Shown here piece by piece: positions 1-57,652 of a stretch of 57,652 nt of DNA. A program made the translations under genes and the position numbers. Below the pieces are notes generated by a model. It saw only the letters and a list, made by a program, of their open reading frames with translations, had not been told where the DNA came from and made no database searches. The DNA is from an uncultured Acidobacteriota bacterium (GTDB lineage: Bacteria > Acidobacteriota > UBA6911), in assembly GCA_964481255.1 (NCBI GenBank), contig CAYZTZ010000006.1, forward strand, positions 1 through 57,652, in the 5' to 3' direction. Within the stretch, counting starts at the first letter, position 1, and the number at the start of each line of letters is the position of its first letter.

Positions 1-15
1 ACCGCGAATCCGCGG

Positions 16-1173
16 TCACTCGAAATGGAGGCGGAAGCGCACAATTTCGGGACGGTTTCCCAGGCGCACTGGCGGGCCCCATGTCCCGGCTCCGGTGGAT
101 ACGTAAAAATGGGTGTCGCCGATATTCCTGTAGCCTTGCGGCAGCTCATAAATGGAATTGACGATATAGTTGAGCGGCCACAGCTGTCCCGCGTGCGTGT
201 GCCCGGAAATCTGAAGATCCACGCCTTCCGCGACGGCTTCCTCGAGCTCGAAGGGCTGGTGATCCATCAGGATGACGGGATAGCTCCTGTCCACCGCCGC
301 CATGAGCTCGCGCAGAGTTTTTCGACGGCTTTCGCTGAAGCGGGCCGACATCCGGTCCTCGCGGCCGACAAGATAGAGCGCGCCGCCGATTTTCACGCTT
401 TCGTCGCGCAGCATGGTGACGTTGTGCTCCGTCAGATAGGCGCAGGCCTCCCGCACTCCCCCGATGTACTCGTGATTGCCCGTAACGGCGTAAACTCCCA
501 GCCTGGACCGGATACTCCGGATCGATTCGCCCAGGTTCCGCTTGATCACGGGCGCGATGTCGGCGTCGACGACGTCTCCCGCAAGCAGGACGAGATCCGG
601 GTGCAGGCCGTTGATCTTGTCCACGATCTGACCGATGCGGGAGCGGCTCACGATCGTGCCGAGATGGATATCCGAAACAGCCACAATATCCAGGTTTTGT
701 ATATTGCCGGCCCTCTTGGCTATGGACAGGTCGATGGTCCGAATCCGCGGCGTCACCGCGTTGATGTATCCCGCCAGCAAAAGCAGAGCGACCGCCCCCG
801 TCACGGCGGCGAAAGCGATCTGTTTGGCCCGGCCGTAGTCGGCCGTCACGGCGGACGGGAAGAAAGGAAGGAAATGGTGGATAAGGCGCAGCAGGTCGAG
901 CGCCATGACGGCGATCAAAAAATACAGCATGGCGCCGATCCAAAACGATCCGATCCATGTAAGAAGGTTGGCCGGGATGGGAGGAAGGATGTTTTCCAGG
1001 ATCCGTCCTCCCATGAAGGACAAAGCAACGACCCAGAAGACGATCGAATACCCGTGCCGCAGGCCGGAATGGGCCGGAAGGGCCTGCAGGCCCCGGATAT
1101 AGATATAGAAATTGATCGCCGTCAGAATGGCGAAGAAAATTCCGAAAAAAAGAATCTGCATCGTCGGTCTCAT
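16..1173 (-). CDS. Membrane-anchored metallophosphoesterase (calcineurin-like, YkuE/YaeI type)
   Basis: N-terminal TM helices, then motifs SDIHLG, GDVVD, GNHEY, DHQP, GHTHAGQ. The start could be 1161. Confidence 0.9.
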   Translation of the reverse strand: MRPTMQILFFGIFFAILTAINFYIYIRGLQALPAHSGLRHGYSIVFWVVALSFMGGRILENILPPIPANLLTWIGSFWIGAMLYFLIAVMALDLLRLIHHFLPFFPSAVTADYGRAKQIAFAAVTGAVALLLLAGYINAVTPRIRTIDLSIAKRAGNIQNLDIVAVSDIHLGTIVSRSRIGQIVDKINGLHPDLVLLAGDVVDADIAPVIKRNLGESIRSIRSRLGVYAVTGNHEYIGGVREACAYLTEHNVTMLRDESVKIGGALYLVGREDRMSARFSESRRKTLRELMAAVDRSYPVILMDHQPFELEEAVAEGVDLQISGHTHAGQLWPLNYIVNSIYELPQGYRNIGDTHFYVSTGAGTWGPPVRLGNRPEIVRFRLHFE

Positions 1174-1276
1174 GGGGCAGAAGTCTACCGCAGACAGGTC
1201 CCGATTTCGGGAAAAATTGCGATGTCATGACGGCCTTGCCGGAAAGTGAAAGGCCGGATGCGCGGCCGGAGCCGGC

Positions 1277-1933
1277 TTAATCTCCGAAACGGATCACGAT
1301 CCCGAACGCCAGGGCGAGGTTGTTCATGGTCTCGCTCCAGTTTTTCGTCATGTAGTAATCCGCTTGAATGAAGCGCACGGCGAAATTCCTGCTTACGTTC
1401 CAGTCGAGGCCGCCGCCGAGCGCGAGCCCGAAACCGACATCGCTGTCCACATCCTGGCTGTCCGAGAAGCCCAGGGCGGAGGCTCTCGCGGAAATCTCCC
1501 CCCGGTCGATTCCGAACAGGGCGTGGGCGAAAGGCGTCACCGCTTCGTTTTGCCGGAACGCGATGCGCGGGCCTGCCAGAAACGCGAAATTCGAATATTC
1601 TGCGCCGACTCTGCCGCGGATTCCCTGAACGTCGAAGCTCCCGTCGAGAATATCGCCGGAATGCCGCCGGAAATCGGCCTCGATGCCCAGCATGTCCGTC
1701 AGGTTATAGGTCACCGAGCCGATCCATCCCTTGTTCAGAAACCTTTTCGTTTCGAAATTGCCCGATAGGCCGAGATTGTTGAATATGTCTTCCAAGCCTT
1801 CGGCCTGCTCTTCGGAATAGCCCAGCCTCTGGATCGCGTATCCGCCGAAGACTTCCACCTTGGGAATGTCCTGGGCCGACGCTATACAAGAAATAAGGAA
1901 TACCAAAAACAGGACGCCGATTGATTTTTTCAT
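1277..1933 (-). CDS. Outer membrane beta-barrel protein (acidobacterial-type porin/OmpA-like)
   Basis: Signal peptide ending IASA-Q, EVFGGY first strand, amphipathic strands (FLAGPRIAF, PFAHALFG, GGGLDW, IQADY), aromatic C-terminal strand; GGAG RBS. Confidence 0.8.
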   Translation of the reverse strand: MKKSIGVLFLVFLISCIASAQDIPKVEVFGGYAIQRLGYSEEQAEGLEDIFNNLGLSGNFETKRFLNKGWIGSVTYNLTDMLGIEADFRRHSGDILDGSFDVQGIRGRVGAEYSNFAFLAGPRIAFRQNEAVTPFAHALFGIDRGEISARASALGFSDSQDVDSDVGFGLALGGGLDWNVSRNFAVRFIQADYYMTKNWSETMNNLALAFGIVIRFGD

Positions 1934-2257
1934 GCGGTCTCCTCTTAAGGCCGTCTCGCCGGAAAACCGTTCTTGTTCCTAAAAGATGGCTTCATGCTAT
2001 CGGACTTCGCGGTCGCGTTCAACGACATTCGTGCGCTGGAAGCCGGCACCCTTTTCGATTTTGCAAGATCCTACAGCCGCGCGGACTCCGCGGCGGCGAT
2101 CCCTTCCGCGGCGACGGCCCGCCGGATCCCGCCTTTGGATAGGCCGCGCCGTTCGTCTTTCGCCTTGAACCGCGAGGGTGAATGACTTATAAAAGTCATC
2201 GGTCTTTGAATCCGGGCGCGCACGCCCGGAGGCCTGAATAGAGGGAGGAAAGCATTC

Positions 2258-3358
2258 ATGGCGCTTATCGATTTTGGAGGTGTCAAGGAAGAGGTTGTGA
2301 CCCGGAAGGAGTTTCCAATGCGCAAGGCGCGCAAGGTCCTCAAGGATGAGGTCATCGCCGTCATCGGATACGGGGTCCAGGGACCGGCGCAGGCCCTCAA
2401 CATGAAGGACAACGGCTTCAGGGTCATCGTCGGCCAGTCCAAACAATTCCGCCGGGACTGGGATCGGGCCCGGAAAGACGGCTGGGTGCCCGGCAAGGAC
2501 CTGTTCGACATCGCGGAAGCCTGCGAACGGGGCACCATCATCGAGATGCTCGTCTCCGACGCGGCGCAGAGGGCCATATGGCCCGTTGTGAAGCCGCGTC
2601 TTAAGCCCGGGGACGCCCTGTACTTTTCGCACGGTTTTTCGATCGTCTACAAGGATCAGACCAAAGTCATTCCGCCCGGGGATGTCGATGTCATCATGGT
2701 GGCCCCCAAGGGATCGGGCACGTCTCTGCGGCGCAACTTCCTCTCGGGAGCGGGAATCAACTCCAGTTTCGCCGTCGAGCAGGACGCCACCGGGCGCGCC
2801 CGCGAGCGTTGCATCGCGCTGGGCATCGCGATCGGGTCCGGATACCTGTTCCCCACGACCTTCAAAAAGGAAGTTTTCAGCGACCTGACGGGGGAGCGGG
2901 GCGTCCTCATGGGCGCGATCGCGGGGATCATGGAGGCCCAGTATGAAGTGCTCCGCAGGCACGGCCACAGCCCCAGCGAAGCGTTCAACGAGACGGTCGA
3001 GGAATTCACGGAAAGCCTGATATGTCTCGTCGGCGAAAACGGCATGGACTGGATGTACGCCAATTGTTCGGCCACCGCCCAGCGCGGCGCCCTCGACTGG
3101 AAGCCGAAATTCCGGAAGGCGGTGAAGCCCCTCTTTGAAACGCTTTACCGGAGGGTCGCGTCGGGCGAGGAAACGAAGAGGGTGCTGCAAAGCTGCGGCA
3201 AGCCCGATTATCAGCAGCAGCTTGCCAAGGAGCTTGCCGTCATGGCCAACTCCGAAATGTGGCTGGCGGGGAAGGCGACCCGGGCGTTGCGCCCGAAAGA
3301 GCCGGCGAAAAAATACATCGCGACCGCCAAGGGAACCTCAGGCCGGGCCGCCAATTAA
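2258..3358 (+). CDS. ilvC: Ketol-acid reductoisomerase (Bacteroidota/fungal Ilv5-like type)
   Basis: GYGVQG NADPH motif, YFSHGF, VAPKGSG, SDLTGERGVLMG, HSPSEAFNETVEE; GGAGG RBS. Confidence 0.95.
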   Translation: MALIDFGGVKEEVVTRKEFPMRKARKVLKDEVIAVIGYGVQGPAQALNMKDNGFRVIVGQSKQFRRDWDRARKDGWVPGKDLFDIAEACERGTIIEMLVSDAAQRAIWPVVKPRLKPGDALYFSHGFSIVYKDQTKVIPPGDVDVIMVAPKGSGTSLRRNFLSGAGINSSFAVEQDATGRARERCIALGIAIGSGYLFPTTFKKEVFSDLTGERGVLMGAIAGIMEAQYEVLRRHGHSPSEAFNETVEEFTESLICLVGENGMDWMYANCSATAQRGALDWKPKFRKAVKPLFETLYRRVASGEETKRVLQSCGKPDYQQQLAKELAVMANSEMWLAGKATRALRPKEPAKKYIATAKGTSGRAAN

Positions 3359-3430
3359 GGATCGGCGCCGATACGGACGCATAACGAAATTCTTTCCACG
3401 GGTCATCCCGGATGACCGAAGGAGGGCATC

Positions 3431-3640
3431 ATGAAGACTGGAGCGAGGAACGCCTTCAAGGCCAAAGTGACATCCATTAAAAGCGACGAGATCATGTCGC
3501 TCGTAAAATTCGAGGTCAAGGCCCCGGGCCAGATGGCTTCCGTTCTGACCACGGAATCCGTAAAAGACATGAAATTGAAGGTCGGCGACAGGGTCACTCT
3601 GGTCGTCAAAGCCATCCATGTCCTCCCCGTGAAGGATTAG
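3431..3640 (+). CDS. TOBE/Mop molybdate-tungstate-binding domain protein
   Basis: GARN-x-F-x-A-x-V start, SVLTTESVKDMKLKVGD, VKAIHV; AAGGAGG RBS. Confidence 0.85.
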   Translation: MKTGARNAFKAKVTSIKSDEIMSLVKFEVKAPGQMASVLTTESVKDMKLKVGDRVTLVVKAIHVLPVKD

Positions 3641-3645
3641 GCGGC

Positions 3646-4017
3646 ATGGATGTATCGGAAACGGAAGCGTTGAAGGCCGGCGCCTCCACCGTGATTCTGA
3701 TCCACAGCGACGGCATGGGGTCCGCGGAGGAAGCTTTGCGGCATAAGCTGCTGCGGAGCTACCTGACGCTGCTTCGTGAAAACGGATTTTACCCCGACAC
3801 GATATGTTTTTATGCCGAAGGGATCAAAATGGCGGTGGAGGGATCTCCCGTTCTCGATATATTGCAGGACATGGAGTCCGCCGGCGTGCGCCTGATCGTG
3901 TGCGGCACATGCCTGCAGTATTTCGGGCTGAAGGACCAGCTCGCCGTGGGAATTGTCGGCGGAATGAACGACATCATCCGCGCCCAGTGGACGGCCCGGA
4001 AAGTGATAACGCTGTAG
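3646..4017 (+). CDS. Stand-alone DsrE-like domain of the YedF-type sulfur/selenium relay family
   Basis: SDGMG, FYAEGIKMAVEGS, CGTCLQYFGLKD and VITL terminus match the C-terminal domain of YedF-like proteins; no N-terminal TusA/SirA domain. Confidence 0.75.
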   Translation: MDVSETEALKAGASTVILIHSDGMGSAEEALRHKLLRSYLTLLRENGFYPDTICFYAEGIKMAVEGSPVLDILQDMESAGVRLIVCGTCLQYFGLKDQLAVGIVGGMNDIIRAQWTARKVITL

Positions 4018-4028
4018 AGATTCGAATC

Positions 4029-4078
4029 GAACCGCAGAGACCCTGAGGACCTTCAGGAAAACGGACGCTTCGCGGTTC
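4029..4078. repeat. REP-like palindrome (AACCGC...GCGGTT family)
   Basis: GAACCGC 4029-4035 pairs with GCGGTTC 4072-4078; internal CCTGA/TCAGG hairpin. Confidence 0.6.
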
Positions 4079-4135
4079 ATTGGGAATTTTCAGGAGATGG
4101 AGCGCCGGAGCAAGGCCGCGGTTATCGAGTGTCCC

Positions 4136-5098
4136 ATGACAAACGATCTGTATCAGACTCCCTATAATTTCCTGGGCCTCCCGGAGGACATTGCGGATCC
4201 CGCGCGCGCCCGTGGTTGGCTCCTGCCGGTTCCGTTTGAGTCCACGACTTCCTACGGAGCGGGGACCAGGGAAGGGCCCGCGGCGATTCTGGCCGCGTCG
4301 CGACAGGTCGAGCTCTATGATCACGAGTTCGGAACCGAGCCGGCCATGGGTTACGGCATTCATACCACGCTTCCTTTGAACCCCGTGCATCATTCCCCGG
4401 AAGCCATGGTCCGGGCCGTGGAGGACGCGGTCGCCGCTATTCTTTCCGGCAGGCCGCGGCCCGAGGTGCTGGGAGTGCTCGGCGGCGAGCATTCGATCTC
4501 CGCGGGGGTGGCGCGGGGGCTGGCGCGCGCGCGGACCGGCGATCGTCTGGTCGCCGTTCACGTGGACGCCCACGCCGACCTGAGGGAGGAGTATGAGGGC
4601 TCCCCCTACAGTCACGCCTGCGCGGCCAGGCGGATCGTGGATGTCTGCCCCGTTTTTCAAATCGGGATTCGCAACCTTTCAAAAGAAGAGGCCTCTTTTC
4701 TGCGGGACTGCCCGAGGGTGCGAACGGCATACGGCGAAGAGGCGGCCTCCCCCGGGGGCCGCTTCTTGAGCGATCTGGCCCGTTTCGTGAGAGGCAAAAG
4801 GGTCTTTCTCACCGTCGATCTGGACGGCCTGGACCCGTCGATCATGCCGGCCGTGGGAACGCCGGAACCGGGCGGGATCTCCTGGGAGAGGATGCTCGAA
4901 ATAGCGCGCACCGTCGGCCGGAACGCGGCGGAGGTGCCTGTTTTCGACGTCGTGGAACTGGCTCCGATAGCGGGCTTCCGGGCGCCGGATTTTCTCGCGG
5001 CCAGGCTTGTATACAAGCTTTTCTCCTATCTGCTGGCTAAAGGGCCGAAAGCGGGCCGAACAAGGAGGGGCAGGCATGGGCGACGTCAAGCTACCTAG
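4136..5098 (+). CDS. speB: Agmatinase / ureohydrolase
   Basis: GGEHSIS, DAHADLR, SHAC, DLDGLDP, GTPEPGG, VELAP motifs. The ORF is open from 4097. Confidence 0.92.
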
Positions 5099-6233
5099 GA
5101 GGTTTGTAAGCCGGTATCCGCATAAATTCGCCAGGGGGAAGCGTCAGTTTCTGCGCGGCAAACGCATTCTGCCGAAGCCGATCACCGGACGGGAATCCCT
5201 TCCGGACCTGATCGACGACGCGTTTCTCGCCTATAACGCGGCCCGGCTCCAGGAGGCCTGCCGCCTGTTCACGGAGAGAATGCTTCAGCCCAACGTCACC
5301 GTCGGAATGAGCCTGGCGGGCGCTCTGACCCCCGCCGGACTGGGATCCGCCGTCATCGTCCCCCTTATCAACGCGGGCTTCGTGGACTGGATCGTCTCCA
5401 CCGGCGCCAACCTCTACCACGACATGCATCACGCCATGAACATGCCGCTGTACCGCGGCTCCCCCTTCTCCCCGGATCCGGAACTTCGAAGACTGGGCGT
5501 CGTCCGCATCTACGATATTCTGCTCGACTACAACGACGTTCTGATGGCCACGGATCACGTCCTGAGACAGGTGCTGATGCAGCCCGAGTTCCAGCGCGAG
5601 ATGGGCACCGCCGAGCTCCACTACTTTCTGGGAAAATACTGTGCGGAATTCGAAAGACAGACCGGCCGGAGGAACGTGTCCGTTCTGGCCGCCGCCTATC
5701 GCGCCGGCGTCCCCTGCTTCTGCCCATCGCCGGGGGATTCGACCATCGGCATGAATATCGCCGGTCTGGAGCTTCGCGGAAACAAGCTCCGCATCAATTC
5801 GTCGCGCGACGTGAATGAGTCCACCGGCATCGTGCTCGCCGCCAAACGCGCCGGTCATAAGACGGGGACGCTCCTCATCGGCGGCGGATCGCCCAAGAAT
5901 TTCACACTGCAGACCGAGCCGCAGATTCAGGAGGTGCTTCGCGTCAAGGAAGAGGGCCACGATTACTTCATCCAGTTCACCGACGCGCGGCCCGACACCG
6001 GCGGGCTCTCCGGAGCCACGCCCCATGAAGCCATCACCTGGGGCAAGGTGGATCCCACGAGGCTCCCCGACGCCGTCGTCTGCTACGTGGATTCGACGGT
6101 GGCGTTCCCCCTGCTGGCGCACTACGCCCTGTCGCGCCATAGGCCCCGAAAGCACAAACGACTGTACGACAAGCTCCCCGCGATCATGAAGCTGGTCACG
6201 GACGAGTATTGGAAACACAATAAGCGGCTCTAA
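5076..6233 (+). CDS. speY: Deoxyhypusine synthase-like protein, SpeY type (homospermidine synthesis)
   Basis: [31 protein letters not shown] and EAITWGKV (catalytic Lys retained); closely resembles cyanobacterial SpeY; AAGGAGG RBS before ATG 5076. Confidence 0.85.
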
Positions 6234-6305
6234 CGAACGGCGGGCGGCGAATCCCGGGCCGCGGGTTCAGCAGGCCCTTAACGCGTTGACGCAACGTGGA
6301 AACCC

Positions 6306-7442
6306 ATGGGTAAGACCTCCCTCCTGAAGGAATTGGCGAAGCAGCACGGGACGCCCCTGTTTGTCGTGGATCACGATGTGATTCGCGCCAACTACGCGGC
6401 GTTCCGGAGATACCTGCCCCGCGTGCAGGCCTATTACGCCGTCAAGGCCAATCCCGATCCCGCCATCGTCCGGACGCTTTACCGCATCGGCGCGAGTTTC
6501 GACGTGGCTTCCATCGCCGAGTTCAGGCTGGTATACGAAAACATCAGGCGTCTGCCCGCCGAAGAGCGCCAGAATTTCATCTGGGACAAGATCGTCTACG
6601 CCAATCCGATCAAGGACACGCGCACGCTGGAGGAGCTGGATGCCTATAAGCCTCTGGTGGCCTTCGACAACAGGGAAGAGATAAAAAAGATCCGCAGACA
6701 CGCGCCCCACGCGGGGCTGGTGCTGCGCATCAGGGTCCCCAACACGGGATCGATGGTGGAGCTGTCCAGCAAATTCGGCGCCTCCCCCGGCGAGGCGGCG
6801 GACCTTATGGCCGCGGCTTTTGATTCCGGCCTGGTCGTCGAAGGGCTGGGATTCCACGTGGGCAGCCAGTGCACGAATTTTGAAAATTACGTGCAGGCGC
6901 TGTCCACCTCGGCGTCCGTCGCGGAGGAGGCCGCGTCGCGCGGATTCGCCATGAAGCTGCTTGATATCGGGGGCGGGTTCCCCGCGCGTTACGACCGCCA
7001 TGTGCGGCCTTTCCGGGAGCTGGCGGCCATCCTGCGCGCGGAATTGGACCGGCTCTTTCCGAAGACCATGGAGATTCTGGCCGAGCCCGGCAGGTTTATG
7101 GTGGCCACGGCGGCGACCCTGGTCGCGGAAGTCATCGGCAAGTCCGAGCGCGACGGCAAGCGCTGCTACTACCTGAACGACGGGATCTATCACACGTTTT
7201 CAGGCATCCTGTTCGACCACTGCCAGTATCCGGTGAAGGCCTTCAAGAGAGGTCCCAAAAAAATCTCGGCCGTCTTCGGGCCCACGTGCGACGCCCTGGA
7301 CACCATTTCCCAGGCAGAGTCGCTTCCGGAGCTGAAGCTGGGCGACCTTGTCTACAGCGAAAACATCGGTGCTTACAGCCACGCCTCTTCCACCTGCTTC
7401 AACGGATTTCCTCCCGCCAAGGTCGTTCATATCAACCAGTGA
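6306..7442 (+). CDS. PLP-dependent fold-type III ornithine (Orn/Lys/Arg) decarboxylase
   Basis: YAVKANP, FDVAS, KFG, FHVGSQ, DIGGGF, EPGR, GPTCDALD. Confidence 0.92.
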   Translation: MGKTSLLKELAKQHGTPLFVVDHDVIRANYAAFRRYLPRVQAYYAVKANPDPAIVRTLYRIGASFDVASIAEFRLVYENIRRLPAEERQNFIWDKIVYANPIKDTRTLEELDAYKPLVAFDNREEIKKIRRHAPHAGLVLRIRVPNTGSMVELSSKFGASPGEAADLMAAAFDSGLVVEGLGFHVGSQCTNFENYVQALSTSASVAEEAASRGFAMKLLDIGGGFPARYDRHVRPFRELAAILRAELDRLFPKTMEILAEPGRFMVATAATLVAEVIGKSERDGKRCYYLNDGIYHTFSGILFDHCQYPVKAFKRGPKKISAVFGPTCDALDTISQAESLPELKLGDLVYSENIGAYSHASSTCFNGFPPAKVVHINQ

Positions 7443-7476
7443 CAGTGAAAGAAAGCTTGGAAGGGCTTCCAGCGGA

Positions 7477-7524
7477 AACCGCGAAGACCGCCGGAAAGAG
7501 AAATCCTCTGCGGTCTTCGGGGTT
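7477..7524. terminator. 15-bp hairpin between convergent ODC and serC; likely bidirectional terminator and member of the AACCGC palindrome family
   Basis: AACCGCGAAGACCGC / GCGGTCTTCGGGGTT. Confidence 0.65.
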
Positions 7525-7559
7525 GAAGAAGAGGCGTCCAGTTCCGCCCGGCCGGATCG

Positions 7560-8639
7560 TCATCCGTTTTTTCGCTCGAACTCTTTCATGAAGGAGACGA
7601 GGGCGTCGACGGCTTCCAGGGGAACGGCGTTGTAGAGGCTTGCGCGGATGCCGCCGACCGATCGATGCCCTTTCAATCCGATCAACCCCTCCTTCTTCGC
7701 CTGCGCGACGAACTGCTCCTCCAGAGCCTCGCTCGGCAGCCGCCAGACGACGTTCATGATGGATCGGCTCTCTTTTTCGACCGGCGAGCGCCAGAAGGCG
7801 CTCGCGTCGATCGCGCCGTAGAGCCGCGCGGCCTTTTCCTCGTTGATCTTCTGAATCCACGGCACGCCGCCGCGCGATTCCATGTATTCGCAGATGAGTT
7901 TGAGCAGGTAGATGCCCCAGGTGTTTGGCGTGTTGTACATGCTCCGGTCGGCGATGTGCGTCGTATAGCGCAGAAATATCGGGGTATTCCGGGGGGCGCG
8001 TTCCGCCAGATCCTTGCGCAGGACGACAAGGGCGAGCCCGGAGGGGCCGAGATTTTTTTGCGCGCCGGCGTAAATGAGGCCGAAACGGGTCACGTCGACT
8101 TCCCGCGACAGGATCTCGCTCGACATATCCGCCACAAGCGGGGCCTGCGTTTCGGGAAACCGCGCCCAGCGTATCCCCCCGATGGTTTCGTTGGTGCAGA
8201 TGTGCACATACTCCGCGTCGGGAAGAAGCCTGAGCTCGCCGGTTTTGGGGACCCGCGTATAGCCTTCCTCCTTGCCGCTCCAAGCGAGGTTCGCAGAGCC
8301 GGTGATTCCCGCTTCCCTGTATGCCTTGGAGGCCCAGCTCCCCGTGTCCACGTAGTCCGCGCTTTTTTCCGGGCGGCGCAGGTTCATCGGGACCATGGCG
8401 AACTGAAGGCTCGCCCCGCCCTGCAGGAAGAGAACCGCGTAGTCCTCCGGGATGTGCATAAGGCGCCGTATGCCGGCCTCCGCCTCGTCGGCGATGGCCT
8501 GGAATTCCCTGGATCGATGGGACATTTCCATGACGGACATCCCGGATCCCGCGATGTCCAGAAGTTCCGATTGGGCCTTTTCAAGCACGGGCAGGGGCAT
8601 CGCGGCCGGTCCCGCATTGAAGTTGTGAACACGCGCCAT
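7560..8639 (-). CDS. serC: Phosphoserine aminotransferase
   Basis: HNFNAGPA, SVMEMSHRS, DMSS, YAGAQKNLGPSG, NTP, GHRSVGGIRASLYNA. Confidence 0.97.
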   Translation of the reverse strand: MARVHNFNAGPAAMPLPVLEKAQSELLDIAGSGMSVMEMSHRSREFQAIADEAEAGIRRLMHIPEDYAVLFLQGGASLQFAMVPMNLRRPEKSADYVDTGSWASKAYREAGITGSANLAWSGKEEGYTRVPKTGELRLLPDAEYVHICTNETIGGIRWARFPETQAPLVADMSSEILSREVDVTRFGLIYAGAQKNLGPSGLALVVLRKDLAERAPRNTPIFLRYTTHIADRSMYNTPNTWGIYLLKLICEYMESRGGVPWIQKINEEKAARLYGAIDASAFWRSPVEKESRSIMNVVWRLPSEALEEQFVAQAKKEGLIGLKGHRSVGGIRASLYNAVPLEAVDALVSFMKEFERKNG

Positions 8640-8744
8640 AGACTCGCTCCTTGAAAAATCCGCGCTATCTTACTCCATTTCCGCGAAAACGCAAAACCGC
8701 CCGGAGCACCCCGCGTTTGGGCGTTCTAACAACCCGCGGGACTA

Positions 8745-8753
8745 TGTTAGAAT
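8745..8753 (+). promoter_or_regulatory. Extended -10 promoter candidate for the molybdoenzyme operon
   Basis: TGTTAGAAT (TGn-TAGAAT) about 80 nt upstream of ATG 8836. Confidence 0.45.
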
Positions 8754-8835
8754 CCTCTCACGCCGGAGAGGGGAGGTCGTTCCTTTCGTTGTGCACTGCC
8801 GCACATCGGCCGGCAAACCCCAGGGAGGATTTCGT

Positions 8836-9468
8836 ATGCCAGAGGATCCAAAAGACGAAACGCCGGATTTCAGTCCGGGAATCAGCCGCAGGGGATTCCT
8901 GAGTTCGGTGGGCGCGGGCGCCGTCGTCGCGGCCACGCTCAAGGGAGCTCCGACGGCGCCCGCACAGGAGATCGACGCGGACGCCCATGCCGTCACGGTT
9001 CATCTTAATATCAACGGCTCCGTGCGGAAGGTCCTTGTCGAGCCGCGCTGGACGCTGCTTTATGTGCTGCGCGAGGTTCTCGGGCTCACGGGGACCAAGG
9101 TCGGCTGCGAGCGCGGCGAATGCGGGGCCTGTACGGTGCTGATCGACGGGAAGCCGCGTTATTCCTGCATGACTCTCGCCGTCGAGGCCGAAGGCCGCGT
9201 GATTACGACCATCGAGGGCCTGCTGGAAGGAGACAAGCTCGGCCCCGTGCAACAGGCTTTCGCGGAAGAGGACGCGTTTCAGTGTGGATATTGCACCCCG
9301 GGACAGATCATGGCGGTCGAGGGCCTCTTGCGCCGCAACCCCAATCCAACGCTGGATCAGATCCGTGTCGGAGTCAGCGGAAACCTCTGTCGCTGCGGTG
9401 CCTATAAAAACATTTTCAGAGCCGCCGCAAGGGCGTCGGAGCTGCGCAGGCAGAAGGGAGGTGCGTGA
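8836..9468 (+). CDS. Xanthine dehydrogenase-family (2Fe-2S) subunit with Tat signal (PaoA/YagT-like)
   Basis: SRRGFL twin-arginine motif; GCERGECGAC...C and QCGYC...CRC clusters; GGAGG RBS. Confidence 0.93.
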   Translation: MPEDPKDETPDFSPGISRRGFLSSVGAGAVVAATLKGAPTAPAQEIDADAHAVTVHLNINGSVRKVLVEPRWTLLYVLREVLGLTGTKVGCERGECGACTVLIDGKPRYSCMTLAVEAEGRVITTIEGLLEGDKLGPVQQAFAEEDAFQCGYCTPGQIMAVEGLLRRNPNPTLDQIRVGVSGNLCRCGAYKNIFRAAARASELRRQKGGA

Positions 9469-11777
9469 TGACTGAATTTTATGACCGGCTGGAGGAATCA
9501 TTCCGCAACAGTTTCGAACCGCCGGCGCCGCCCGAAGAGAAATTGCGGCCCTGGACGGAAACGCGCGTCGTGGGCAAGGGCCTGCCCAGGGTGGACGCCT
9601 TTGAGCGGTGCTCCGGCAAAGCCGCGTACACGTATGACATCATCCTTCCCGGCATGGTTTACGGCGCGATACTCCGCTGCCCGCACGCCCACGCGATGGT
9701 GAAGAACGTCGACACGAGCGCGGCCGAAAAAATGCCCGGCGTGGTCGGCGTCCTCTCGGGGAAATCTCCCGGAGCCGACATCGGATGGTACGGAGGATTC
9801 GGGCCTCCGCAAAGCAAGCTCTTCGATCCTCACTGCCGCTACCAGGGGGACGAAGTCGCCGCCGTGGCCGCGCAGACCCCCTATCAGGCCTGGGACGCTC
9901 TGAAGGCCGTCAAGGCCGAATATGAGGTGCTCCCGTTTGTCCTCGACGAGGAGGAGGCGCTCAAACCGGACGCGCCCAGGCTTTTCGAGGGCGGCAATTC
10001 GAGCGGCAAGCCCATGGTCACGACAAGGGGAGACGTGGAAAAGGGTTTCGCGGAAGCCGATTTCGTTCTGGAACAGACCTTCACCACGAGCGTTCAGATC
10101 CACGCCAACATGGAAGTTCATGGCTCCGTGGTGAAATGGGACGGCGATAAGATCACCATCTGGGATTCCACGCAGGGGGTTTACGACGGCTGCATGCTCC
10201 CCTTCGCCCGCACGATGAAGCTCCCCTATAACAATGTCCGCGTGATCTGCCATTACATGGGAGGCGGTTTCGGCTCGAAGCTTGAGCTGGGCAAACACAC
10301 GGTCATCGCGGCGCTTCTCGCCCGCGCCTGCGGCCGCCCCGTCAAGCTGATGCTTTCGAGGGAGGAGAGCATGCTCGCGGTCGGCAACCGGCCGAACGCG
10401 AAAATGACTCTGAAGGCGGGAGTCAAGAAGGACGGGACGCTGACCGCATTGAAACTGACCAATTTTTTTACGCCGGGCGCTTACTCCTCCATGGCCTCCG
10501 TGGGATTCCTGGTCCAGGAGCTTTACAAATGTCCCAATATCTCGGTAACCGAAAGCGGGGCCTATACCAACGCCGGCCGATGCCGCGCCTTCCGGGCTCC
10601 GGGATTTCCGACGGGGGCCTGGTCGCTTGAGCAGATGATGGATATGCTCGCCGAAAAAATCAATATGGATCCGGTGGAGTTCCGCCTCAAAAACTTCACG
10701 GACTTCAGCCAGTCGAGGAAAGTGCCCTATTCAAGCGCCGGCTTGAAGGACTGCCTCATCGAAGGGGCCAGGAAGTTCGGTTGGAAGGAAGCCCGGGCTC
10801 TTCCCAAAGGCAGCGGGCCGGTCAAGCGCGGGTTCGGGATGGCGGCCGGGCTCTGGATGATGGGTTCCGGCGGGCCGCCTTATACCGCGGAAGTCAGGCT
10901 TTTCTCGGACGGGGGCGTCACCATCAAGACCGGTGCGATGGATCTGGGGACGGGGACCAAGACGTGCGCCTGCATGGTCGCGGCCGAAGAGCTCGGCGTC
11001 CCGCTCGAGAACGTCCGCATCATTAACGCCGACACAGCCATCACGCCCTATGCCTCCAGCAGCGGCGGCAGTATGACGCTTCCGAGCGTGGCCCCTGCGG
11101 TTCGCAGCGGCGCGGCGATCGTCAAGCGCCAGGTGCTGGCGTGGGCGTCGGAAGCGCTCGGCGTCCCCGCGGACGATCTCGAAATCAGGAACGACTCCAT
11201 CGTCAGCCGCAGCGATCCTTCGAAAAAGAGAACGCTGGATGCGCTGTTCCGCGCCAAAGGGGTCCTGGACGTGATCGGCATCGGCAATCGGGAACAGAAT
11301 CCCGCGAACAAGGCCATCATGCCGTTTGGAGCCCACTTCGTCGAAGTGGAGGTCAACACGGAAACCGGGCAGGTCAAGGTGGTGCGCATGGTCGCGGCCA
11401 ATGAAAGCGGCCGTGTGATCAACAGCAAGACTTTCGAATGCCAGGTCTTCGGGGGCATGACGATGGGCCTCGGGTACGCCCTGACGGAGAAGCGGGTCAT
11501 GGACCGCAGGACGGGGAAGATGTGCAACGCGAATCTGCGGGACTACAAGGTCCCCGGGGCCCTGGACGTGCCCGCGGACCACGAAGTCGTCCCCATCGAC
11601 CTCAAAGACAACGAATGCAACAACGTCGGCTGCAAGGGATTGGGCGAGCCCGCCCATGTGCCTACGGCGGCCGCCATCGCCAACGCCGTCTATGACGCGA
11701 TCGGCGTGAGGCCGGTCGACGGTCCGATCGACAGCAGGATGATCCTGGAACTGCTCGACAGCAAGAAAAGGGGATGA
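9465..11777 (+). CDS. Xanthine dehydrogenase-family molybdopterin-binding subunit (PaoC/YagR-like)
   Basis: GGGFGSK, RAFRAPG, DLGTG, SGGS, KGLGEP (catalytic Glu), AIANAVYDA; overlaps the upstream stop codon. Confidence 0.93.
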   Translation: MMTEFYDRLEESFRNSFEPPAPPEEKLRPWTETRVVGKGLPRVDAFERCSGKAAYTYDIILPGMVYGAILRCPHAHAMVKNVDTSAAEKMPGVVGVLSGKSPGADIGWYGGFGPPQSKLFDPHCRYQGDEVAAVAAQTPYQAWDALKAVKAEYEVLPFVLDEEEALKPDAPRLFEGGNSSGKPMVTTRGDVEKGFAEADFVLEQTFTTSVQIHANMEVHGSVVKWDGDKITIWDSTQGVYDGCMLPFARTMKLPYNNVRVICHYMGGGFGSKLELGKHTVIAALLARACGRPVKLMLSREESMLAVGNRPNAKMTLKAGVKKDGTLTALKLTNFFTPGAYSSMASVGFLVQELYKCPNISVTESGAYTNAGRCRAFRAPGFPTGAWSLEQMMDMLAEKINMDPVEFRLKNFTDFSQSRKVPYSSAGLKDCLIEGARKFGWKEARALPKGSGPVKRGFGMAAGLWMMGSGGPPYTAEVRLFSDGGVTIKTGAMDLGTGTKTCACMVAAEELGVPLENVRIINADTAITPYASSSGGSMTLPSVAPAVRSGAAIVKRQVLAWASEALGVPADDLEIRNDSIVSRSDPSKKRTLDALFRAKGVLDVIGIGNREQNPANKAIMPFGAHFVEVEVNTETGQVKVVRMVAANESGRVINSKTFECQVFGGMTMGLGYALTEKRVMDRRTGKMCNANLRDYKVPGALDVPADHEVVPIDLKDNECNNVGCKGLGEPAHVPTAAAIANAVYDAIGVRPVDGPIDSRMILELLDSKKRG

Positions 11778-11780
11778 GCC

Positions 11781-12752
11781 ATGATGAAAAATTTCGATTA
11801 CGTTAAAGCGGGCTCGCTCGCGGAGGCGATCAGGGCGGTGAGCGTCAAGGGCGCGTGGCTGCACGCGGGAGGCACGGATCTTCTGGGATGCGCCCGCGAC
11901 GAGGTTATGCCCGTCGACAAGGTGGTCAGTGTCAGCGGTCTTAAGGAGTTGAAAGGAATAGCGGCGCGGGCGGACGGGGGCCTCAGGATCGGAGCCCTCA
12001 CGACGCTGGCGGAGATCGCGGCGGACGGCTCCGTCTCCGGGAAGTTCGCCGTCCTGTCGCAGGCCGCGGCCGCCGTAGGCACACCTCAGATCCGCGAGCA
12101 GGGAACAATCGGCGGCAATCTGTGCCAGAGACCCCGCTGCTGGTACTTCCGCGGAGATTTCCAGTGCCTCAAGAAAGGCGGGAAGACCTGCTACGCCATG
12201 GCCGGGGAAAACCAGTATCACGCCATATTCGGCGGGGGACCCTGTTTCTTTGTGCATCCGTCGGATGTGGCGCCGGCTCTGGCGGCGCTGGAGGCCCAGG
12301 TCGGAATCGCCGGCCCGTCCGGGAGCCGGACCGTTTCCATCGACAATTTCTTTGTAAGCCCGGCCAAGGTCCTCGAGAGGGAGAACATACTCCGGCCCGG
12401 CGAAATCGTGACGGATATTCAAATCCCTCCGGTCCGCGGCGAGCTGAAGAGTTCCTACAGAAAGATCGCGGCCCGCGAGTCCTGGGATTTCGCCCTTGTC
12501 AGCGTGGCGGCGGCGCTCCAGATGGAAGGCGCGACGGTGCGGGGCGGCCGTCTCGTGCTGGGAGGAGTCGCTCCTCACCCGTGGCGGCTTCCGGAGGTGG
12601 AGAAACTCCTTGCAGGAAGAAAACTCGACGGCGCTCTGGCGGCCGAAGCCGCGTCGGCCGCGGCGTCCGGCGCCAAGGCGCTCCGGGACAATAAGTACAA
12701 GATAGCCATGGTTCAGGGCGCCGTCGAAGAAGTGCTGACCGCCTTCTTGTAA
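11781..12752 (+). CDS. Xanthine dehydrogenase-family FAD subunit with PaoB-type [4Fe-4S] insert
   Basis: AGGTDL, GTIGGNLCQRPRCWYFR...C...C...C, HPSD, GGVAPHPW. Confidence 0.92.
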   Translation: MMKNFDYVKAGSLAEAIRAVSVKGAWLHAGGTDLLGCARDEVMPVDKVVSVSGLKELKGIAARADGGLRIGALTTLAEIAADGSVSGKFAVLSQAAAAVGTPQIREQGTIGGNLCQRPRCWYFRGDFQCLKKGGKTCYAMAGENQYHAIFGGGPCFFVHPSDVAPALAALEAQVGIAGPSGSRTVSIDNFFVSPAKVLERENILRPGEIVTDIQIPPVRGELKSSYRKIAARESWDFALVSVAAALQMEGATVRGGRLVLGGVAPHPWRLPEVEKLLAGRKLDGALAAEAASAAASGAKALRDNKYKIAMVQGAVEEVLTAFL

Positions 12753-12788
12753 CGGACGCGGTGCCGGGCCGCGCCGGGGAGGTTCGAT

Positions 12789-13595
12789 ATGAAGCTTCTC
12801 ATGCTGCCGGCCTGTCTGTTTCTGTTCGCAGCGGCGCTCGGGGCTCAACAGCACGCCCTTACGGATAGCGGGGAAGAGGTCCTGCTGAACGCGGACGGCT
12901 CCTGGAAGTACCTGCAGGCAAAAGCCGGTGCGGTCCAATCGGAGGATGCCGGGTTCAAGCAGAAGGTTGTGGACCTCTATCATAAGGCGTTCTATTACGG
13001 GAGGAACACATGGCGCGTGAATAAATGGCTCGGCGTCCTCACCGAGCAGAACCCGAACGATGTGTGGATCACGCAGGAGATCATTTTTGAAACGCGCCCC
13101 GATTTTATCGTTGAGACGGGGACTCTTTGCGGGGGCAGCGCGGCCCTGTGGTCCACGATACTGGAACAGGTGAATCCCGAGGGCCGCGTCATAACCATCG
13201 ATATCATGGACCAGGCGCAGGACGCGCGCCGACTGCCGGTGGTTCAGAAACGCGTCGATTTCCTGCGGGGCAGCTCGACTTCTCCCGGGACTGTTGAGGA
13301 AGTCAGGAATCGCGTCAAAGGGAAGAAGGTCCTTGTGATCCTGGATTCCGACCACAGCAAGGAGCATGTGCTCAGGGAATTGGCGGCCTACGCCCCGCTT
13401 GTCAGCGTCGGGAGCTACCTGATCGTGCAGGACACCAATTTGAACGGGCATCCGGTGGATCCAGCATTCGGACCGGGTCCAATGGAGGCGCTCGAGGAAT
13501 TCCTGGCCGCAAACCCCGCTTTCGAGCCCGACAGGAGCCGCGAGCGTCTCCTTTTCACCATGCATCCCAGCGGATATCTCAGGCGGGTGCGTTAG
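12789..13595 (+). CDS. CmcI-family (cephalosporin hydroxylase / sugar O-methyltransferase-like) protein with N-terminal signal peptide
   Basis: WLG..Q.P.D, PDFIVETGT..GGS, ILDSDHSKEHV, YLIVQDT, PSGYLRR; hydrophobic signal peptide ending ALGA. Confidence 0.82.
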   Translation: MKLLMLPACLFLFAAALGAQQHALTDSGEEVLLNADGSWKYLQAKAGAVQSEDAGFKQKVVDLYHKAFYYGRNTWRVNKWLGVLTEQNPNDVWITQEIIFETRPDFIVETGTLCGGSAALWSTILEQVNPEGRVITIDIMDQAQDARRLPVVQKRVDFLRGSSTSPGTVEEVRNRVKGKKVLVILDSDHSKEHVLRELAAYAPLVSVGSYLIVQDTNLNGHPVDPAFGPGPMEALEEFLAANPAFEPDRSRERLLFTMHPSGYLRRVR

Positions 13596-13874
13596 CCGAG
13601 GCTGCGAGACGGGAGTCATGCATGATCGGGCCCCAGGGCGCACGGCGCGCTCCCATGCCCCCCTTCCACGCCTCATAAACGGATTTTGCCATTCTGCGCT
13701 AAGGCACAATCCTTTCCGATACGGCGGATAAATTCCCTGTCAACGACCTCTCTGCGTTCTGCAAAGAAGTTTTTCTTATTGAAGCGGCTGAGATCAGGGA
13801 ACTTGTTCAGAGACTGAGATCTGAAGGCATAAGGCGCTGTTTGGTCGGGAAAGCGCACTTCAACTTGGGATGGC

Positions 13875-14657
13875 TCACGAGGCGGGGCATCTGTCTGGGC
13901 CGGATGAAGAGTCTTTGAGGGCCAGCAGGTAAATGGACAGGCCCAAGCTGAAGTTGCCGTATCGGAGAATGGCGGCTTCCGTCTCAAGCAGGCGGGTCAG
14001 GGCCTTGTTCAACCACCGGTTTCCGCGCGTGCGCGAGCGCACGTCCGATCCCGCAGGGGCGATCCCGGCCTTTTTCAGGAGTCTCCACAGCGCCGCCGCC
14101 GGCAACAGAAATGTGTTGGCGCCGGTAAGGCGAAGCGGCCGGAAACCGGCATCCATTGCGGCACGGCGCAGTTCTTTCCTCCCAAAGCGGCGGTATGTCA
14201 TGATTTCTTCATCATGACTGCTTCGCAGACACTCGTAGGCGGGCCCCCGGAGCAATAATCGCCCTCCCGGCTTGAGCACGCGGTGGAACTCGCGCAGAGC
14301 CGCGCAACGGGCAGGCTCATCCTTCAGCTGCGACAACACGTCCAGGGAAACGACAAGGTCAAAAACGCCGGCGGGAAAAGGAAGCGAAGCTGCATCGGCC
14401 TGTGCAAGGGACTGCTCCCCGCGCCGGCGGCAAAAAGCCAGGGCCCCAAGAGAATAATCGATGCCGGCGACCCGGGCGCCGTAGTTCCGCCTCAGCCATC
14501 CCATGTTGAAGCCGGTGCCGCAGCCGGCGTCAAGCACGAGAGAATTCAAAGATACAGCGGCCGGAGGCAGGAGCGAGAGAGAGACGGCGCGCATCCCCAC
14601 ATACCACCAGTGGCTTTCCTCCTGCTCGAACATGTGGAGATATTCTCTTTCGTTCAT
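13875..14657 (-). CDS. Class I SAM-dependent methyltransferase
   Basis: HWWYVG, VLDAGCGTG, FDLVVSLDVL, LKPGGRLL. Confidence 0.88.
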   Translation of the reverse strand: MNEREYLHMFEQEESHWWYVGMRAVSLSLLPPAAVSLNSLVLDAGCGTGFNMGWLRRNYGARVAGIDYSLGALAFCRRRGEQSLAQADAASLPFPAGVFDLVVSLDVLSQLKDEPARCAALREFHRVLKPGGRLLLRGPAYECLRSSHDEEIMTYRRFGRKELRRAAMDAGFRPLRLTGANTFLLPAAALWRLLKKAGIAPAGSDVRSRTRGNRWLNKALTRLLETEAAILRYGNFSLGLSIYLLALKDSSSGPDRCPAS

Positions 14658-14660
14658 GGC

Positions 14661-15782
14661 CTAAGCCCTGAAGAAACGGCGCACGGACCGGATGATATGC
14701 TGAAGTTCCTCTTCCGTGAGTTCAGGATAGAGAGGCAGGGAGAGAATTTCACGCGAGGCTTCTGTTGCGGCGGGAAACTTCTGCCCCGGAAGGACAAAGC
14801 GCCGGAACGCAGGCTGCAGCGGCAGCGGAGCGGGGTAATGAACGAGGGTCTCGATTCCGCGCCGATGCAGGAACCGCCGCAGCTCATCGCGGCGGCGGGT
14901 GCGGATCGTGTATAAATGCCGGCCGGGCAAGAGTCCGGGTGGCGCCGGCAGCAGTTTGACATCCAGATCCGCAAAAGCCTCGTCATAACGCGCGGCCAGC
15001 ATTCTGCGGAGATGGTTCCTCTCCTCCAGTGCCTTCAGTTTAAACCTCAATACCGCCGCATGCAGCTCGTCAAGACGAGAGCAGTACCCCAGCAGTTCGT
15101 GATGGTAATTTTTATCCTGCCCGCCGTTCCGGAGTTTCCTGACCCGATCAATGAGCGCTGCATCCCGGGTCAAAACCATTCCCGCATCCCCGAAGGCGCC
15201 CATGTTTTTGGTAGGATAAAAACTGAATGCGCCGGCCAGGCCGAACGTGCCGAGAGGTCGTCCGTCCAACCGCGCGCCGTGAGCCTGGCACGCGTCCTCA
15301 ATAACGACCAGGCCGTAATTCTTTGCCAGGTCGAGAATGGCCTCAATGGCGCACGCCTGTCCATAAAGATGGACCGGAAGAATAACGCGCGTCTTTTTCC
15401 CGATACAGGATTCAACGCGGGATATGTCGATCTGCAGGGTATCGGGATCCACATCCGCAAAGCGCGGGATCGCCCCGGCCCGCCATATCGCCAAGGCAGT
15501 GAACCCCGCCGAAAGCGCCGTTGTAATCACTTCCTCCCCGGCTCCGGGAGCCAGAGCGCCGCTGGCGTCGATGGCCAGAGTAAGGGCGTCTGTGCCCGAT
15601 GCAACGCCTGCCGCATAGGGGGCGCCGAGCGCCGCGGCGAATTCCTTCTCCAGCGATTCCAGTTCCGGTCCAAGGAGGTAACGGCCTCGATCCAGCACGC
15701 GCGCCATCGCAGTTTCCAGATCCCGGCGATTGCGGGCGGATTCGCGACTGAGATCCAGGAATCGTATGGACAGGGGTTTCAT
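14661..15782 (-). CDS. DegT/DnrJ/EryC1/StrS NDP-sugar aminotransferase
   Basis: SGTDAL, PVHLYGQ, IEDACQAHG, FSFYPTKNMGAFGDAG, SRLDELHAA. Confidence 0.93.
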   Translation of the reverse strand: MKPLSIRFLDLSRESARNRRDLETAMARVLDRGRYLLGPELESLEKEFAAALGAPYAAGVASGTDALTLAIDASGALAPGAGEEVITTALSAGFTALAIWRAGAIPRFADVDPDTLQIDISRVESCIGKKTRVILPVHLYGQACAIEAILDLAKNYGLVVIEDACQAHGARLDGRPLGTFGLAGAFSFYPTKNMGAFGDAGMVLTRDAALIDRVRKLRNGGQDKNYHHELLGYCSRLDELHAAVLRFKLKALEERNHLRRMLAARYDEAFADLDVKLLPAPPGLLPGRHLYTIRTRRRDELRRFLHRRGIETLVHYPAPLPLQPAFRRFVLPGQKFPAATEASREILSLPLYPELTEEELQHIIRSVRRFFRA

Positions 15783-16783
15783 GTTCCCAGGTAAGTGGAT
15801 CGGTGCCGTTCGAAAAAGTCAAGAGTGCGGCGGATCCCCTCGCGCAGAGACACCCGGGGGCTCCAGCCGAGCTCTTCCTGAATGCGCGAAAAGGAACCGT
15901 AGTAGTCGCCGATGTCGATCTTCTGCTGCTCTTCGGGAAAAGGCGCAAAGCGATAGCGTCCTTTGCCTGCGACCGCGATCATGAGCTCGGCGAGGTCCAG
16001 CAGTGAAACCGGCGCTCCGCTACCCAGATTGAAGGTCTTACCGGGAGAGCGAGGACTTATTCCGGCAAGGAGCAAGGCGTCCACCACGCAGTCCACATAG
16101 GTCAGATCGCGCACCTGCCTGCCGTTTCCAAACAGAACGATTTCCTGATCGCACAGGATCTGATGGATGAACCAGCCGACGACTCCCTGGCTTGCATTTC
16201 GGATCATCTGCCGCGGGCCATAGGTGTTGGTAAGGCGCAGCGAACAGGTCTCTATCCCGTGAACCTGGTAATAAATGCGATGGTAGAGCTCTGCGGCGTA
16301 CTTGTGAACCCCGTTGATGTCCATGGGGAGGATGGGATGCTCCTCATCTACCGGAAGGCTCCGGGGTTTCCCGTAACATTGGCGCGTGCTGCTGTAAACG
16401 ATGCGAACGGAAGGGTTCGCAGCGCGGCAGCATTCCAGCAGGCAGAGATGCGCCTCGGCATTGCCGCCGAGGTCCTGCAACGGACTTTTCATGGAATCGG
16501 TATGGCTGACATGACCCGCCAGATTGAATATGATATCGACACCCGAAACCGCCTCGCGCAATTTGGATACTTCGCGGAGATCCATCGTGTAAACCCGGAC
16601 GGGGCGGGCGATCCCCTCCAGGTTGTGCGGATTCCCCCCGCACGCAGGATGGAGCGAATCAACGATGGCGATTTCCGCCCGGCTGGCTTCGGCGAGGCGC
16701 ATGGCGAGGGTGCTCCCGATGAAACCCAGTCCCCCGGTAATAAGCACGGATTTAGGATCGTAGGCGTCGAGATTTTGCGTCAT
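15779..16783 (-). CDS. NAD-dependent epimerase/dehydratase
   Basis: TGGLGFIG, NLAG, YSST, YxxxK-like NGVHK, LRLTNTYGPR; start set at MTQN (16783). Confidence 0.9.
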   Translation of the reverse strand: MTQNLDAYDPKSVLITGGLGFIGSTLAMRLAEASRAEIAIVDSLHPACGGNPHNLEGIARPVRVYTMDLREVSKLREAVSGVDIIFNLAGHVSHTDSMKSPLQDLGGNAEAHLCLLECCRAANPSVRIVYSSTRQCYGKPRSLPVDEEHPILPMDINGVHKYAAELYHRIYYQVHGIETCSLRLTNTYGPRQMIRNASQGVVGWFIHQILCDQEIVLFGNGRQVRDLTYVDCVVDALLLAGISPRSPGKTFNLGSGAPVSLLDLAELMIAVAGKGRYRFAPFPEEQQKIDIGDYYGSFSRIQEELGWSPRVSLREGIRRTLDFFERHRSTYLGT

Positions 16784-17000
16784 TTCATCCCTGACCTGCC
16801 AGGCGCGGGCCAAACCCCGGAGGGCGCGCCGCGTCCTCCGGGGCTCTCGCCTGGGGGGACGGAGTCGCCCGGCTGTGCGCCATCCCGGTGTTCCGTTGCA
16901 CAACCTTCTAAAACGGACCTCAGGCCCGTTCCTTTTCCGACTTGACGCTTTGGCGCGCCCCCTGGGTGAAAGAACCGAGGGACGCCTTTTGCCGCACGAT

Positions 17001-17777
17001 TCATTGCGGAGAGCCGGCGTCCTGCGCTCCTGTCCGCAGACCCTGCAATGGCGGACGGCGCAATAGCGCAGGGATGGCGACAAGCTTCCACCACGCGACA
17101 AGGAGCTGGCCGCACACCCTGCGGAGGTGCTTGAATCTAAAAAACTCGCTGCGCCCGTGACTGCGGGGGTAATGGTGCACCGGTATTTCCATAATGCGGC
17201 AGCCGCGGCTTTGAAACGTTTTCATCATCTCCACGCAGATCACGCCGCTATCGCAGGAAAGCGAAGTTCCGTCAAGCAGCGACCGGCGGAAAAGACGGAA
17301 GTCGCAGTCGACATCCTTGACGTTGAGGCGGAACAATAGGCGCATCAGGTGCTGATAGATGCGCCCCAATACGATCCGTATCGCGGGATCCGATCTGCTT
17401 ATTTTGTATCCGTTGACCAGATCCACTTTTTCGCCGAATGCCGCCAGCAGTTTCGGCAGCTCCTGGACGTCGTACTGCCCGTCTCCGTCGGTGTAGAAGA
17501 TAAGGTCCTTTGTGCAATTGGCGAAGCCGCGGATCAGTGCGGCGCCATATCCCCGATTGACGTCGTGGTGGATCGCCTTGAGGAAAGGATATTTCAGCGA
17601 AAGAGCTCGCAGCAGGTCCCCGGTCCCGTCCACGGACCCGTCATTGACAACCACAATCTCATAATCGTCTGTCAGATCCGGGAGCAGCCGTGCCGCCGCG
17701 TCAATGATCCTGCCGATGGAGCCCGCGTCGTTGCAGGCGGGGAAAAAGGCCGAAATCGAGTATTTCGCCGCATTCAT
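17001..17777 (-). CDS. GT2 glycosyltransferase (polyprenol-phosphate glycosyltransferase-like)
   Basis: FFPACND, VVNDGSVDGT, NRGYGAAL, YTDGDGQY, DVDCDFRLF. Confidence 0.9.
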   Translation of the reverse strand: MNAAKYSISAFFPACNDAGSIGRIIDAAARLLPDLTDDYEIVVVNDGSVDGTGDLLRALSLKYPFLKAIHHDVNRGYGAALIRGFANCTKDLIFYTDGDGQYDVQELPKLLAAFGEKVDLVNGYKISRSDPAIRIVLGRIYQHLMRLLFRLNVKDVDCDFRLFRRSLLDGTSLSCDSGVICVEMMKTFQSRGCRIMEIPVHHYPRSHGRSEFFRFKHLRRVCGQLLVAWWKLVAIPALLRRPPLQGLRTGAQDAGSPQ

Positions 17778-17795
17778 GGATAAGGTCCTCGGAAT

Positions 17796-19277
17796 TTAAA
17801 ACCCGCAATGACTCTCCCGCAGACGGAAACCGTCAAATTCGAGAATAATGGCATTGCCCGTCATCGCGTTCCTTGTCGGCAGCCGGCCGCCCGGGCCGAT
17901 AAAACGCACATCGAGGGACTGGACCGGATAGAACAATCGGAAAAGGCCGCCGTGGTCATAGAACCACGGCACATCTCCCCGGGGCGAGGGCGATTTGTCG
18001 ATGATGTACAATGTTGTGCCTTCGGGGAGAACGGGATGCAGCTTTTTCATCTCCTTCAGGGACGCTTCGGCAATGACGGACGCTTCGGCAATCCAGGAAT
18101 TCTTTGCCGCATGCCAGTTGTGAAACAGGACAGCCGCCGTGCAGGTTGCAACGAAGGCCGGGATGATCCAACGCGCGGACCCCTTGCCTGCATCCGCAAA
18201 ATGCCGGGACACCCTATCCAGCCAGGCTCCAACCAGGAGCGCCAGGCCGACCAGCGGGACGTACAGGTAATGATGCATCGTGAGGTTGCGCAGAAAAAGC
18301 ACAGGGCTTAGCGCCGCCATAAACCAGACAGAGCCGAACCACGTCCATCGATCCGTCATCCACAGGCGCCGGACGGCGCTGAGCGTGAACGGCACGACAA
18401 ATGCCAGGATGGCGAGGGCAATCAGATAATTCGTTAATCCCTCGAAGCGGAAAACGAGTCCGTCCGGCAGGTTGAAAGCCCACTTCAGATACTTGTATTT
18501 AAGACGAAGGCTGTCGAACGAGAACTCGAAATGATGGGGATGATGTATCCCTGCCGCATATATCTGGCCGGCCTTCGCCATCCAGTGAAATGCCAAGTAG
18601 GCGGCGCCTGTCAGGAGGAAAACAAAGGTCTTTTTGAAGGAGAGGCCGATGGCGCGCCGGATCGAACCCTGCGGCATCGAGAATCCATTTTCGCCCCGGA
18701 GAAATGCCATCGCGAAAAGGACAGCGGGCAGCGTGACGGCGGCTTCCTTGCACAGGAGCGAAAGGATGAATGACAGAATCGAAAAGACAGCGGCGAGGCG
18801 CCTGCCGTTGTTGAGGAACTTCAGGAACAGGAATACGGATAGGAGATAGAAAAGGGCATAGCTGAAGTCCGGCAGAAACTCCACCCCGTAGGTGACGTAG
18901 AAAGCCACGCAGTGCACGCCGAAGAAAAAAGCCCCGAGAACAGCACCGCGGTCCGCCAATCCCAACATGCGGAGAATGCCGAAAACGATCAGCGTATTCG
19001 CTCCGTGGACTATCAGGGGGAAAAGATTGTATCCGAGGGGATGCATGCCGAAGACGGGGTTCAGAAGGAAAGAGAAGATGATATAAGTCAGGGGCCGGTA
19101 CTGCCATAAATGGTCCGGTCCCTTGAAGATATGCCAGATATCGCTCGGGTTTTCGATCCGATGGGAGAAAAAGAAAAGGCTGTCGCCGTTGAAGAAATGA
19201 TCGCTCTTCCAGACAAATAACAGCGCCTCAAGGACCAGGATTCCCGTCAGCCAGAGGTTTCGGCGCGAATGAAGCAT
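17796..19277 (-). CDS. Multi-pass membrane protein, probable GT-C glycosyltransferase
   Basis: GD motif after TM1, YRPL, LLCKEAAVTLP, HYLYVP; about 11 TM segments; start set at MLHS. Confidence 0.7.
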   Translation of the reverse strand: MLHSRRNLWLTGILVLEALLFVWKSDHFFNGDSLFFFSHRIENPSDIWHIFKGPDHLWQYRPLTYIIFSFLLNPVFGMHPLGYNLFPLIVHGANTLIVFGILRMLGLADRGAVLGAFFFGVHCVAFYVTYGVEFLPDFSYALFYLLSVFLFLKFLNNGRRLAAVFSILSFILSLLCKEAAVTLPAVLFAMAFLRGENGFSMPQGSIRRAIGLSFKKTFVFLLTGAAYLAFHWMAKAGQIYAAGIHHPHHFEFSFDSLRLKYKYLKWAFNLPDGLVFRFEGLTNYLIALAILAFVVPFTLSAVRRLWMTDRWTWFGSVWFMAALSPVLFLRNLTMHHYLYVPLVGLALLVGAWLDRVSRHFADAGKGSARWIIPAFVATCTAAVLFHNWHAAKNSWIAEASVIAEASLKEMKKLHPVLPEGTTLYIIDKSPSPRGDVPWFYDHGGLFRLFYPVQSLDVRFIGPGGRLPTRNAMTGNAIILEFDGFRLRESHCGF

Positions 19278-19845
19278 AGGCCAACTACACGCTGTCGCGA
19301 GCCCGGCCGATCCGCCGGCTGCAGGTAACCCTTCCATCGCACGGCTGTCCAAAGGACAGGGACCCAAAGCGAAGATTGGACAATTTTCTCCCCTTGACTC
19401 TCGATTCGTCCATGTGGAGTCTCCGGAGGAATTTCGAGTCCCGATTCCCCCGGCGGCAGCCTCTTATGTACTATAATTTTAGTAAATATCAACAGAAATA
19501 TTTCCCGCGACGGCCTGAGAGCATAAAGGACAGGACGGACATGGACGAAAAGAGGCGCAGTGTCGGTTGTCAACCGCCGAGAAACGACTCCTTTTTCCCG
19601 ATGATCGCCCGGACGCCTTCTATGACCGTCTTGCGTGAGAAAAGAAACCGGAGGCTGTTTCGCAGATGTTCCGGTGCGGGAAGCCTCGACCGGGGCTGCT
19701 CGCGGACCGCCGTTCGATGCCTCGGTGCAGGCGTTGATCGTAAGCCTTGAGACCTGTGTCATAATGGATCCCGCGGTTTGCACGGAAAGCACATATAGTT
19801 CATAAGTCGCCTCTCCCATGTTGCATGCTTGCGGAGGATATGAAT

Positions 19846-20241
19846 ATGCAGACTTTCTCGATTCACACAAAAGCCCGAACCCAATTTCTGGACATCACGC
19901 GCGAGGTTCAAAGGCTGGTTGACGATTTCGGGTTAAAAAGCGGCATCGCATCGGTCTTTGTCCCTCACACCACGGCGGGGATCACCATCAATGAGAACGC
20001 CGACCCCGATGTCACGGCGGATATCGGGGAAGCCCTGGAGAGGGCCGTGCCATGGAAGGCGAACTACAGGCACTCGGAAGGAAACGCGGCGGCCCATGTC
20101 AAAGCCAGCATGGTGGGATCGTGCGTCCAGGTCCCGGTGGACGGAGGCCGCCTGCGGCTCGGAACCTGGCAGGCTGTTTATTTCTGCGAATTCGATGGTC
20201 CCCGGACGCGCCATGTGTGGGTGCAGTGCCTTGGGCTGTAA
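19846..20241 (+). CDS. yjbQ: YjbQ / UPF0047 secondary thiamine-phosphate synthase family
   Basis: HTTAGITINENADPDV, HSEGNAAAHVK, LGTWQ..YFCEFDGPR. Confidence 0.93.
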   Translation: MQTFSIHTKARTQFLDITREVQRLVDDFGLKSGIASVFVPHTTAGITINENADPDVTADIGEALERAVPWKANYRHSEGNAAAHVKASMVGSCVQVPVDGGRLRLGTWQAVYFCEFDGPRTRHVWVQCLGL

Positions 20242-20302
20242 CCGACCACGAGATCTCATAACATTGCGATGGCCCGGGATCAAGAGCGCCGGAGTTTCAA
20301 AA

Positions 20303-20333
20303 AATCCAACAGGCAAATTCAAATTGTTGGATT
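20303..20333. promoter_or_regulatory. 9-bp inverted repeat; possible activator site or terminator
   Basis: AATCCAACA-N13-TGTTGGATT in an AT-rich intergenic region. Confidence 0.4.
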
Positions 20334-20418
20334 CTGAGCTGGAGTCCTTTTCGCCCCAGTGCCGAACAATGAGATAAATCCTTTAAATCAAACACATTGT
20401 TTTGGCGTCCGGCGCGCG

Positions 20419-20600
20419 CGTCTTTTGGCATATAACATGCTTGCTTATTTTTGGAATTTCCCGTTGTCCAAGCTCTGGCCCTGGGAACAGAGCTATGGTG
20501 TTTAGGAGTAATTCGCGGACCCTTCCCGCGATGCCAGGGACCTTCTAGGCATTGAGCAGATGTTCAGGGCCAGACTTGGCTATTTTCCTGCTGGAAGACG
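20419..20600 (+). ncRNA. Candidate structured RNA (rod-like; 6S-like or sigma54-dependent sRNA)
   Basis: Nested pairings 20419-30/20589-600, 20467-88/20560-79 and TGTTTAGGA/TTCTAGGCA, with apical hairpin TCGCGG/CCGCGA; G-U pairs favour the plus strand. Confidence 0.55.
20426..20440 (+). promoter_or_regulatory. Sigma54 -24/-12 promoter candidate
   Basis: TGGCATATAACATGC has the exact GG-N10-GC spacing. Confidence 0.45.
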
Positions 20601-20659
20601 ACAGGTCTTGTTGACAGCCCCCGGAAATCGAAGCTATCCAGATGGCAGGACGTCGTGGC

Positions 20660-20690
20660 GCATCCTGAAGGGATGGATGCTATTTGATTT
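20660..20690 (+). terminator. Plus-strand intrinsic terminator candidate
   Basis: GCATCC/GGATGC stem followed by TATTTGATTT on the plus strand only. Confidence 0.4.
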
Positions 20691-21627
20691 CGGTAAAGTA
20701 CTGGATGTAGGCGTCTTCCTTTAGCTGCGCGATGTATCGCTCGAGCTCGGGAGTGAACCTTCTCTGATACAGCCGGTCCTGGATTTCCTCCCGGACTTCC
20801 TCCAGCAGGCGGACATGTGCAGGCTTGCGCGAATCGACGCGATAGACCACCCAGCCTTCCTTTATTTTCTGCGGCCTGGATACTTCGCCTTCCTTGAGGC
20901 CTTTAATGGCGGCGACGATTTCGGGGTTCAGCTTTTCGAGGACATAGGTGCCGATGCCGCCGCCTTTGTTTGCGGTAGGTCCCTTGGAGTATTGGCTCGC
21001 GAGTGCGGCAAAAGACTCTCCCTCCCGCAGCCGGCGCAGGATTTCCTCGGCCCGGCTTCCCGCATCCGGATCCGTAAGGATGATTTCGCTGAGGGTCACC
21101 TCTTCGGGCACGGTGAACTCCGCGGCGTTGTCCTTGTAAAACTTCTCGATTTCCGGCGTAAGCAGGGTAATGCGCGATCCGACGAATTCCTGGACCAGAT
21201 CCCGGGCGATGATCTGCCGCCGCAGCTGTTCGCGGTAATCCGCCAAAGACTCTCCCTGCTGCTCGAAGGCGGCGGCCAGCTCCTCGGTATCCTTGATGTT
21301 GTTTTCCTTCATGAGCTGCTGAATGTAGGCGGAGACCCTGGCTTCCACATTGGCGTTGAATCCCAGCTCCACCGCCTTCTGGTACAGCAGCTTTTCGCGG
21401 ATCAGGCCTTCGAGCGTCTGTTTCTCCGCGTTTTTGATCATTTCCTCCAGCTTGTCTCCGGAATACTTGGCCGCCAGCTCGCGCCGGGCCGCGGCCATAT
21501 GGCGGTTGAGTTCGGACAGGGTGATAATCTCATCGTTGACCTGGACGACGATTCGATCCACCGTCCCGGCCCGGGCGCCGCAGAGGCCGAACAGGATGGC
21601 CGTGATAATCCACCCCGCTTTTCTCAT
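20680..21627 (-). CDS. SurA/PrsA-type peptidyl-prolyl isomerase
   Basis: Signal peptide, VDRIVVQVNDEIIT, parvulin motifs FAALASQYS, GGGIG; follows mfd. Confidence 0.88.
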   Translation of the reverse strand: MRKAGWIITAILFGLCGARAGTVDRIVVQVNDEIITLSELNRHMAAARRELAAKYSGDKLEEMIKNAEKQTLEGLIREKLLYQKAVELGFNANVEARVSAYIQQLMKENNIKDTEELAAAFEQQGESLADYREQLRRQIIARDLVQEFVGSRITLLTPEIEKFYKDNAAEFTVPEEVTLSEIILTDPDAGSRAEEILRRLREGESFAALASQYSKGPTANKGGGIGTYVLEKLNPEIVAAIKGLKEGEVSRPQKIKEGWVVYRVDSRKPAHVRLLEEVREEIQDRLYQRRFTPELERYIAQLKEDAYIQYFTEIK

Positions 21628-21802
21628 GGAATATCTCCCTTTCTCATGGCAATCGGAAATCCGCCGCCCGTTAACGACTGATATTGTATCATGGCTCCCC
21701 AATCAAGCGTGCGCGCGGGAGACCCGCAGCCAAAAGATACCAGAAGGAGCGACGAAACACGAAGGACAAAGGCAAGCCCTCCAATGTGTTCTTCGCAGTC
21801 TG

Positions 21803-24800
21803 TCACATGCGGATTTCGTTCAGAATCCCGTCGATGAGGTCAAACAGGCGCGGGGCGGGAAGTTCCGGGACCGCGAGCGTCAGCAGGCCCTGCGGCGAGA
21901 AGGAAGCCCCTTTGCCGTGCATGACGATCTCCAGCAGTTTCTCCGCGTTGACGTTCGAATGATCGGCGAAACGGAGGAAGATCTGGTCCCTGTTTTTTTC
22001 GATGGATTGGATCTGAAGCGCGAGAGCCGATTGTCTCAGGCGGGCGTAACGGAAAAGGTTTTCCACGGGGTCCGGGTATTGCCCGTACCGATCCACCATC
22101 TCCATCCGGAGGGCCTCCAGTTCCTCCTCGTCCGCTGCGGATGAAATCCGCTTGTACATTCGCAGGCGCTGGCCGGGATCGGCTATATAGGTTTCCGGGA
22201 TGCGGATGTCGAGATTGAGATGGATGCTGGTGGATATCTCTTCTTCGGGCTTTTCCCCGCGCAGCTCCTCCACCGTGCGTTCCAGCAGCCGGCAATAAAG
22301 ATCGAATCCGACGGCTTCGATGTGTCCGTGCTGCTCGCCTCCGAGGAGATTGCCGGCTCCGCGTATTTCCAGATCCAGGGCGGCGACCCTGAAACCGGTG
22401 CCCAGATCGCTGAACTCCCGGATCGCCGCCAGGCGTTTGCGGGCGACTTCCGAAAGCGTCTCATCCGATGGGACGAGGAGGTAGGCGTAGGCCCGGCGGT
22501 CGCTGCGTCCCACTCGCCCCCGGAGTTGGTAGAGCTGGGACAGACCGTAGAATTGCGCCTGGTCGACGATCAGGGTATTTACCCTGGGGATATCCAGCCC
22601 GTTCTCGATGATTGTGGTCGCCACGAGGACATCCAGCTCATTCTGAACGAACCGGAGCATGACCCCCTCCAGCTCCCGCTCCTTCATCTGGCCGTGGGCC
22701 ACGCCGATTCTGGCTTGCGGGACGAGCTGTTGAATCCCGGCCGCGGCCGTATAGATGGTTTCTACGCGGTTATGCACGTAGTAGACCTGGCCGTTGCGCG
22801 CGAGCTCCATCTCAATCGCCGAGCGGATGACGTCGGGGCTGTACTTCAGGACCGAGGTTTGTATGGCGAGACGGTTTTTTGGGGGAGTTTCGATCGTCGA
22901 CATATCCCTCAAACCGAGCAGGGCCATGTTCAGCGTTCGCGGTATGGGCGTGGCGCTGAGGGTCAGCACATCGACTCGCGTCCGCATGGCCTTCAGGCGC
23001 TCCTTGTGGGATACTCCGAACCTCTGCTCCTCGTCCACCACCACGAGCCCCAGATCTCTGAAGGCGATGTCCTTGGAGAGCAGACGGTGCGTTCCCACGA
23101 TCACGTCGATGCGTCCCGTTTCCAGGTCTTCCACAATCCTTTTCTGCTCTTTGGGGCTGCGGAAGCGGGACAGGAGCTCGATGCGCACGGGGAAGGCCGT
23201 GAAGCGCTGCCGGAAAGTGTTGTAGTGCTGAAACGCGAGGACGGTGGTCGGGGCAAGCACGGCGACCTGTTTGCCGTCCATCACCGCCTTGAAGGCGGCG
23301 CGCATGGCGACCTCGGTCTTGCCGTAGCCGACGTCTCCGCAAAGCAGCCGGTCCATCGGACGAGGCGCCTCCATGTCGTTCTTGACCGCGGCGAGGGCGT
23401 CCACCTGGTCGCGCGTCAGCTCGAACTCGAACGCGTCCTCGAACTCCTGTTGCCAGGGAGTATCGGGGGAGAACGCGAATCCCGGGACCGTCCGGCGCTG
23501 GGCGTACAGTTTCAGCAGTTCCTCGGCCATATCCCGCATGGATTTCCGGATGCGCGATTTGGTCCGGGCCCAGCTCGTGCCGCCCAGACGGTCCAGGGAC
23601 GGGCGTGTGCCGCCCATGCTGCTGTATTTTTGGATGAGGTCGAGGCGTTCGACCGGGACGTAGAGCCGGGCGTCGTCCTGATAGGTCAGAAGGACGAACT
23701 CCTTGGGGCCCTCCGGCAATTCAATGGTTTTCAACCCGTGGAACAGGCCGATCCCGTGATCGACGTGAACCACATAGTCGCCGGGCTTCAGGTCCCGGAA
23801 GTCCGACAGGAAGAGGTGGCGCTGCGCCGCCCTGATTTTTCTGGGACCGGGCCCTACTTCCGCCTCGTCGAAAAGGTCCTGACCCGTCAGCACGCGCAGT
23901 CCGGCCGCCGCGAGGAAATAGCCGGCGTGCAGGCCGCCGACTCCCACGAGAATCATCCCCGCCTCGCTGGGTCCGGCGGGCGGCGCCTCTTCGCCGCCGC
24001 GGCAGAGATGCGCCGCTATTTCGTATTCCTTCAGGATGTCGTTCATCCTCTCCGCCCGCCCCGGGTTCGAGAAGACGAGGGCGACGCGTTCGCCTTCATC
24101 GCGGAACTTCCCGAGGTCTCCGATGAGCTCCCGGATGTTGCCGTGGTACCGGCGCGCGGGCTGCGAGGCGAGATGGATCGGCGAGTTGTCGGCGCCGGCG
24201 ACGCCCAGTTCCTCAATCTCGAGACGGGGGAAACGCTCGATCGAGGACCGGAACTCGTCGGCGGCCACGTAGATCTGCTCGGGCGCGAGGACAGGCTTAT
24301 GCGCCTCGATTCTGTCCATGAAACGTTCGTAAAGCTCCGCGTGATGCTTCCGCAGGGTGTCTTCCAGGACCTCACGTTCCAGGACGATCAGACGGTAGCC
24401 CTGGATATAGTCGAAGAGAGTCCTATCCAGTGAATCGACCGCGGGCAGCATAAACTCAAAGGCTGGGAAAAACTCGTTTTGGCGGGCCTGAGCGATCTCT
24501 TCGCGCAGATGGGGCCTGAAGGGTTCGCTCCAGAGCGACGGCGCTTTTTCCGCCCATAGCCTCAGGGCATCGCGCCGGAAGCAGAATTCCCGCATGGGAA
24601 TGATTTCGACGCTGCGCACTGCGCCCACCGATCTCTGGCTGTCGGCGTCGAACACCCGGATGGATTCGATGCGGTCCCCGAAGAATTCCAGGCGGACGGG
24701 TTTATCCAAGTGCGGCGGAAAGACGTCGAGTATCCCGCCCCGGATGGAAAACTCGCCCGGGTCCGTCACGGGATCGTCCTCCACATATCCGGAATCGAAA

Positions 24801-25294
24801 AGGTAGTCGCGCATCATGTCCGGAGAGAGTTCCTCGTCCTGCTTCAGCATCAGGCAATTATTGAGAAAACGCTCCGGGCCGTGCAGACGCACGGAGGCGG
24901 CTTTCGCCGACGCGACCAGAACCCTTCGTCCGTCCTGGAGCAGGCGCCAGATGGCCCTGGCGCGGGCGGCGGCGATTTCCTGGTGCGGCGACAGGCCGCG
25001 GTAAGGGTCCGTCTCCAGGTCCGGAAGGTGGACAACCTCGACCGGTTGTGGGGATAGAAGATCGAGATGGAACCGGATCTCCTCGGCGAGATGCTGGGCT
25101 TCCCGATTGGAGTGCGCGAGTACCGCGAAGGACCGGTTTTCGCTGAGAACCGCCTTGGCCACTGCCAGGGCCCTGGCTCCGCCGGCGGCGCCGGACAGAG
25201 TGAGGACGCGACGGCCCTCGCGAAGCAGAGCCTCCAATTGCCGGAGGGCGCCGCTTTCCGCTGCGGCCTCGAACAGCTTCCTCAGATGAACCAA
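21803..25294 (-). CDS. mfd: Transcription-repair coupling factor
   Basis: UvrB-homology N-terminus, YVVHVDHGIG RID, GDVGYGKTEVA, DEEQRFG, SATPIPRTL, TRG and C-terminal domains. Confidence 0.98.
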   Translation of the reverse strand: MVHLRKLFEAAAESGALRQLEALLREGRRVLTLSGAAGGARALAVAKAVLSENRSFAVLAHSNREAQHLAEEIRFHLDLLSPQPVEVVHLPDLETDPYRGLSPHQEIAAARARAIWRLLQDGRRVLVASAKAASVRLHGPERFLNNCLMLKQDEELSPDMMRDYLFDSGYVEDDPVTDPGEFSIRGGILDVFPPHLDKPVRLEFFGDRIESIRVFDADSQRSVGAVRSVEIIPMREFCFRRDALRLWAEKAPSLWSEPFRPHLREEIAQARQNEFFPAFEFMLPAVDSLDRTLFDYIQGYRLIVLEREVLEDTLRKHHAELYERFMDRIEAHKPVLAPEQIYVAADEFRSSIERFPRLEIEELGVAGADNSPIHLASQPARRYHGNIRELIGDLGKFRDEGERVALVFSNPGRAERMNDILKEYEIAAHLCRGGEEAPPAGPSEAGMILVGVGGLHAGYFLAAAGLRVLTGQDLFDEAEVGPGPRKIRAAQRHLFLSDFRDLKPGDYVVHVDHGIGLFHGLKTIELPEGPKEFVLLTYQDDARLYVPVERLDLIQKYSSMGGTRPSLDRLGGTSWARTKSRIRKSMRDMAEELLKLYAQRRTVPGFAFSPDTPWQQEFEDAFEFELTRDQVDALAAVKNDMEAPRPMDRLLCGDVGYGKTEVAMRAAFKAVMDGKQVAVLAPTTVLAFQHYNTFRQRFTAFPVRIELLSRFRSPKEQKRIVEDLETGRIDVIVGTHRLLSKDIAFRDLGLVVVDEEQRFGVSHKERLKAMRTRVDVLTLSATPIPRTLNMALLGLRDMSTIETPPKNRLAIQTSVLKYSPDVIRSAIEMELARNGQVYYVHNRVETIYTAAAGIQQLVPQARIGVAHGQMKERELEGVMLRFVQNELDVLVATTIIENGLDIPRVNTLIVDQAQFYGLSQLYQLRGRVGRSDRRAYAYLLVPSDETLSEVARKRLAAIREFSDLGTGFRVAALDLEIRGAGNLLGGEQHGHIEAVGFDLYCRLLERTVEELRGEKPEEEISTSIHLNLDIRIPETYIADPGQRLRMYKRISSAADEEELEALRMEMVDRYGQYPDPVENLFRYARLRQSALALQIQSIEKNRDQIFLRFADHSNVNAEKLLEIVMHGKGASFSPQGLLTLAVPELPAPRLFDLIDGILNEIRM

Positions 25295-25433
25295 ATCAGA
25301 ACCACTCCCGGCTCCGGAATCGCCTCAGCATACGTTGGAGCCATTCGTACTGCAGAAAATCGGATCCTTCGCGGCACAACGATGCTTTTCGCAATAACCA
25401 CGAAGGGAACGAATTCCAGGAAGGGCGTTTCAT

Positions 25434-25470
25434 CGTCTCATTCGTGAGATTCGTTCGATTCGTGGCTCGT
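25434..25470. repeat. Short tandem 9-mer repeat (ATTCGTKNN x3) in the 3' end of rfaE2
   Basis: ATTCGTGAG ATTCGTTCG ATTCGTGGC, encoding the SHESNESHE tail. Confidence 0.5.
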
Positions 25471-25977
25471 ATTTGAGGCCTTCGGGGCCTGTGCACTCCC
25501 GAAGTGCCGGAGCACTTTCCGAATGATTTCCGTCGTCGAGCAGCCTTCGACCAGGGCCATGTTCCTCACAACGCCGCCGGAGGCCTCGACCGTATCGCGG
25601 CCGACGATGTCGGAAATATCCCAGTCCGCTCCTTTGGCGAGAACGTCCGGGACGATCGCGTCGATGACGCGCCGCGGAGTTTCGTCCGCGAAGATGAAAA
25701 CGTAGTCGACGCAGGCCAGCGCCGCCAGGATCTCGGCCCTCTCCAATTCCGGTACCACAGGGCGGGAATTCCCCTTGATGGCCCGGACGGAGCTGTCGCT
25801 GTTGAGCCCGACCACGAGCACGTCTCCCATCGAGCGCGCCTGATGAAGACAGCGGACGTGACCGACGTGCAGGATGTCGAAACAGCCGTTGGTGAAGACG
25901 AGCTTTTTCCCTGATTCCCGGAGGCGGGTCCGCAAATCAAGGATTTCTTCCAGAGTCTTTATTTTACCGGCGGACAT
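25438..25977 (-). CDS. rfaE2: D-glycero-beta-D-manno-heptose 1-phosphate adenylyltransferase
   Basis: FTNGCFDILHVGH, GLNSDSSV, PDVLAKGADW, GCSTT. Confidence 0.93.
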   Translation of the reverse strand: MSAGKIKTLEEILDLRTRLRESGKKLVFTNGCFDILHVGHVRCLHQARSMGDVLVVGLNSDSSVRAIKGNSRPVVPELERAEILAALACVDYVFIFADETPRRVIDAIVPDVLAKGADWDISDIVGRDTVEASGGVVRNMALVEGCSTTEIIRKVLRHFGSAQAPKASNTSHESNESHE

Positions 25978-26076
25978 GGCAATCCTTCAGGTTAGCAAAT
26001 ACGCCGCTTCTCCACAATATAGCGAGCACGGCCGCGGAGGAGCCGTGCAAGGGGGTGCTCCCATCCGCTCGGTTTG

Positions 26077-27009
26077 CTATTTCCTGCGGACGGTGACCTC
26101 CGGGGGTTGGGTTCCCTTGATCAGAATCGTGTCGTTGGTTACTCCGAGAAGCCGGACCTCGGGTTTGACCCGGGCGGGAAGCTTCGTCTCATCCAGGCCT
26201 TTGATCGGGATGGTGACCGAAAAATGGGAGGGAGTCAAAATCTGCCTCATCTCAAGAGGCGCCATCACCTGAACGGCAACCTGCCGGGGGACCGTTGTGT
26301 AGGACGCTCCGTCGACGGCCACCTGCACTTTATCGACCGTAAACAGATGACGGCGCGGCCCGATCTGGATATCCACCTGGACCGGATTTATCAGGGAAGT
26401 TCGCACAAAGCGGCTCTTGGGCTGAAGCTGTACAAGAAATCGGGTCGACTGTTTCTGGCCGCTTATGGACACGGCTTCGGTGGACATTTCCTCAAGGGGC
26501 TCGATCCTGGAGCGCGGTCCCGTAACGATTACGGTGTCCGGTTTCACCGACTTTCTGTAGATTTCGAAGTCCCGGGAAGGCTCGCCGATGATCGGCGCCT
26601 GAATGGGGACCTCTTTGGAGATCGTCTGTTCCAGCCTCAGTTCGACGCGGGCGGGATTGATCTGGAGAACTTCGATGCCGGAGCCTCTCGGCGTTTTCAC
26701 GTTGGCCGGGGTCAGGGTCACGACATGGTCCCCTTCCTTCGCGTCCTGCAGGTTGACGACGCATGTCGGGAGAGAGCGGTCGAGCCAGATGTTGGAGAAG
26801 GCCGCTCCCCGGAGCGTCACTTCCACGCTGGTGATGCGATCGTTGGTGATCTCCATGTGGCGGGGGACCTGTACGTCCAGGGGAACCGTGACCACTCTTT
26901 CGATTCCGGGTTCGCCGCGGACGAACAGCCACAGGATCAGGGCCAGGAGGATAGCGGTCGCCTTGAGCGTCCAGTTTTCCGTGAGGCATTCCCTGATAAA
27001 GCGTTTCAT
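26077..27009 (-). CDS. cdaR: CdaR/YbbR diadenylate cyclase regulator
   Basis: N-terminal TM (K...ILLALILWLFV), YbbR beta repeats; overlaps the cdaA stop codon. Confidence 0.88.
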   Translation of the reverse strand: MKRFIRECLTENWTLKATAILLALILWLFVRGEPGIERVVTVPLDVQVPRHMEITNDRITSVEVTLRGAAFSNIWLDRSLPTCVVNLQDAKEGDHVVTLTPANVKTPRGSGIEVLQINPARVELRLEQTISKEVPIQAPIIGEPSRDFEIYRKSVKPDTVIVTGPRSRIEPLEEMSTEAVSISGQKQSTRFLVQLQPKSRFVRTSLINPVQVDIQIGPRRHLFTVDKVQVAVDGASYTTVPRQVAVQVMAPLEMRQILTPSHFSVTIPIKGLDETKLPARVKPEVRLLGVTNDTILIKGTQPPEVTVRRK

Positions 27010-27818
27010 ACGGTTTCCGGATTCCGATCGGCGATGCGCGACAGTCGGCCGATCACGCGCCCTTCTGCGGCGTTCTGCAGGGCGGCCCGCAGGCCTTCCC
27101 CGTCCAGGTTGCGCGTGATTCTGCCTTCAACGGCCAGCGATATGGTCCCTGTTTCTTCGGATACGATGATGGTGACGGCGTCCGTTTCCTCCGTGATCCC
27201 GATGGCGGCCCTGTGCCTGGATCCCAGTTCCTTGCTCAGGTGCGGGTCCAGGGTGAGCGGCAGAAAGCATCCGGCGGCCAGGATGCGGTTCCCCTGCACG
27301 ATGACGGCCCCGTCGTGAAGCGGGGTGTTCGGGCTGAAGATGGTGACCAGGAGGTCGTAGGTGAGCACGGCGTCCAGAGCAATGCCGCTCTCGGCGTAGT
27401 TCTTCAGGCCGATGTCGCGCTCTATGACGATGAGAGCGCCGATCTTCTTGGAGGCCAGAGTGGTGGCGGCCAGGACGATCTCCTCAAATCCGCTCCTGTT
27501 GCGGCGCTGGTACCCCCATATTGAAGTTTTGCCGATATTGGCCAGGCCGCGCCTGATTTCGCTCTGAAATAGGACGATGACGGCGAAGACGATGTAGGTG
27601 AGGGCGTTGGACAGAAGCCACTCGACCGTGGTCAGCCGGTAGTACCGCGTGACCCAGAAAAGCAGCAGGAGCATGACGATGCCGAGCGTCATCTGCACGG
27701 CCCTGGTGCCGCGCAGCAGGAGGAGGAAGCGGTAGAAGATGAAGGCGACCAGCGCGATGTCGATGAGATCGCGGATGGAGAACGATGTCGATTGAATCCA
27801 TCCCAGCATCCAGTCCAT
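27006..27818 (-). CDS. cdaA: Diadenylate cyclase CdaA
   Basis: Three TM helices, FQSEIRRGL, PLHDGAVIV and GSRHRAA catalytic motifs. Confidence 0.95.
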   Translation of the reverse strand: MDWMLGWIQSTSFSIRDLIDIALVAFIFYRFLLLLRGTRAVQMTLGIVMLLLLFWVTRYYRLTTVEWLLSNALTYIVFAVIVLFQSEIRRGLANIGKTSIWGYQRRNRSGFEEIVLAATTLASKKIGALIVIERDIGLKNYAESGIALDAVLTYDLLVTIFSPNTPLHDGAVIVQGNRILAAGCFLPLTLDPHLSKELGSRHRAAIGITEETDAVTIIVSEETGTISLAVEGRITRNLDGEGLRAALQNAAEGRVIGRLSRIADRNPETV

Positions 27819-27853
27819 CGGTTTACCTTCTAACCTGTCGGCGCTTCCCTTCC

Positions 27854-27919
27854 AACCGCGGAAACCCTTAAAACCTTAAAACGCATCTTTTCCCGGAGCT
27901 CTCCGGGGTTTTTGCGGTT
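27854..27919. repeat. REP-like palindrome (AACCGC family)
   Basis: AACCGCGGAAACCC / GGGTTTTTGCGGTT with inner CCCGGAG/CTCCGGG hairpin. Confidence 0.6.
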
Positions 27920-27969
27920 TGCCTTGAGAGGACTGCCGGCTCCCAAACCGCCTCTGTTTCAATTCCTGT

Positions 27970-28851
27970 CTATTCCCTCAGGTTCACAATTGCGTCGGTG
28001 ACGTCGGCGATTTCCCGCATGGCCGCGACGTCGTGCACGCGCACCAGGTGCGCCCCGAATATGATGGACGCGGCGACGGTGGCTCCCGTCCCCAGAACAA
28101 GTTCGCCGGCGGGCTTTTGAACGATCGAGCCGATAAAGGACTTTCGCGACGTCCCCACAAGGACGGGAAACCCCGTCGCGGCCAGCCGGTCCAGGTTCCG
28201 CAAAATCAATATATTCTGATCCGCGGTTTTCCCGAACCCGATGCCCGGATCCAGCACGATCGCGTCGGACGGCACGCCCGAGTTTCGCGCCCGCGCAACC
28301 GCCTCCCTGGCCCAGATGTCGAGATCGCCCAGGATGTCCGCGCTGGGGGCAAGCGTCTGCATGTTTTTCGGTTCTCCCCGCATATGCATCAGGATGAGCC
28401 CCGCGCGATGCCGCGCCGCCTCCGTTCCCACCGCGGGATCCTTCTTGAGGGACGTAACGTCGTTGATGATGGAGGCGCCGCGCTCCAGGGCCGCCCGTGC
28501 GACCTCAGCCTTGGACGTGTCCACGGAGATGGGAATGGGATAATTGCGGCTCCGCGCCAAGGCTTCCAGGACGGGCGTCACGCGTCTCAGCTCCTCCTCC
28601 GCGCTGACCGGATCAGATCCCGGACGTGTGGACTCTCCGCCTATGTCAAGGATGTCCGCGCCCTCTTCGGCGATGCGCCATGCTCGTTCCACGGCTGCTT
28701 CGGGCGAGAAGTAGCGCCCCGCGTCGGAAAACGAATCGGGTGTTACGTTCAGGATCCCCATCACCGCCGTCCGCGCGCCAAGTTCCAGAGACCGCTCTCC
28801 GGCCCGGAAAGTATACGGCTTGCGACGGTGAATCTCGGGCATGGCGGTCAT
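27970..28851 (-). CDS. folP: Dihydropteroate synthase
   Basis: MGILNVTPDSFSD, DIGGESTRPG, SVDTSK, DPGIGFGK, GTSRKSF, RVHDV; start 28842 or 28851. Confidence 0.96.
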   Translation of the reverse strand: MTAMPEIHRRKPYTFRAGERSLELGARTAVMGILNVTPDSFSDAGRYFSPEAAVERAWRIAEEGADILDIGGESTRPGSDPVSAEEELRRVTPVLEALARSRNYPIPISVDTSKAEVARAALERGASIINDVTSLKKDPAVGTEAARHRAGLILMHMRGEPKNMQTLAPSADILGDLDIWAREAVARARNSGVPSDAIVLDPGIGFGKTADQNILILRNLDRLAATGFPVLVGTSRKSFIGSIVQKPAGELVLGTGATVAASIIFGAHLVRVHDVAAMREIADVTDAIVNLRE

Positions 28852-28947
28852 TCCAACGCTAAAAACGCCGGCCGCGTCCTTCGCGAAAGAGGAGGGCGCT
28901 GCCCCGCCCGTGATGCGCAATTCGCGGCCTCTTTGAATGTGATCGGC

Positions 28948-30876
<1,929 letters not shown>

Positions 30877-31036
30877 AAACCAGACCTCCGATCGGGATCC
30901 CGCGGCCGCGCCTTTTCCGTCATGGGGCTGGAAAAGCTCTTCGCGAGAGCCGGATTCTACGGATTAATTATAGCAAAGCCTTGCCGCAAATCCCATCTTC
31001 AGCAGACCATCCGCAAAAAATATGGGACGTGAACAG

Positions 31037-31089
31037 CAAACCGCGAGTCCCGCAAAGAAATTCTCGCAATTCGCGGGATCTGCGGTTTG
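31037..31089. repeat. REP-like palindrome (AACCGC family)
   Basis: CAAACCGCGAGTCCCGC / GCGGGATCTGCGGTTTG. Confidence 0.6.
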
Positions 31090-31107
31090 ACGCCGGATCC
31101 CCGCCGG

Positions 31108-32493
31108 TCAGCTCTCCATTTCCTCGCACTCCAGCATCAGGCAGTTTGCCGACTCCGGCCGGGCCTCATAGTTTCGCGCAGGCCTGAAGCCCGGAATCCA
31201 GATAACGTCGTTGCCGGCGACGACCATCGGCAGTGTCGAGCGGACGCGGACGGGGATTTTCCTGTCGATCAGCATCTTTTTCACCTTCCGATGGCCGCTT
31301 CCTCCGTAACGGTCCCCCGCGAGCCTGGACCGGATGGTCAGAACCCCGGGCAGTCCCGCGGGTTCGACGAACGCCCGCGTCGAACATACCTCCTTTATCG
31401 TCCTTAGACCCGGTGCGCTGCATTTTGTTGCTTTAAATATTCTTCCGATCTCGGGGACGATGCAGCGCCCCGGGACGGCCCATTCGTAATGGAACGGGCG
31501 GGCGACGGACGGTTCCTCTGCAAGGATAAGAAGCCTGTCGAATTGACGGACGGCGGATGCTCCGAGAGGCAGGCGGACACTGCGTCCGGTCTTTCCACCC
31601 GCGCAGAGAGAAACAATGCTTTCGATATGGGACGCACCGATGCGGCGCAGGGTCCCCAGGGCTTCCTTGAGGGCGCATCGCACGACCTGCCGCTGCAGCG
31701 CCGGGTGAATCCTCAGCAATTCCTTGATTTCAAAAGCGATGCCGTCATCGATAGGACGGCTTAGGGTTTGGAAATGCTCCTTCGCCTGGGATTGCAGAAA
31801 ATCCGATATTTCCCGGGCAAGCTCGGCTTCACGTCCCAGGGTCCAAACCAGACGCGGGTTGAGGTTTTTCTGCAGATAAGGGATAAGCTCCCGCCGGATC
31901 CTGTTTCTGGAATACTTCAGGTCTGCGTTGCTCGAATCCTCACGGTAAGGAATGCCCAGGCGCCGCAGATAGGTCAGGACCTGCTCGCGCGGACATTCCA
32001 GCAGGGGCCGCAGGATCAAGCCGTCTACAACCGGGTGAATCGCGGAAAGGCCCTCGACCCCGCTGCCGCGGATAAAGCGGAAGAGGACCGTCTCCGCCTG
32101 ATCGTCGAGGGTGTGGCCGACGGCGATCTTTCCGGCGCCGACATTGCGGGCGGTTCGGCGGAGGAATTCGTAGCGCTTCCGGCGTGCCAGATCTTCCAGG
32201 TTCTGTTTTGTCTCCGCGGCCTGCCGTTTCAGGTCGACGGCCTCCGAGACAAACGGCAGATTCAGATCGGCGCTCATTCGGCGGACGAAATCCTCGTCCT
32301 CGTCTGCCTCCCGGCCGCGGATGCGGTGGTTGAGATGGGCCACCGTCAGCGAGAGATGGAGGCGCGGCGCGAGCCGGTGCAGACAATGGAGGAGGGCCGT
32401 GGAGTCGGCCCCTCCGGATACCGCGACGAGCACATGATCGCCCGGGGCCACCATGCTGAACTTGCGCAGGGTCCTGCGGACCTGCAGTTCCAT
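31108..32493 (-). CDS. tilS: tRNA(Ile)-lysidine synthase
   Basis: AVSGGADS, HLNHRIR, GHTLDDQAET, RPLL, DSSN, RNRIR, C-terminal TilS domain. Confidence 0.96.
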   Translation of the reverse strand: MELQVRRTLRKFSMVAPGDHVLVAVSGGADSTALLHCLHRLAPRLHLSLTVAHLNHRIRGREADEDEDFVRRMSADLNLPFVSEAVDLKRQAAETKQNLEDLARRKRYEFLRRTARNVGAGKIAVGHTLDDQAETVLFRFIRGSGVEGLSAIHPVVDGLILRPLLECPREQVLTYLRRLGIPYREDSSNADLKYSRNRIRRELIPYLQKNLNPRLVWTLGREAELAREISDFLQSQAKEHFQTLSRPIDDGIAFEIKELLRIHPALQRQVVRCALKEALGTLRRIGASHIESIVSLCAGGKTGRSVRLPLGASAVRQFDRLLILAEEPSVARPFHYEWAVPGRCIVPEIGRIFKATKCSAPGLRTIKEVCSTRAFVEPAGLPGVLTIRSRLAGDRYGGSGHRKVKKMLIDRKIPVRVRSTLPMVVAGNDVIWIPGFRPARNYEARPESANCLMLECEEMES

Positions 32494-32572
32494 ATCCCCC
32501 GCCCGCTCTCGAAATCCCCTGTTCGGCATCTCCTGTCCCGCAATGGAAAGAACCGTGAAACGGCGCCCCTTC

Positions 32573-32619
32573 ACCGCGAAGCGGCTCTTTTTGGGGGAGG
32601 TCTTTGAGGGCTTTGCGGT
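32573..32619. repeat. REP-like palindrome (AACCGC family)
   Basis: ACCGCGAAG / CTTTGCGGT. Confidence 0.5.
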
Positions 32620-32807
32620 TTGCGTTGAAAACTCACGGAGTTCATCAAGCGCCTCCCATGCGGCCCGGCGCCGAGGCAGGTCCCCGTTCCATGCTCTTCC
32701 CGAAACCGCCGCCGGACGGCCGGCGGCCGGCTTGAAGGCTCCGGCGGCGCCATCTATGTTATACTTTTACCCTTGTTTTTTGCGCATATTCTTCAGGGGA
32801 GGGACTC

Positions 32808-33779
32808 ATGGCTTTCCCGGCAACGCGCCCGAGGCGGCTTCGAATGAATGAAATCGTGCGGCGGATGGTTCGCGAGACCCGTCTTTCGCCCGATCAATTC
32901 GTCTATCCCATGTTTGTCTGCCCGGGGGAGGGGGTGAAAAGGGAAATATCCTCGATGCCGGGCAATTACCAGTGGTCCATCGACATGCTTGTGGAGGAAG
33001 TACGTTCCGTCAAGTCGCTGGGGATTGCGGGAATCATGCTTTTCGGCATTCCCGAGAGCAAGGACGACCGCGGGAGCTCCGCTTATGACGACCGCGGCAT
33101 CGTGCAGGAGGCGGTGCGGGCTCTGAAGAGGGAAGTGCAGGGAATCCTGATCATAACCGACGTCTGCCTTTGTGAATACACGGCCAACGGCCACTGCGGG
33201 CTGGTGAGGGGCGACGAAATCCTCAATGACGAAAGCGTTGAGCTGATTGCCGCGACGGCCCTGTCTCAGGCGAAAGCGGGGGCCGACATCGTGGCCCCGT
33301 CGGACATGTTCGACGGGAGAGTCGGAGCCATCCGCGCGGTCCTGGATAAGAACGGCTATTCGAACGTTCCCATTCTCTCGTACGCCGTAAAATACGCTTC
33401 GGCCTACTACGGGCCGTTCCGCGAGGCTGCGGGGTCGGCTCCGGCGTTCGGGGACCGGCGCAGCCATCAGATGGATCCCTCCAACGCCCGCGAAGCCCTG
33501 AAGGAGGTGGAGCTCGACATTGAGGAAGGCGCGGATATACTGATGGTAAAGCCCGCGGGGCCGTATCTGGATGTCATCCGCATGGTCCGGGACCGCTATC
33601 CGCATCCTGTGGCCGCCTACCAGGTGAGCGGGGAATATTCGGCGCTTGTAGCCGCGGGGCGCCTGGGATGGCTGGACCTGCCGCGGGTGATGATGGAATC
33701 TCTGACGGGCATCCGCCGCGCCGGTGCCGATATCATCCTCACTTATTTTGCAAAGGAAGCGTCCAGACTGTTGTCATGA
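32808..33779 (+). CDS. hemB: Porphobilinogen synthase
   Basis: [20 protein letters not shown] zinc motif, [22 protein letters not shown]; extended -10 TGTTATACT at 32757-32765. Confidence 0.97.
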
Positions 33780-33794
33780 CAAGCGCGGATTGAT

Positions 33795-35123
33795 TTGGGA
33801 AACCAGGGAGCGACTCCGGTGAATCAACGATCGAAGAAGCTGTTTCAGAGGGCGCAGCAGAGAATACCCGGGGGCGTGAACAGCCCCGTGCGGGCGTTCC
33901 GCAGCGTGGGAGGCGAACCCCGTTTCATCCGGTCCGGCAAGGGGAGCCATGTCGTCGATGTGGACGGTAATTCCTATATCGATTACCTGGGATCCTGGGG
34001 GCCCCTTATTCTGGGACACTGTCCCCCCCAGGTGCAGGCGGCTCTTCGGAGTCAGATTTCCCTGGGCACGAGTTTCGGCGCCCCGACAGAGAATGAAGTG
34101 GTTCTCGCCGAGATGATCGCGGAGGCCTTTCCTTCCATCGAAAAGGTGCGCCTGGTGAACTCGGGGACCGAAGCGACGATGAGCGCCGTCCGCCTGGCGA
34201 GAGCTTTCACGGGCCGGAACAAGATCATCAAATTCGACGGCTGCTATCATGGGCACGTCGACAGCCTCATGGTGAAGGCCGGGTCCGGCGTCGCGACTCT
34301 GGGTTTGCCGGACAGCGCCGGGGTCGCGCCGCAGGAGTGCGCCTCCACGATCTCCGTGCGGTACAACGACAGCGAGATGGTCCGGCACGCCCTCGAGGCC
34401 AACAGGGCGGAAATCGCGGCCGTCATCGTCGAGCCGGTCGCGGGAAACATGGGGACCGTTCTGCCGGCGAAAGGCTTCCTTCAACAGTTGCGCAAGCTCA
34501 CGAGGGAACACGGCGCACTGCTTATTTTTGACGAAGTGATCACCGGTTTTCGCCTATCCTACGGGGGCGTCCAGGAGATCCTGAAAGTCAAGCCCGACCT
34601 GACGTGCCTCGGAAAAATCATCGGCGGAGGGCTTCCCGTAGGGGCCTACGGCGGCCATCGCGACATAATGAAATGGGTGGCGCCGGAAGGGCCGGTGTAC
34701 CAGGCGGGAACTTTGTCCGGGAATCCGCTGGCCGTCGCGGCGGGAATCGCCGCCCTGAAGGCCTTGAGGGCTCCCGGGACCTATAAGAAGCTCGAGCGCG
34801 TGACTGCGCAGCTGGTCTCGGGACTGAGGAAGGCTGCCGAAAGCGCCGGCGTCGCCGTGCAGATCAACTCCATAGGGTCCATGTTCACCGTGTTCTTCAC
34901 GGCTTCCCCCGTGGTGGATTTTCAGACTGCGAAGGCGAGCGATACGGGGCTCTACGCGAAGTTTTTTCACGCCATGCTGGACCGGGGCGTCTACTTCCCG
35001 CCGTCGCAGTTTGAAGCCTGTTTTGTATCCCTGGCCCATAGTCCGAGGGATATACGGGCGACGCTTCAGGCCGCCAGGGAAGTCTTCAGGGAAATCGCGA
35101 CCCGGGCGGCGGCCGGCCGCTAG
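33795..35123 (+). CDS. hemL: Glutamate-1-semialdehyde 2,1-aminomutase
   Basis: PGGVNSPVRAF, SGTEA, YHGH, FDEVITGFR, GKIIGGGLP; start may be GTG 33819. Confidence 0.97.
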   Translation: MGNQGATPVNQRSKKLFQRAQQRIPGGVNSPVRAFRSVGGEPRFIRSGKGSHVVDVDGNSYIDYLGSWGPLILGHCPPQVQAALRSQISLGTSFGAPTENEVVLAEMIAEAFPSIEKVRLVNSGTEATMSAVRLARAFTGRNKIIKFDGCYHGHVDSLMVKAGSGVATLGLPDSAGVAPQECASTISVRYNDSEMVRHALEANRAEIAAVIVEPVAGNMGTVLPAKGFLQQLRKLTREHGALLIFDEVITGFRLSYGGVQEILKVKPDLTCLGKIIGGGLPVGAYGGHRDIMKWVAPEGPVYQAGTLSGNPLAVAAGIAALKALRAPGTYKKLERVTAQLVSGLRKAAESAGVAVQINSIGSMFTVFFTASPVVDFQTAKASDTGLYAKFFHAMLDRGVYFPPSQFEACFVSLAHSPRDIRATLQAAREVFREIATRAAAGR

Positions 35124-36406
35124 GGCGAATCCGCAGCCGCCGCCGGCGATGTGCGGACGCGGATGGAGACGATCCTGAACCCTTCGGTCTTTTCGACCGT
35201 CAGGGTAAGGCTCTTGTAACAGACGCTTTCGCCCTCGAGGAGGAGGCGCCCCGTCAGGGACTGCAGAAATCCCGCGACGGTCGCGTATTCCGGGGCCTCG
35301 GGGATTTGTTCCTCGAAGAAGCGGTTGAAATCCTTCACAGGCAGGTTTCCGGCGATGGTGTAGAGATTCCGGCCGAGCTCGCGGATGGATTCGATCTCCG
35401 TGTCGTGCTCGTCGCGGATCTCTCCCACGATCTCCTCCAGAAGGTCCTCCAGCGTCACGACCCCTTCGACGCCGCCGAATTCATCCACCACGATCGCCAT
35501 GTGCAGGTGCATCGATTGAAGCTGGCGCAGCACGACGTCGACGCGGGCGCTGTCCGGGACGAAGTGCACGGGCCGCAGGAGCGCCTGCAGGTTGATATCC
35601 TCGGCCCTCCGGACATACTGCAGCAGATCCTTGACATAAAGCAGCCCGACCGGATTGTCGAAATCCCGGCGATAGACGGGTATGCGCGAATAGTTCGTCT
35701 TATTGACCACCTCGAAAATCTTCTCGATGTCGTCGCTGATCTCGATCGCCGTGACTTCCCCCCGCGGGATCATGACGCTGCGCACCTGTGTCGCGCCGAT
35801 CTTGAAGACGTTCCGGAGCATTTCCCTTTTCTCGTCGGGCATCGCTTCCGGGCCGGTGCCGGCGATCATCGCCTTGATTTCGTCCTCGCTCAGGCCGTGC
35901 GCGAAGGGGCTCCCGGCGGATTGCAGGCCGACGGCCCGGACCATCAGGTTGGCGACGGCGGCCGCGAGCTTTGAAAAGGGGGACAGGATCAGGATGGACA
36001 GCCTTACGGGAATCAGGAGCTTTCGCGTGACCCTTTCCGGATCGGCGGCCGCGATGATCTTGGGCGTCAGCTCGCAAAAAAGGAGAACAATCAGGGCGAA
36101 AAGGATGGACCCGAAAATGCCGGCGGCCTCGGAATGCTTTGCGGCGAAGAGCGACGCGACCAGGTAGGAAAAGAGGCCGGCGGCGGCGATTTCGGCCACC
36201 GTCACCCCGAAGAGCAGAACCCCGAGAAGGCGGTCCTGATTGGCGAGGATTCCCTTGATGGCTTCGGCCTGTTTGTCGCCGGCCTCCGCCTGGTATCTGA
36301 GACGCAGGCGGTTGATGGCCATGAAGGCGGTCTCGGCGGCCGAGAAGAAGACCGCGAACGCCATAAACAGGGCGAGGAGCGCGATGTATAGAATCAGCGG
36401 AGACAA
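35120..36406 (-). CDS. CNNM/HlyC-CorC family membrane protein (DUF21-CBS-CorC)
   Basis: FFSAAETA, CELTPK, VMIPR, YSRIPVY, VDEFGGVEGVVTLEDLLEEIVGEI. Confidence 0.92.
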   Translation of the reverse strand: MSPLILYIALLALFMAFAVFFSAAETAFMAINRLRLRYQAEAGDKQAEAIKGILANQDRLLGVLLFGVTVAEIAAAGLFSYLVASLFAAKHSEAAGIFGSILFALIVLLFCELTPKIIAAADPERVTRKLLIPVRLSILILSPFSKLAAAVANLMVRAVGLQSAGSPFAHGLSEDEIKAMIAGTGPEAMPDEKREMLRNVFKIGATQVRSVMIPRGEVTAIEISDDIEKIFEVVNKTNYSRIPVYRRDFDNPVGLLYVKDLLQYVRRAEDINLQALLRPVHFVPDSARVDVVLRQLQSMHLHMAIVVDEFGGVEGVVTLEDLLEEIVGEIRDEHDTEIESIRELGRNLYTIAGNLPVKDFNRFFEEQIPEAPEYATVAGFLQSLTGRLLLEGESVCYKSLTLTVEKTEGFRIVSIRVRTSPAAAADSP

Positions 36407-36408
36407 AG

Positions 36409-36921
36409 TCAGGCTGAGGCTTTCGTCGAGCGCAGATAAGCCTCGGAAAGAATACGGTCTATTTGGTCTTCGACAGATTTTTCATTCATTCCGCGCACGG
36501 TTGCCACTTCGCTGGTAATGAGCTGTTTGGCCCGGTCCAGCATTCTCTTTTCGCGAAATGAGAGGCTCTTTTTGTAGCTCAGGTATACGAGGCTTTTCAG
36601 CACCTCGGCCACCTGATAGATCGAGCCGGTGCGCATCTTTTCGGAATGTTCCTTATAGCGGTCCTTCCAGTCGGTCTCGGGCTCGTAAAAATCCTTTCGA
36701 AGGAGCTCAAAGAGCCCGTCGACGTCGGCTTTTTTGATGATGCGGCGCAGACCCACGCTTTTGACGTTGGACGTGGGGATCATGACAAGGGACGAGTTCG
36801 AATGAATCCGGAGCATGTAAAACTCTTCAGGAACGCCATTGACGGATCTGCGGCTGACCTCCTCGATAATGCCCACTCCGTGGTTCGGGTAAACGACTTT
36901 TTCTCCTACTCGAAACTCCAT
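36409..36921 (-). CDS. carD: CarD family transcriptional regulator
   Basis: FRVGEKVVYPNHGVG, conserved Trp in DWKDRY, LSFREKRMLDRA. Confidence 0.93.
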   Translation of the reverse strand: MEFRVGEKVVYPNHGVGIIEEVSRRSVNGVPEEFYMLRIHSNSSLVMIPTSNVKSVGLRRIIKKADVDGLFELLRKDFYEPETDWKDRYKEHSEKMRTGSIYQVAEVLKSLVYLSYKKSLSFREKRMLDRAKQLITSEVATVRGMNEKSVEDQIDRILSEAYLRSTKASA

Positions 36922-36941
36922 AACGCCTCCGGCAAGCCTTC

Positions 36942-36970
36942 ATAATATCAAAAAATGTCGCCTGGATCAA
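36942..36970 (-). promoter_or_regulatory. Sigma70 promoter of the carD-CNNM operon
   Basis: TTGATC-N17-TATTAT on the minus strand. Confidence 0.6.
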
Positions 36971-37074
36971 AGGTTTGCTGGGGCGTGGGCGCGCTCGGGG
37001 CGCTTCGGGGGCCGCGCGGATCCCCGCGGCGTGCGTCCTCCGTCACGCGTCCCCCGAGCCTTCGATGACGGCGA

Positions 37075-37104
37075 TTGACTCGAAAGGACGGCCTACGCTA
37101 CTAT
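37075..37104 (+). promoter_or_regulatory. Sigma70 promoter of tRNA-Leu
   Basis: TTGACT-N18-TACTAT, 30 nt before the tRNA. Confidence 0.55.
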
Positions 37105-37133
37105 TTGCGTCCACCGGGCCTTCGATCCGCAGA

Positions 37134-37221
37134 GCCGAAGTGGCGGAACTGGCAGACGCACGGGACTCAAAATCCCGCGGTACTTAGTACCATGGGGGTT
37201 CGACCCCCCCCTTCGGCACCA
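37134..37221 (+). tRNA. tRNA-Leu (CAA)
   Basis: Acceptor GCCGAAG/CTTCGGC-A-CCA, D-loop GGCAGAC, anticodon arm CGGGA-CTCAAAA-TCCCG, long variable arm, GGGGG-TTCGACC-CCCCC. Confidence 0.97.
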
Positions 37222-37373
37222 GCCTTGTCAAACGCAATTCCCGATCGCAGCAGGGATCTTTCGTCCAGGAGGTTCCTGCAGAATGCTCCGGCTATAAGCA
37301 TCGGGGTCCCGGCGGGCGCGGAAATGGGGAGACGCATAGCGGAGAACCCCGGGCGGGGCGGCGGCAGGAGCGC

Positions 37374-39503
37374 TTATTGCGAAAGTCTTTCCAGGCGGCA
37401 GATGCCGCACTTCAGAAGCTCCGCGCCCGAATTTTCGTCGAAACAATCATGGCCGTAAAGAAGGTTCGCGCAGCTTCGGCGCCACCCGTGATCGGGACCG
37501 GGTTCCTCGGGAAACCACCAGGCGTGTTCGGCGTGGACCACCGAGGGATCCAGGCCATCGTCCAGGTGAACGGTGAATTGGGCGCGGCCGTGGGGAGTAA
37601 CCACAAATGCCTTTTGCCCGGCCTCGAGCGAAAAACGCGCAGCCGTGTCGGGGTGCACATCGACGAGGGGTTCGGGATGCATGCGCCGCAACGAAGGGAT
37701 CTGCCGTCCCGCGGAGTGAAAGAAGGGAAGTATTTTGCATCCCGACATGAATGTCAGGGGATATTCCCCGGCCAGGTCCGGCCTGGATTTTTCCGATAGA
37801 GGCGATTCCACATAAACCGGAAGGGCGGGCTTGCCCGCCTTGGCCATGATCGAACTGACCAGCTCCACCCGTCCGCTCGGTGTTGGGAAGCCCTCCCGTT
37901 CATACTTGCGGTAGCGCATCTCCCCTAAAACGATATCCCACTTCGCGAACTCCTCGAAGGAAATCCCTGACGGTTCCAGTATCCAGTTGAGATAGGCATG
38001 CCAGTCCTTCCAGGGAAAGGCTTCATTCAGCCCAAGGCGATGAGCCAGGTCCAGGATGACGTCGCGATCGTCGCGCGCCTCGCCCGTTTGAAGCAGCTTG
38101 CGCCGAGTCAGCACGCACCATATTTTGTGGAAATAAACAATGTCGTCCTGCTCCAGCCAGTGGGCTGCCGGGAGAACGAGATCCGCCAGCTCGGCTGCCG
38201 GCGTCAGGAAAAAATCCGACACGACAGAAAATTCAATGTGATTGCGGAGAGCTTCTTCAATAATGTCGCCGCGGGTGGCCGTAAGCATGGGGTTGGTGCC
38301 GACGAGCCAGACGGCCCGCGGCCGGTAGGGCTTTCCCGTAACACAGGCCTGCCAGAAAGTGGGCTGGTGACAGCCCGGCGCGAACGGGAAACGCCCGGCT
38401 CCTATCATTCGGGATTTCTGTTCGCTGGAGAGAAACTGCTCTCCCCGCAAGGCCGGGTCGATCATCGGGGATTTGGGACGAATTCCGGCAGGCGGCACCC
38501 ATCGCACCATGCCGCCGGGCACGTCCAGGTTGCCCGTGACGGCCATGAGAAGCAGCAGCGCCCGCGCGGTTTGGAAAGCGCTCGCGCTCATGTCGATGCC
38601 GTTGCCCCAAAGCACGCAAGCGGGCCAGGTGACGGCAAAAGCGCGGGCGGCGGCGCTTATCTGTTCCGCGGGAACACGCGTGATCGGCTCGGCCCATTCC
38701 GGGGTCGATTCGGCGACATGAGCCCGCAATTCCTCAAATCCGGCGCAATGCCGGCCCACAAAATCCCGGTCGTAGAGTCCTTCGCCCAGGATCACGTTGA
38801 GCATGGCCAGAAGCAAAGCGCAATCCGTGCCCGGGCGCACCTGCAGGTGGCGGGTGGCCGTGCGGGCCGTGGGAATGCGCCGCGGATCGACGACGATGAC
38901 TTCCCGGGCCGCGTTCATCGCGCGCCGGATCATGCCGCCGCAGATGCCGTCGGCGGCGCCGAAAGCGGGCGAGTTTTGCCCGATTTGAAGGACGCAGGCC
39001 GGCATCTTTCCGCTGTGACCGTAAATGTCGGGAAGAGGAAACCAACCGACGGTTATCGCTGAAGCAATCGTGCGCGGGAGGAAGCAATTGTGCCCCGGAG
39101 AGACATAATTCGGAGATCCGAGCGCATGGATAAAGCGGCCGGTGAATTCCGTGTAAGGGCGGCCTGTTCCTTGGCACAGCGCAATGTACTCGGGACCGGA
39201 TTCGTTCCGAACGCGGTCCAATACCCGCGCCATTTCGGAAAGCGCCTCGTCCCAGCTGATCGCGGTCCATTGGCCCGATCCGCGGGGCCCGCTGCGGCGA
39301 AGGGGGCGCAGAACACGGTCCGGATGATGGACGAGTTCGAGGGCCGTGCGTCCCTTGCAACAGATATACCCGCGGCTGGCAGGGCTGTCGGGGTCTCCGC
39401 TGATTCGCGTTATGCGGCCCTGCTCATCCAGATGAACCAGAACCTGGCAGACGCCGTGGCATGCGCGACAGGATGTTCGAACCGCGCGTTTGCTGTCAGT
39501 CAT
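37374..39503 (-). CDS. Mo/W-bisPGD oxidoreductase, acetylene-hydratase-like family
   Basis: CRACHGVC...C cluster, SPNYVSPGHNC metal-ligand Cys, DPRR, ADLVLPAAHWLE, TPSGRVEL, WWFPE. Confidence 0.85.
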   Translation of the reverse strand: MTDSKRAVRTSCRACHGVCQVLVHLDEQGRITRISGDPDSPASRGYICCKGRTALELVHHPDRVLRPLRRSGPRGSGQWTAISWDEALSEMARVLDRVRNESGPEYIALCQGTGRPYTEFTGRFIHALGSPNYVSPGHNCFLPRTIASAITVGWFPLPDIYGHSGKMPACVLQIGQNSPAFGAADGICGGMIRRAMNAAREVIVVDPRRIPTARTATRHLQVRPGTDCALLLAMLNVILGEGLYDRDFVGRHCAGFEELRAHVAESTPEWAEPITRVPAEQISAAARAFAVTWPACVLWGNGIDMSASAFQTARALLLLMAVTGNLDVPGGMVRWVPPAGIRPKSPMIDPALRGEQFLSSEQKSRMIGAGRFPFAPGCHQPTFWQACVTGKPYRPRAVWLVGTNPMLTATRGDIIEEALRNHIEFSVVSDFFLTPAAELADLVLPAAHWLEQDDIVYFHKIWCVLTRRKLLQTGEARDDRDVILDLAHRLGLNEAFPWKDWHAYLNWILEPSGISFEEFAKWDIVLGEMRYRKYEREGFPTPSGRVELVSSIMAKAGKPALPVYVESPLSEKSRPDLAGEYPLTFMSGCKILPFFHSAGRQIPSLRRMHPEPLVDVHPDTAARFSLEAGQKAFVVTPHGRAQFTVHLDDGLDPSVVHAEHAWWFPEEPGPDHGWRRSCANLLYGHDCFDENSGAELLKCGICRLERLSQ

Positions 39504-39878
39504 GGTTTCTCCCTTCTGAAACGCTCGCTGCGTTACTGCCCGGCCTTCCCGATCGGCTCAATGCGGCCCGCAAACGCCTCCGGCTCCTGCCATGCCTCCT
39601 CCATACCCGGCCGCCGCGAGCGATGGCGTATGGAGCTATATTTGCCGTCATGCCGTCCATAACCTGCGTCTTGAATAATTTTCCGGCAGCGCCGGGATTC
39701 AATTCCCGCTCCCTGCCCGGAATCGGTTTCATCCTGAGCGTCCCGTATCTCTGCGGCCAGGATGTTCACCGACGCGATAGCGTCCCTGCGTCTTCCCGAT
39801 CGTGAAAATTGTAATGCTTCCGCAAAATCCGGCGGGATTCCATGCAGGAGCCGCCGGGCACAGCATCCGGGGATTGCC

Positions 39879-40736
39879 TTAACCCGGGCGCGGGGGCCTC
39901 TGGCAAATCGGACAAAAATGCGTGCCGCGCTGCCGCACGACGATGCGTTGAATGGCTGCGCCGCAGCGGCGACAAGGTTCTCCTTTCCGCCCATACACCC
40001 GGAAGTGATCCTGATAACCGCCGTTGGGATAAACCCAATCAATGGCCGCTCCCTCGTGGCGGATGCCGTCCTTCAGGGCGGCCCGCAGTCCGCGCCACAG
40101 CGCCGCCGCCTCCTCCCGCTTCAGCGAATCGGCGCGGCGAAGGGGATGAAGCCGGGCGCGCCACAAAGCCTCGTCGGCGTAAATGTTCCCGATCCCGGCA
40201 ATGAAAGTCTGATCCAGCAACAACGGTTTGAGTGCTCCGGACCTTTGCTCCATCATCCGCCGAAAACTCCTGAGCGTCGATGTCCCGTCCAGCGGCTCCA
40301 TGCCCAGCCTTCCAGTGATTTCCTCCGCTCTATCCACCAGACACACGCGCCCGAATTTGCGCGCGTCGCTGAAGCGCAGTTCATACCCGTTGTCCAGCGT
40401 AAAGACGAAGTGCACGTGCCGCGCGCGGGGCGTTCCCTCGGGCAGCACGTCCAGGCGGCCGCTCATTTTAAGGTGAATCAGCAGATAACGGCGGCGCCCG
40501 GATCGTTTCAGCTCAAACACAATGTATTTGCCGCGCCGCGATATGGACTGAATCCTGCAACCCGGCAGGCACCGCGCAATGAATTCCCCGCAAGGATACG
40601 CCGCACCAGGCCAGTCCAGCCACACGCCGGTAATCGCATGACCTGCAGGAGGGGGGAATTCGGGCAAACCGCGCTCGACCGGCTCGCCGCGTCGCAGCCT
40701 TTGGACAATGGTTTCGACTTCAGGCAGTTCGGGCAT
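39879..40736 (-). CDS. mutM: Formamidopyrimidine-DNA glycosylase
   Basis: MPELPEVET, RRGKY, HLKMSG, DARKFG, GIGNIYADE, CRRC...CPIC zinc finger. Confidence 0.96.
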   Translation of the reverse strand: MPELPEVETIVQRLRRGEPVERGLPEFPPPAGHAITGVWLDWPGAAYPCGEFIARCLPGCRIQSISRRGKYIVFELKRSGRRRYLLIHLKMSGRLDVLPEGTPRARHVHFVFTLDNGYELRFSDARKFGRVCLVDRAEEITGRLGMEPLDGTSTLRSFRRMMEQRSGALKPLLLDQTFIAGIGNIYADEALWRARLHPLRRADSLKREEAAALWRGLRAALKDGIRHEGAAIDWVYPNGGYQDHFRVYGRKGEPCRRCGAAIQRIVVRQRGTHFCPICQRPPRPG

Positions 40737-41381
40737 GTTCCATCCGCTTTTCCACGTACTCCCTGGCGCGCCGGAGTCGAACTTCGAAACAATCACGCAG
40801 GAACCGGGTGTCCAGCGCAGCGTACATAGGCCGCCCGGCCGATGCGCCCGGGCCCCGGATATCGGTCCGCGCAGCGGAGATGACAGGCGACGCCGTCTCT
40901 GCGGAAAAGCGCGGCCCTCTTCCGTTCGGAATCCTCCATATGCGAGCCGCCTCCCATGTGGGGGAGACAGCATCGGGCGCAGGAGACGTTCTTGTATCGG
41001 CAGAGGCTCCAGTCTTCGGCTTCTTCCGGCCGCATCATTCCTTATTTTGAGGGATTATTCGCCGCTTGTTCCAGTGAAAAGATCGGGGCCCGAAGCATTG
41101 TATCCACAAGGGCCGGCGATTGGGGAGCTTCATGGTCTATGGCGCACCACGGACAGACGGCCTCTTGCTGTTTTGCAAAATAAGGGCATTCAGCCGACAC
41201 TCGTGCGAGCGCGGCTTTCAGGAGCCGTGCCTTCCCATGCTTCCCGGAGGGGTCAGGGGAACTGTCCGCACTCCGGAGGCCTCGCCCCCTGTCCGCCTAT
41301 TCGGCGTTTTTATCTGTTCCCAAAATTCCAGGAAATGTTCTAGAGTGTTGGCGGCCGGTGCCTGGAGAGGAGGGTGTTTCA

Positions 41382-42593
41382 GTGACGGACGCAAAGCGGG
41401 GATACGAATACAGACTTCTGGCGATCTTTTTTATCACCTGGGGCATCGTTTTCATGGATCGATTGGCGATCTCGTTCCTTGCGCCGATTGTCATGCCGGA
41501 ATTGAACCTGAACAATACGGATATCGGGTGGATCGGGTTCGCCACATCCTTCTGTTTCGCGATTTCCTCCATCGTTTTCGGCTTTGTCTCGGACCGCCTG
41601 GGATACCGGAAAAAGGTGTTGCTGCCGTTTCTTCTGGGAACGGCCGTCTTCTCGGCCGCCGGTGTGATGGTCCGGTCCTTCCCGCAGCTGCTGTTCGTCC
41701 GCGCCATGGTCGGCTTCTGCGAAGGGCCGGTCTCCCCTCTGATCTATTCCATACTTTTCAGCGTCAACAAGGAAAGCTTCGGCCGAAACTGCGGTATTCT
41801 CAATTCGTCCGTCGGGACCATCGGGACGACGATCGGTCCGGTTTTTATCACCCAGCTGGCCGCCGCCTATAACTGGCAGAAGACGTTCCTCCTGTCCAGC
41901 CTGCCGACGTTTGTCATGTTTTTCGTCGTTCTGTTCTTCGTGAGGGAAGTATACGTCGAAAAGCAGATCGTTCAGGAGGGCGCAAAGGCTCAGGGCTTCG
42001 TCGATCTGTTCAAATACCGGAATGTGATCCTTTGCCTCGTCATCTGCGTCCTGGGGCTGGCCGGCTATTGGACCATGATGCTATTCGCGTCCGTTTATCT
42101 GGTGAACGTGTCCCATTTCAATCTGCAGTCCATGGGCTGGGTGACGTCCGCGATGGGTATTCTGTATATCGTTTACTGCATCTTTGTCCCGAAGCTGGCG
42201 GATAATTTCGGGCGCAAGCCGGTTCTGTTTGTCGGCTTTGTGCTCAGCATTGTCGCCCCGCTGTTCATGTACCTCTTCCCCGGAGCCATGATTTCTGTTT
42301 ATGCCTATATCTTCTTTTTCGGCTTCACGGCGGCCGTTGTCCCCATTTATATGACCATGGTGCCGATGGAATCCGTGCCCGTCAGCCTGATCGCCACCGT
42401 GGGAGCCCTGGTCCAGGGCACGGGCGACCTGCTGGGCGCCGCCGCCTGGCCGGTTATCGCCGGCAAGATCGCGGACGCCGCGGGACTGCCGTTCATGATG
42501 CTGGCGGCCGCCGTGCTCCTGATGATCACGGCGGTCCTGACGCTCGCCATTAAGGAAACGCATCCGCGCAAGCGGACTCTTGCCGCCGCGTAA
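41382..42593 (+). CDS. MFS transporter
   Basis: 12 TM helices, DRLAISF, SDRLGYRK and ADNFGRK motifs; GAGGAGG RBS before GTG. Confidence 0.9.
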   Translation: MTDAKRGYEYRLLAIFFITWGIVFMDRLAISFLAPIVMPELNLNNTDIGWIGFATSFCFAISSIVFGFVSDRLGYRKKVLLPFLLGTAVFSAAGVMVRSFPQLLFVRAMVGFCEGPVSPLIYSILFSVNKESFGRNCGILNSSVGTIGTTIGPVFITQLAAAYNWQKTFLLSSLPTFVMFFVVLFFVREVYVEKQIVQEGAKAQGFVDLFKYRNVILCLVICVLGLAGYWTMMLFASVYLVNVSHFNLQSMGWVTSAMGILYIVYCIFVPKLADNFGRKPVLFVGFVLSIVAPLFMYLFPGAMISVYAYIFFFGFTAAVVPIYMTMVPMESVPVSLIATVGALVQGTGDLLGAAAWPVIAGKIADAAGLPFMMLAAAVLLMITAVLTLAIKETHPRKRTLAAA

Positions 42594-42602
42594 GAAAGCA
42601 GA

Positions 42603-42870
42603 GTGACAGGCTGCCATGGCTCCCGGCAGTTGCGGAAGAGAGCGGTGTCGATTCCGGCCGATATTGCCGAGGGGCTCCGCAGGCGGGGCAAGGCCGAGAG
42701 GGCGCGATTCCTGAACACATCGGAAGCATCGCTTGAGGAGATCCGTTACTATTTGATACTCACGCAGGATTGCGGGTATGGAGAGACGCAGGGCTTCTGA
42801 ATTCCCTGGAGGAAGCGAGCCGGTTGCCCGACTCCGGCTCGAAGGCGATTCTGGAGAGCAGGCAGTTTCT
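42603..42870 (+). pseudogene. Four-helix-bundle (23S rRNA IVS / S23-like) protein remnant
   Basis: QLRKRAVSIPADIAEG...RFLN...SLEEIRYYLIL...GYG; N-terminus missing; frameshift near 42790 with continuation LLNSLEEASRL. Confidence 0.8.
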
Positions 42871-42896
42871 CCCCGATACCGCCCAATTCCGCCGCC

Positions 42897-43499
42897 TTAT
42901 CCCTGAAGCAGAAATCTCAGCAGCAGGAACGCGATCGGCCGGAAGACGTAGTCCAGGACGCCGATCCACAACAGGCCGAATATGATGATGAAACCGTAGC
43001 GTTCGAGACTGAGGTAGGGGGCGATCAGGTGGGACGGCAGGAACCCGATCGCAACCCGGGAACCATCCAGGGGAGGGATGGGGATGAGGTTGAAAATCGC
43101 CAGGACGACGTTGATGAGGCAGGTCTGCAGAAGGAACAGGCCGATAATCCCTCCAAAGGGAAGCAGCCGGAATACAACGGCGGCGGCCGCCGCCAGAAGC
43201 AGGTTGCTTGCGGGCCCCGCCAAACCGACGATCATGACGCCCTTTTTGACATCGCGGAAATAGGCCGGATTGAAAGGGACCGGCTTGGCCCATCCGAACA
43301 GAACAGGGCTCCTGGTCATAATCAGGATCAGGGGAAGCAGAATCGATCCCATGAGATCGATATGCGCCAGGGGATTGAGCGTCAGCCGGTCGGCGTCTCT
43401 TGCCGTTGGGTCGCCCAGCCGGTAGGCCGCGTAGCCGTGAGCCACTTCATGGATGATGACGGCGAAAACAAGCGCCGCTATTCGGATTATCAGTTCCAT
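42897..43499 (-). CDS. Site-2 protease (peptidase M50)
   Basis: HEVAH, GWAKPVP, AGPASN, NLIPIPPLDG. Confidence 0.93.
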   Translation of the reverse strand: MELIIRIAALVFAVIIHEVAHGYAAYRLGDPTARDADRLTLNPLAHIDLMGSILLPLILIMTRSPVLFGWAKPVPFNPAYFRDVKKGVMIVGLAGPASNLLLAAAAAVVFRLLPFGGIIGLFLLQTCLINVVLAIFNLIPIPPLDGSRVAIGFLPSHLIAPYLSLERYGFIIIFGLLWIGVLDYVFRPIAFLLLRFLLQG

Positions 43500-43566
43500 C
43501 CGTCCCCGCCTCGATCAGGCTTCGGATGCCCGTTCCATTCGCAATCCGGAACTGTCGGCTCGAGAT

Positions 43567-44094
43567 TTACAGCACCTGCGGCTGCTTTTTAAACTGGATC
43601 AATTCGATGGCGATGCCTGAATTGTCGCGGATAAAGACGAACACGACACCGGGGCTCTCCACCGGGCCCATGGCTATTTCCACGCCTCTTGCTTTCAGCT
43701 CCTTGACCGCCGCGTGGACGTCGGGCACCTGAAAAGCCATCTGCTTGAGGCCGTGAACGCGCAGGTCCGCGCTCGGGTCCCGGCGGTACGCGGGCATGGG
43801 CTCGGCTCCCTCGACCTGGAACAGTTCCAGATGGAAATTGCCGCGCCGCATCAGGGCGATGAGCATCCTGTTTCCGGAGTCCTCCTTCATCCGCGTCACA
43901 ACTTCGAACCCGAGCATTTTCCGGTACCATTCGATGGATTCTTCCAGATTGGGCACGCTCAATCCGAAATGGTGGGGCGTTATCTCAAATCCCACGCTGT
44001 TTTCCTGCGCTGTCAGCGCCGGCGGATTCATGTTCAGGCCTCCCAGGACAAAGCAAAGAGAGAAAACGACAATCGTTGCACGAATTGTTTTCAT
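43567..44094 (-). CDS. VOC/glyoxalase family protein with signal peptide
   Basis: HHFGLSVPNLEESIEWY..LGF, ELF, QMAFQV, FIRDNSGIAIELIQ. Confidence 0.85.
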   Translation of the reverse strand: MKTIRATIVVFSLCFVLGGLNMNPPALTAQENSVGFEITPHHFGLSVPNLEESIEWYRKMLGFEVVTRMKEDSGNRMLIALMRRGNFHLELFQVEGAEPMPAYRRDPSADLRVHGLKQMAFQVPDVHAAVKELKARGVEIAMGPVESPGVVFVFIRDNSGIAIELIQFKKQPQVL

Positions 44095-44252
44095 AATTCC
44101 GTCTCCCGGAGCTTACGGGTGTCCTTGCCAGGGGCGAATCTCCCGTCGATTACAAGCCGCATAATAAATATGCGGCGCGCCCTGGACGCCGGCTCCCTGG
44201 AGGTTATGAACAATTTGTGTTGTGAAACTCATTTTGTTGTTCAGACCGGCTT

Positions 44253-44278
44253 TGGAGTGCGGGAGCCTGCGCACTCCA
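44253..44278. repeat. Collapsed REP-like palindrome (TGGAGTGCG type)
   Basis: TGGAGTGCG-N8-CGCACTCCA. Confidence 0.55.
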
Positions 44279-44472
44279 TAAGCTTCGCCTGCAATGCATT
44301 CAAAATGCCGCTTTGCCTGAGTTTTGCGACCGTAGCCACCCAAATCTTCATCTCAGGCTGATTTCAGGGGGCAAGATAGCATCCTGATCGGGTTATCGAA
44401 AGAGAAATCCTGAGCGGCCGGCAGCCCGGGTTCTGTTGCGGACGATATTCATATACGCCGCGGCCGAAGCCG

Positions 44473-44670
44473 TCAGGATTTGGATATCCTGCGCTTTTTC
44501 CGTTGCGGTCTTTCAGGCGGATTGTCCTGAACCGCGGTCGGGATTTCCGGTGAAGGTCCGGGAGCGGCACTCCCTCCCTTTTCTTCCTGACGGCTTTTCC
44601 GGATGACGTAGGCCAGACCGCCGAAAAACATCAGCGCTAATATGAGAACCACAATCTTATCCAGCGACAT
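44473..44670 (-). CDS. Small single-pass membrane protein
   Basis: GGAGG RBS, IVVLILALMFFGGLAYVI TM followed by RKSR (positive-inside rule), basic tail. Confidence 0.65.
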   Translation of the reverse strand: MSLDKIVVLILALMFFGGLAYVIRKSRQEEKGGSAAPGPSPEIPTAVQDNPPERPQRKKRRISKS

Positions 44671-44703
44671 GAAGGCCTCCATGCGTGCGCACTCCCCCGC
44701 GCC

Positions 44704-44738
44704 GGGACTGAAAAGGGCGGGACTTCAGTCCCGCGCCC
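44704..44738. repeat. REP-like palindrome (GGGACTGAAGTCCC type)
   Basis: GGGCGGGACT-TC-AGTCCCGCGCCC plus an upstream GGGACTGAA copy. Confidence 0.5.
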
Positions 44739-45300
44739 GCCGGTGAAGGAGTGGGAATCCGGTCCGAATGCGCAGGATGGACGCCGGGCGATCCGAAGAG
44801 CAGGGACACAGCCGCCGGCGGCCCTGATAAGTGCCGGCTCGGCCGATAACGGGCCAGGCGCTGCGAAGGACTATGGACGAACGGTCCGCGTCCCGCGCCC
44901 GCGAGTGAATTTCCCGGGAGAGTCAAGGCGATGCAAGAATCCGGGGCCGGCCATCCATGGCGGCAACCGCCCGATGTTTTTTCCCGGCCATCCGTAAAAA
45001 TCATTCTGCAAATAAGCGCCCGGCGCCGATTCCGGACGGATCAACCGGCTCCTGCGACGTCCGTTGATTTTTTGGATGGCGGCCCGACCAGCCACAAGTC
45101 CCTCCTGGAGGGTCATCCTCCAGGACCCGTCGATGTCTCCCGTCGCGCAGATATGCGGGAAACTCAATGCATTCTATAAACCGTTTATTCCCCTGTCAAA
45201 TATCAGGTGCCGCCGGGGTGGAAGTCCCGACGCCCTATGGCTTACAATCGGCAATTCAGGGGAAGCGGCCTTTTCTGTCACTTTCAAAGGGAGATTCATT

Positions 45301-47061
45301 TTGCGACTATCCCATCAATTCGGCTCCACCCTGCGGGATGCGCCCGCCAATATCGAAGCGGTCGGCCATCAGTTGCTGGTGCGCGCCGGTTTCATTCGGC
45401 AGCTCGGCCATGGATCGTTTGCATACCTGCCTCCGGCCAGGCGATCCCTGGCGAAGATCGAAAACATCCTGCGCGAGGAGATGAACGCCATCGGCGGACA
45501 GGAGGTGGGACTGCCCTCGGCTCATTCCGCAGAAATCCGGCAATCCCCGGGCCGCCGGCATTCTATCGGGCCGCAGACGGCGCGCTTCAAAGACCGCGCA
45601 GAGCGGGACACGGTGTCGGCGACGGCGTACGAGGAAATCGTGACGCACCTGTGCCGAAGCGAGATCCGTTCCTACCGCCAGTTGCCGCAACTCCTGTATC
45701 AGATCCGGACGAAGTCCCGCGACGACGCGCGTCCGCGAACGGGCCTGATCCATGTCCGCGAGTTCACGACGATGGAGTCCTATAGCCTGGACGCGGACGA
45801 AGCCGGCCTGGACAGGCAATACCGGGCCCACTATCAGGCGTATGCCAATACTTTTCATCGCTGCGGCCTGCCGGTGGTCGCCGCTCTTTCCGACCCGGGC
45901 ATCACGGGAGGCAGCCAGGCGCACGTGTTCCTGTACCTCGCGCCCGTCGGCGAGGATACACTCGTTTCATGCGCGCATTGCGGCTATGCGGCCGACGGCG
46001 GGGCCGCGTCTTTTGCCAAACCGGCGGCTCCGCCTGAAGACCTGAAGCCGGTTGAGAAAGTCGCCACGCCCGGCTGCAAGACCATTGAGGCGCTGGCGAA
46101 ACTGCTCGAGGTGCCGAAGCGCAAGACGGCCAAGGCCGTGTTCATGATGGCCGAACATTGGGGGGCTGAGGGCGGACGCGAGGAGTTTATCTGCGCCGTC
46201 GTCAGGGGCGACATGGAGGTGAACGAGGTCAAGCTGGCGAAAGCTGCGGGAGCCGTCCGGTTGCGTCCGGCCACCGACGAGGAAATCCGCGCCACAGGCG
46301 CCGTTCCGGGCTACGCGTCCCCGATCGGGCTGCAGGGCGTCCGCGCAATCGTTGATGATGCCGTCGTCTCTTCGCCCAATCTCGTCGCGGGAGCCAACGA
46401 GGAAGGGTATCACCTGCTCCACACAAATATCTTCCGGGATTACCGGCCCGCGATGGTCACCGACATCGCGGCCGCGGGCGCCGGAGACGCGTGCCCGCTG
46501 TGCGGGCGGGATCTGCGGGCGTCGCGCGGGGTGGAGACCGCCGGAATCGTCAAGATCGGGACCCGTTATTCCGATGCCGTCGGCGCGACGTACCTCTCCG
46601 CCGACGGGGAGAAGAAACCGATCGTCATGGGGTCCTACGGCATCGGCGTCGGAAGGCTTCTGGCCTGCATCGCCGAGGAGCACCATGACGACAAGGGCTT
46701 GATGTGGCCCGTCACTGTCGCGCCCTACAGCGTGCATCTCGTCTCGCTGGGACAGGAGGAGGCGGCGGATCGGATTTACGGGGCGCTGCGACAGGCGGGC
46801 CTGGAGGTCCTGTATGACGACCGGCAGGAAAGCCCCGGCGTGAAATTCAACGACGCGGACCTGATCGGCGTCCCGATCCGGATAACGGTTTCGGCAAGGT
46901 CTCTGGCGCAAGGGGGCGTCGAGATGAAGCGCCGCGATCAGACGGCGAAGGAGACGGTTTCCGAGGCGTCGCTCGTCGAGCGTCTGCAGTCGGAGCTCCG
47001 GTCCCGGCTGGATGAGATGTCTTCAAGGATTGTAAGGGCCTCCTTCCCGACATGGAAATAA
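45301..47061 (+). CDS. Prolyl-tRNA synthetase paralog with degenerate aminoacylation motifs and intact INS editing and anticodon-binding domains
   Basis: Collinear with bacterial ProRS; TTG start with AAGGGAG RBS; catalytic motifs altered (see findings). Confidence 0.85.
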   Translation: MRLSHQFGSTLRDAPANIEAVGHQLLVRAGFIRQLGHGSFAYLPPARRSLAKIENILREEMNAIGGQEVGLPSAHSAEIRQSPGRRHSIGPQTARFKDRAERDTVSATAYEEIVTHLCRSEIRSYRQLPQLLYQIRTKSRDDARPRTGLIHVREFTTMESYSLDADEAGLDRQYRAHYQAYANTFHRCGLPVVAALSDPGITGGSQAHVFLYLAPVGEDTLVSCAHCGYAADGGAASFAKPAAPPEDLKPVEKVATPGCKTIEALAKLLEVPKRKTAKAVFMMAEHWGAEGGREEFICAVVRGDMEVNEVKLAKAAGAVRLRPATDEEIRATGAVPGYASPIGLQGVRAIVDDAVVSSPNLVAGANEEGYHLLHTNIFRDYRPAMVTDIAAAGAGDACPLCGRDLRASRGVETAGIVKIGTRYSDAVGATYLSADGEKKPIVMGSYGIGVGRLLACIAEEHHDDKGLMWPVTVAPYSVHLVSLGQEEAADRIYGALRQAGLEVLYDDRQESPGVKFNDADLIGVPIRITVSARSLAQGGVEMKRRDQTAKETVSEASLVERLQSELRSRLDEMSSRIVRASFPTWK

Positions 47062-47069
47062 GAGGGGGC

Positions 47070-47123
47070 TCCGCGGAAACGCAACGATGGAGGCGGAAAC
47101 AAAAGAACCACGCATTTCGCGGA
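47070..47123. repeat. Degenerate REP-like palindrome (CCGCG family)
   Basis: TCCGCGGAA / TTTCGCGGA. Confidence 0.35.
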
Positions 47124-47258
47124 TTCGGAGGAAGGAAGGGTATTATAAATGCGGCGGTGCGGAGCCGCGGTATATAATCCGAGCTCAGGGCGGGCGCCGG
47201 AGGTTGAACCGGAAAGCCCTGCTGTTTTTTCGGAGAAAGGATCGGAATAAGCGGCGGC

Positions 47259-48248
47259 ATGGATTGGCGCGTCACCTTTCCCGTATCAGGCGTTGAGACA
47301 TGGGTGTTCCTGCCTCCGCTCGTGGCCTTCGTCGTCTCGTTCTTCGCATCGATGGGCGGCGTCGCGGGAGCTTTTCTGATCCTGCCGTTTCAGGTCAGCT
47401 TTCTGCACTTCGCGTCCCCTTCGGTCAGTTCCACGAACCTTGTCTATAACATCGTGGCCATACCCAGCGGCGTTTATCGGTACATGCGGGAAGGGCGGAT
47501 GGTTTGGCCGCTGGCGTGGGTCCTCATCCTCGGGACTCTGCCGGGCGTTCTCATAGGATATTACATCCGGGTGTTCTGGCTGCCGGATCCGCGCGCGTTC
47601 AAGCTGTTCGTGGCCTGCGTGCTTGTCTATATCGGGGCGCGGCTCTTAAGGGAGGTCTTTGATAGCCTCAGGCCGAGCAGGATCCGGAAGACGGATGGAG
47701 GCCCGAAGCCCGGTGAGCGGGATAATGCGGGCGGATGGGACGGTTTGCGATTCGCGGGAGACCGCATGGATCCCGATGCCAGGGTGAAAACCGTATCGTG
47801 GTCCATGAGGAGAGTGGGCTACGAATTCTGCGGGGAAAGATTTTCTTTTGAAATCCCGAAAATGCTCAGTCTGGCTTTCGTGGTGGGGATCGTCGGCGGT
47901 GCCTATGGGATAGGCGGCGGATCGATCATATCCCCCTTCTGCGTGTCCTTTTTCAGGCTGCCGGTGTACACGGTCGCCGGCGCCGCTCTGCTGGGCACTT
48001 TCCTCACTTCCGTTGCCGGCGTTTTTTTCTACAGCGTTCTGCCCGCGAAGTCCGGCGTTCCCACGTCGCCGGACTGGCCCCTGGGGATCCTTTTCGGCGT
48101 GGGCGGCTTCCTGGGGATGTATTGCGGGGCGCGCCTGCAGAAATTCGTGCCCCAGAGGCTGATAAAAATCATGCTGGGCCTCCTGCTTGCGCTTCTTGCC
48201 GCGGACTACATCGTGGAGTTCTTCGCCGGTTTGGGCGGCAGGGGATGA
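47259..48248 (+). CDS. TauE/SafE (TSUP) family sulfite/sulfur-compound exporter
   Basis: MGGVAGAFL..P, GAYGIGGGSII.P duplicated-half motifs, G.YCGARLQK. Confidence 0.88.
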   Translation: MDWRVTFPVSGVETWVFLPPLVAFVVSFFASMGGVAGAFLILPFQVSFLHFASPSVSSTNLVYNIVAIPSGVYRYMREGRMVWPLAWVLILGTLPGVLIGYYIRVFWLPDPRAFKLFVACVLVYIGARLLREVFDSLRPSRIRKTDGGPKPGERDNAGGWDGLRFAGDRMDPDARVKTVSWSMRRVGYEFCGERFSFEIPKMLSLAFVVGIVGGAYGIGGGSIISPFCVSFFRLPVYTVAGAALLGTFLTSVAGVFFYSVLPAKSGVPTSPDWPLGILFGVGGFLGMYCGARLQKFVPQRLIKIMLGLLLALLAADYIVEFFAGLGGRG

Positions 48249-48350
48249 GGGCCGCTCGGCCGAAATCCGCGAACGCCGTCGGCCGCAGGTGTCAAGGATT
48301 CGGGGAAGGAGCTTGCGGCTCCGGAGGCTGCGGAGCCTTCCTCCAAAATC

Positions 48351-49673
48351 CTAGTTCGAGACCTCGATCTTCAGCGCTTTGACTTTGCGATACAGTGTGC
48401 TCGGGTTGATGCCCAGCTGTCGGGCCGCTTTGCCGCGGTTCCCCTTGTGCCGGCGCAGGGCCTCTCTGATCATGAGCTTTTCCATGGCCTGAAGCGACAT
48501 CGGATTGCCTGTCTCCAGGCCGGTCGAGCCGGACGGCCTCAGCTCCGGCGGCAGATGATGCAGTTCGATCAGCCTGCCGCGGCACAGAACGAAGGCTTGT
48601 TCGATGATGTTTTCCAGCTCGCGAACGTTGCCCGGGTAGTCGTATTCCATCAGCCGTGCCATAACCTCTTCGGACACCCCATCGATTTCCTTGCCCTGCA
48701 GGCTGTTGAACTTCGCCACGAGATGGTCCACAAGCAGCGGGATATCCTCCCGACGCTGGCTAAGGCTGGGAAGAGTCAGGGTGATAACTCGAATGCGGTA
48801 ATAAAGGTCGTCGCGGAAGCGACCTTCGCGGACAAGCCGGCTCAAATCCTGGTTTGTGGCCGCGACGATGCGCACATCCACCTTCATCGGTTCCACGGAC
48901 CCAAGCGGCTCGATCACCCTTTCCTGGATCACGCGCAGGAGGCGTATCTGCATGGCCGGAGAGATGTCTCCGACTTCGTCGAGGAAGATGGTCCCGCCGC
49001 TGGCCAGGGCGAAACGTCCCGGTTTATCGCGCCGCGCATCGGTAAAAGCGCCTGCCTTGTGCCCGAAGAGTTCGCTCTCCAGGAGAGTGTCCGGCAGAGC
49101 CGCGCAATTGACGGCGACGAACGGTTTTTTCCTTCTGGGCGAAAGGCTGTGGATCGCCCGCGCGAACAGTTCCTTTCCCGTGCCGCTCGGCCCCTCGATC
49201 AGCACCGTGCTGGAGCTTTCGGCGATCTGCGGGAGGATCTCAAAGAGCTTCCTCATGGGCGCGCTGCGGCCGACGATGTCCTCGAACGTGTACCGGGATC
49301 TCAGCTCCTTCTGCAGCTGCTCGATCGAGCTCAGGTCCTGAAAGGTCTCGACGCCTCCGATCGTTCGGCCCTCGTCATCCTTGAGCAGGGCCGTCGAAAT
49401 GCGGATGGGGATGCGCTCGCCGTTTCGGCGGACGATGTGGGCGGTGGCGTTCAGCACCGGCCTGCCGCTGGACATGGTGCGCCGGAGCGCGCAGGCGTTT
49501 TCGCAGATGCTGGCCCGGAAAACGTCGCAGCACTGCCGCCCCAGGGCCTCGCGCCGGCTCACCTGGGTAATCCGTTCCGCGGCGCGGTTGAAGCCCGTAA
49601 CCCTCCAGTCCAGGTCGACAGTGAAAACCCCTTCATTGATTGAATCCAGAATTGTCTTTTCCCGCCCGTCCAA
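48351..49673 (-). CDS. PAS-domain sigma54-dependent activator (PAS-AAA+-Fis HTH)
   Basis: PAS with CCDVF...CENAC, GPSGTGKE, ESELFGH..GAFTDA, LDEVGD, WPGN-like YPGNVRELEN, HTH; TTG start with GGAGG RBS. Confidence 0.92.
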   Translation of the reverse strand: MDGREKTILDSINEGVFTVDLDWRVTGFNRAAERITQVSRREALGRQCCDVFRASICENACALRRTMSSGRPVLNATAHIVRRNGERIPIRISTALLKDDEGRTIGGVETFQDLSSIEQLQKELRSRYTFEDIVGRSAPMRKLFEILPQIAESSSTVLIEGPSGTGKELFARAIHSLSPRRKKPFVAVNCAALPDTLLESELFGHKAGAFTDARRDKPGRFALASGGTIFLDEVGDISPAMQIRLLRVIQERVIEPLGSVEPMKVDVRIVAATNQDLSRLVREGRFRDDLYYRIRVITLTLPSLSQRREDIPLLVDHLVAKFNSLQGKEIDGVSEEVMARLMEYDYPGNVRELENIIEQAFVLCRGRLIELHHLPPELRPSGSTGLETGNPMSLQAMEKLMIREALRRHKGNRGKAARQLGINPSTLYRKVKALKIEVSN

Positions 49674-49690
49674 TTCCCCACCTCCAGCAT

Positions 49691-49735
49691 TATTGCATTT
49701 TGCAATATAATACCAGTTACTTAATGCATTGTGCA
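49691..49735. promoter_or_regulatory. Tandem palindromic TGCA-N3-TGCA sites
   Basis: TATTGCATTTTGCAATA (49691-49707) and TGCATTGTGCA (49725-49735) in the divergent intergenic region. Confidence 0.55.
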
Positions 49736-49912
49736 AACTACCCACCGGCACCGATCGCCGCGGGTGGCTTGCGCAATTCCCGGCTTCTCCATCAGATTCG
49801 AGACTGCTATATTCGGAGGTTCTGAAATTGCATGTGGATACTTGGAATATGGATGGGCTTTTTATCGTGAATTGGGAGTATCGCCTTTCGCCATTGATTG
49901 AAGGAGATATGG

Positions 49913-50287
49913 ATGAAGGTAGGTTTCGCGGTCGCGGAAAATGAAGGACTTGAGAGCAAGGTTTACGGCCATTTCGGCTCGGCCCCCATGTTTGTCATCG
50001 TCGACACCGATCTGAAGCGGGTTTCGGCGCTGAACAACGCGAACGAGCATCATGTGCACGGCGCATGCAATCCAGTTGCGGCATTGAGCGGCAGCAATAT
50101 CGACGCCATGGTCGTGGGCGGAATCGGCCCGGGCGCCATCACGAAGCTGAACGCCATGGGGGTCAAGGTTTACAGGGCGGGGGCCGTTACTGTGGGAGAA
50201 AACGTCGCCCTCCTGGCGCAAAACAGGCTCGAGGAACTGTCGATGGAGGATTCCTGCCGGGAACATGGGGGCTCCTGCGGCCATTAG
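49913..50287 (+). CDS. NifB/NifX (dinitrogenase FeMo-cofactor) family protein
   Basis: VYGHFGSAPMFVIVD, HVHGACNP, VGGIGPGA, GHSC-like CREHGGSCGH tail; AAGGAG RBS. Confidence 0.9.
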   Translation: MKVGFAVAENEGLESKVYGHFGSAPMFVIVDTDLKRVSALNNANEHHVHGACNPVAALSGSNIDAMVVGGIGPGAITKLNAMGVKVYRAGAVTVGENVALLAQNRLEELSMEDSCREHGGSCGH

Positions 50288-50623
50288 ACCGATGTGCCGA
50301 TCCGGAACGAGTTTGCATTTCATTTTGCAGGGTTCCCCTCCCGGCCGTCGTGACATGAAGGCCGTCCGTGATTATCTTTCCCTTCGCCTTCATTGCGGTC
50401 TGCTGGAAGATTCCGGGTTTGCCGCTCATGGGGAGGCTCCGGGCGGCATTCCGAGAGGAAAAAACACTGCTCCAAGCCCGGCAGCATCGCCACAGACGGA
50501 CCTGTTTTTCAGGTTCTCCGGTTCGCCCGCAGCTGAGGCGGGCAACAATATCGCATGATTAAGCGGGATCGGGAAAACAGGTTCCCTTTTCACCCGCACC
50601 GAGCAATCCTTTCAACGCATTCG

Positions 50624-50637
50624 TGCATTTTGCAATA
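50624..50637. promoter_or_regulatory. Third TGCA-N3-TGCA site
   Basis: TGCATTTTGCAATA is identical to 49694-49707. Confidence 0.5.
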
Positions 50638-50766
50638 CCCCGGACGCCGGACGCGCATCCGGTCTCAGGAATGTTTGACGCGGCCCGGATTCCGGAGATC
50701 CATGGATGCCATTTCCCTTTGCAGGCGAGACATGCACGCCAGGAATTCCAGTAAAGGTAATCGCCT

Positions 50767-52188
50767 CTAGAGTTTACATTGAGATTGAGTCGGTTTGGGC
50801 ACGGAGCGGCGAAAAAGACCGAGGACGGACAACGCCTGGCGGCCTGGATTGAAAGCCAGCGCGTAGAGCGTCGTCATTATCACGGCCGAGCTGAGACACC
50901 ACAGGCAGGAGGCCCCGATCACGAAGGGCTCGAGAAAGGTCAGATAGGCGGAGAAGAGAGTGCCCAGAGCCGTCATGACCAGGATACATACGGATGCCCA
51001 TAGTGAAATTCGGCCCTTTACCCAGCGGCGAAGCATCCAGGCCGCGTAGATGGCAAGGTAACCGAACAACCCCATCAGGCCGATCGGGATGACGCCGAAA
51101 AGCCTCGCGTACTCGCTCTGCTGAACCGTATTGCAGTCCCCCACGGGTCCGCAGACTGCCTCCACTTCCAGCACTTCCACATGGGCCAGATACGCCGCCG
51201 CCAGCATGCCGACAATCGTCAGGACCGGAGTCGCCCAATCGAGGCGCGGCGCCTCAGGTTTCTCCTCTTTGGGAAGCGGCTTTCTCAGCGACATTAAAGA
51301 CAGCAGCAGTGTCATTAGCATCCCGGCCAGCACCAGAATAGCAAGGCCGTTCCCGTATGGATCCATGAGTATTCGATCCAGCACGCCCATCTTCTTATGG
51401 CCGCCGGTCAGGTCGATGATGCCCGCAGGCTCCGTTTTGGCTGCGGGCTGTGGGATCCCTGCGCCCGAGGCCGTGGATTCCGGGCTCGAAGGAAGTGCGG
51501 ACGGGCCGGCGGCGCTTGTTTGCGGCGGGAATTGAGAGAAACCTGAAGGCGCCGCCTGCTTCGATGCCTGTGCTTTCGGCGCTGAGGATGCGGGCGGCGC
51601 TCCTTCGGGAGGCTTGCCTGGGGCCAAGACAGCGGCCGTTTTGCGTGGTGAACCGGCGGCGGCCCGGGTCACCGGCGCTGCTGAAGGGGCTCCGGTCGAG
51701 GGCGATCCCGCGTGCATCTGCCGGTCTGATGCCAATCCCTGATTTTCCGCGAGCAAGGTCTTGAAACCCGGGATGGGCGGCCAGTCGATGCCTCCCTCCG
51801 AGAGATGTTTCTCAATCAGATCGGGGAATTTCTGCGGTATTTCCTCGGATCCCACCAACGAAGTGTCTCCCACGATGAGCAGGGGCACGGACATCCGCAC
51901 ATGACCGTACCGCATGCATGCGGAAAGAAAAAGATCGCGGCCCGCCGGCGTCGCGGTGCTGATAATGGCCACCTGAAGCCGCGGTCCATAACGCTCCGCG
52001 AGCGGAGGCAGGGTCTGTTCGATGACCTTGGCGCAATGGGAGCAGGTGGGCGAGGCGAAGAGAACGGCGCGCACCGCCGCCGCGTCGTTGCGTGCAGAAC
52101 AAAAGCCTTGCCCTGCGAGCTCCAGCAGAACGGCCGCGGACGCCCAGACGGCGCATCGCATCAAAAAGCTTGTCGCAGACTTAAACAT
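50767..52188 (-). CDS. Thioredoxin-like domain + Pro/Ala/Ser linker + VKOR fusion
   Basis: Signal peptide, PTCSHC, VPLLIVG; VKOR CGPVGDC..V..S and CLWC; start may be 52161. Confidence 0.85.
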   Translation of the reverse strand: MFKSATSFLMRCAVWASAAVLLELAGQGFCSARNDAAAVRAVLFASPTCSHCAKVIEQTLPPLAERYGPRLQVAIISTATPAGRDLFLSACMRYGHVRMSVPLLIVGDTSLVGSEEIPQKFPDLIEKHLSEGGIDWPPIPGFKTLLAENQGLASDRQMHAGSPSTGAPSAAPVTRAAAGSPRKTAAVLAPGKPPEGAPPASSAPKAQASKQAAPSGFSQFPPQTSAAGPSALPSSPESTASGAGIPQPAAKTEPAGIIDLTGGHKKMGVLDRILMDPYGNGLAILVLAGMLMTLLLSLMSLRKPLPKEEKPEAPRLDWATPVLTIVGMLAAAYLAHVEVLEVEAVCGPVGDCNTVQQSEYARLFGVIPIGLMGLFGYLAIYAAWMLRRWVKGRISLWASVCILVMTALGTLFSAYLTFLEPFVIGASCLWCLSSAVIMTTLYALAFNPGRQALSVLGLFRRSVPKPTQSQCKL

Positions 52189-52395
52189 AGGTTCTTTAGC
52201 AACTCAGGGATCATTCCCGGCATCCGCAAACGGCGATCCGCCCACGCACCGGAAGAGTGATTATAGACCAAAGACCCCCGGCAAGCAGTGTCACATAATT
52301 CTCAGGAAAGCCGATTCCGCGGTCCTGCGCGTCGAAGCCGCGGCCCCTATGGAACCGCTCGACCGGAACGAGCGATCCTCGCACTGCCTGCCGTC

Positions 52396-52411
52396 AGGAA
52401 TGATTATTGCT
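52396..52411 (+). promoter_or_regulatory. Weak sigma54 promoter candidate upstream of the cytochrome gene
   Basis: AGGAATGATTATTGCT has GG-N10-GC spacing and a TTGCT -12 element. Confidence 0.3.
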
Positions 52412-52649
52412 TATTCCTCGAGGGCGACTTTTCATAAGGGGATTGTTTTTGCTGATGCGTCAAAGTCTTCAGGCGGAAAAAACGGGGGCTCTCCCTTTTC
52501 TCGATTGTTGGACCGGGCACCAGCCCTCTGGAATGGTGCGATCTTTCGGCACCCGTGGAGCCGCGGCTCGCATCCCCGGCGAATGCGACGGCACGCGCCT
52601 GTCCCGCCCGTATGCGGAATCATCTCGAATCACGAAAAGGTGACTTTTT

Positions 52650-53426
52650 ATGGATAAACAAATGAACCGTCGATCCATTTTGAATCTCGGCGCGGCCGCA
52701 GGCGGCCTCGCCATCGGCGGATCGATTCTGAAAGGGGCCGCGTTCACGGCCGCGGAGAAAAAACCCGGAGCTCGTCTGCCCTGGCCATGGAGGGAAATCA
52801 ATCCCGCCGACATTCAGGAAAGGGCCTATCAGTCGGCCTGGGCGAAAATCGGCTGCATGTACGGCACCGTCGAGGCCGTCATCGGCACGCTTGCGGACAA
52901 ATACGGCTCCCCGTACGATACTTTCCCTGTAGAGGCTACTATATACGGAAGCGGCGGCGTCGGGGGCATCGGTTCGCTCTGCGGCACCATCAACGCCTGC
53001 GGACTGCTTTTCAACCTCTTCACCAGGAATCAGGAGGATCTTTTCGCCCTCTGTCAGGAAATTTCGCTCTGGTATGAAAGCGCCAGGCTCCCGTCCTATA
53101 AACCGAAGAGCCCGAAGCTCGATATCCCGATCGCGCCGTCCGTCGCCCGCTCTAACCTATGCCACGTCTCGTCCACCACATGGGCCAATGTTTCGGGACA
53201 TAAGCTGTTGACAAACCAGCACTTTGAGCGCTGCAACCGCCTTGTCGCGGACGTCGCGATGCAGGCGGTCACCCTGCTCAACCAGTACAGCTCCGGCAAA
53301 GTCCTTTTCAAGGAAAAACTAAATTCCTTTTCGCAGGGCTGCTTGTCCTGCCACGGCCCGGGAAACGCCAAGGCCAATGTCGCCAGCGGCATGAGCTGTG
53401 ATACCTGCCACAAGAATCCCCATTAA
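52650..53426 (+). CDS. C-GCAxxG-C-C family protein, split-Soret cytochrome c-like, Tat-exported
   Basis: NRRSIL Tat motif, GCMYG, GSLCGTINAC, NLCHVS, ERCNRL, two CxxCH motifs (CLSCH, CDTCH). Confidence 0.85.
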   Translation: MDKQMNRRSILNLGAAAGGLAIGGSILKGAAFTAAEKKPGARLPWPWREINPADIQERAYQSAWAKIGCMYGTVEAVIGTLADKYGSPYDTFPVEATIYGSGGVGGIGSLCGTINACGLLFNLFTRNQEDLFALCQEISLWYESARLPSYKPKSPKLDIPIAPSVARSNLCHVSSTTWANVSGHKLLTNQHFERCNRLVADVAMQAVTLLNQYSSGKVLFKEKLNSFSQGCLSCHGPGNAKANVASGMSCDTCHKNPH

Positions 53427-53631
53427 TGGCGAGCCGCCGGGGCGAGCGGCCGGATCCGCGCATTCTATTTTCCGGGGACGCGTCTGCATCGGATAATGTA
53501 TAGTCTAAAGAAACCGCGCAAACGACAGGAAAGGCGGGAGGAACGCGGCATGGCATGAAGTCATGATCGATGGATACGGAGGTATTTCTTTTCCTGTACG
53601 ACGATTGCGATGAACAAGGAGGGAAGCTCCG

Positions 53632-56172
53632 GTGGAAAGTTCTGTTATGGTCATCGGCGCCGGGCCCGCGGGAATGCGGGCAAGCTTGGAGCTTTTGCAG
53701 CAGGGGTTTAGAGTCTGCCTGGTGGAGGAAAAGCCCACGATAGGCGGCAAGATGGCGCAGATAGACAAGATGTTCCCTACCAATGAATGCGCCACGTGCA
53801 CCGCCCTGCCGCGGATGCTGGAGCTCACGAGCAATTCCGACCTCACGCTTTTTCCCTTTACGGACGTCCTGTCCATAGAGGGCGCGCCCGGAGACTTGAA
53901 AGTCAGGCTCCTAAAAAAGCCGCGATATGTGGATCCGGTGAAATGCACGGCGTGCACGGATTGCTTCCCGGTCTGCCCTGTCGGCGGCGTCCCCATGGAT
54001 TTCAATCTCGGCAGAGGAGCATCCAAGGCCGTCTTTTTCTACTCACCCTTTCCGCCTCGTAAAGCCCTGATCGATCCCCGATACTGCAGCTTCATTCGGG
54101 ACGGGAAGTGCGGTGAAATGGATAAGCCCCCCTGTGTGGAGGCCTGCAAGCCCGGGGCGATCGATTTTTCCCAGAAACCGCAGGAAATCCTTCTCAATGT
54201 CGGAGCCGTAATCCTGGCCACGGGTGCGGATGAGATCAGGGACGATACAGTGCTGGGCGGATATGGGTACGGGAAAGCATCCAATGTGCTTACGGCTCTG
54301 GAGTATGAACGCCTGCTGTCCGGCCTCGGGCCAACGAGCGGCGTCGTGAAGCTCGGCGACGGGAACGAACCGGAGAGCGTGGCGTGGGTCGTGCTTGACG
54401 ACTCGTCATCGATAGGGTTCATGACAGCGGCGGCTGAGGCTCTGGGAACCCTGGAAAAGAATCCGAGGGCGGCTGCAACCGTTTTTTGCAGACAGACCGA
54501 TCCCGACCGCGACGCCTACCGCGCTTTCTATTCGAATTGCATGGAAAGGGGCGTCCGGTTCATCCGCGGAGATTCCTTATCTATAAAGCCGGACGGGAGC
54601 GGCGCCGTCCAGATCTCTTATACCTGTGAGGGCCGGAAGACCGGTCTTACGGCGGAAATGCTTGTACTGGTGCCGCCCCTGCAGGCTTCCGAGAGCGCAC
54701 GCAGGCTATTCGAGAGACTCGGCATCCAGACAGACCGGATGGGCTTTGTGAACGCCGCCGACGAAATTTCCCATCCTCTGGAAACGGGCCTCCCGGGGAT
54801 CTTTGTTTGCGGGGCGGCCCGGGGTTCCAGGGGGATCGAGGATTCCATCGTCGAAGCATGTTCCGCCGCCTCCAGGGCGGCGGCCCTGCTGTCTCCCTAC
54901 CGGAGCAAGGAGCGAGCGAGCGCGCCTAAAGCGGAGGCCTTGCCTGTGAAGCCCGAAGATGAGCCTGCTATCGGGGTGGTGATTTGCCGCTGCGGCCTCA
55001 ACATAGCGGGCCTGGTCAACCTGGACGAATTGGCGAGTTTCACCGCGTCCCTGCCCTTCGTGAAGCAGGTTGAGTTGACCCCCTTCGGCTGTGACGGTGT
55101 CTCCATCAAAAGACTTTTGGCGACGGGAGAATTCAATAGGATCGTCCTGGGGGCGTGCTCGCCCAAGACCCATGAGAGGCTTTTCGAACAGCACCTTGAA
55201 TCCGGCGGTCTGAACCGTCAGCTTTTGGAGATCGTGAACCTTCGCAACCACTGCACGTGGGTGCACAGCACGGACAAGAAGGGAGCGACGGCCAAAGCCA
55301 AAACGCTCATGAAAATGGGCGTGAGCCGCGCCGCGCTTCTTGAATCCCTTGCGGATATCGAGGTGCCGGTCACTCAGGTCTGCCTCGTGGTCGGATGCAA
55401 TCCGTCCGGGATTGCGGCGGCGCTGGCATCGGCCGGTATGGGTTATGAAGTTCATGTCGTCGAAAGCGATCCGGCCCCCGCGAAAATGCCGGAAAATCAG
55501 GGAACAAGAGCCAGGGCGCTGTTGAAGGAGCTTTTGGAGAACAGCAAGGCCAAAATCCATGCGGGCGCCAGGATAGCGGCGATAGAGGGTTTTGTCGGCA
55601 ACTACAGCGCGGAAATTGCGGGCCCTGCGGGGAACGTGGAGATAAACGCCGGTGCCGTCATAATTGCCGCAAGAGAAAAAATGGGCCTATCCTCGGATGG
55701 GGAGGATTACGAAAAGGCCCTGGCGATTGCAAGGAGCGAAAAAGGCTTCCTTGTCCCAAGCCTCGGTATATGGAACGTCTTGGATTTCAACACCGAAGGG
55801 GTCTTCCTGTGCGGCCCGGCGCGTGGTGACATGGAGCTGATGGACGGCATTATCGAGGGCGAGGCCGCCGCCTCGCGTGCGGCCGGCATACTTGCCCATC
55901 GGCGGATGGTCAAATCCCCGAGGGTTTCCGTCGTTGTGGATGAAAAGTGCGACGGGTGCGCCTACTGCGTGGATCCCTGCCCCGCGCATGCCATCACGCT
56001 TCTTGAATACATGCATGAAGAGGCCGTCAAGAAAACGGTGGAATCCAACGAGGCCACATGCAGGGGCTGCGGGATATGCATGGCGACCTGTCCCAAGGAG
56101 GGCATATACATAAGGCACTTCAGGCCGGAGCAGTTCAAAGCGATGGTCGAGTCCCTTCAGGAGGGAGCCTAG
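53632..56172 (+). CDS. HdrA-like flavo-iron-sulfur protein (atypical)
   Basis: IGAGPAG, KMFPTNECATC, inserted ferredoxin, HdrA N-domain ICRCG...GACSP...NLRNHCTWVH, C-terminal 2x[4Fe-4S]; GTG start with AAGGAGG RBS. Confidence 0.88.
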   Translation: MESSVMVIGAGPAGMRASLELLQQGFRVCLVEEKPTIGGKMAQIDKMFPTNECATCTALPRMLELTSNSDLTLFPFTDVLSIEGAPGDLKVRLLKKPRYVDPVKCTACTDCFPVCPVGGVPMDFNLGRGASKAVFFYSPFPPRKALIDPRYCSFIRDGKCGEMDKPPCVEACKPGAIDFSQKPQEILLNVGAVILATGADEIRDDTVLGGYGYGKASNVLTALEYERLLSGLGPTSGVVKLGDGNEPESVAWVVLDDSSSIGFMTAAAEALGTLEKNPRAAATVFCRQTDPDRDAYRAFYSNCMERGVRFIRGDSLSIKPDGSGAVQISYTCEGRKTGLTAEMLVLVPPLQASESARRLFERLGIQTDRMGFVNAADEISHPLETGLPGIFVCGAARGSRGIEDSIVEACSAASRAAALLSPYRSKERASAPKAEALPVKPEDEPAIGVVICRCGLNIAGLVNLDELASFTASLPFVKQVELTPFGCDGVSIKRLLATGEFNRIVLGACSPKTHERLFEQHLESGGLNRQLLEIVNLRNHCTWVHSTDKKGATAKAKTLMKMGVSRAALLESLADIEVPVTQVCLVVGCNPSGIAAALASAGMGYEVHVVESDPAPAKMPENQGTRARALLKELLENSKAKIHAGARIAAIEGFVGNYSAEIAGPAGNVEINAGAVIIAAREKMGLSSDGEDYEKALAIARSEKGFLVPSLGIWNVLDFNTEGVFLCGPARGDMELMDGIIEGEAAASRAAGILAHRRMVKSPRVSVVVDEKCDGCAYCVDPCPAHAITLLEYMHEEAVKKTVESNEATCRGCGICMATCPKEGIYIRHFRPEQFKAMVESLQEGA

Positions 56173-56589
56173 ATGGCGAGCGAATTCGAACCGAAGATCC
56201 TGGCATTCTGCTGCAACTGGTGTTCCTATGCGGCCGCGGACGCCGCAGGCACCGCGAGATTCCAATATCCGGCGAACGTGCATATCATCCGCTGCATGTG
56301 CTCGGGAATGATCCATCCGAACATGGTAATGGACGCCCTTACCAAGGGTTTCGCGGACGGCGTGCTGATATGCGGCTGCCATCCCGGAGACTGCCACTAT
56401 CAGACAGGAAATGAAAAAGCCAAGTCGAGGGCGGAGGCGATCTCCCTGATGCTCGGGGATTTTGGTCTGGAGACGGAGCGCTTCAGGCTTGAATGGGTTT
56501 CCGCGTCGGAGGCCTCAAAATTCGCCGCGATAGCGAAGGAGATGACCGAGACGGTTCGGGCGCTGGGCCCGAATGTCTACCGAAGCTGA
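56173..56589 (+). CDS. mvhD: MvhD/FlxD-like [2Fe-2S] subunit
   Basis: FCCNWCSY, IRCMCSG, GCHPGDCHY, RLEWVSASE; AGGAGG RBS. Confidence 0.92.
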   Translation: MASEFEPKILAFCCNWCSYAAADAAGTARFQYPANVHIIRCMCSGMIHPNMVMDALTKGFADGVLICGCHPGDCHYQTGNEKAKSRAEAISLMLGDFGLETERFRLEWVSASEASKFAAIAKEMTETVRALGPNVYRS

Positions 56590-56641
56590 CGACGCAGCGG
56601 CATAAACGGCCCGGCAAAGCCGGCTCCTGGACATTCGTCGA

Positions 56642-57610
56642 TCAGGACCTTGACGCGCGTTTGGATCGCCTCGCGGCGTAAAAAGCGCTTTCTCCCGTGC
56701 GCATCACGGCCGCCTTCCCGGAGGCGACAAGCGCTTCCATGTGCTTCAGCGCCTCCGAAAAGTGGATTCCGAGACTGCGCGCGACATCGGAAGCGGTGCA
56801 GGGCCGCCGTGACAGCATCGAAACGATGTCGTCCCGGACGGATTCCGCTGAAGACATTCTGTGCCCGACGGCCCCCGCGCCGGCTCCTCCTATGACGTCA
56901 ACTTCGCCGGGGAAGATTTCCTTCAGGGCCAGCAGCTGGTTCTTCGAAAGGGGGCCGGCGCAGGATTCCGCAGGGGGCCGGGCGACCGTGTTCAGCTGAA
57001 TGCGCGTCAGACGAATGCGCCGTGTGATGGCGGCAATCTTCTCGACCTCCTGCCGGATTCCCGTAATCCCGCCCAAAAGGAAAACCTCCAGCCAGATCTC
57101 CCCTTTATAAAGATCCGCAAAAGCGGCCAGGCCGTCGACCATCCGCTGGAACGATATTTTCGGGTGCGGGCGGTTCACGTATCGGTAGAGATGTGGATCT
57201 CCGGCATCCAGCGATGGAATCACAAGGTCCGCCGCCATAAGGGCGTTCTGCACGTCCGTATCCCAGAGGAGGGAACCGTTGGTGAGCACGGCCACAGGTA
57301 CGCTCGTCATACCTTTGATCCTGAGGATGAGATCCCCGATGCTGCTGTTGAGGGTCGGTTCCCCAGAGCCGGCAAGGCTTATGTAATCCAGCGCGTCCGT
57401 GCATGCGAGCTTTTGCTCCAACTCGCCCAGAATGTCCGCGACCGGCACATATTCCTTTCGCCGGAGGGTTTTATCCGTAGTCCGGCCCAGCTGGCAGTAA
57501 ATGCAGTCGTAGGTGCAGGTCTTGAAAGGGACAAGATCAATCCCGAGGGATCGTCCCAGACGCCTTGAAGGGACGGGCCCGTAGATATGCCGGAATAGTT
57601 TCTTTTTCAT
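56642..57610 (-). CDS. Radical SAM Fe-S oxidoreductase (COG0731-like)
   Basis: YGPVPSRRLGRSLG, CTYDCIYC, GSGEPTL, LTNGSLL, C-terminal HTH with RRPC. Confidence 0.9.
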   Translation of the reverse strand: MKKKLFRHIYGPVPSRRLGRSLGIDLVPFKTCTYDCIYCQLGRTTDKTLRRKEYVPVADILGELEQKLACTDALDYISLAGSGEPTLNSSIGDLILRIKGMTSVPVAVLTNGSLLWDTDVQNALMAADLVIPSLDAGDPHLYRYVNRPHPKISFQRMVDGLAAFADLYKGEIWLEVFLLGGITGIRQEVEKIAAITRRIRLTRIQLNTVARPPAESCAGPLSKNQLLALKEIFPGEVDVIGGAGAGAVGHRMSSAESVRDDIVSMLSRRPCTASDVARSLGIHFSEALKHMEALVASGKAAVMRTGESAFYAARRSKRASRS

Positions 57611-57652
57611 GATCAGGCCCCGCAGGGAGGCTTGCTGCAACGCTCCTCGCGA

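Follow-up and report, generated by a model that had tools for sequence, protein, structure and literature searches.

What is encoded between yjbQ and surA? The window, meaning the whole 57,652-nt stretch of DNA that was analysed, comes from an uncultured Acidobacteriota bacterium. In it, a gap of 438 nt runs from the yjbQ stop codon (20241) to the surA stop codon (20680-82), and the ORFs inside the gap are of 34-54 aa only. An earlier note had described a gap with no credible ORF, as is indeed the case, and had placed a structured RNA there under two models: Model A, a 182-nt 6S-like RNA (20419-20600), and Model B, an undescribed sigma-54 sRNA. The features that it described are all present in the sequence where it had located them. 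By sequence comparison, the yjbQ-surA gap holds a previously uncatalogued structured sRNA gene, the predicted family of which is conserved across Acidobacteriota. Positions 20296-20690 are probably a stand-alone plus-strand sigma-54 sRNA gene, driven by an activator and yielding an RNA that acts in trans. The candidate parts of the gene are as follows.

20296..20304, plus strand: upstream box TTCAAAAAA, consensus YYCAAAAAA, about 130 nt 5' of the -24 element, recognised by conservation
20317..20332, no strand assigned: palindrome ATTCAAATTGTTGGAT, consensus ATYCAA-N4-TTGRAT, about 95-110 nt 5' of the -24 element, conserved in position and dyad symmetry
20373..20399, no strand assigned: AT-rich spacer with semi-conserved TAAAT ... 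AAWYMA-N4/5-sTTA, from the upstream alignment
20425..20442, plus strand: predicted sigma-54 promoter TTGGCATATAACATGCTT, with GG (20427-28) at -25/-24 and GC (20439-40) at -13/-12
20453..20581, plus strand: conserved sRNA body, from blastn to L001-L007 and covariance model R1
20453..20467, plus strand: 5' tail GGAAUUUCCCGUUGU, consensus GKAAUUUCCCGUKAU, conserved and unpaired in most members
20468..20489, plus strand: 5' strand of helix P1, CCAAGCUCUGGCCCUGGGAACA, pairing with 20561-20579
20490..20509, plus strand: 5' strand of the variable middle helices, including semi-conserved RGGAG, pairing with 20541-20557
20513..20531, plus strand: apical hairpin UCGCGG-ACCCUUC-CCGCGA, its 7-nt loop rich in C/U, present in the window and in L001-L007, whose recovery did not depend on the RNA sequence
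20532..20540, plus strand: invariant bulge UGCCAGGGA on the 3' side, joining the apical hairpin to the middle helix, unpaired in MFE folds
20541..20557, plus strand: 3' strand of the variable middle helices, including CUUCU pairing with AGGAG, from fold and alignment
20561..20579, plus strand: 3' strand of helix P1, UGUUCAGGGCCAGACUUGG, from fold and alignment
20660..20690, plus strand: candidate terminator, made up of GCAUCC-loop-GGAUGC and then UAUUUGAUUU, which overlaps the stop codon of surA (20680-82), recognised as a hairpin and T-run

The family was found in two ways. Seven Acidobacteriota MAGs (L001-L007) were reached through their SurA, and 57 metagenome contigs (L012-L068) were reached through a pattern in the RNA; the distinct family sequences number 48. 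The pattern fixed TCCAAGC, TCGYGG, and CCAGGGA, and the invariance of these motifs in L012-L068 is therefore ascertainment, including that of the bulge motif CCAGGGA, which is also invariant in the window and L001-L007. Within the intergenic regions of the seven MAGs, the only alignable part begins at the promoter and ends with P1. The body is 72-79% identical to that of the window (blastn) and the flanks do not align; the SurA proteins of the carrier lineages are 48-70% identical to the window's SurA. On the plus strand, covariance model R1 scores 20453-20580 at 94.2 bits; it finds no second copy in the window and separates the family cleanly from background.

Rfam 15 (4227 models) was scanned with the whole window at gathering thresholds, and with 20150-20800 and the L015 homologue at E<=10. 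Apart from chance-level eukaryotic and viral models, nothing matches the RNA body at E<=10, and no match is given by the models of GlmY, GlmZ, Qrr, CrcZ, and other sigma-54 sRNA families in Rfam. Full-text search of the literature found no paper describing this RNA. As for coding potential, all three frames carry stop codons in 31 of the 48 distinct sequences, and the body varies from 121 to 132 nt across the family by differences that are non-multiples of three. No ORF is conserved, which argues for a stand-alone sRNA.

The conserved body (20453-20581, plus strand) folds as a long imperfect hairpin. All pairings of the earlier note are reproduced by RNAfold of the plus strand of 20419-20600, a stretch with hand-picked coordinates that reaches -67.9 kcal/mol (z = -3.5, 0/200 shuffles as good). 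The minus strand of the same stretch reaches -55.9 kcal/mol (z = -2.3), and the wider stretch 20400-20620 has a z of just -1.5. When relatives are compared, the inner rod (20468-20579) lies far beyond chance. The same rod is formed in 48/48 distinct sequences, with 81.9% of cells paired versus 28-47% when partners are slid. Compensatory changes occur in 29 of the 45 base pairs, doubly changed cells number 219 versus 86 +/- 9 in shuffles, and 0/500 shuffles reach any of these measures. Covariation across relatives had been proposed earlier as a check on the fold, and covarying conservation is what the comparison returned. MAFFT alone aligned P1 and the tip hairpin but not the middle helices, which emerged after realignment to the covariance model, a procedure that leans toward the model's own structure.

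The helices of the rod differ in how they vary. P1 has 92.8% of its cells paired and compensatory changes in 5/13 pairs. The middle helices are wholly different in sequence between lineages and form the same rod in every member, with compensatory changes in 22/25 pairs. In the apical stem, C-G is replaced by U-A in four sequences and G-U pairs occur in 4 + 2 + 2, and the loop reads NCCCUUC in nearly all members. The 5' tail is swapped for other sequence in L020 and L055, which keep the tip. The strand is also clear, as had been claimed from G-U pairs that work on the plus strand only: P1 contains many U-G pairs compatible with that strand alone, and members score 84-120 bits on the plus strand versus <=26 bits in reverse. 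The alternative fold that the earlier note drew from 20557-20667 falls in mostly unconserved sequence, and nothing was seen in its support. Pseudoknot candidates exist between the tail UCCC or the loop CCC and the bulge GGGA, but their columns are invariant and covariation therefore cannot test the pairing. Both sides are changed in L012 and L025, where tail-bulge pairing is extended to 7 bp; these are too few to count.

Immediately 5' of the body, TGGCAT-N5-ATGCT occurs at 20426-20441 and nowhere else in the 57.6 kb. TGGCA[CT]-N5-nTGC is found in every member with sequence at that place, the sole exception being one incomplete contig. The family consensus is YTGGCAY-N5-nTGCWT. Positions that were free in the search are also conserved, namely Y before TGGCA (45/46), R after TGGCAY (46/46), and T after TGCW (46/46). 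The -24 GG and -12 GC are exactly spaced and placed to start the RNA: the distance from the -12 TGC to the conserved 5' end is 11-15 nt (8 nt in L020), and the predicted start, 20452 +/- 2, lies 12 nt after the -12 C. Judged on this conservation, the motif is a sigma-54 -24/-12 promoter. Model B, with its start near 20452, is thereby supported, the elements being at a fixed place in every member with sequence there. A second sigma-54-like match at 20577-20592 was dismissed as specific to this window.

Upstream of the promoter, two further elements are conserved. Of about 46 distinct upstream regions, nearly all carry the box YYCAAAAAA at one and the same distance; it may be an activator half-site or a bend. 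The palindrome (20317..20332) is the likely site, or upstream activating sequence (UAS), at which a bacterial enhancer-binding protein would bind. It precedes -24 by about 95-110 nt, as is usual for such a site, and the conserved box and palindrome together show the distance (about 80-150 bp upstream) and the dyad symmetry of a UAS. With <=2 mismatches the palindrome has a single match in the window against a chance expectation of 1.6, a count that chance alone would give; the case for it is built on its conservation. The earlier note had cast a repeat at 20303-33 as the enhancer. The conserved box and palindrome do overlap it, but the conserved parts are 20296-20304 and 20317-20332 and not the arms that were given. 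The AT-rich DNA reported between enhancer and promoter is there, and the spacer at 20373..20399 is semi-conserved in the upstream alignment. It resembles an IHF site and could conceivably act as one, the match to WATCAA-N4-TTR being imperfect. In glmY, IHF sites lie between the activator sites and the promoter.

A sigma-54 system in this organism is indicated by one protein of the window (48351-49751), a sigma-54 activator of PAS-AAA+-HTH_8 architecture (Sigma54_activat/HTH_8) with the motif GAFTDA. It is the only such activator in the window, from which rpoN is absent. In L003, a divergent GAF-AAA+-HTH_8 activator with GAFTGA adjoins the RNA gene. In L042, a partial ORF cut by the contig end occupies the same position and is similar to the L003 activator by BLAST. 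The window's PAS activator was considered as a counterpart of the L003 GAF type and rejected, as it aligns over the AAA+/HTH part only, at 49% identity.

At the 3' end, the plus-oriented terminator that had been noted at the surA stop is present as a hairpin and T-run at about 20660-20690. The terminator sequence is not conserved across the family. Most lineages have a strong hairpin 5-60 nt 3' of the body, some of these being canonical terminators. A strict terminator scan matched the RNA strand in 19/57 flanks, with opposite-strand matches in equally many flanks, and a looser scan found strong downstream hairpins in most lineages. If the terminator at 20660..20690 is used, the predicted RNA is about 238 nt; a 3' end just past P1 and UAUUUU (about 20587) would give about 135 nt.

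The genomic surroundings are constant. A convergent surA-like gene lies downstream in 47/47 loci with enough downstream sequence; the gene directly 3' of the RNA is convergent in each of them, being surA itself or a blaI-like gene followed by surA. Wherever checked, the RNA gene is tail-to-tail with an mfd-surA or mfd-surA-blaI cluster. A riboswitch or cis-regulatory 5' leader has a co-oriented gene directly downstream, and no locus with enough downstream sequence has a co-oriented gene 3' of the RNA. With neither a co-oriented downstream ORF nor a conserved internal ORF, the locus has the layout of an independent non-coding transcription unit. Between the RNA and surA lie 20 to 820 nt, which in some loci include a further gene. 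In several lineages the body is just 20-47 nt from the surA stop, and in many others a blaI-like gene plus 440-820 nt, or a strong terminator hairpin, separates the two. Repeat-built hairpins of other kinds occur near the locus in some relatives.

The family is detectable in RNA libraries from soil, peat, sediment, and paddy. This evidence consists of assembled contigs of relatives at a depth of 2-9x that hold no strand information. In eight large soil metatranscriptome runs (X18-X25), each of a different study, contigs are confined to about 2643-2851 of L015, which is the promoter-proximal region through the canonical terminator, and flank depth is zero. The contigs end at the terminator or <=~40 nt beyond it, and none in those metatranscriptomes crosses the approximately 240 nt from the L015 terminator to surA. 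Three contigs of the L015 lineage begin 13-21 nt 5' of the predicted start, inside the promoter, and a contig from a fourth library, mapped to L014, includes the entire promoter. Contigs that start in or cover the promoter make DNA carry-over or read-through possible. RNA of the window's own lineage was sought in three small hot-spring metatranscriptomes of a study with a relative, which yielded zero contigs.

From these elements, a course of events can be proposed. An enhancer-binding protein would occupy the upstream box and palindrome (20296-20332), the AT-rich DNA between may aid looping, and the activator would open the -24/-12 promoter (20425-20442) for a start near 20452. The predicted product has a body of 128 nt and a full length of about 135-240 nt, with a short unpaired 5' tail followed by a single long hairpin of imperfect pairing. 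The hairpin tip would be the nearly invariant module, made up of the UCGCGG/CCGCGA stem, the CCCUUC loop, and the UGCCAGGGA bulge. Through this module the RNA may act post-transcriptionally in trans. The C/U-rich loop, together with the UUUCCCG tail in most lineages, could pair with purine-rich ribosome-binding regions of mRNAs. Both this trans base pairing and the exact ends of the RNA are inferred. Among local sequences, 8-mers complementary to the tail, loop, or bulge occur at no recurrent position across all loci and not above shuffled seeds. Duplex energies against the 48 start regions of the window do not beat shuffled seeds either, the 57-kb window giving low power.

Two readings would remove the sigma-54 sRNA altogether, and both are highly improbable. 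Under Model A, a 6S-like RNA at 20419-20600 would bind RNA polymerase as a mimic of an open promoter. The window sequence does fold to a closed rod that has an AU-rich internal loop and roughly the expected size, and this likeness in fold and length to 6S RNA is confined to the window. The 5' arm of the closing stem (20419-30) is the conserved sigma-54 promoter, however, and the 3' arm (20589-600) lies in unconserved sequence. The pairing of the 5' and 3' flanks has a z of -2.0 in the window, a median of -0.5 in 49 relatives, and a value below -2 in 2/49. The "bubble" of Model A is the promoter spacer plus the 5' tail. A 6S RNA is a rod of about 180-200 nt with a conserved closing stem and a large central bubble; the conserved rod here has small, variable internal loops. 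RF00013 was the named check, and it gave no match in the window at gathering score, nor at E<=10 in 20150-20800 or the L015 homologue; apart from the chance-level models named above, no other family was returned at these thresholds. The closing stem is specific to this window, and Model A is not supported. The other reading, no more credible, denies that the locus is an RNA gene and takes it for a conserved element at the DNA level: a long palindromic terminator or REP-like sequence for surA, say, or a sigma-54 promoter for the cis leader of a gene further on. Its position at an operon 3' end, the long inverted repeat, and the other repeat-built hairpins near some relatives are in keeping with a DNA element. 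The strong strand asymmetry of U-G pairs and model scores, the conservation of the unpaired tail, loop, and bulge, the variable distance to surA with at times an intervening gene, and the presence in RNA libraries of the gene and not its flanks argue against one, and the cis leader has no co-oriented gene to lead in any locus.

Two other readings keep the promoter and change the mode of action. Sigma-54 transcription into the 3' end of mfd-surA(-blaI) could act in cis by antisense pairing or polymerase collision, which would explain the invariable tail-to-tail arrangement. The convergent surA-like gene in all 47 loci, the short gap to the surA stop in several lineages, and the overlap of the window's candidate terminator with the surA stop codon favour it. 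Neither collision nor antisense pairing needs a covarying 128-nt structure with invariant loops, many lineages have the blaI-like gene or a strong hairpin before surA, the L015 contigs stop short of surA, and the arrangement could be mere inherited synteny; cis action is improbable. More plausible, though still unlikely, is that the same sigma-54 RNA is a protein-binding decoy or sponge, its tip (stem, CCCUUC loop, and GCCAGGGA bulge) serving as a recognition platform. The tip stem is nearly invariant, with compensatory changes in 4/48 only, and the other helices covary freely, which suggests sequence-specific recognition; for such near-invariance, recognition by a protein is no less fitting an explanation than a base-pairing seed. 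The bulge also exposes an AGGGA (GGA-type) motif, L020 and L055 retain the tip without the 5' tail, and no mRNA target was found locally. Among known sigma-54 sRNAs, GlmY and CrcZ act by sequestration, of RapZ and of Hfq/Crc, respectively (PMC4152352, PMC6292655). Against the decoy, tip invariance is due in part to ascertainment, and the locus has no link to a candidate partner protein. CsrB/RsmY-type CsrA sponges expose many GGA motifs, whereas this RNA exposes one, the AGGGA in the bulge, and its RGGAG is paired in P3.

The preferred reading, a trans-acting sigma-54 sRNA, has counterparts elsewhere. Qrr1-4 of Vibrio depend on sigma-54 and LuxO. Qrr RNAs, of about 100 nt, fold into several short hairpins, depend on Hfq, and have canonical terminators; the present RNA differs in being one 128-nt rod with terminators that are not universal and with no Rfam match. 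CJnc230 of Campylobacter jejuni is reported to be RpoN-dependent (PMC11187230). Like Qrr1-4, it is a sigma-54-dependent sRNA; RNAs of this kind turn mRNAs down or up by base pairing through conserved single-stranded segments, the mode favoured here as well. In Enterobacteriaceae, GlmY and GlmZ are sRNAs that depend on sigma-54 and GlrR (PMC4152352, PMC7073468). They share with this locus a stand-alone sRNA gene with activator sites about 100-150 bp before a -24/-12 promoter, and a structured RNA of about 150-200 nt in which a conserved stem-loop module is the functional part. They differ in phylum, neighbourhood, and fold, which is a single long rod here; no similarity exists in sequence or covariance model, and neither a RapZ-like partner nor a link to glmS is evident here. 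CrcZ and CrcY of Pseudomonas and Azotobacter depend on sigma-54 and CbrB (PMC6292655). They, too, are non-coding RNAs driven by sigma-54 and an activator, convert a nutritional signal into post-transcriptional control, and illustrate the decoy alternative. CrcZ differs in that it is about 400 nt long and carries A-rich Hfq/Crc-binding motifs as repeats; no motif recurs in the present RNA.

In soil, Acidobacteriota rank with the most abundant bacteria. To our knowledge, they are poorly tractable genetically and few of their regulatory RNAs have been characterised. The locus would offer a complete regulatory module readable from sequence, made up of an activator site, a sigma-54 promoter, a covarying RNA, and an invariant effector tip. 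Annotators gain a new RNA family, a distant phylum joins the small set of those with sigma-54-dependent sRNAs, and experiments gain an entry point: which activator and signal switch the RNA on, and what the RNA controls. A bolder and rather doubtful reading is a phylum-wide sigma-54 riboregulator in which the tip is a platform for a protein or for transcripts of the convergent partner; a signal from metabolism or nitrogen, sensed by the GAF-type activator, would in this way reach the envelope-protein-folding cluster mfd-surA(-blaI). If true, this circuit would have no described counterpart and would be the first defined sRNA circuit in Acidobacteriota. In some lineages, the GAF-type activator adjoins gltB.

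The window carries a member of a widespread and real sRNA family of Acidobacteriota that possesses a sigma-54/activator promoter. The RNA lies in a 438-nt gap between convergent yjbQ and surA, with mfd behind surA; the gap contains short ORFs only. Features of the window are as follows.

19825-20241 (+), yjbQ (UPF0047)
20296-20304, YYCAAAAAA box, conserved across lineages
20317-20332, dyad ATYCAA-N4-TTGRAT, conserved across lineages
20427-28 (GG) and 20439-40 (GC) (+), sigma-54 promoter dinucleotides
20453-20581 (+), sRNA body
20680 to about 21630 (-), SurA-like PPIase gene
37134-37218 (+), tRNA, Rfam hit
45074-45128 (-), nhaA-I riboswitch (RF03057), 49.7 bits, above gathering score
48351-49751 (-), PAS-AAA+-HTH_8 sigma-54 activator, GAFTDA replacing the canonical GAFTGA loop

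A SurA protein search, with one genome per species, identified seven Acidobacteriota MAGs (L001-L007; SurA identity 50-68%), and a pattern of three conserved RNA blocks identified 57 metagenome contigs (L012-L068). Counting the window, the RNA occurs 65 times, in 48 distinct versions whose bodies measure 121-132 nt. The pattern blocks TCCAAGC, TCGYGG, and CRYGRYRCCAGGGA are invariant by construction in the metagenome contigs; only in the window and the MAGs does their conservation count as independent evidence. By blastn, each of the seven MAGs aligns at 72-79% identity to a stretch starting at the TGGCA motif (window 20421-25); the alignment reaches ~20581 in three, ~20540 in three, and only 20486 in L003. 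A short block, 20293-20337, also aligns in 7/7; it is significant in L001 only, marginal in L003 and L004, and at chance level, taken alone, in the remaining MAGs. The remainder of the yjbQ-surA intergenic region gave no blastn alignment with the seven MAGs.

The promoter motif TGGCA[CT]-N5-nTGC is found in every member with sequence available, the sole exception being one truncated contig. Positions outside the search motif also match the sigma-54 consensus: Y before TGG (45/46), R after TGGCAY (46/46), and, following TGC, W (45/46) and then T (46/46). A gap of 11-15 nt (8 nt in the metagenome contig L020) separates the motif from the conserved 5' sequence, GKAAUUUCCCGUKAUCCAAGC, that follows it. 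TGGCAT-N5-ATGCT at 20426-41 is the sole such match in the window; at least one match arises in 23% of shuffles, so the window match alone is unremarkable. The GG and GC positions predict a transcription start at 20452 +/- 2, in agreement with the earlier note, which had proposed a start near 20452. The looser TGGC-N8-TGCW occurs 9 times across the window (3.4 expected). A second GG-N10-GC match, TGGCTATTTTCCTGCT at 20577-20592 (+), is made by the 3' end of P1, the basal helix of the RNA, in a region that forms a direct repeat with the downstream part of the real promoter (20440-51 / 20575-86). As a second promoter it was rejected, being absent from relatives and probably due to chance.

The box and the dyad are common to all lineages and keep a fixed distance from the -24 element, which they precede by about 95-130 nt. 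The DNA between them and the promoter is AT-rich, as had been suggested, and includes a loosely IHF-like block. Judged from its sequence, this order of box, dyad, AT-rich spacer, and promoter follows the usual arrangement of sigma-54 promoters that depend on an activator. The conserved dyad is partly covered by the inverted repeat once proposed as the enhancer (20303-11 / 20325-33), whose exact arms are particular to the lineage.

All 48 sequences, folded individually, reach the same shape (48/48): a single-stranded tail of ~15 nt and then one long imperfect hairpin. The hairpin comprises P1 (CCAAGCUC... paired with ...GAGCUUGG), middle helices whose sequence is wholly different between lineages, a GGAG/CUCY helix, an apical hairpin (UCGYGG-NCCCUUC-CCRCGA), and a 3' bulge of 9-10 nt (UGCCAGGGA). 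After covariance-model realignment, 81.9% of cells form standard pairs (28-47% in controls with 3' partners slid 1-3 columns), compensatory changes occur in 29/45 pairs (shuffles, 23.3 +/- 1.6), and 219 cells are doubly changed (shuffles, 86 +/- 9). None of 500 shuffles reached any of these measures. The model-fitted alignment inflates pairing somewhat; the per-sequence folds are independent of the alignment. The strand is clearly plus: U-G pairs are numerous in P1, and covariance-model scores are 84-120 bits for that strand versus <=26 bits for its complement. Family members share no conserved reading frame. In L012 and L025, the 5' tail reads AAGUUCCC in place of AAUUUCCC, and the bulge flank GGGAGCUC in place of GGGAUCUC; these changes, seen in a single lineage, would lengthen a 4-bp pairing of tail and bulge to 7 bp, possibly forming a pseudoknot.

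In the window itself, the plus strand of 20419-20600 folds into exactly the rod that had been described (-67.9 kcal/mol, z = -3.5, 0/200 shuffles as good); the minus strand gives -55.9 kcal/mol (z = -2.3). The wider, less hand-picked 20400-20620 reaches z = -1.5 only, and folding energy alone is therefore insufficient to decide. The earlier note's reading of this 182-nt interval as a 6S-like RNA fails: Rfam 15 has no match to the sRNA, the supposed 5' arm is the promoter, the 3' arm is unconserved, and the flank pairing is absent in relatives. Its other model, a sigma-54-driven sRNA, is right in essentials. The comparison demonstrates an activator-dependent sigma-54 promoter architecture with conserved upstream elements, an RNA on the plus strand with a covarying structure, and a unit independent of any gene downstream.

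A convergent surA-like gene lies downstream in 47/47 loci with enough downstream sequence, and mfd is behind it wherever sequence extends far enough. No locus has a co-oriented gene downstream of the RNA, which is therefore neither a leader nor a riboswitch. The tail-to-tail arrangement is constant, though SurA is only 48-70% identical to that of the window, and the pairing may be functional or inherited synteny. The RNA could act in cis on the surA cluster it faces, which would leave the conserved RNA structure unexplained. A large subgroup (L005, L012, L013, L018, L023-L025, L030, L035, L036, L038, L048-L051, L056, L057) instead has as its first convergent gene a blaI/MecI-type Penicillinase_R repressor of about 125-160 aa, with two surA paralogues beyond it; surA is duplicated in most of these lineages whose sequence extends far enough. 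Upstream neighbours vary and include yjbQ, gltB, a GAF activator, a dihydrouridine-synthase-like gene, a peptidase, and others.

The RNA would act in trans through its tip, the apical hairpin and 3' bulge. The C/U-rich loop, joined in most lineages by a UUUCCCG tail, is complementary to purine-rich ribosome-binding sequences and resembles the C-rich seeds that occur in several known sRNAs. A search of the limited sequence available found no target. The tip could instead be a protein-binding platform, a caution raised by L020 and L055, which lack the conserved tail, and by a tip stem kept in sequence beyond mere pairing. The sigma-54-dependent RNAs GlmY (PMC4152352) and CrcZ (PMC6292655) work in this way. 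Full-text searches (Acidobacteria, sigma-54, and sRNA; RpoN-dependent sRNAs generally) found no paper describing the RNA, the former returning only an unrelated plant-microbiome review. The family is apparently undescribed and adds to a known kind of regulator, the sigma-54-dependent sRNAs. The sole Rfam hits in the window are the nhaA-I riboswitch and the tRNA.

A search for RNA data from the window's own lineage found none. For L015, an abundant soil variant, four small metatranscriptomes are uninformative because they contain its neighbours as well as the gene. In eight larger runs from eight studies, contigs cover L015 only over about 2643-2851 (depth 2.7-9.3), and depth is zero in both flanks (170 nt on the upstream side, about 230 nt on the other). 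This interval runs from promoter to canonical terminator (GAACAGGGCGGAA...UUCCGCCCUGUUUCAUUUUU), from which the RNA should measure about 185 nt in the L015 lineage. RNA libraries from sediment, peat, paddy, and soil also contain family members, at low depth. Three contigs of the L015 lineage extend 13-21 nt beyond the predicted start on its upstream side, and a further contig, aligned to L014, includes the entire promoter. Because the contigs are strandless and of low depth, and some reach into the promoter, the signal could reflect read-through or DNA carry-over.

The 3' ends are lineage-dependent, with canonical terminators in some and strong long hairpins 5-60 nt past the body in most. From its sequence, the window RNA would end at about 20587 (P1 then UAUUUU) or about 20690 (GCAUCC/GGAUGC then a U-run); a plus-strand hairpin and T-run do overlap the surA stop, as had been noted. 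A CAGC-heptamer inverted repeat between sRNA and surA (L014 547-610, -54 kcal/mol, and the equivalent position in L007) may serve as a terminator. In soil RNA libraries, this element and a short (CAATCCG)n-like one at L015 2456-2492 draw numerous unrelated contigs and very high depth (up to 280), and are therefore widespread repeats.

The host possesses a sigma-54 system, since the window encodes the PAS-AAA+-HTH_8 activator. In L003, a GAF-AAA+-HTH_8 activator of NifA-like architecture with GAFTGA (5700-7232, +) adjoins the sRNA divergently, followed by gltB, and the common intergenic region contains the dyad. The same position in L042 is occupied by an ORF that resembles the L003 activator by BLAST and is truncated at the end of the contig. 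The PAS-type and GAF-type activators are not counterparts. Glutamate synthase (gltB) is seen in L001, L002, L003, L020, and L052; it lies within 1-2 kb upstream of the sRNA in the window's closest relatives and is absent there in the window. The nearby gltB and GAF activator hint at a nitrogen/2-oxoglutarate link. About 350 nt upstream of the PAS-type activator gene is a TGGCGTCGATATTGCT motif (50093-50108, -).

Follow-up and report, generated by a model that had tools for sequence, protein, structure and literature searches.

A reduced, fused-dimer HdrA paired with MvhD as a possible HdrBC-independent electron-transfer module

The gene at 53632-56172 (+) of the window, by which we mean the whole 57,652-nucleotide stretch of DNA analysed, encodes an 846-aa HdrA-like protein that by alignment is a single-chain fused HdrA dimer of a ~841-aa family. 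HdrA is the best-studied flavin-based electron-bifurcating module. In this protein the parts that wire HdrA to HdrBC appear to be lost, so it probably passes electrons between MvhD and ferredoxin instead of splitting them. Our tentative reading is that the gene and the mvhD behind it form an HdrBC-independent HdrA-MvhD module. In that reading it most likely relays electrons in a straight line between MvhD and ferredoxin, without bifurcation, and its likely partner is of the Mvh type. The frame is open from a GTG start, which has AAGGAGG ~9 nt upstream and lies at the same aligned position as the starts of homologues. The AF2 model has a pLDDT of 86.9 and a pTM of 0.89, and the best Foldseek and VIA-align matches of the protein are HdrA chains. 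The [2Fe-2S] adaptor subunit gene mvhD (56173-56589, +, 138 aa) begins with an ATG immediately 3' of the hdrA stop codon, and its product matches PF02662 (MvhD / FlpD) over profile positions 1-123 of 123 (E 5e-52, 175.4 bits against a gathering cut-off of 22.3). As the first-pass annotation had said, mvhD alone follows hdrA; the next gene is convergent. A pattern search found no sigma-54 promoter upstream of hdrA in 53427-53631, and its 19 matches across the window compare with 21 expected by chance. Two nearby candidates were set aside: the ORF at 52022-52657 looks spurious, with odd composition, an overlap with the VKOR gene and zero family matches, while the upstream split-Soret-like cytochrome carries a twin-arginine signal, which makes export probable and a direct partnership unlikely.

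Aligned to HdrA in three stretches, the protein reads as a fused HdrA dimer whose second unit is reduced, and not as the permuted HdrA proposed earlier, that is, a circular permutation of one HdrA. Two thioredoxin-reductase-like (TrxR-type) units lie on one chain, and the Cys197 equivalent and the N-terminal cluster domain are found in different units. Unit 1 (residues 1-422; 53632-54897, +), a TrxR-like FAD core with an inserted ferredoxin domain, superposes on HdrA 150-576 with Z 47.4 and an rmsd of 1.9 A over 412 residues at 34% identity. It carries the GAGPAG already noticed in the first FAD domain, at residues 9-14, and only this first FAD site looks canonical. The residue that corresponds to HdrA E356 is E226, which all 70 sequences compared have in common. 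In an ungapped alignment to 5ODC, C53-x-x-C56 (53788-53799, +) is the equivalent of HdrA Cys194/Cys197 and BamE Cys59/Cys62; the pair is invariant in family alignments, including the 70-sequence set, and Cys197 is the ligand given to the partner unit's N-domain cluster (PMC9012536, bioRxiv 10.64898/2026.04.10.717634). The inserted ferredoxin domain (about residues 100-182; 53929-54177, +) has eight cysteines (105, 108, 111, 115, 152, 160, 168 and 172), invariant or nearly so in the 70 sequences and enough for two putative [4Fe-4S] clusters, and its mean majority-residue frequency of 0.86 places it with the best-conserved domains.

Residues 442-598 align with HdrA 2-160, and therefore the HdrA N-terminal cluster domain is internal, as first thought. 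This copy (residues 442-575; 54955-55356, +; domain E-value 3e-30) has C452, C454, C487 and C509 invariant in the 70 sequences. The truncated FAD-type domain of Unit 2 (residues 580-760; 55369-55911, +), its cluster-bearing subdomain deleted and its CxxC region absent, is the least conserved region (0.64). Both the degeneracy of its dinucleotide motif and its marked shortening had been recognized in the first pass: VGCNPSG lies at residues 587-593 (55390-55410, +), and compared with ~1000-aa relatives ~170 residues that include QCVGSR..CSRxCC are missing after it. The family motif here is G-(G/C)-(T/N)-P-(S/A)-G, which lacks the middle Gly of GxGxxG in 54/54 sequences. The C-terminal ferredoxin domain (residues 765-830; 55924-56121, +; PF12838 E 5e-13) has two CxxCxxCxxxC motifs, aligns to HdrA 540-651 and has cysteines that are invariant in the 70 sequences. 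The pTM suggests confident overall packing of these domains, with low pLDDT around C53/C56 and residues 540-544.

Departures from HdrA concern the clusters next to the flavins and the lysine on flavin N5. Residue equivalences were taken from HMMER alignments to the 5ODC and 8RVU chains, with MAFFT also used. Segment V250-A270 (54379-54441, +; VAWVVLDDSSSIGFMTAAAEA) aligns with the HdrA segment bearing Cys386/399/403/404 and replaces both the QCVGSR...CSxxCC cluster motif and Lys409. The replacement of this motif had been reported in the first-pass annotation, and we found all four cysteines substituted or deleted (C386 to L255, C399 deleted, C403 to G262, C404 to F263). The Lys409 equivalent is A268, a position occupied by A, S or T in 54/54 family members and never by K, so the Lys409/Glu356 pair of canonical HdrA is reduced to E226. 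The canonical TrxR-domain [4Fe-4S] cluster, which leads from FAD to HdrC, is predicted to be absent, as is a [4Fe-4S] cluster beside each flavin (E4 and E7 in BamE), given the lost Unit 1 cysteines and the deleted Unit 2 subdomain. The ~1000-aa relatives retain both QCVGSR..CSxxCC motifs and the lysine; by that comparison, neither TrxR-domain [4Fe-4S] cluster appears to survive in the clade, nor does the lysine beside N5. In HdrA and BamE the high-potential electron travels to HdrC or BamD through the TrxR-domain clusters, and the N5 lysine is used as a marker of bifurcating HdrA flavins; for what Lys409/Glu356, Cys197 and the TrxR-domain cluster do we follow PMC12054007, PMC9012536 and bioRxiv 10.64898/2026.04.10.717634. 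The protein also scores below the canonical profile cut-offs (NCBIfam NF041778 / NF040770), with 528.7 bits against 1100 for HdrA2 and 410.7 against 1400 for HdrA.

More than 100 protein clusters of ~841 aa, with 56-74% identity over full length, have the same features. They come from Acidobacteriota/Aminicenantes, Actinomycetota, Planctomycetota, Thermoplasmatota, Desulfobacterales and other MAGs, and in the tree the family is monophyletic (54/54 sequences, support 0.99). The family is conserved and widely transferred, and its losses, as the alignments depict them, are traits of one clade in many phyla, neither decay nor unique. Unique decay, which the first pass had named as one outcome that would undo its view, is contradicted by this fixation, while its idea of an HdrA variant with altered wiring is supported. 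Domains on the proposed electron path are conserved at 0.81-0.86, against 0.64 for the remodelled parts, the lowest value. No extra fusion partner of the family was found among proteins >1481 aa, where the only matches, none above 36% identity, were HdrA-like proteins of ~1500 aa that carry a GltD-type domain (PF14691). The fused-dimer plan has already been described; for the ~841-aa clade, without the clusters and the lysine, we found no description in the literature.

HdrB/C was observed in 0/32 loci of the ~841-aa family compared with 12/32 long-type loci, and there is no hdrB or hdrC near hdrA in the window. The earlier claim that HdrBC and MvhAG partners are lacking is correct for the locus but not for the genome, which has hdrCB on contigs C32, C84 and C56 and an mvhG-mvhA-hycI operon on C56. 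To call the partners unknown also went too far: MvhD is constant, as the next gene in 26/32 family loci and fused to HdrA in other cases, and mvhG-mvhA-hycI directly follow in several relatives (order hdrA-mvhD-mvhG-mvhA-hycI in L010, L024, L037, L043 and L101). No mvhD lies near the mvhGA operon on C56, and the nearest relative of that operon's MvhA among the sequences compared is the one of L024, encoded 3' of an 847-aa HdrA-MvhD. A close MvhA orthologue occurs in about 29/34 genomes with the family. This co-occurrence was rejected as a family-specific link, since many of the operons are solitary or have a ~1081-aa HdrA next to them, and since no clade of the MvhA tree is specific to the family.

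In the linear relay, Unit 1 would supply the FAD site, the Cys53/Cys56 pair and the inserted ferredoxin domain. The third exit that HdrABC-type bifurcation requires would be gone because both TrxR-domain clusters, the route to HdrC/BamD, are gone; the N5 lysine is gone as well. Electrons would move, in either direction, along MvhD [2Fe-2S], the C-terminal ferredoxin domain, the FAD/Cys pair, the N-domain cluster, the inserted ferredoxin domain and a ferredoxin or ferredoxin-like acceptor. The partner on the MvhD side would most likely be an Mvh-type [NiFe]-hydrogenase, here that of mvhG-mvhA-hycI on C56, an orphan operon that could provide the input partner. Assembled with MvhGA, the module would be an H2:ferredoxin oxidoreductase or, in reverse, a ferredoxin-driven H2 producer. 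Two features speak against a linear relay, namely that the strong conservation of the FAD site exceeds the need of a simple wire and that the Glu356 equivalent is retained though its Lys409 partner is gone. The hydrogenase partner is weakened, besides the shape of the MvhA tree, by the lack of an adjoining hydrogenase in most family loci, the window's included, and by genomes that also hold a ~1081-aa HdrA, where mvhGA adjoins that paralogue.

The conserved flavin site could also mean that the module still bifurcates or confurcates in an Nfn-like manner. [quoted passage not shown] We consider this unlikely, though worth keeping in mind. In its favour, neither the FAD site nor the Cys pair nor the Glu356 equivalent varies, the flavin is still the meeting point of two separate FeS chains, F420 has been proposed to reach the flavin of HdrA2 directly (PMC12054007), and it would fit that most loci do not encode a donor enzyme. 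The N5 lysine that marks bifurcation, however, is never present, and the remodelled domain is weakly conserved, has no GxGxxG-type dinucleotide motif and gave zero matches to nucleotide-binding families. The decay of a pseudogene or an assembly artefact would account for the missing canonical motifs and for a best NCBIfam score (529 bits) far under the HdrA2 cut-off, but the open frame, the confident AF2 model, the invariant cofactor ligands and the same changes fixed in full-length homologues across many phyla make it scarcely credible. An accessory or scaffold role for the protein, within a complex centred on another, fully equipped HdrA paralogue, is also improbable. The genome has at least six HdrA paralogues, L010 has the tandem HdrA(~1095)-MvhD-HdrA(842)-MvhD-MvhGA, with a similar operon in L043, and convergent long HdrA genes lie beside the ~841-aa hdrA in L016, L032, L034 and L044; yet a second HdrA is missing from most family loci, and the protein has its own complete set of electron-transfer domains and its own MvhD.

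Gene neighbourhoods raise a further explanation. In L009, L012, L018, L026, L031 and L036, hdrA-mvhD lies within or adjoining MinD-Fer4 (x2), Mrp, NifX-like, CGGC, DUF5320 and DUF1847 genes, with neighbouring genes overlapping by 4 nt in L026. These neighbours match MrpORP, and their domain set is that of the orange-protein (ORP) components described in PMC6345978. A Fur gene adjoins in 7/32 family loci, and classical Fur boxes (candidate sequence TGATAATCATTCTCA) lie over the promoter in 5/27 family loci compared with 0/30 long-type loci. The module might then be the electron-input unit of the ORP metallocluster system, with Orp3/Orp4 receiving the electrons at their ferredoxin-like domains and with regulation by iron (Fur) in some lineages. 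An unnamed ~68-aa protein was also seen to travel with fused HdrA-MvhD modules in relatives; it is not beside the window's gene. A related idea is that the ~841-aa HdrA, MvhD and the ~68-aa protein might be a dedicated reductase passing low-potential electrons from H2 or ferredoxin to the ORP complex, again with Fur control in some lineages. Both proposals seem to us rather doubtful: the ORP link holds for only about a third of family loci and not for the window, the orp-like genes of this genome are on other contigs (C119, C175 and C192), no Fur box was found upstream of the window's hdrA, and ORP has no established function of its own.

The clade can be viewed as a natural deletion experiment on HdrA, in which the high-potential exit and the N5 lysine have been removed while the MvhD entry and ferredoxin exit are under strong selection. 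Should the module link Mvh to ferredoxin linearly, 'group 3c hydrogenase plus HdrA' calls in fermenter metagenomes may in many cases be misread as bifurcating heterodisulfide reductases. The links to ORP genes and Fur boxes, and the ~68-aa protein, are concrete leads for two systems without assigned functions; if the ORP reductase proposal were true, two orphan systems of anaerobes would be linked and the ORP complex would gain a redox input.

[quoted passage not shown] BamE and the 846-aa protein are both fused dimers with an N-terminal TrxR1 unit bearing the CxxC (BamE C59/C62, here C53/C56), an inserted ferredoxin domain, an internal N-type cluster domain, a second TrxR-type unit whose role is structural, a C-terminal ferredoxin domain and an MvhD-type adaptor (BamF). 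By its published description, BamE retains cluster E4 beside the bifurcating FAD and leading to BamD, Lys280 on N5, a second FAD and cluster E7, whereas the 846-aa protein appears to lack both clusters and the lysine, has the Unit 2 cluster subdomain deleted, and has no BamD/HdrBC, BamGHI or BamBC genes near its own. Earlier accounts of the fused plan cover ANME HdrA3/4 and Moorella HdrA (PMC9012536), 'type II' HdrA (PMC12054007) and, as a structure, BamE (bioRxiv 10.64898/2026.04.10.717634). Type II HdrA (A3/A4 of ANME and methanogens) and the HdrA of Moorella MetFV-HdrABC-MvhD likewise have two HdrA units on one chain, and the complementary Cys197 and N-terminal domain of type II have been read as a built-in heterodimer (PMC9012536, PMC12054007). 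The N-terminal domain is on the first unit in ANME HdrA3/4 but on the second here, and type II proteins reportedly retain K409/E356 in both TrxR domains, while in our protein K409 is absent from Unit 1 and the region is deleted from Unit 2. Canonical HdrA of MvhADG-HdrABC (PDB 5ODC, 8RVU, 7BKB) has a superposable core, the N-terminal, inserted and C-terminal FeS domains and an MvhD partner. It is a homodimer, in which the N-terminal cluster draws its completing ligand, Cys197, from the opposite protomer, and differs from the single chain studied here in having the TrxR-domain [4Fe-4S] cluster and Lys409 and in the HdrBC that are missing from our locus. The sHdr HdrA of Hyphomicrobium denitrificans (PDB 6TJR) shares the TrxR-type core (Z 36.5); it has no ferredoxin domains and is partnered by HdrB/C-type subunits, whereas the 846-aa protein, with no HdrBC in its locus, retains all of the ferredoxin domains.

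The hdrA-like gene (53632-56172, + strand) encodes an 846-aa protein; its GTG start lies ~9 nt downstream of AAGGAGG, and the same aligned residue opens the homologues. The base after its stop codon is the first base of mvhD (56173-56589, +; PF02662, E 5e-52). Next, and convergent, is a radical-SAM/ArsR-HTH fusion gene (56642-57652, −) with a C-terminal ArsR/HTH_20-type helix-turn-helix, truncated by the contig end. The window is the entire contig C6 of a 3.87 Mb, 266-contig assembly. On the other side, the 258-aa product of 52650-53426 (+) combines a twin-arginine signal (NRRSIL) with a C_GCAxxG_C_C domain and, C-terminally, two CxxCH haem motifs; it is probably periplasmic and resembles split-Soret cytochrome c (155 bits, short of the cut-off of 400). 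A 473-aa protein at 50767-52188 (−) has a VKOR domain confined to residues 321-445 and no family match for its first ~320 residues.

HMMER comparison with solved structures placed three stretches of the HdrA-like protein in order: residues 2-418 on HdrA 151-570 (TrxR core with inserted ferredoxin domain), 442-598 on HdrA 2-160 (N-terminal cluster domain, running into a second Rossmann fold), and 688-841 on HdrA 499-648 (FAD-domain end and C-terminal ferredoxin domain). The single chain therefore comprises two HdrA units rather than the one permuted unit proposed in the first-pass annotation. The features on which that proposal drew are all present: GAGPAG in the first FAD domain (residues 9-14), V250-A270 in place of QCVGSR...CSxxCC, an internal copy of the HdrA N-terminal domain (442-598), and a degenerate second dinucleotide motif, VGCNPSG (587-593), within a shortened Rossmann-type domain. 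Its observations are thereby confirmed, and its interpretation is supported in part, as regards an HdrA variant with altered wiring at a locus free of HdrBC. In the ungapped parts of the alignment to HdrA, C53/C56 correspond to Cys194/Cys197 and E226 to Glu356. The TrxR-domain cluster ligands are lost (C386 to L255, C399 deleted, C403 to G262, C404 to F263), and Lys409 is replaced by A268. An AlphaFold2 model from a 70-sequence alignment was confident (pLDDT 86.9, pTM 0.89), and its residues 1-424 superposed on HdrA 150-576 with Z 47.4 and rmsd 1.9 Å over 412 residues at 34% identity; the best Foldseek hits of the model were HdrA chains too. We infer that the two halves pack like the HdrA dimer.

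A protein search gave over 100 full-length clusters, 836-848 aa long and 56-74% identical, plus a small number of 979-983 aa in which HdrA is fused to MvhD. Among GTDB species genomes, the MAGs that carry this ~841-aa form bear the labels Thermoplasmatota, Actinomycetota, Aminicenantes, Planctomycetota, Bathyarchaeota, Desulfobacterales, Acidobacteriota, Gemmatimonadota, Hydrogenedentota, TA06 and others. The segment replacing the cluster motif has the family consensus SVAWxVLDxSSPIGFMTAVAEALGT, and for the second dinucleotide motif the family-wide pattern is G-(G/C)-(T/N)-P-(S/A)-G. Relatives of ~1000 aa, 32-38% identical, carry IQCVGSR...CSxxCCMYAxK in unit 1, and GGGxxGM with its own ~170-residue subdomain (QCVGSR...CSRxCC) in unit 2. 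The ~841-aa proteins were monophyletic in the tree (54/54, support 0.99) on a long stem; the earliest branch (loci L027, L028 and L042) retains the loop with an incomplete set of cluster cysteines. Conservation is highest (0.81-0.86) in the FAD-N part and the inserted ferredoxin, N-type and C-terminal ferredoxin domains, and lowest (0.64) in the two remodelled parts. The losses, fixed in so many clusters and in one clade, are neither unique nor decay; the remodelled features are a family trait.

Gene context was scored in 32 family loci, each with no more than 8 kb of flank. The gene for MvhD follows hdrA directly in 26, and in others the two are fused. HdrB/C genes were found in 0/32 family loci versus 12/32 loci of the ~1000-aa type; therefore, loss of the HdrC-facing cluster accompanies absence of HdrBC genes. 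An mvhG-mvhA-hycI set was present in 4/32 versus 14/32, with further cases in partial or separately fetched loci (L037, L065, L101). The suggestion that HdrBC and MvhAG partners are missing is right for the window's locus and wrong for the genome, which has hdrCB on contigs C32, C84 and C56 and mvhG-mvhA-hycI on C56 with no adjoining mvhD. Its HdrA paralogues number at least six (about 560 to 1526 aa), alongside seven mvhD copies and several NuoE/NuoF-GltD (Bfu-type) modules, spread over C56, C73, C84, C114, C165 and C32; for a genome assigned to Acidobacteriota, such a complement of Hdr-type modules is unusually large. Close MvhA orthologues occur in ~29/34 genomes with the ~841-aa family, many in operons that are solitary or adjoin a ~1081-aa HdrA. 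Among the nearest tree sequences to the genome's own MvhA is one from a Desulfobacterales MAG in which an 847-aa HdrA-MvhD directly precedes it; overall, the MvhA tree has no hydrogenase clade specific to the family. Three orthologues with one in-frame TGA (G013:C30:1674-3104, G022:C175:53823-55253 and G030:C1:1893781-1895226, in other genomes) may be selenocysteine-containing [NiFeSe] large subunits. Loci L010 (1-14126) and L043 hold two different fused HdrA genes serially in one operon, each with its own mvhD (HdrA of ~1095 aa, MvhD, HdrA of 842 aa, MvhD, MvhG, MvhA, HycI), with DRTGG, PHP and HATPase regulatory-type genes upstream.

In about a third of family loci, hdrA-mvhD is surrounded or flanked by genes for a pair of MinD-type ATPases carrying ferredoxin inserts and for Mrp, NifX-like, CGGC, DUF5320 and DUF1847 proteins, part of which match NCBIfam MrpORP. 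As a set they are the counterparts of the Desulfovibrio genes for the orange-protein (ORP) complex (PMC6345978). In MAGs of four phyla (L009:892-11871, L018:27-8394, L026:5360-13527, L031:7-5337), hdrA-mvhD sits inside such clusters, which comprise two MinD-Fer4, Mrp, NifX-like, DUF1847, DUF5320 and metallo-beta-lactamase genes. A Fur-family gene is a neighbour in 7/32 family loci. None of 30 long-type loci but 5/27 family loci have a classical Fur box (TGATAATCATTCTCA) overlapping a sigma-70-type promoter (TTGACA-N18-TAAAAT). The five (L036:7675-7740, L012:7612-7640, L011:3191-3220, L034:7846-7875 and, 5' of hdrA, L016) include three labelled Aminicenantes; in all of them box and promoter lie identically between a divergent fur gene and a small-protein/hdrA/mvhD operon. 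Immediately 5' of hdrA, ~20 family loci (L036:7795-8001, L011:3291-3497, L012:7795-8001 and L017:7795-8001 among them) encode an acidic ~68-aa protein that lacks Cys, contains the motifs GKKFMWDG and YLVYTRRVVTE and has no match in Pfam or NCBIfam; its gene comes after mvhD in several others and in many long-type loci. A role as third subunit of fused HdrA-MvhD modules is probable. ORP-type neighbours, Fur gene and box, and ~68-aa protein are all absent from the window; the genome's only copy of the latter (C114:2636-2830) adjoins a 1006-aa HdrA-MvhD.

HdrABC-type bifurcation by the ~841-aa HdrA is unlikely because there is no third exit and no lysine at N5. We tentatively favour, at somewhat under even confidence, a two-port relay in which electrons would pass in series through the MvhD [2Fe-2S] cluster, the C-terminal ferredoxin domain, the FAD with the Cys53/Cys56 pair, the N-domain cluster and the inserted ferredoxin domain, to end on ferredoxin or an acceptor resembling it. 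If Mvh docks on MvhD, such a complex would convert H2 and reduced ferredoxin into each other. Bifurcation of the Nfn-like kind, in which a soluble hydride carrier would act at the flavin, appears unlikely, and a reductase dedicated to ORP, as the clusters in relatives could suggest, somewhat more so. An accessory subunit in another Hdr complex is improbable. Decay is the least credible by far, given the abundance of full-length clusters at 56-74% identity and their conserved replacement segment.

The protein can be set beside published fused HdrA. Those of ANME archaea and Moorella, with complementary Cys197 and N-terminal domain, were read as built-in heterodimers (PMC9012536), and fused HdrA has been classed as 'type II', with Lys409/Glu356 taken to mark the bifurcating flavin (PMC12054007). 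BamE of class II benzoyl-CoA reductase is a fused HdrA dimer 'with extensive domain permutation' in a 2026 cryo-EM preprint (bioRxiv 10.64898/2026.04.10.717634), where the N-terminal TrxR1 FAD is bifurcating (Lys280 3.4 Å from N5), cluster E4 is the high-potential route to BamD, the inserted ferredoxin domain is reached through the Cys59-Cys62 pair and cluster E3, and the second FAD was judged structural. The fused-dimer plan is already known; for the cluster-less, lysine-less, HdrBC-free clade, no description was found in the literature searched. Compared with the BamE plan, what the ~841-aa clade has lost is precisely the high-potential exit (equivalent to E4) and the lysine, along with most of the second unit, itself dispensable.
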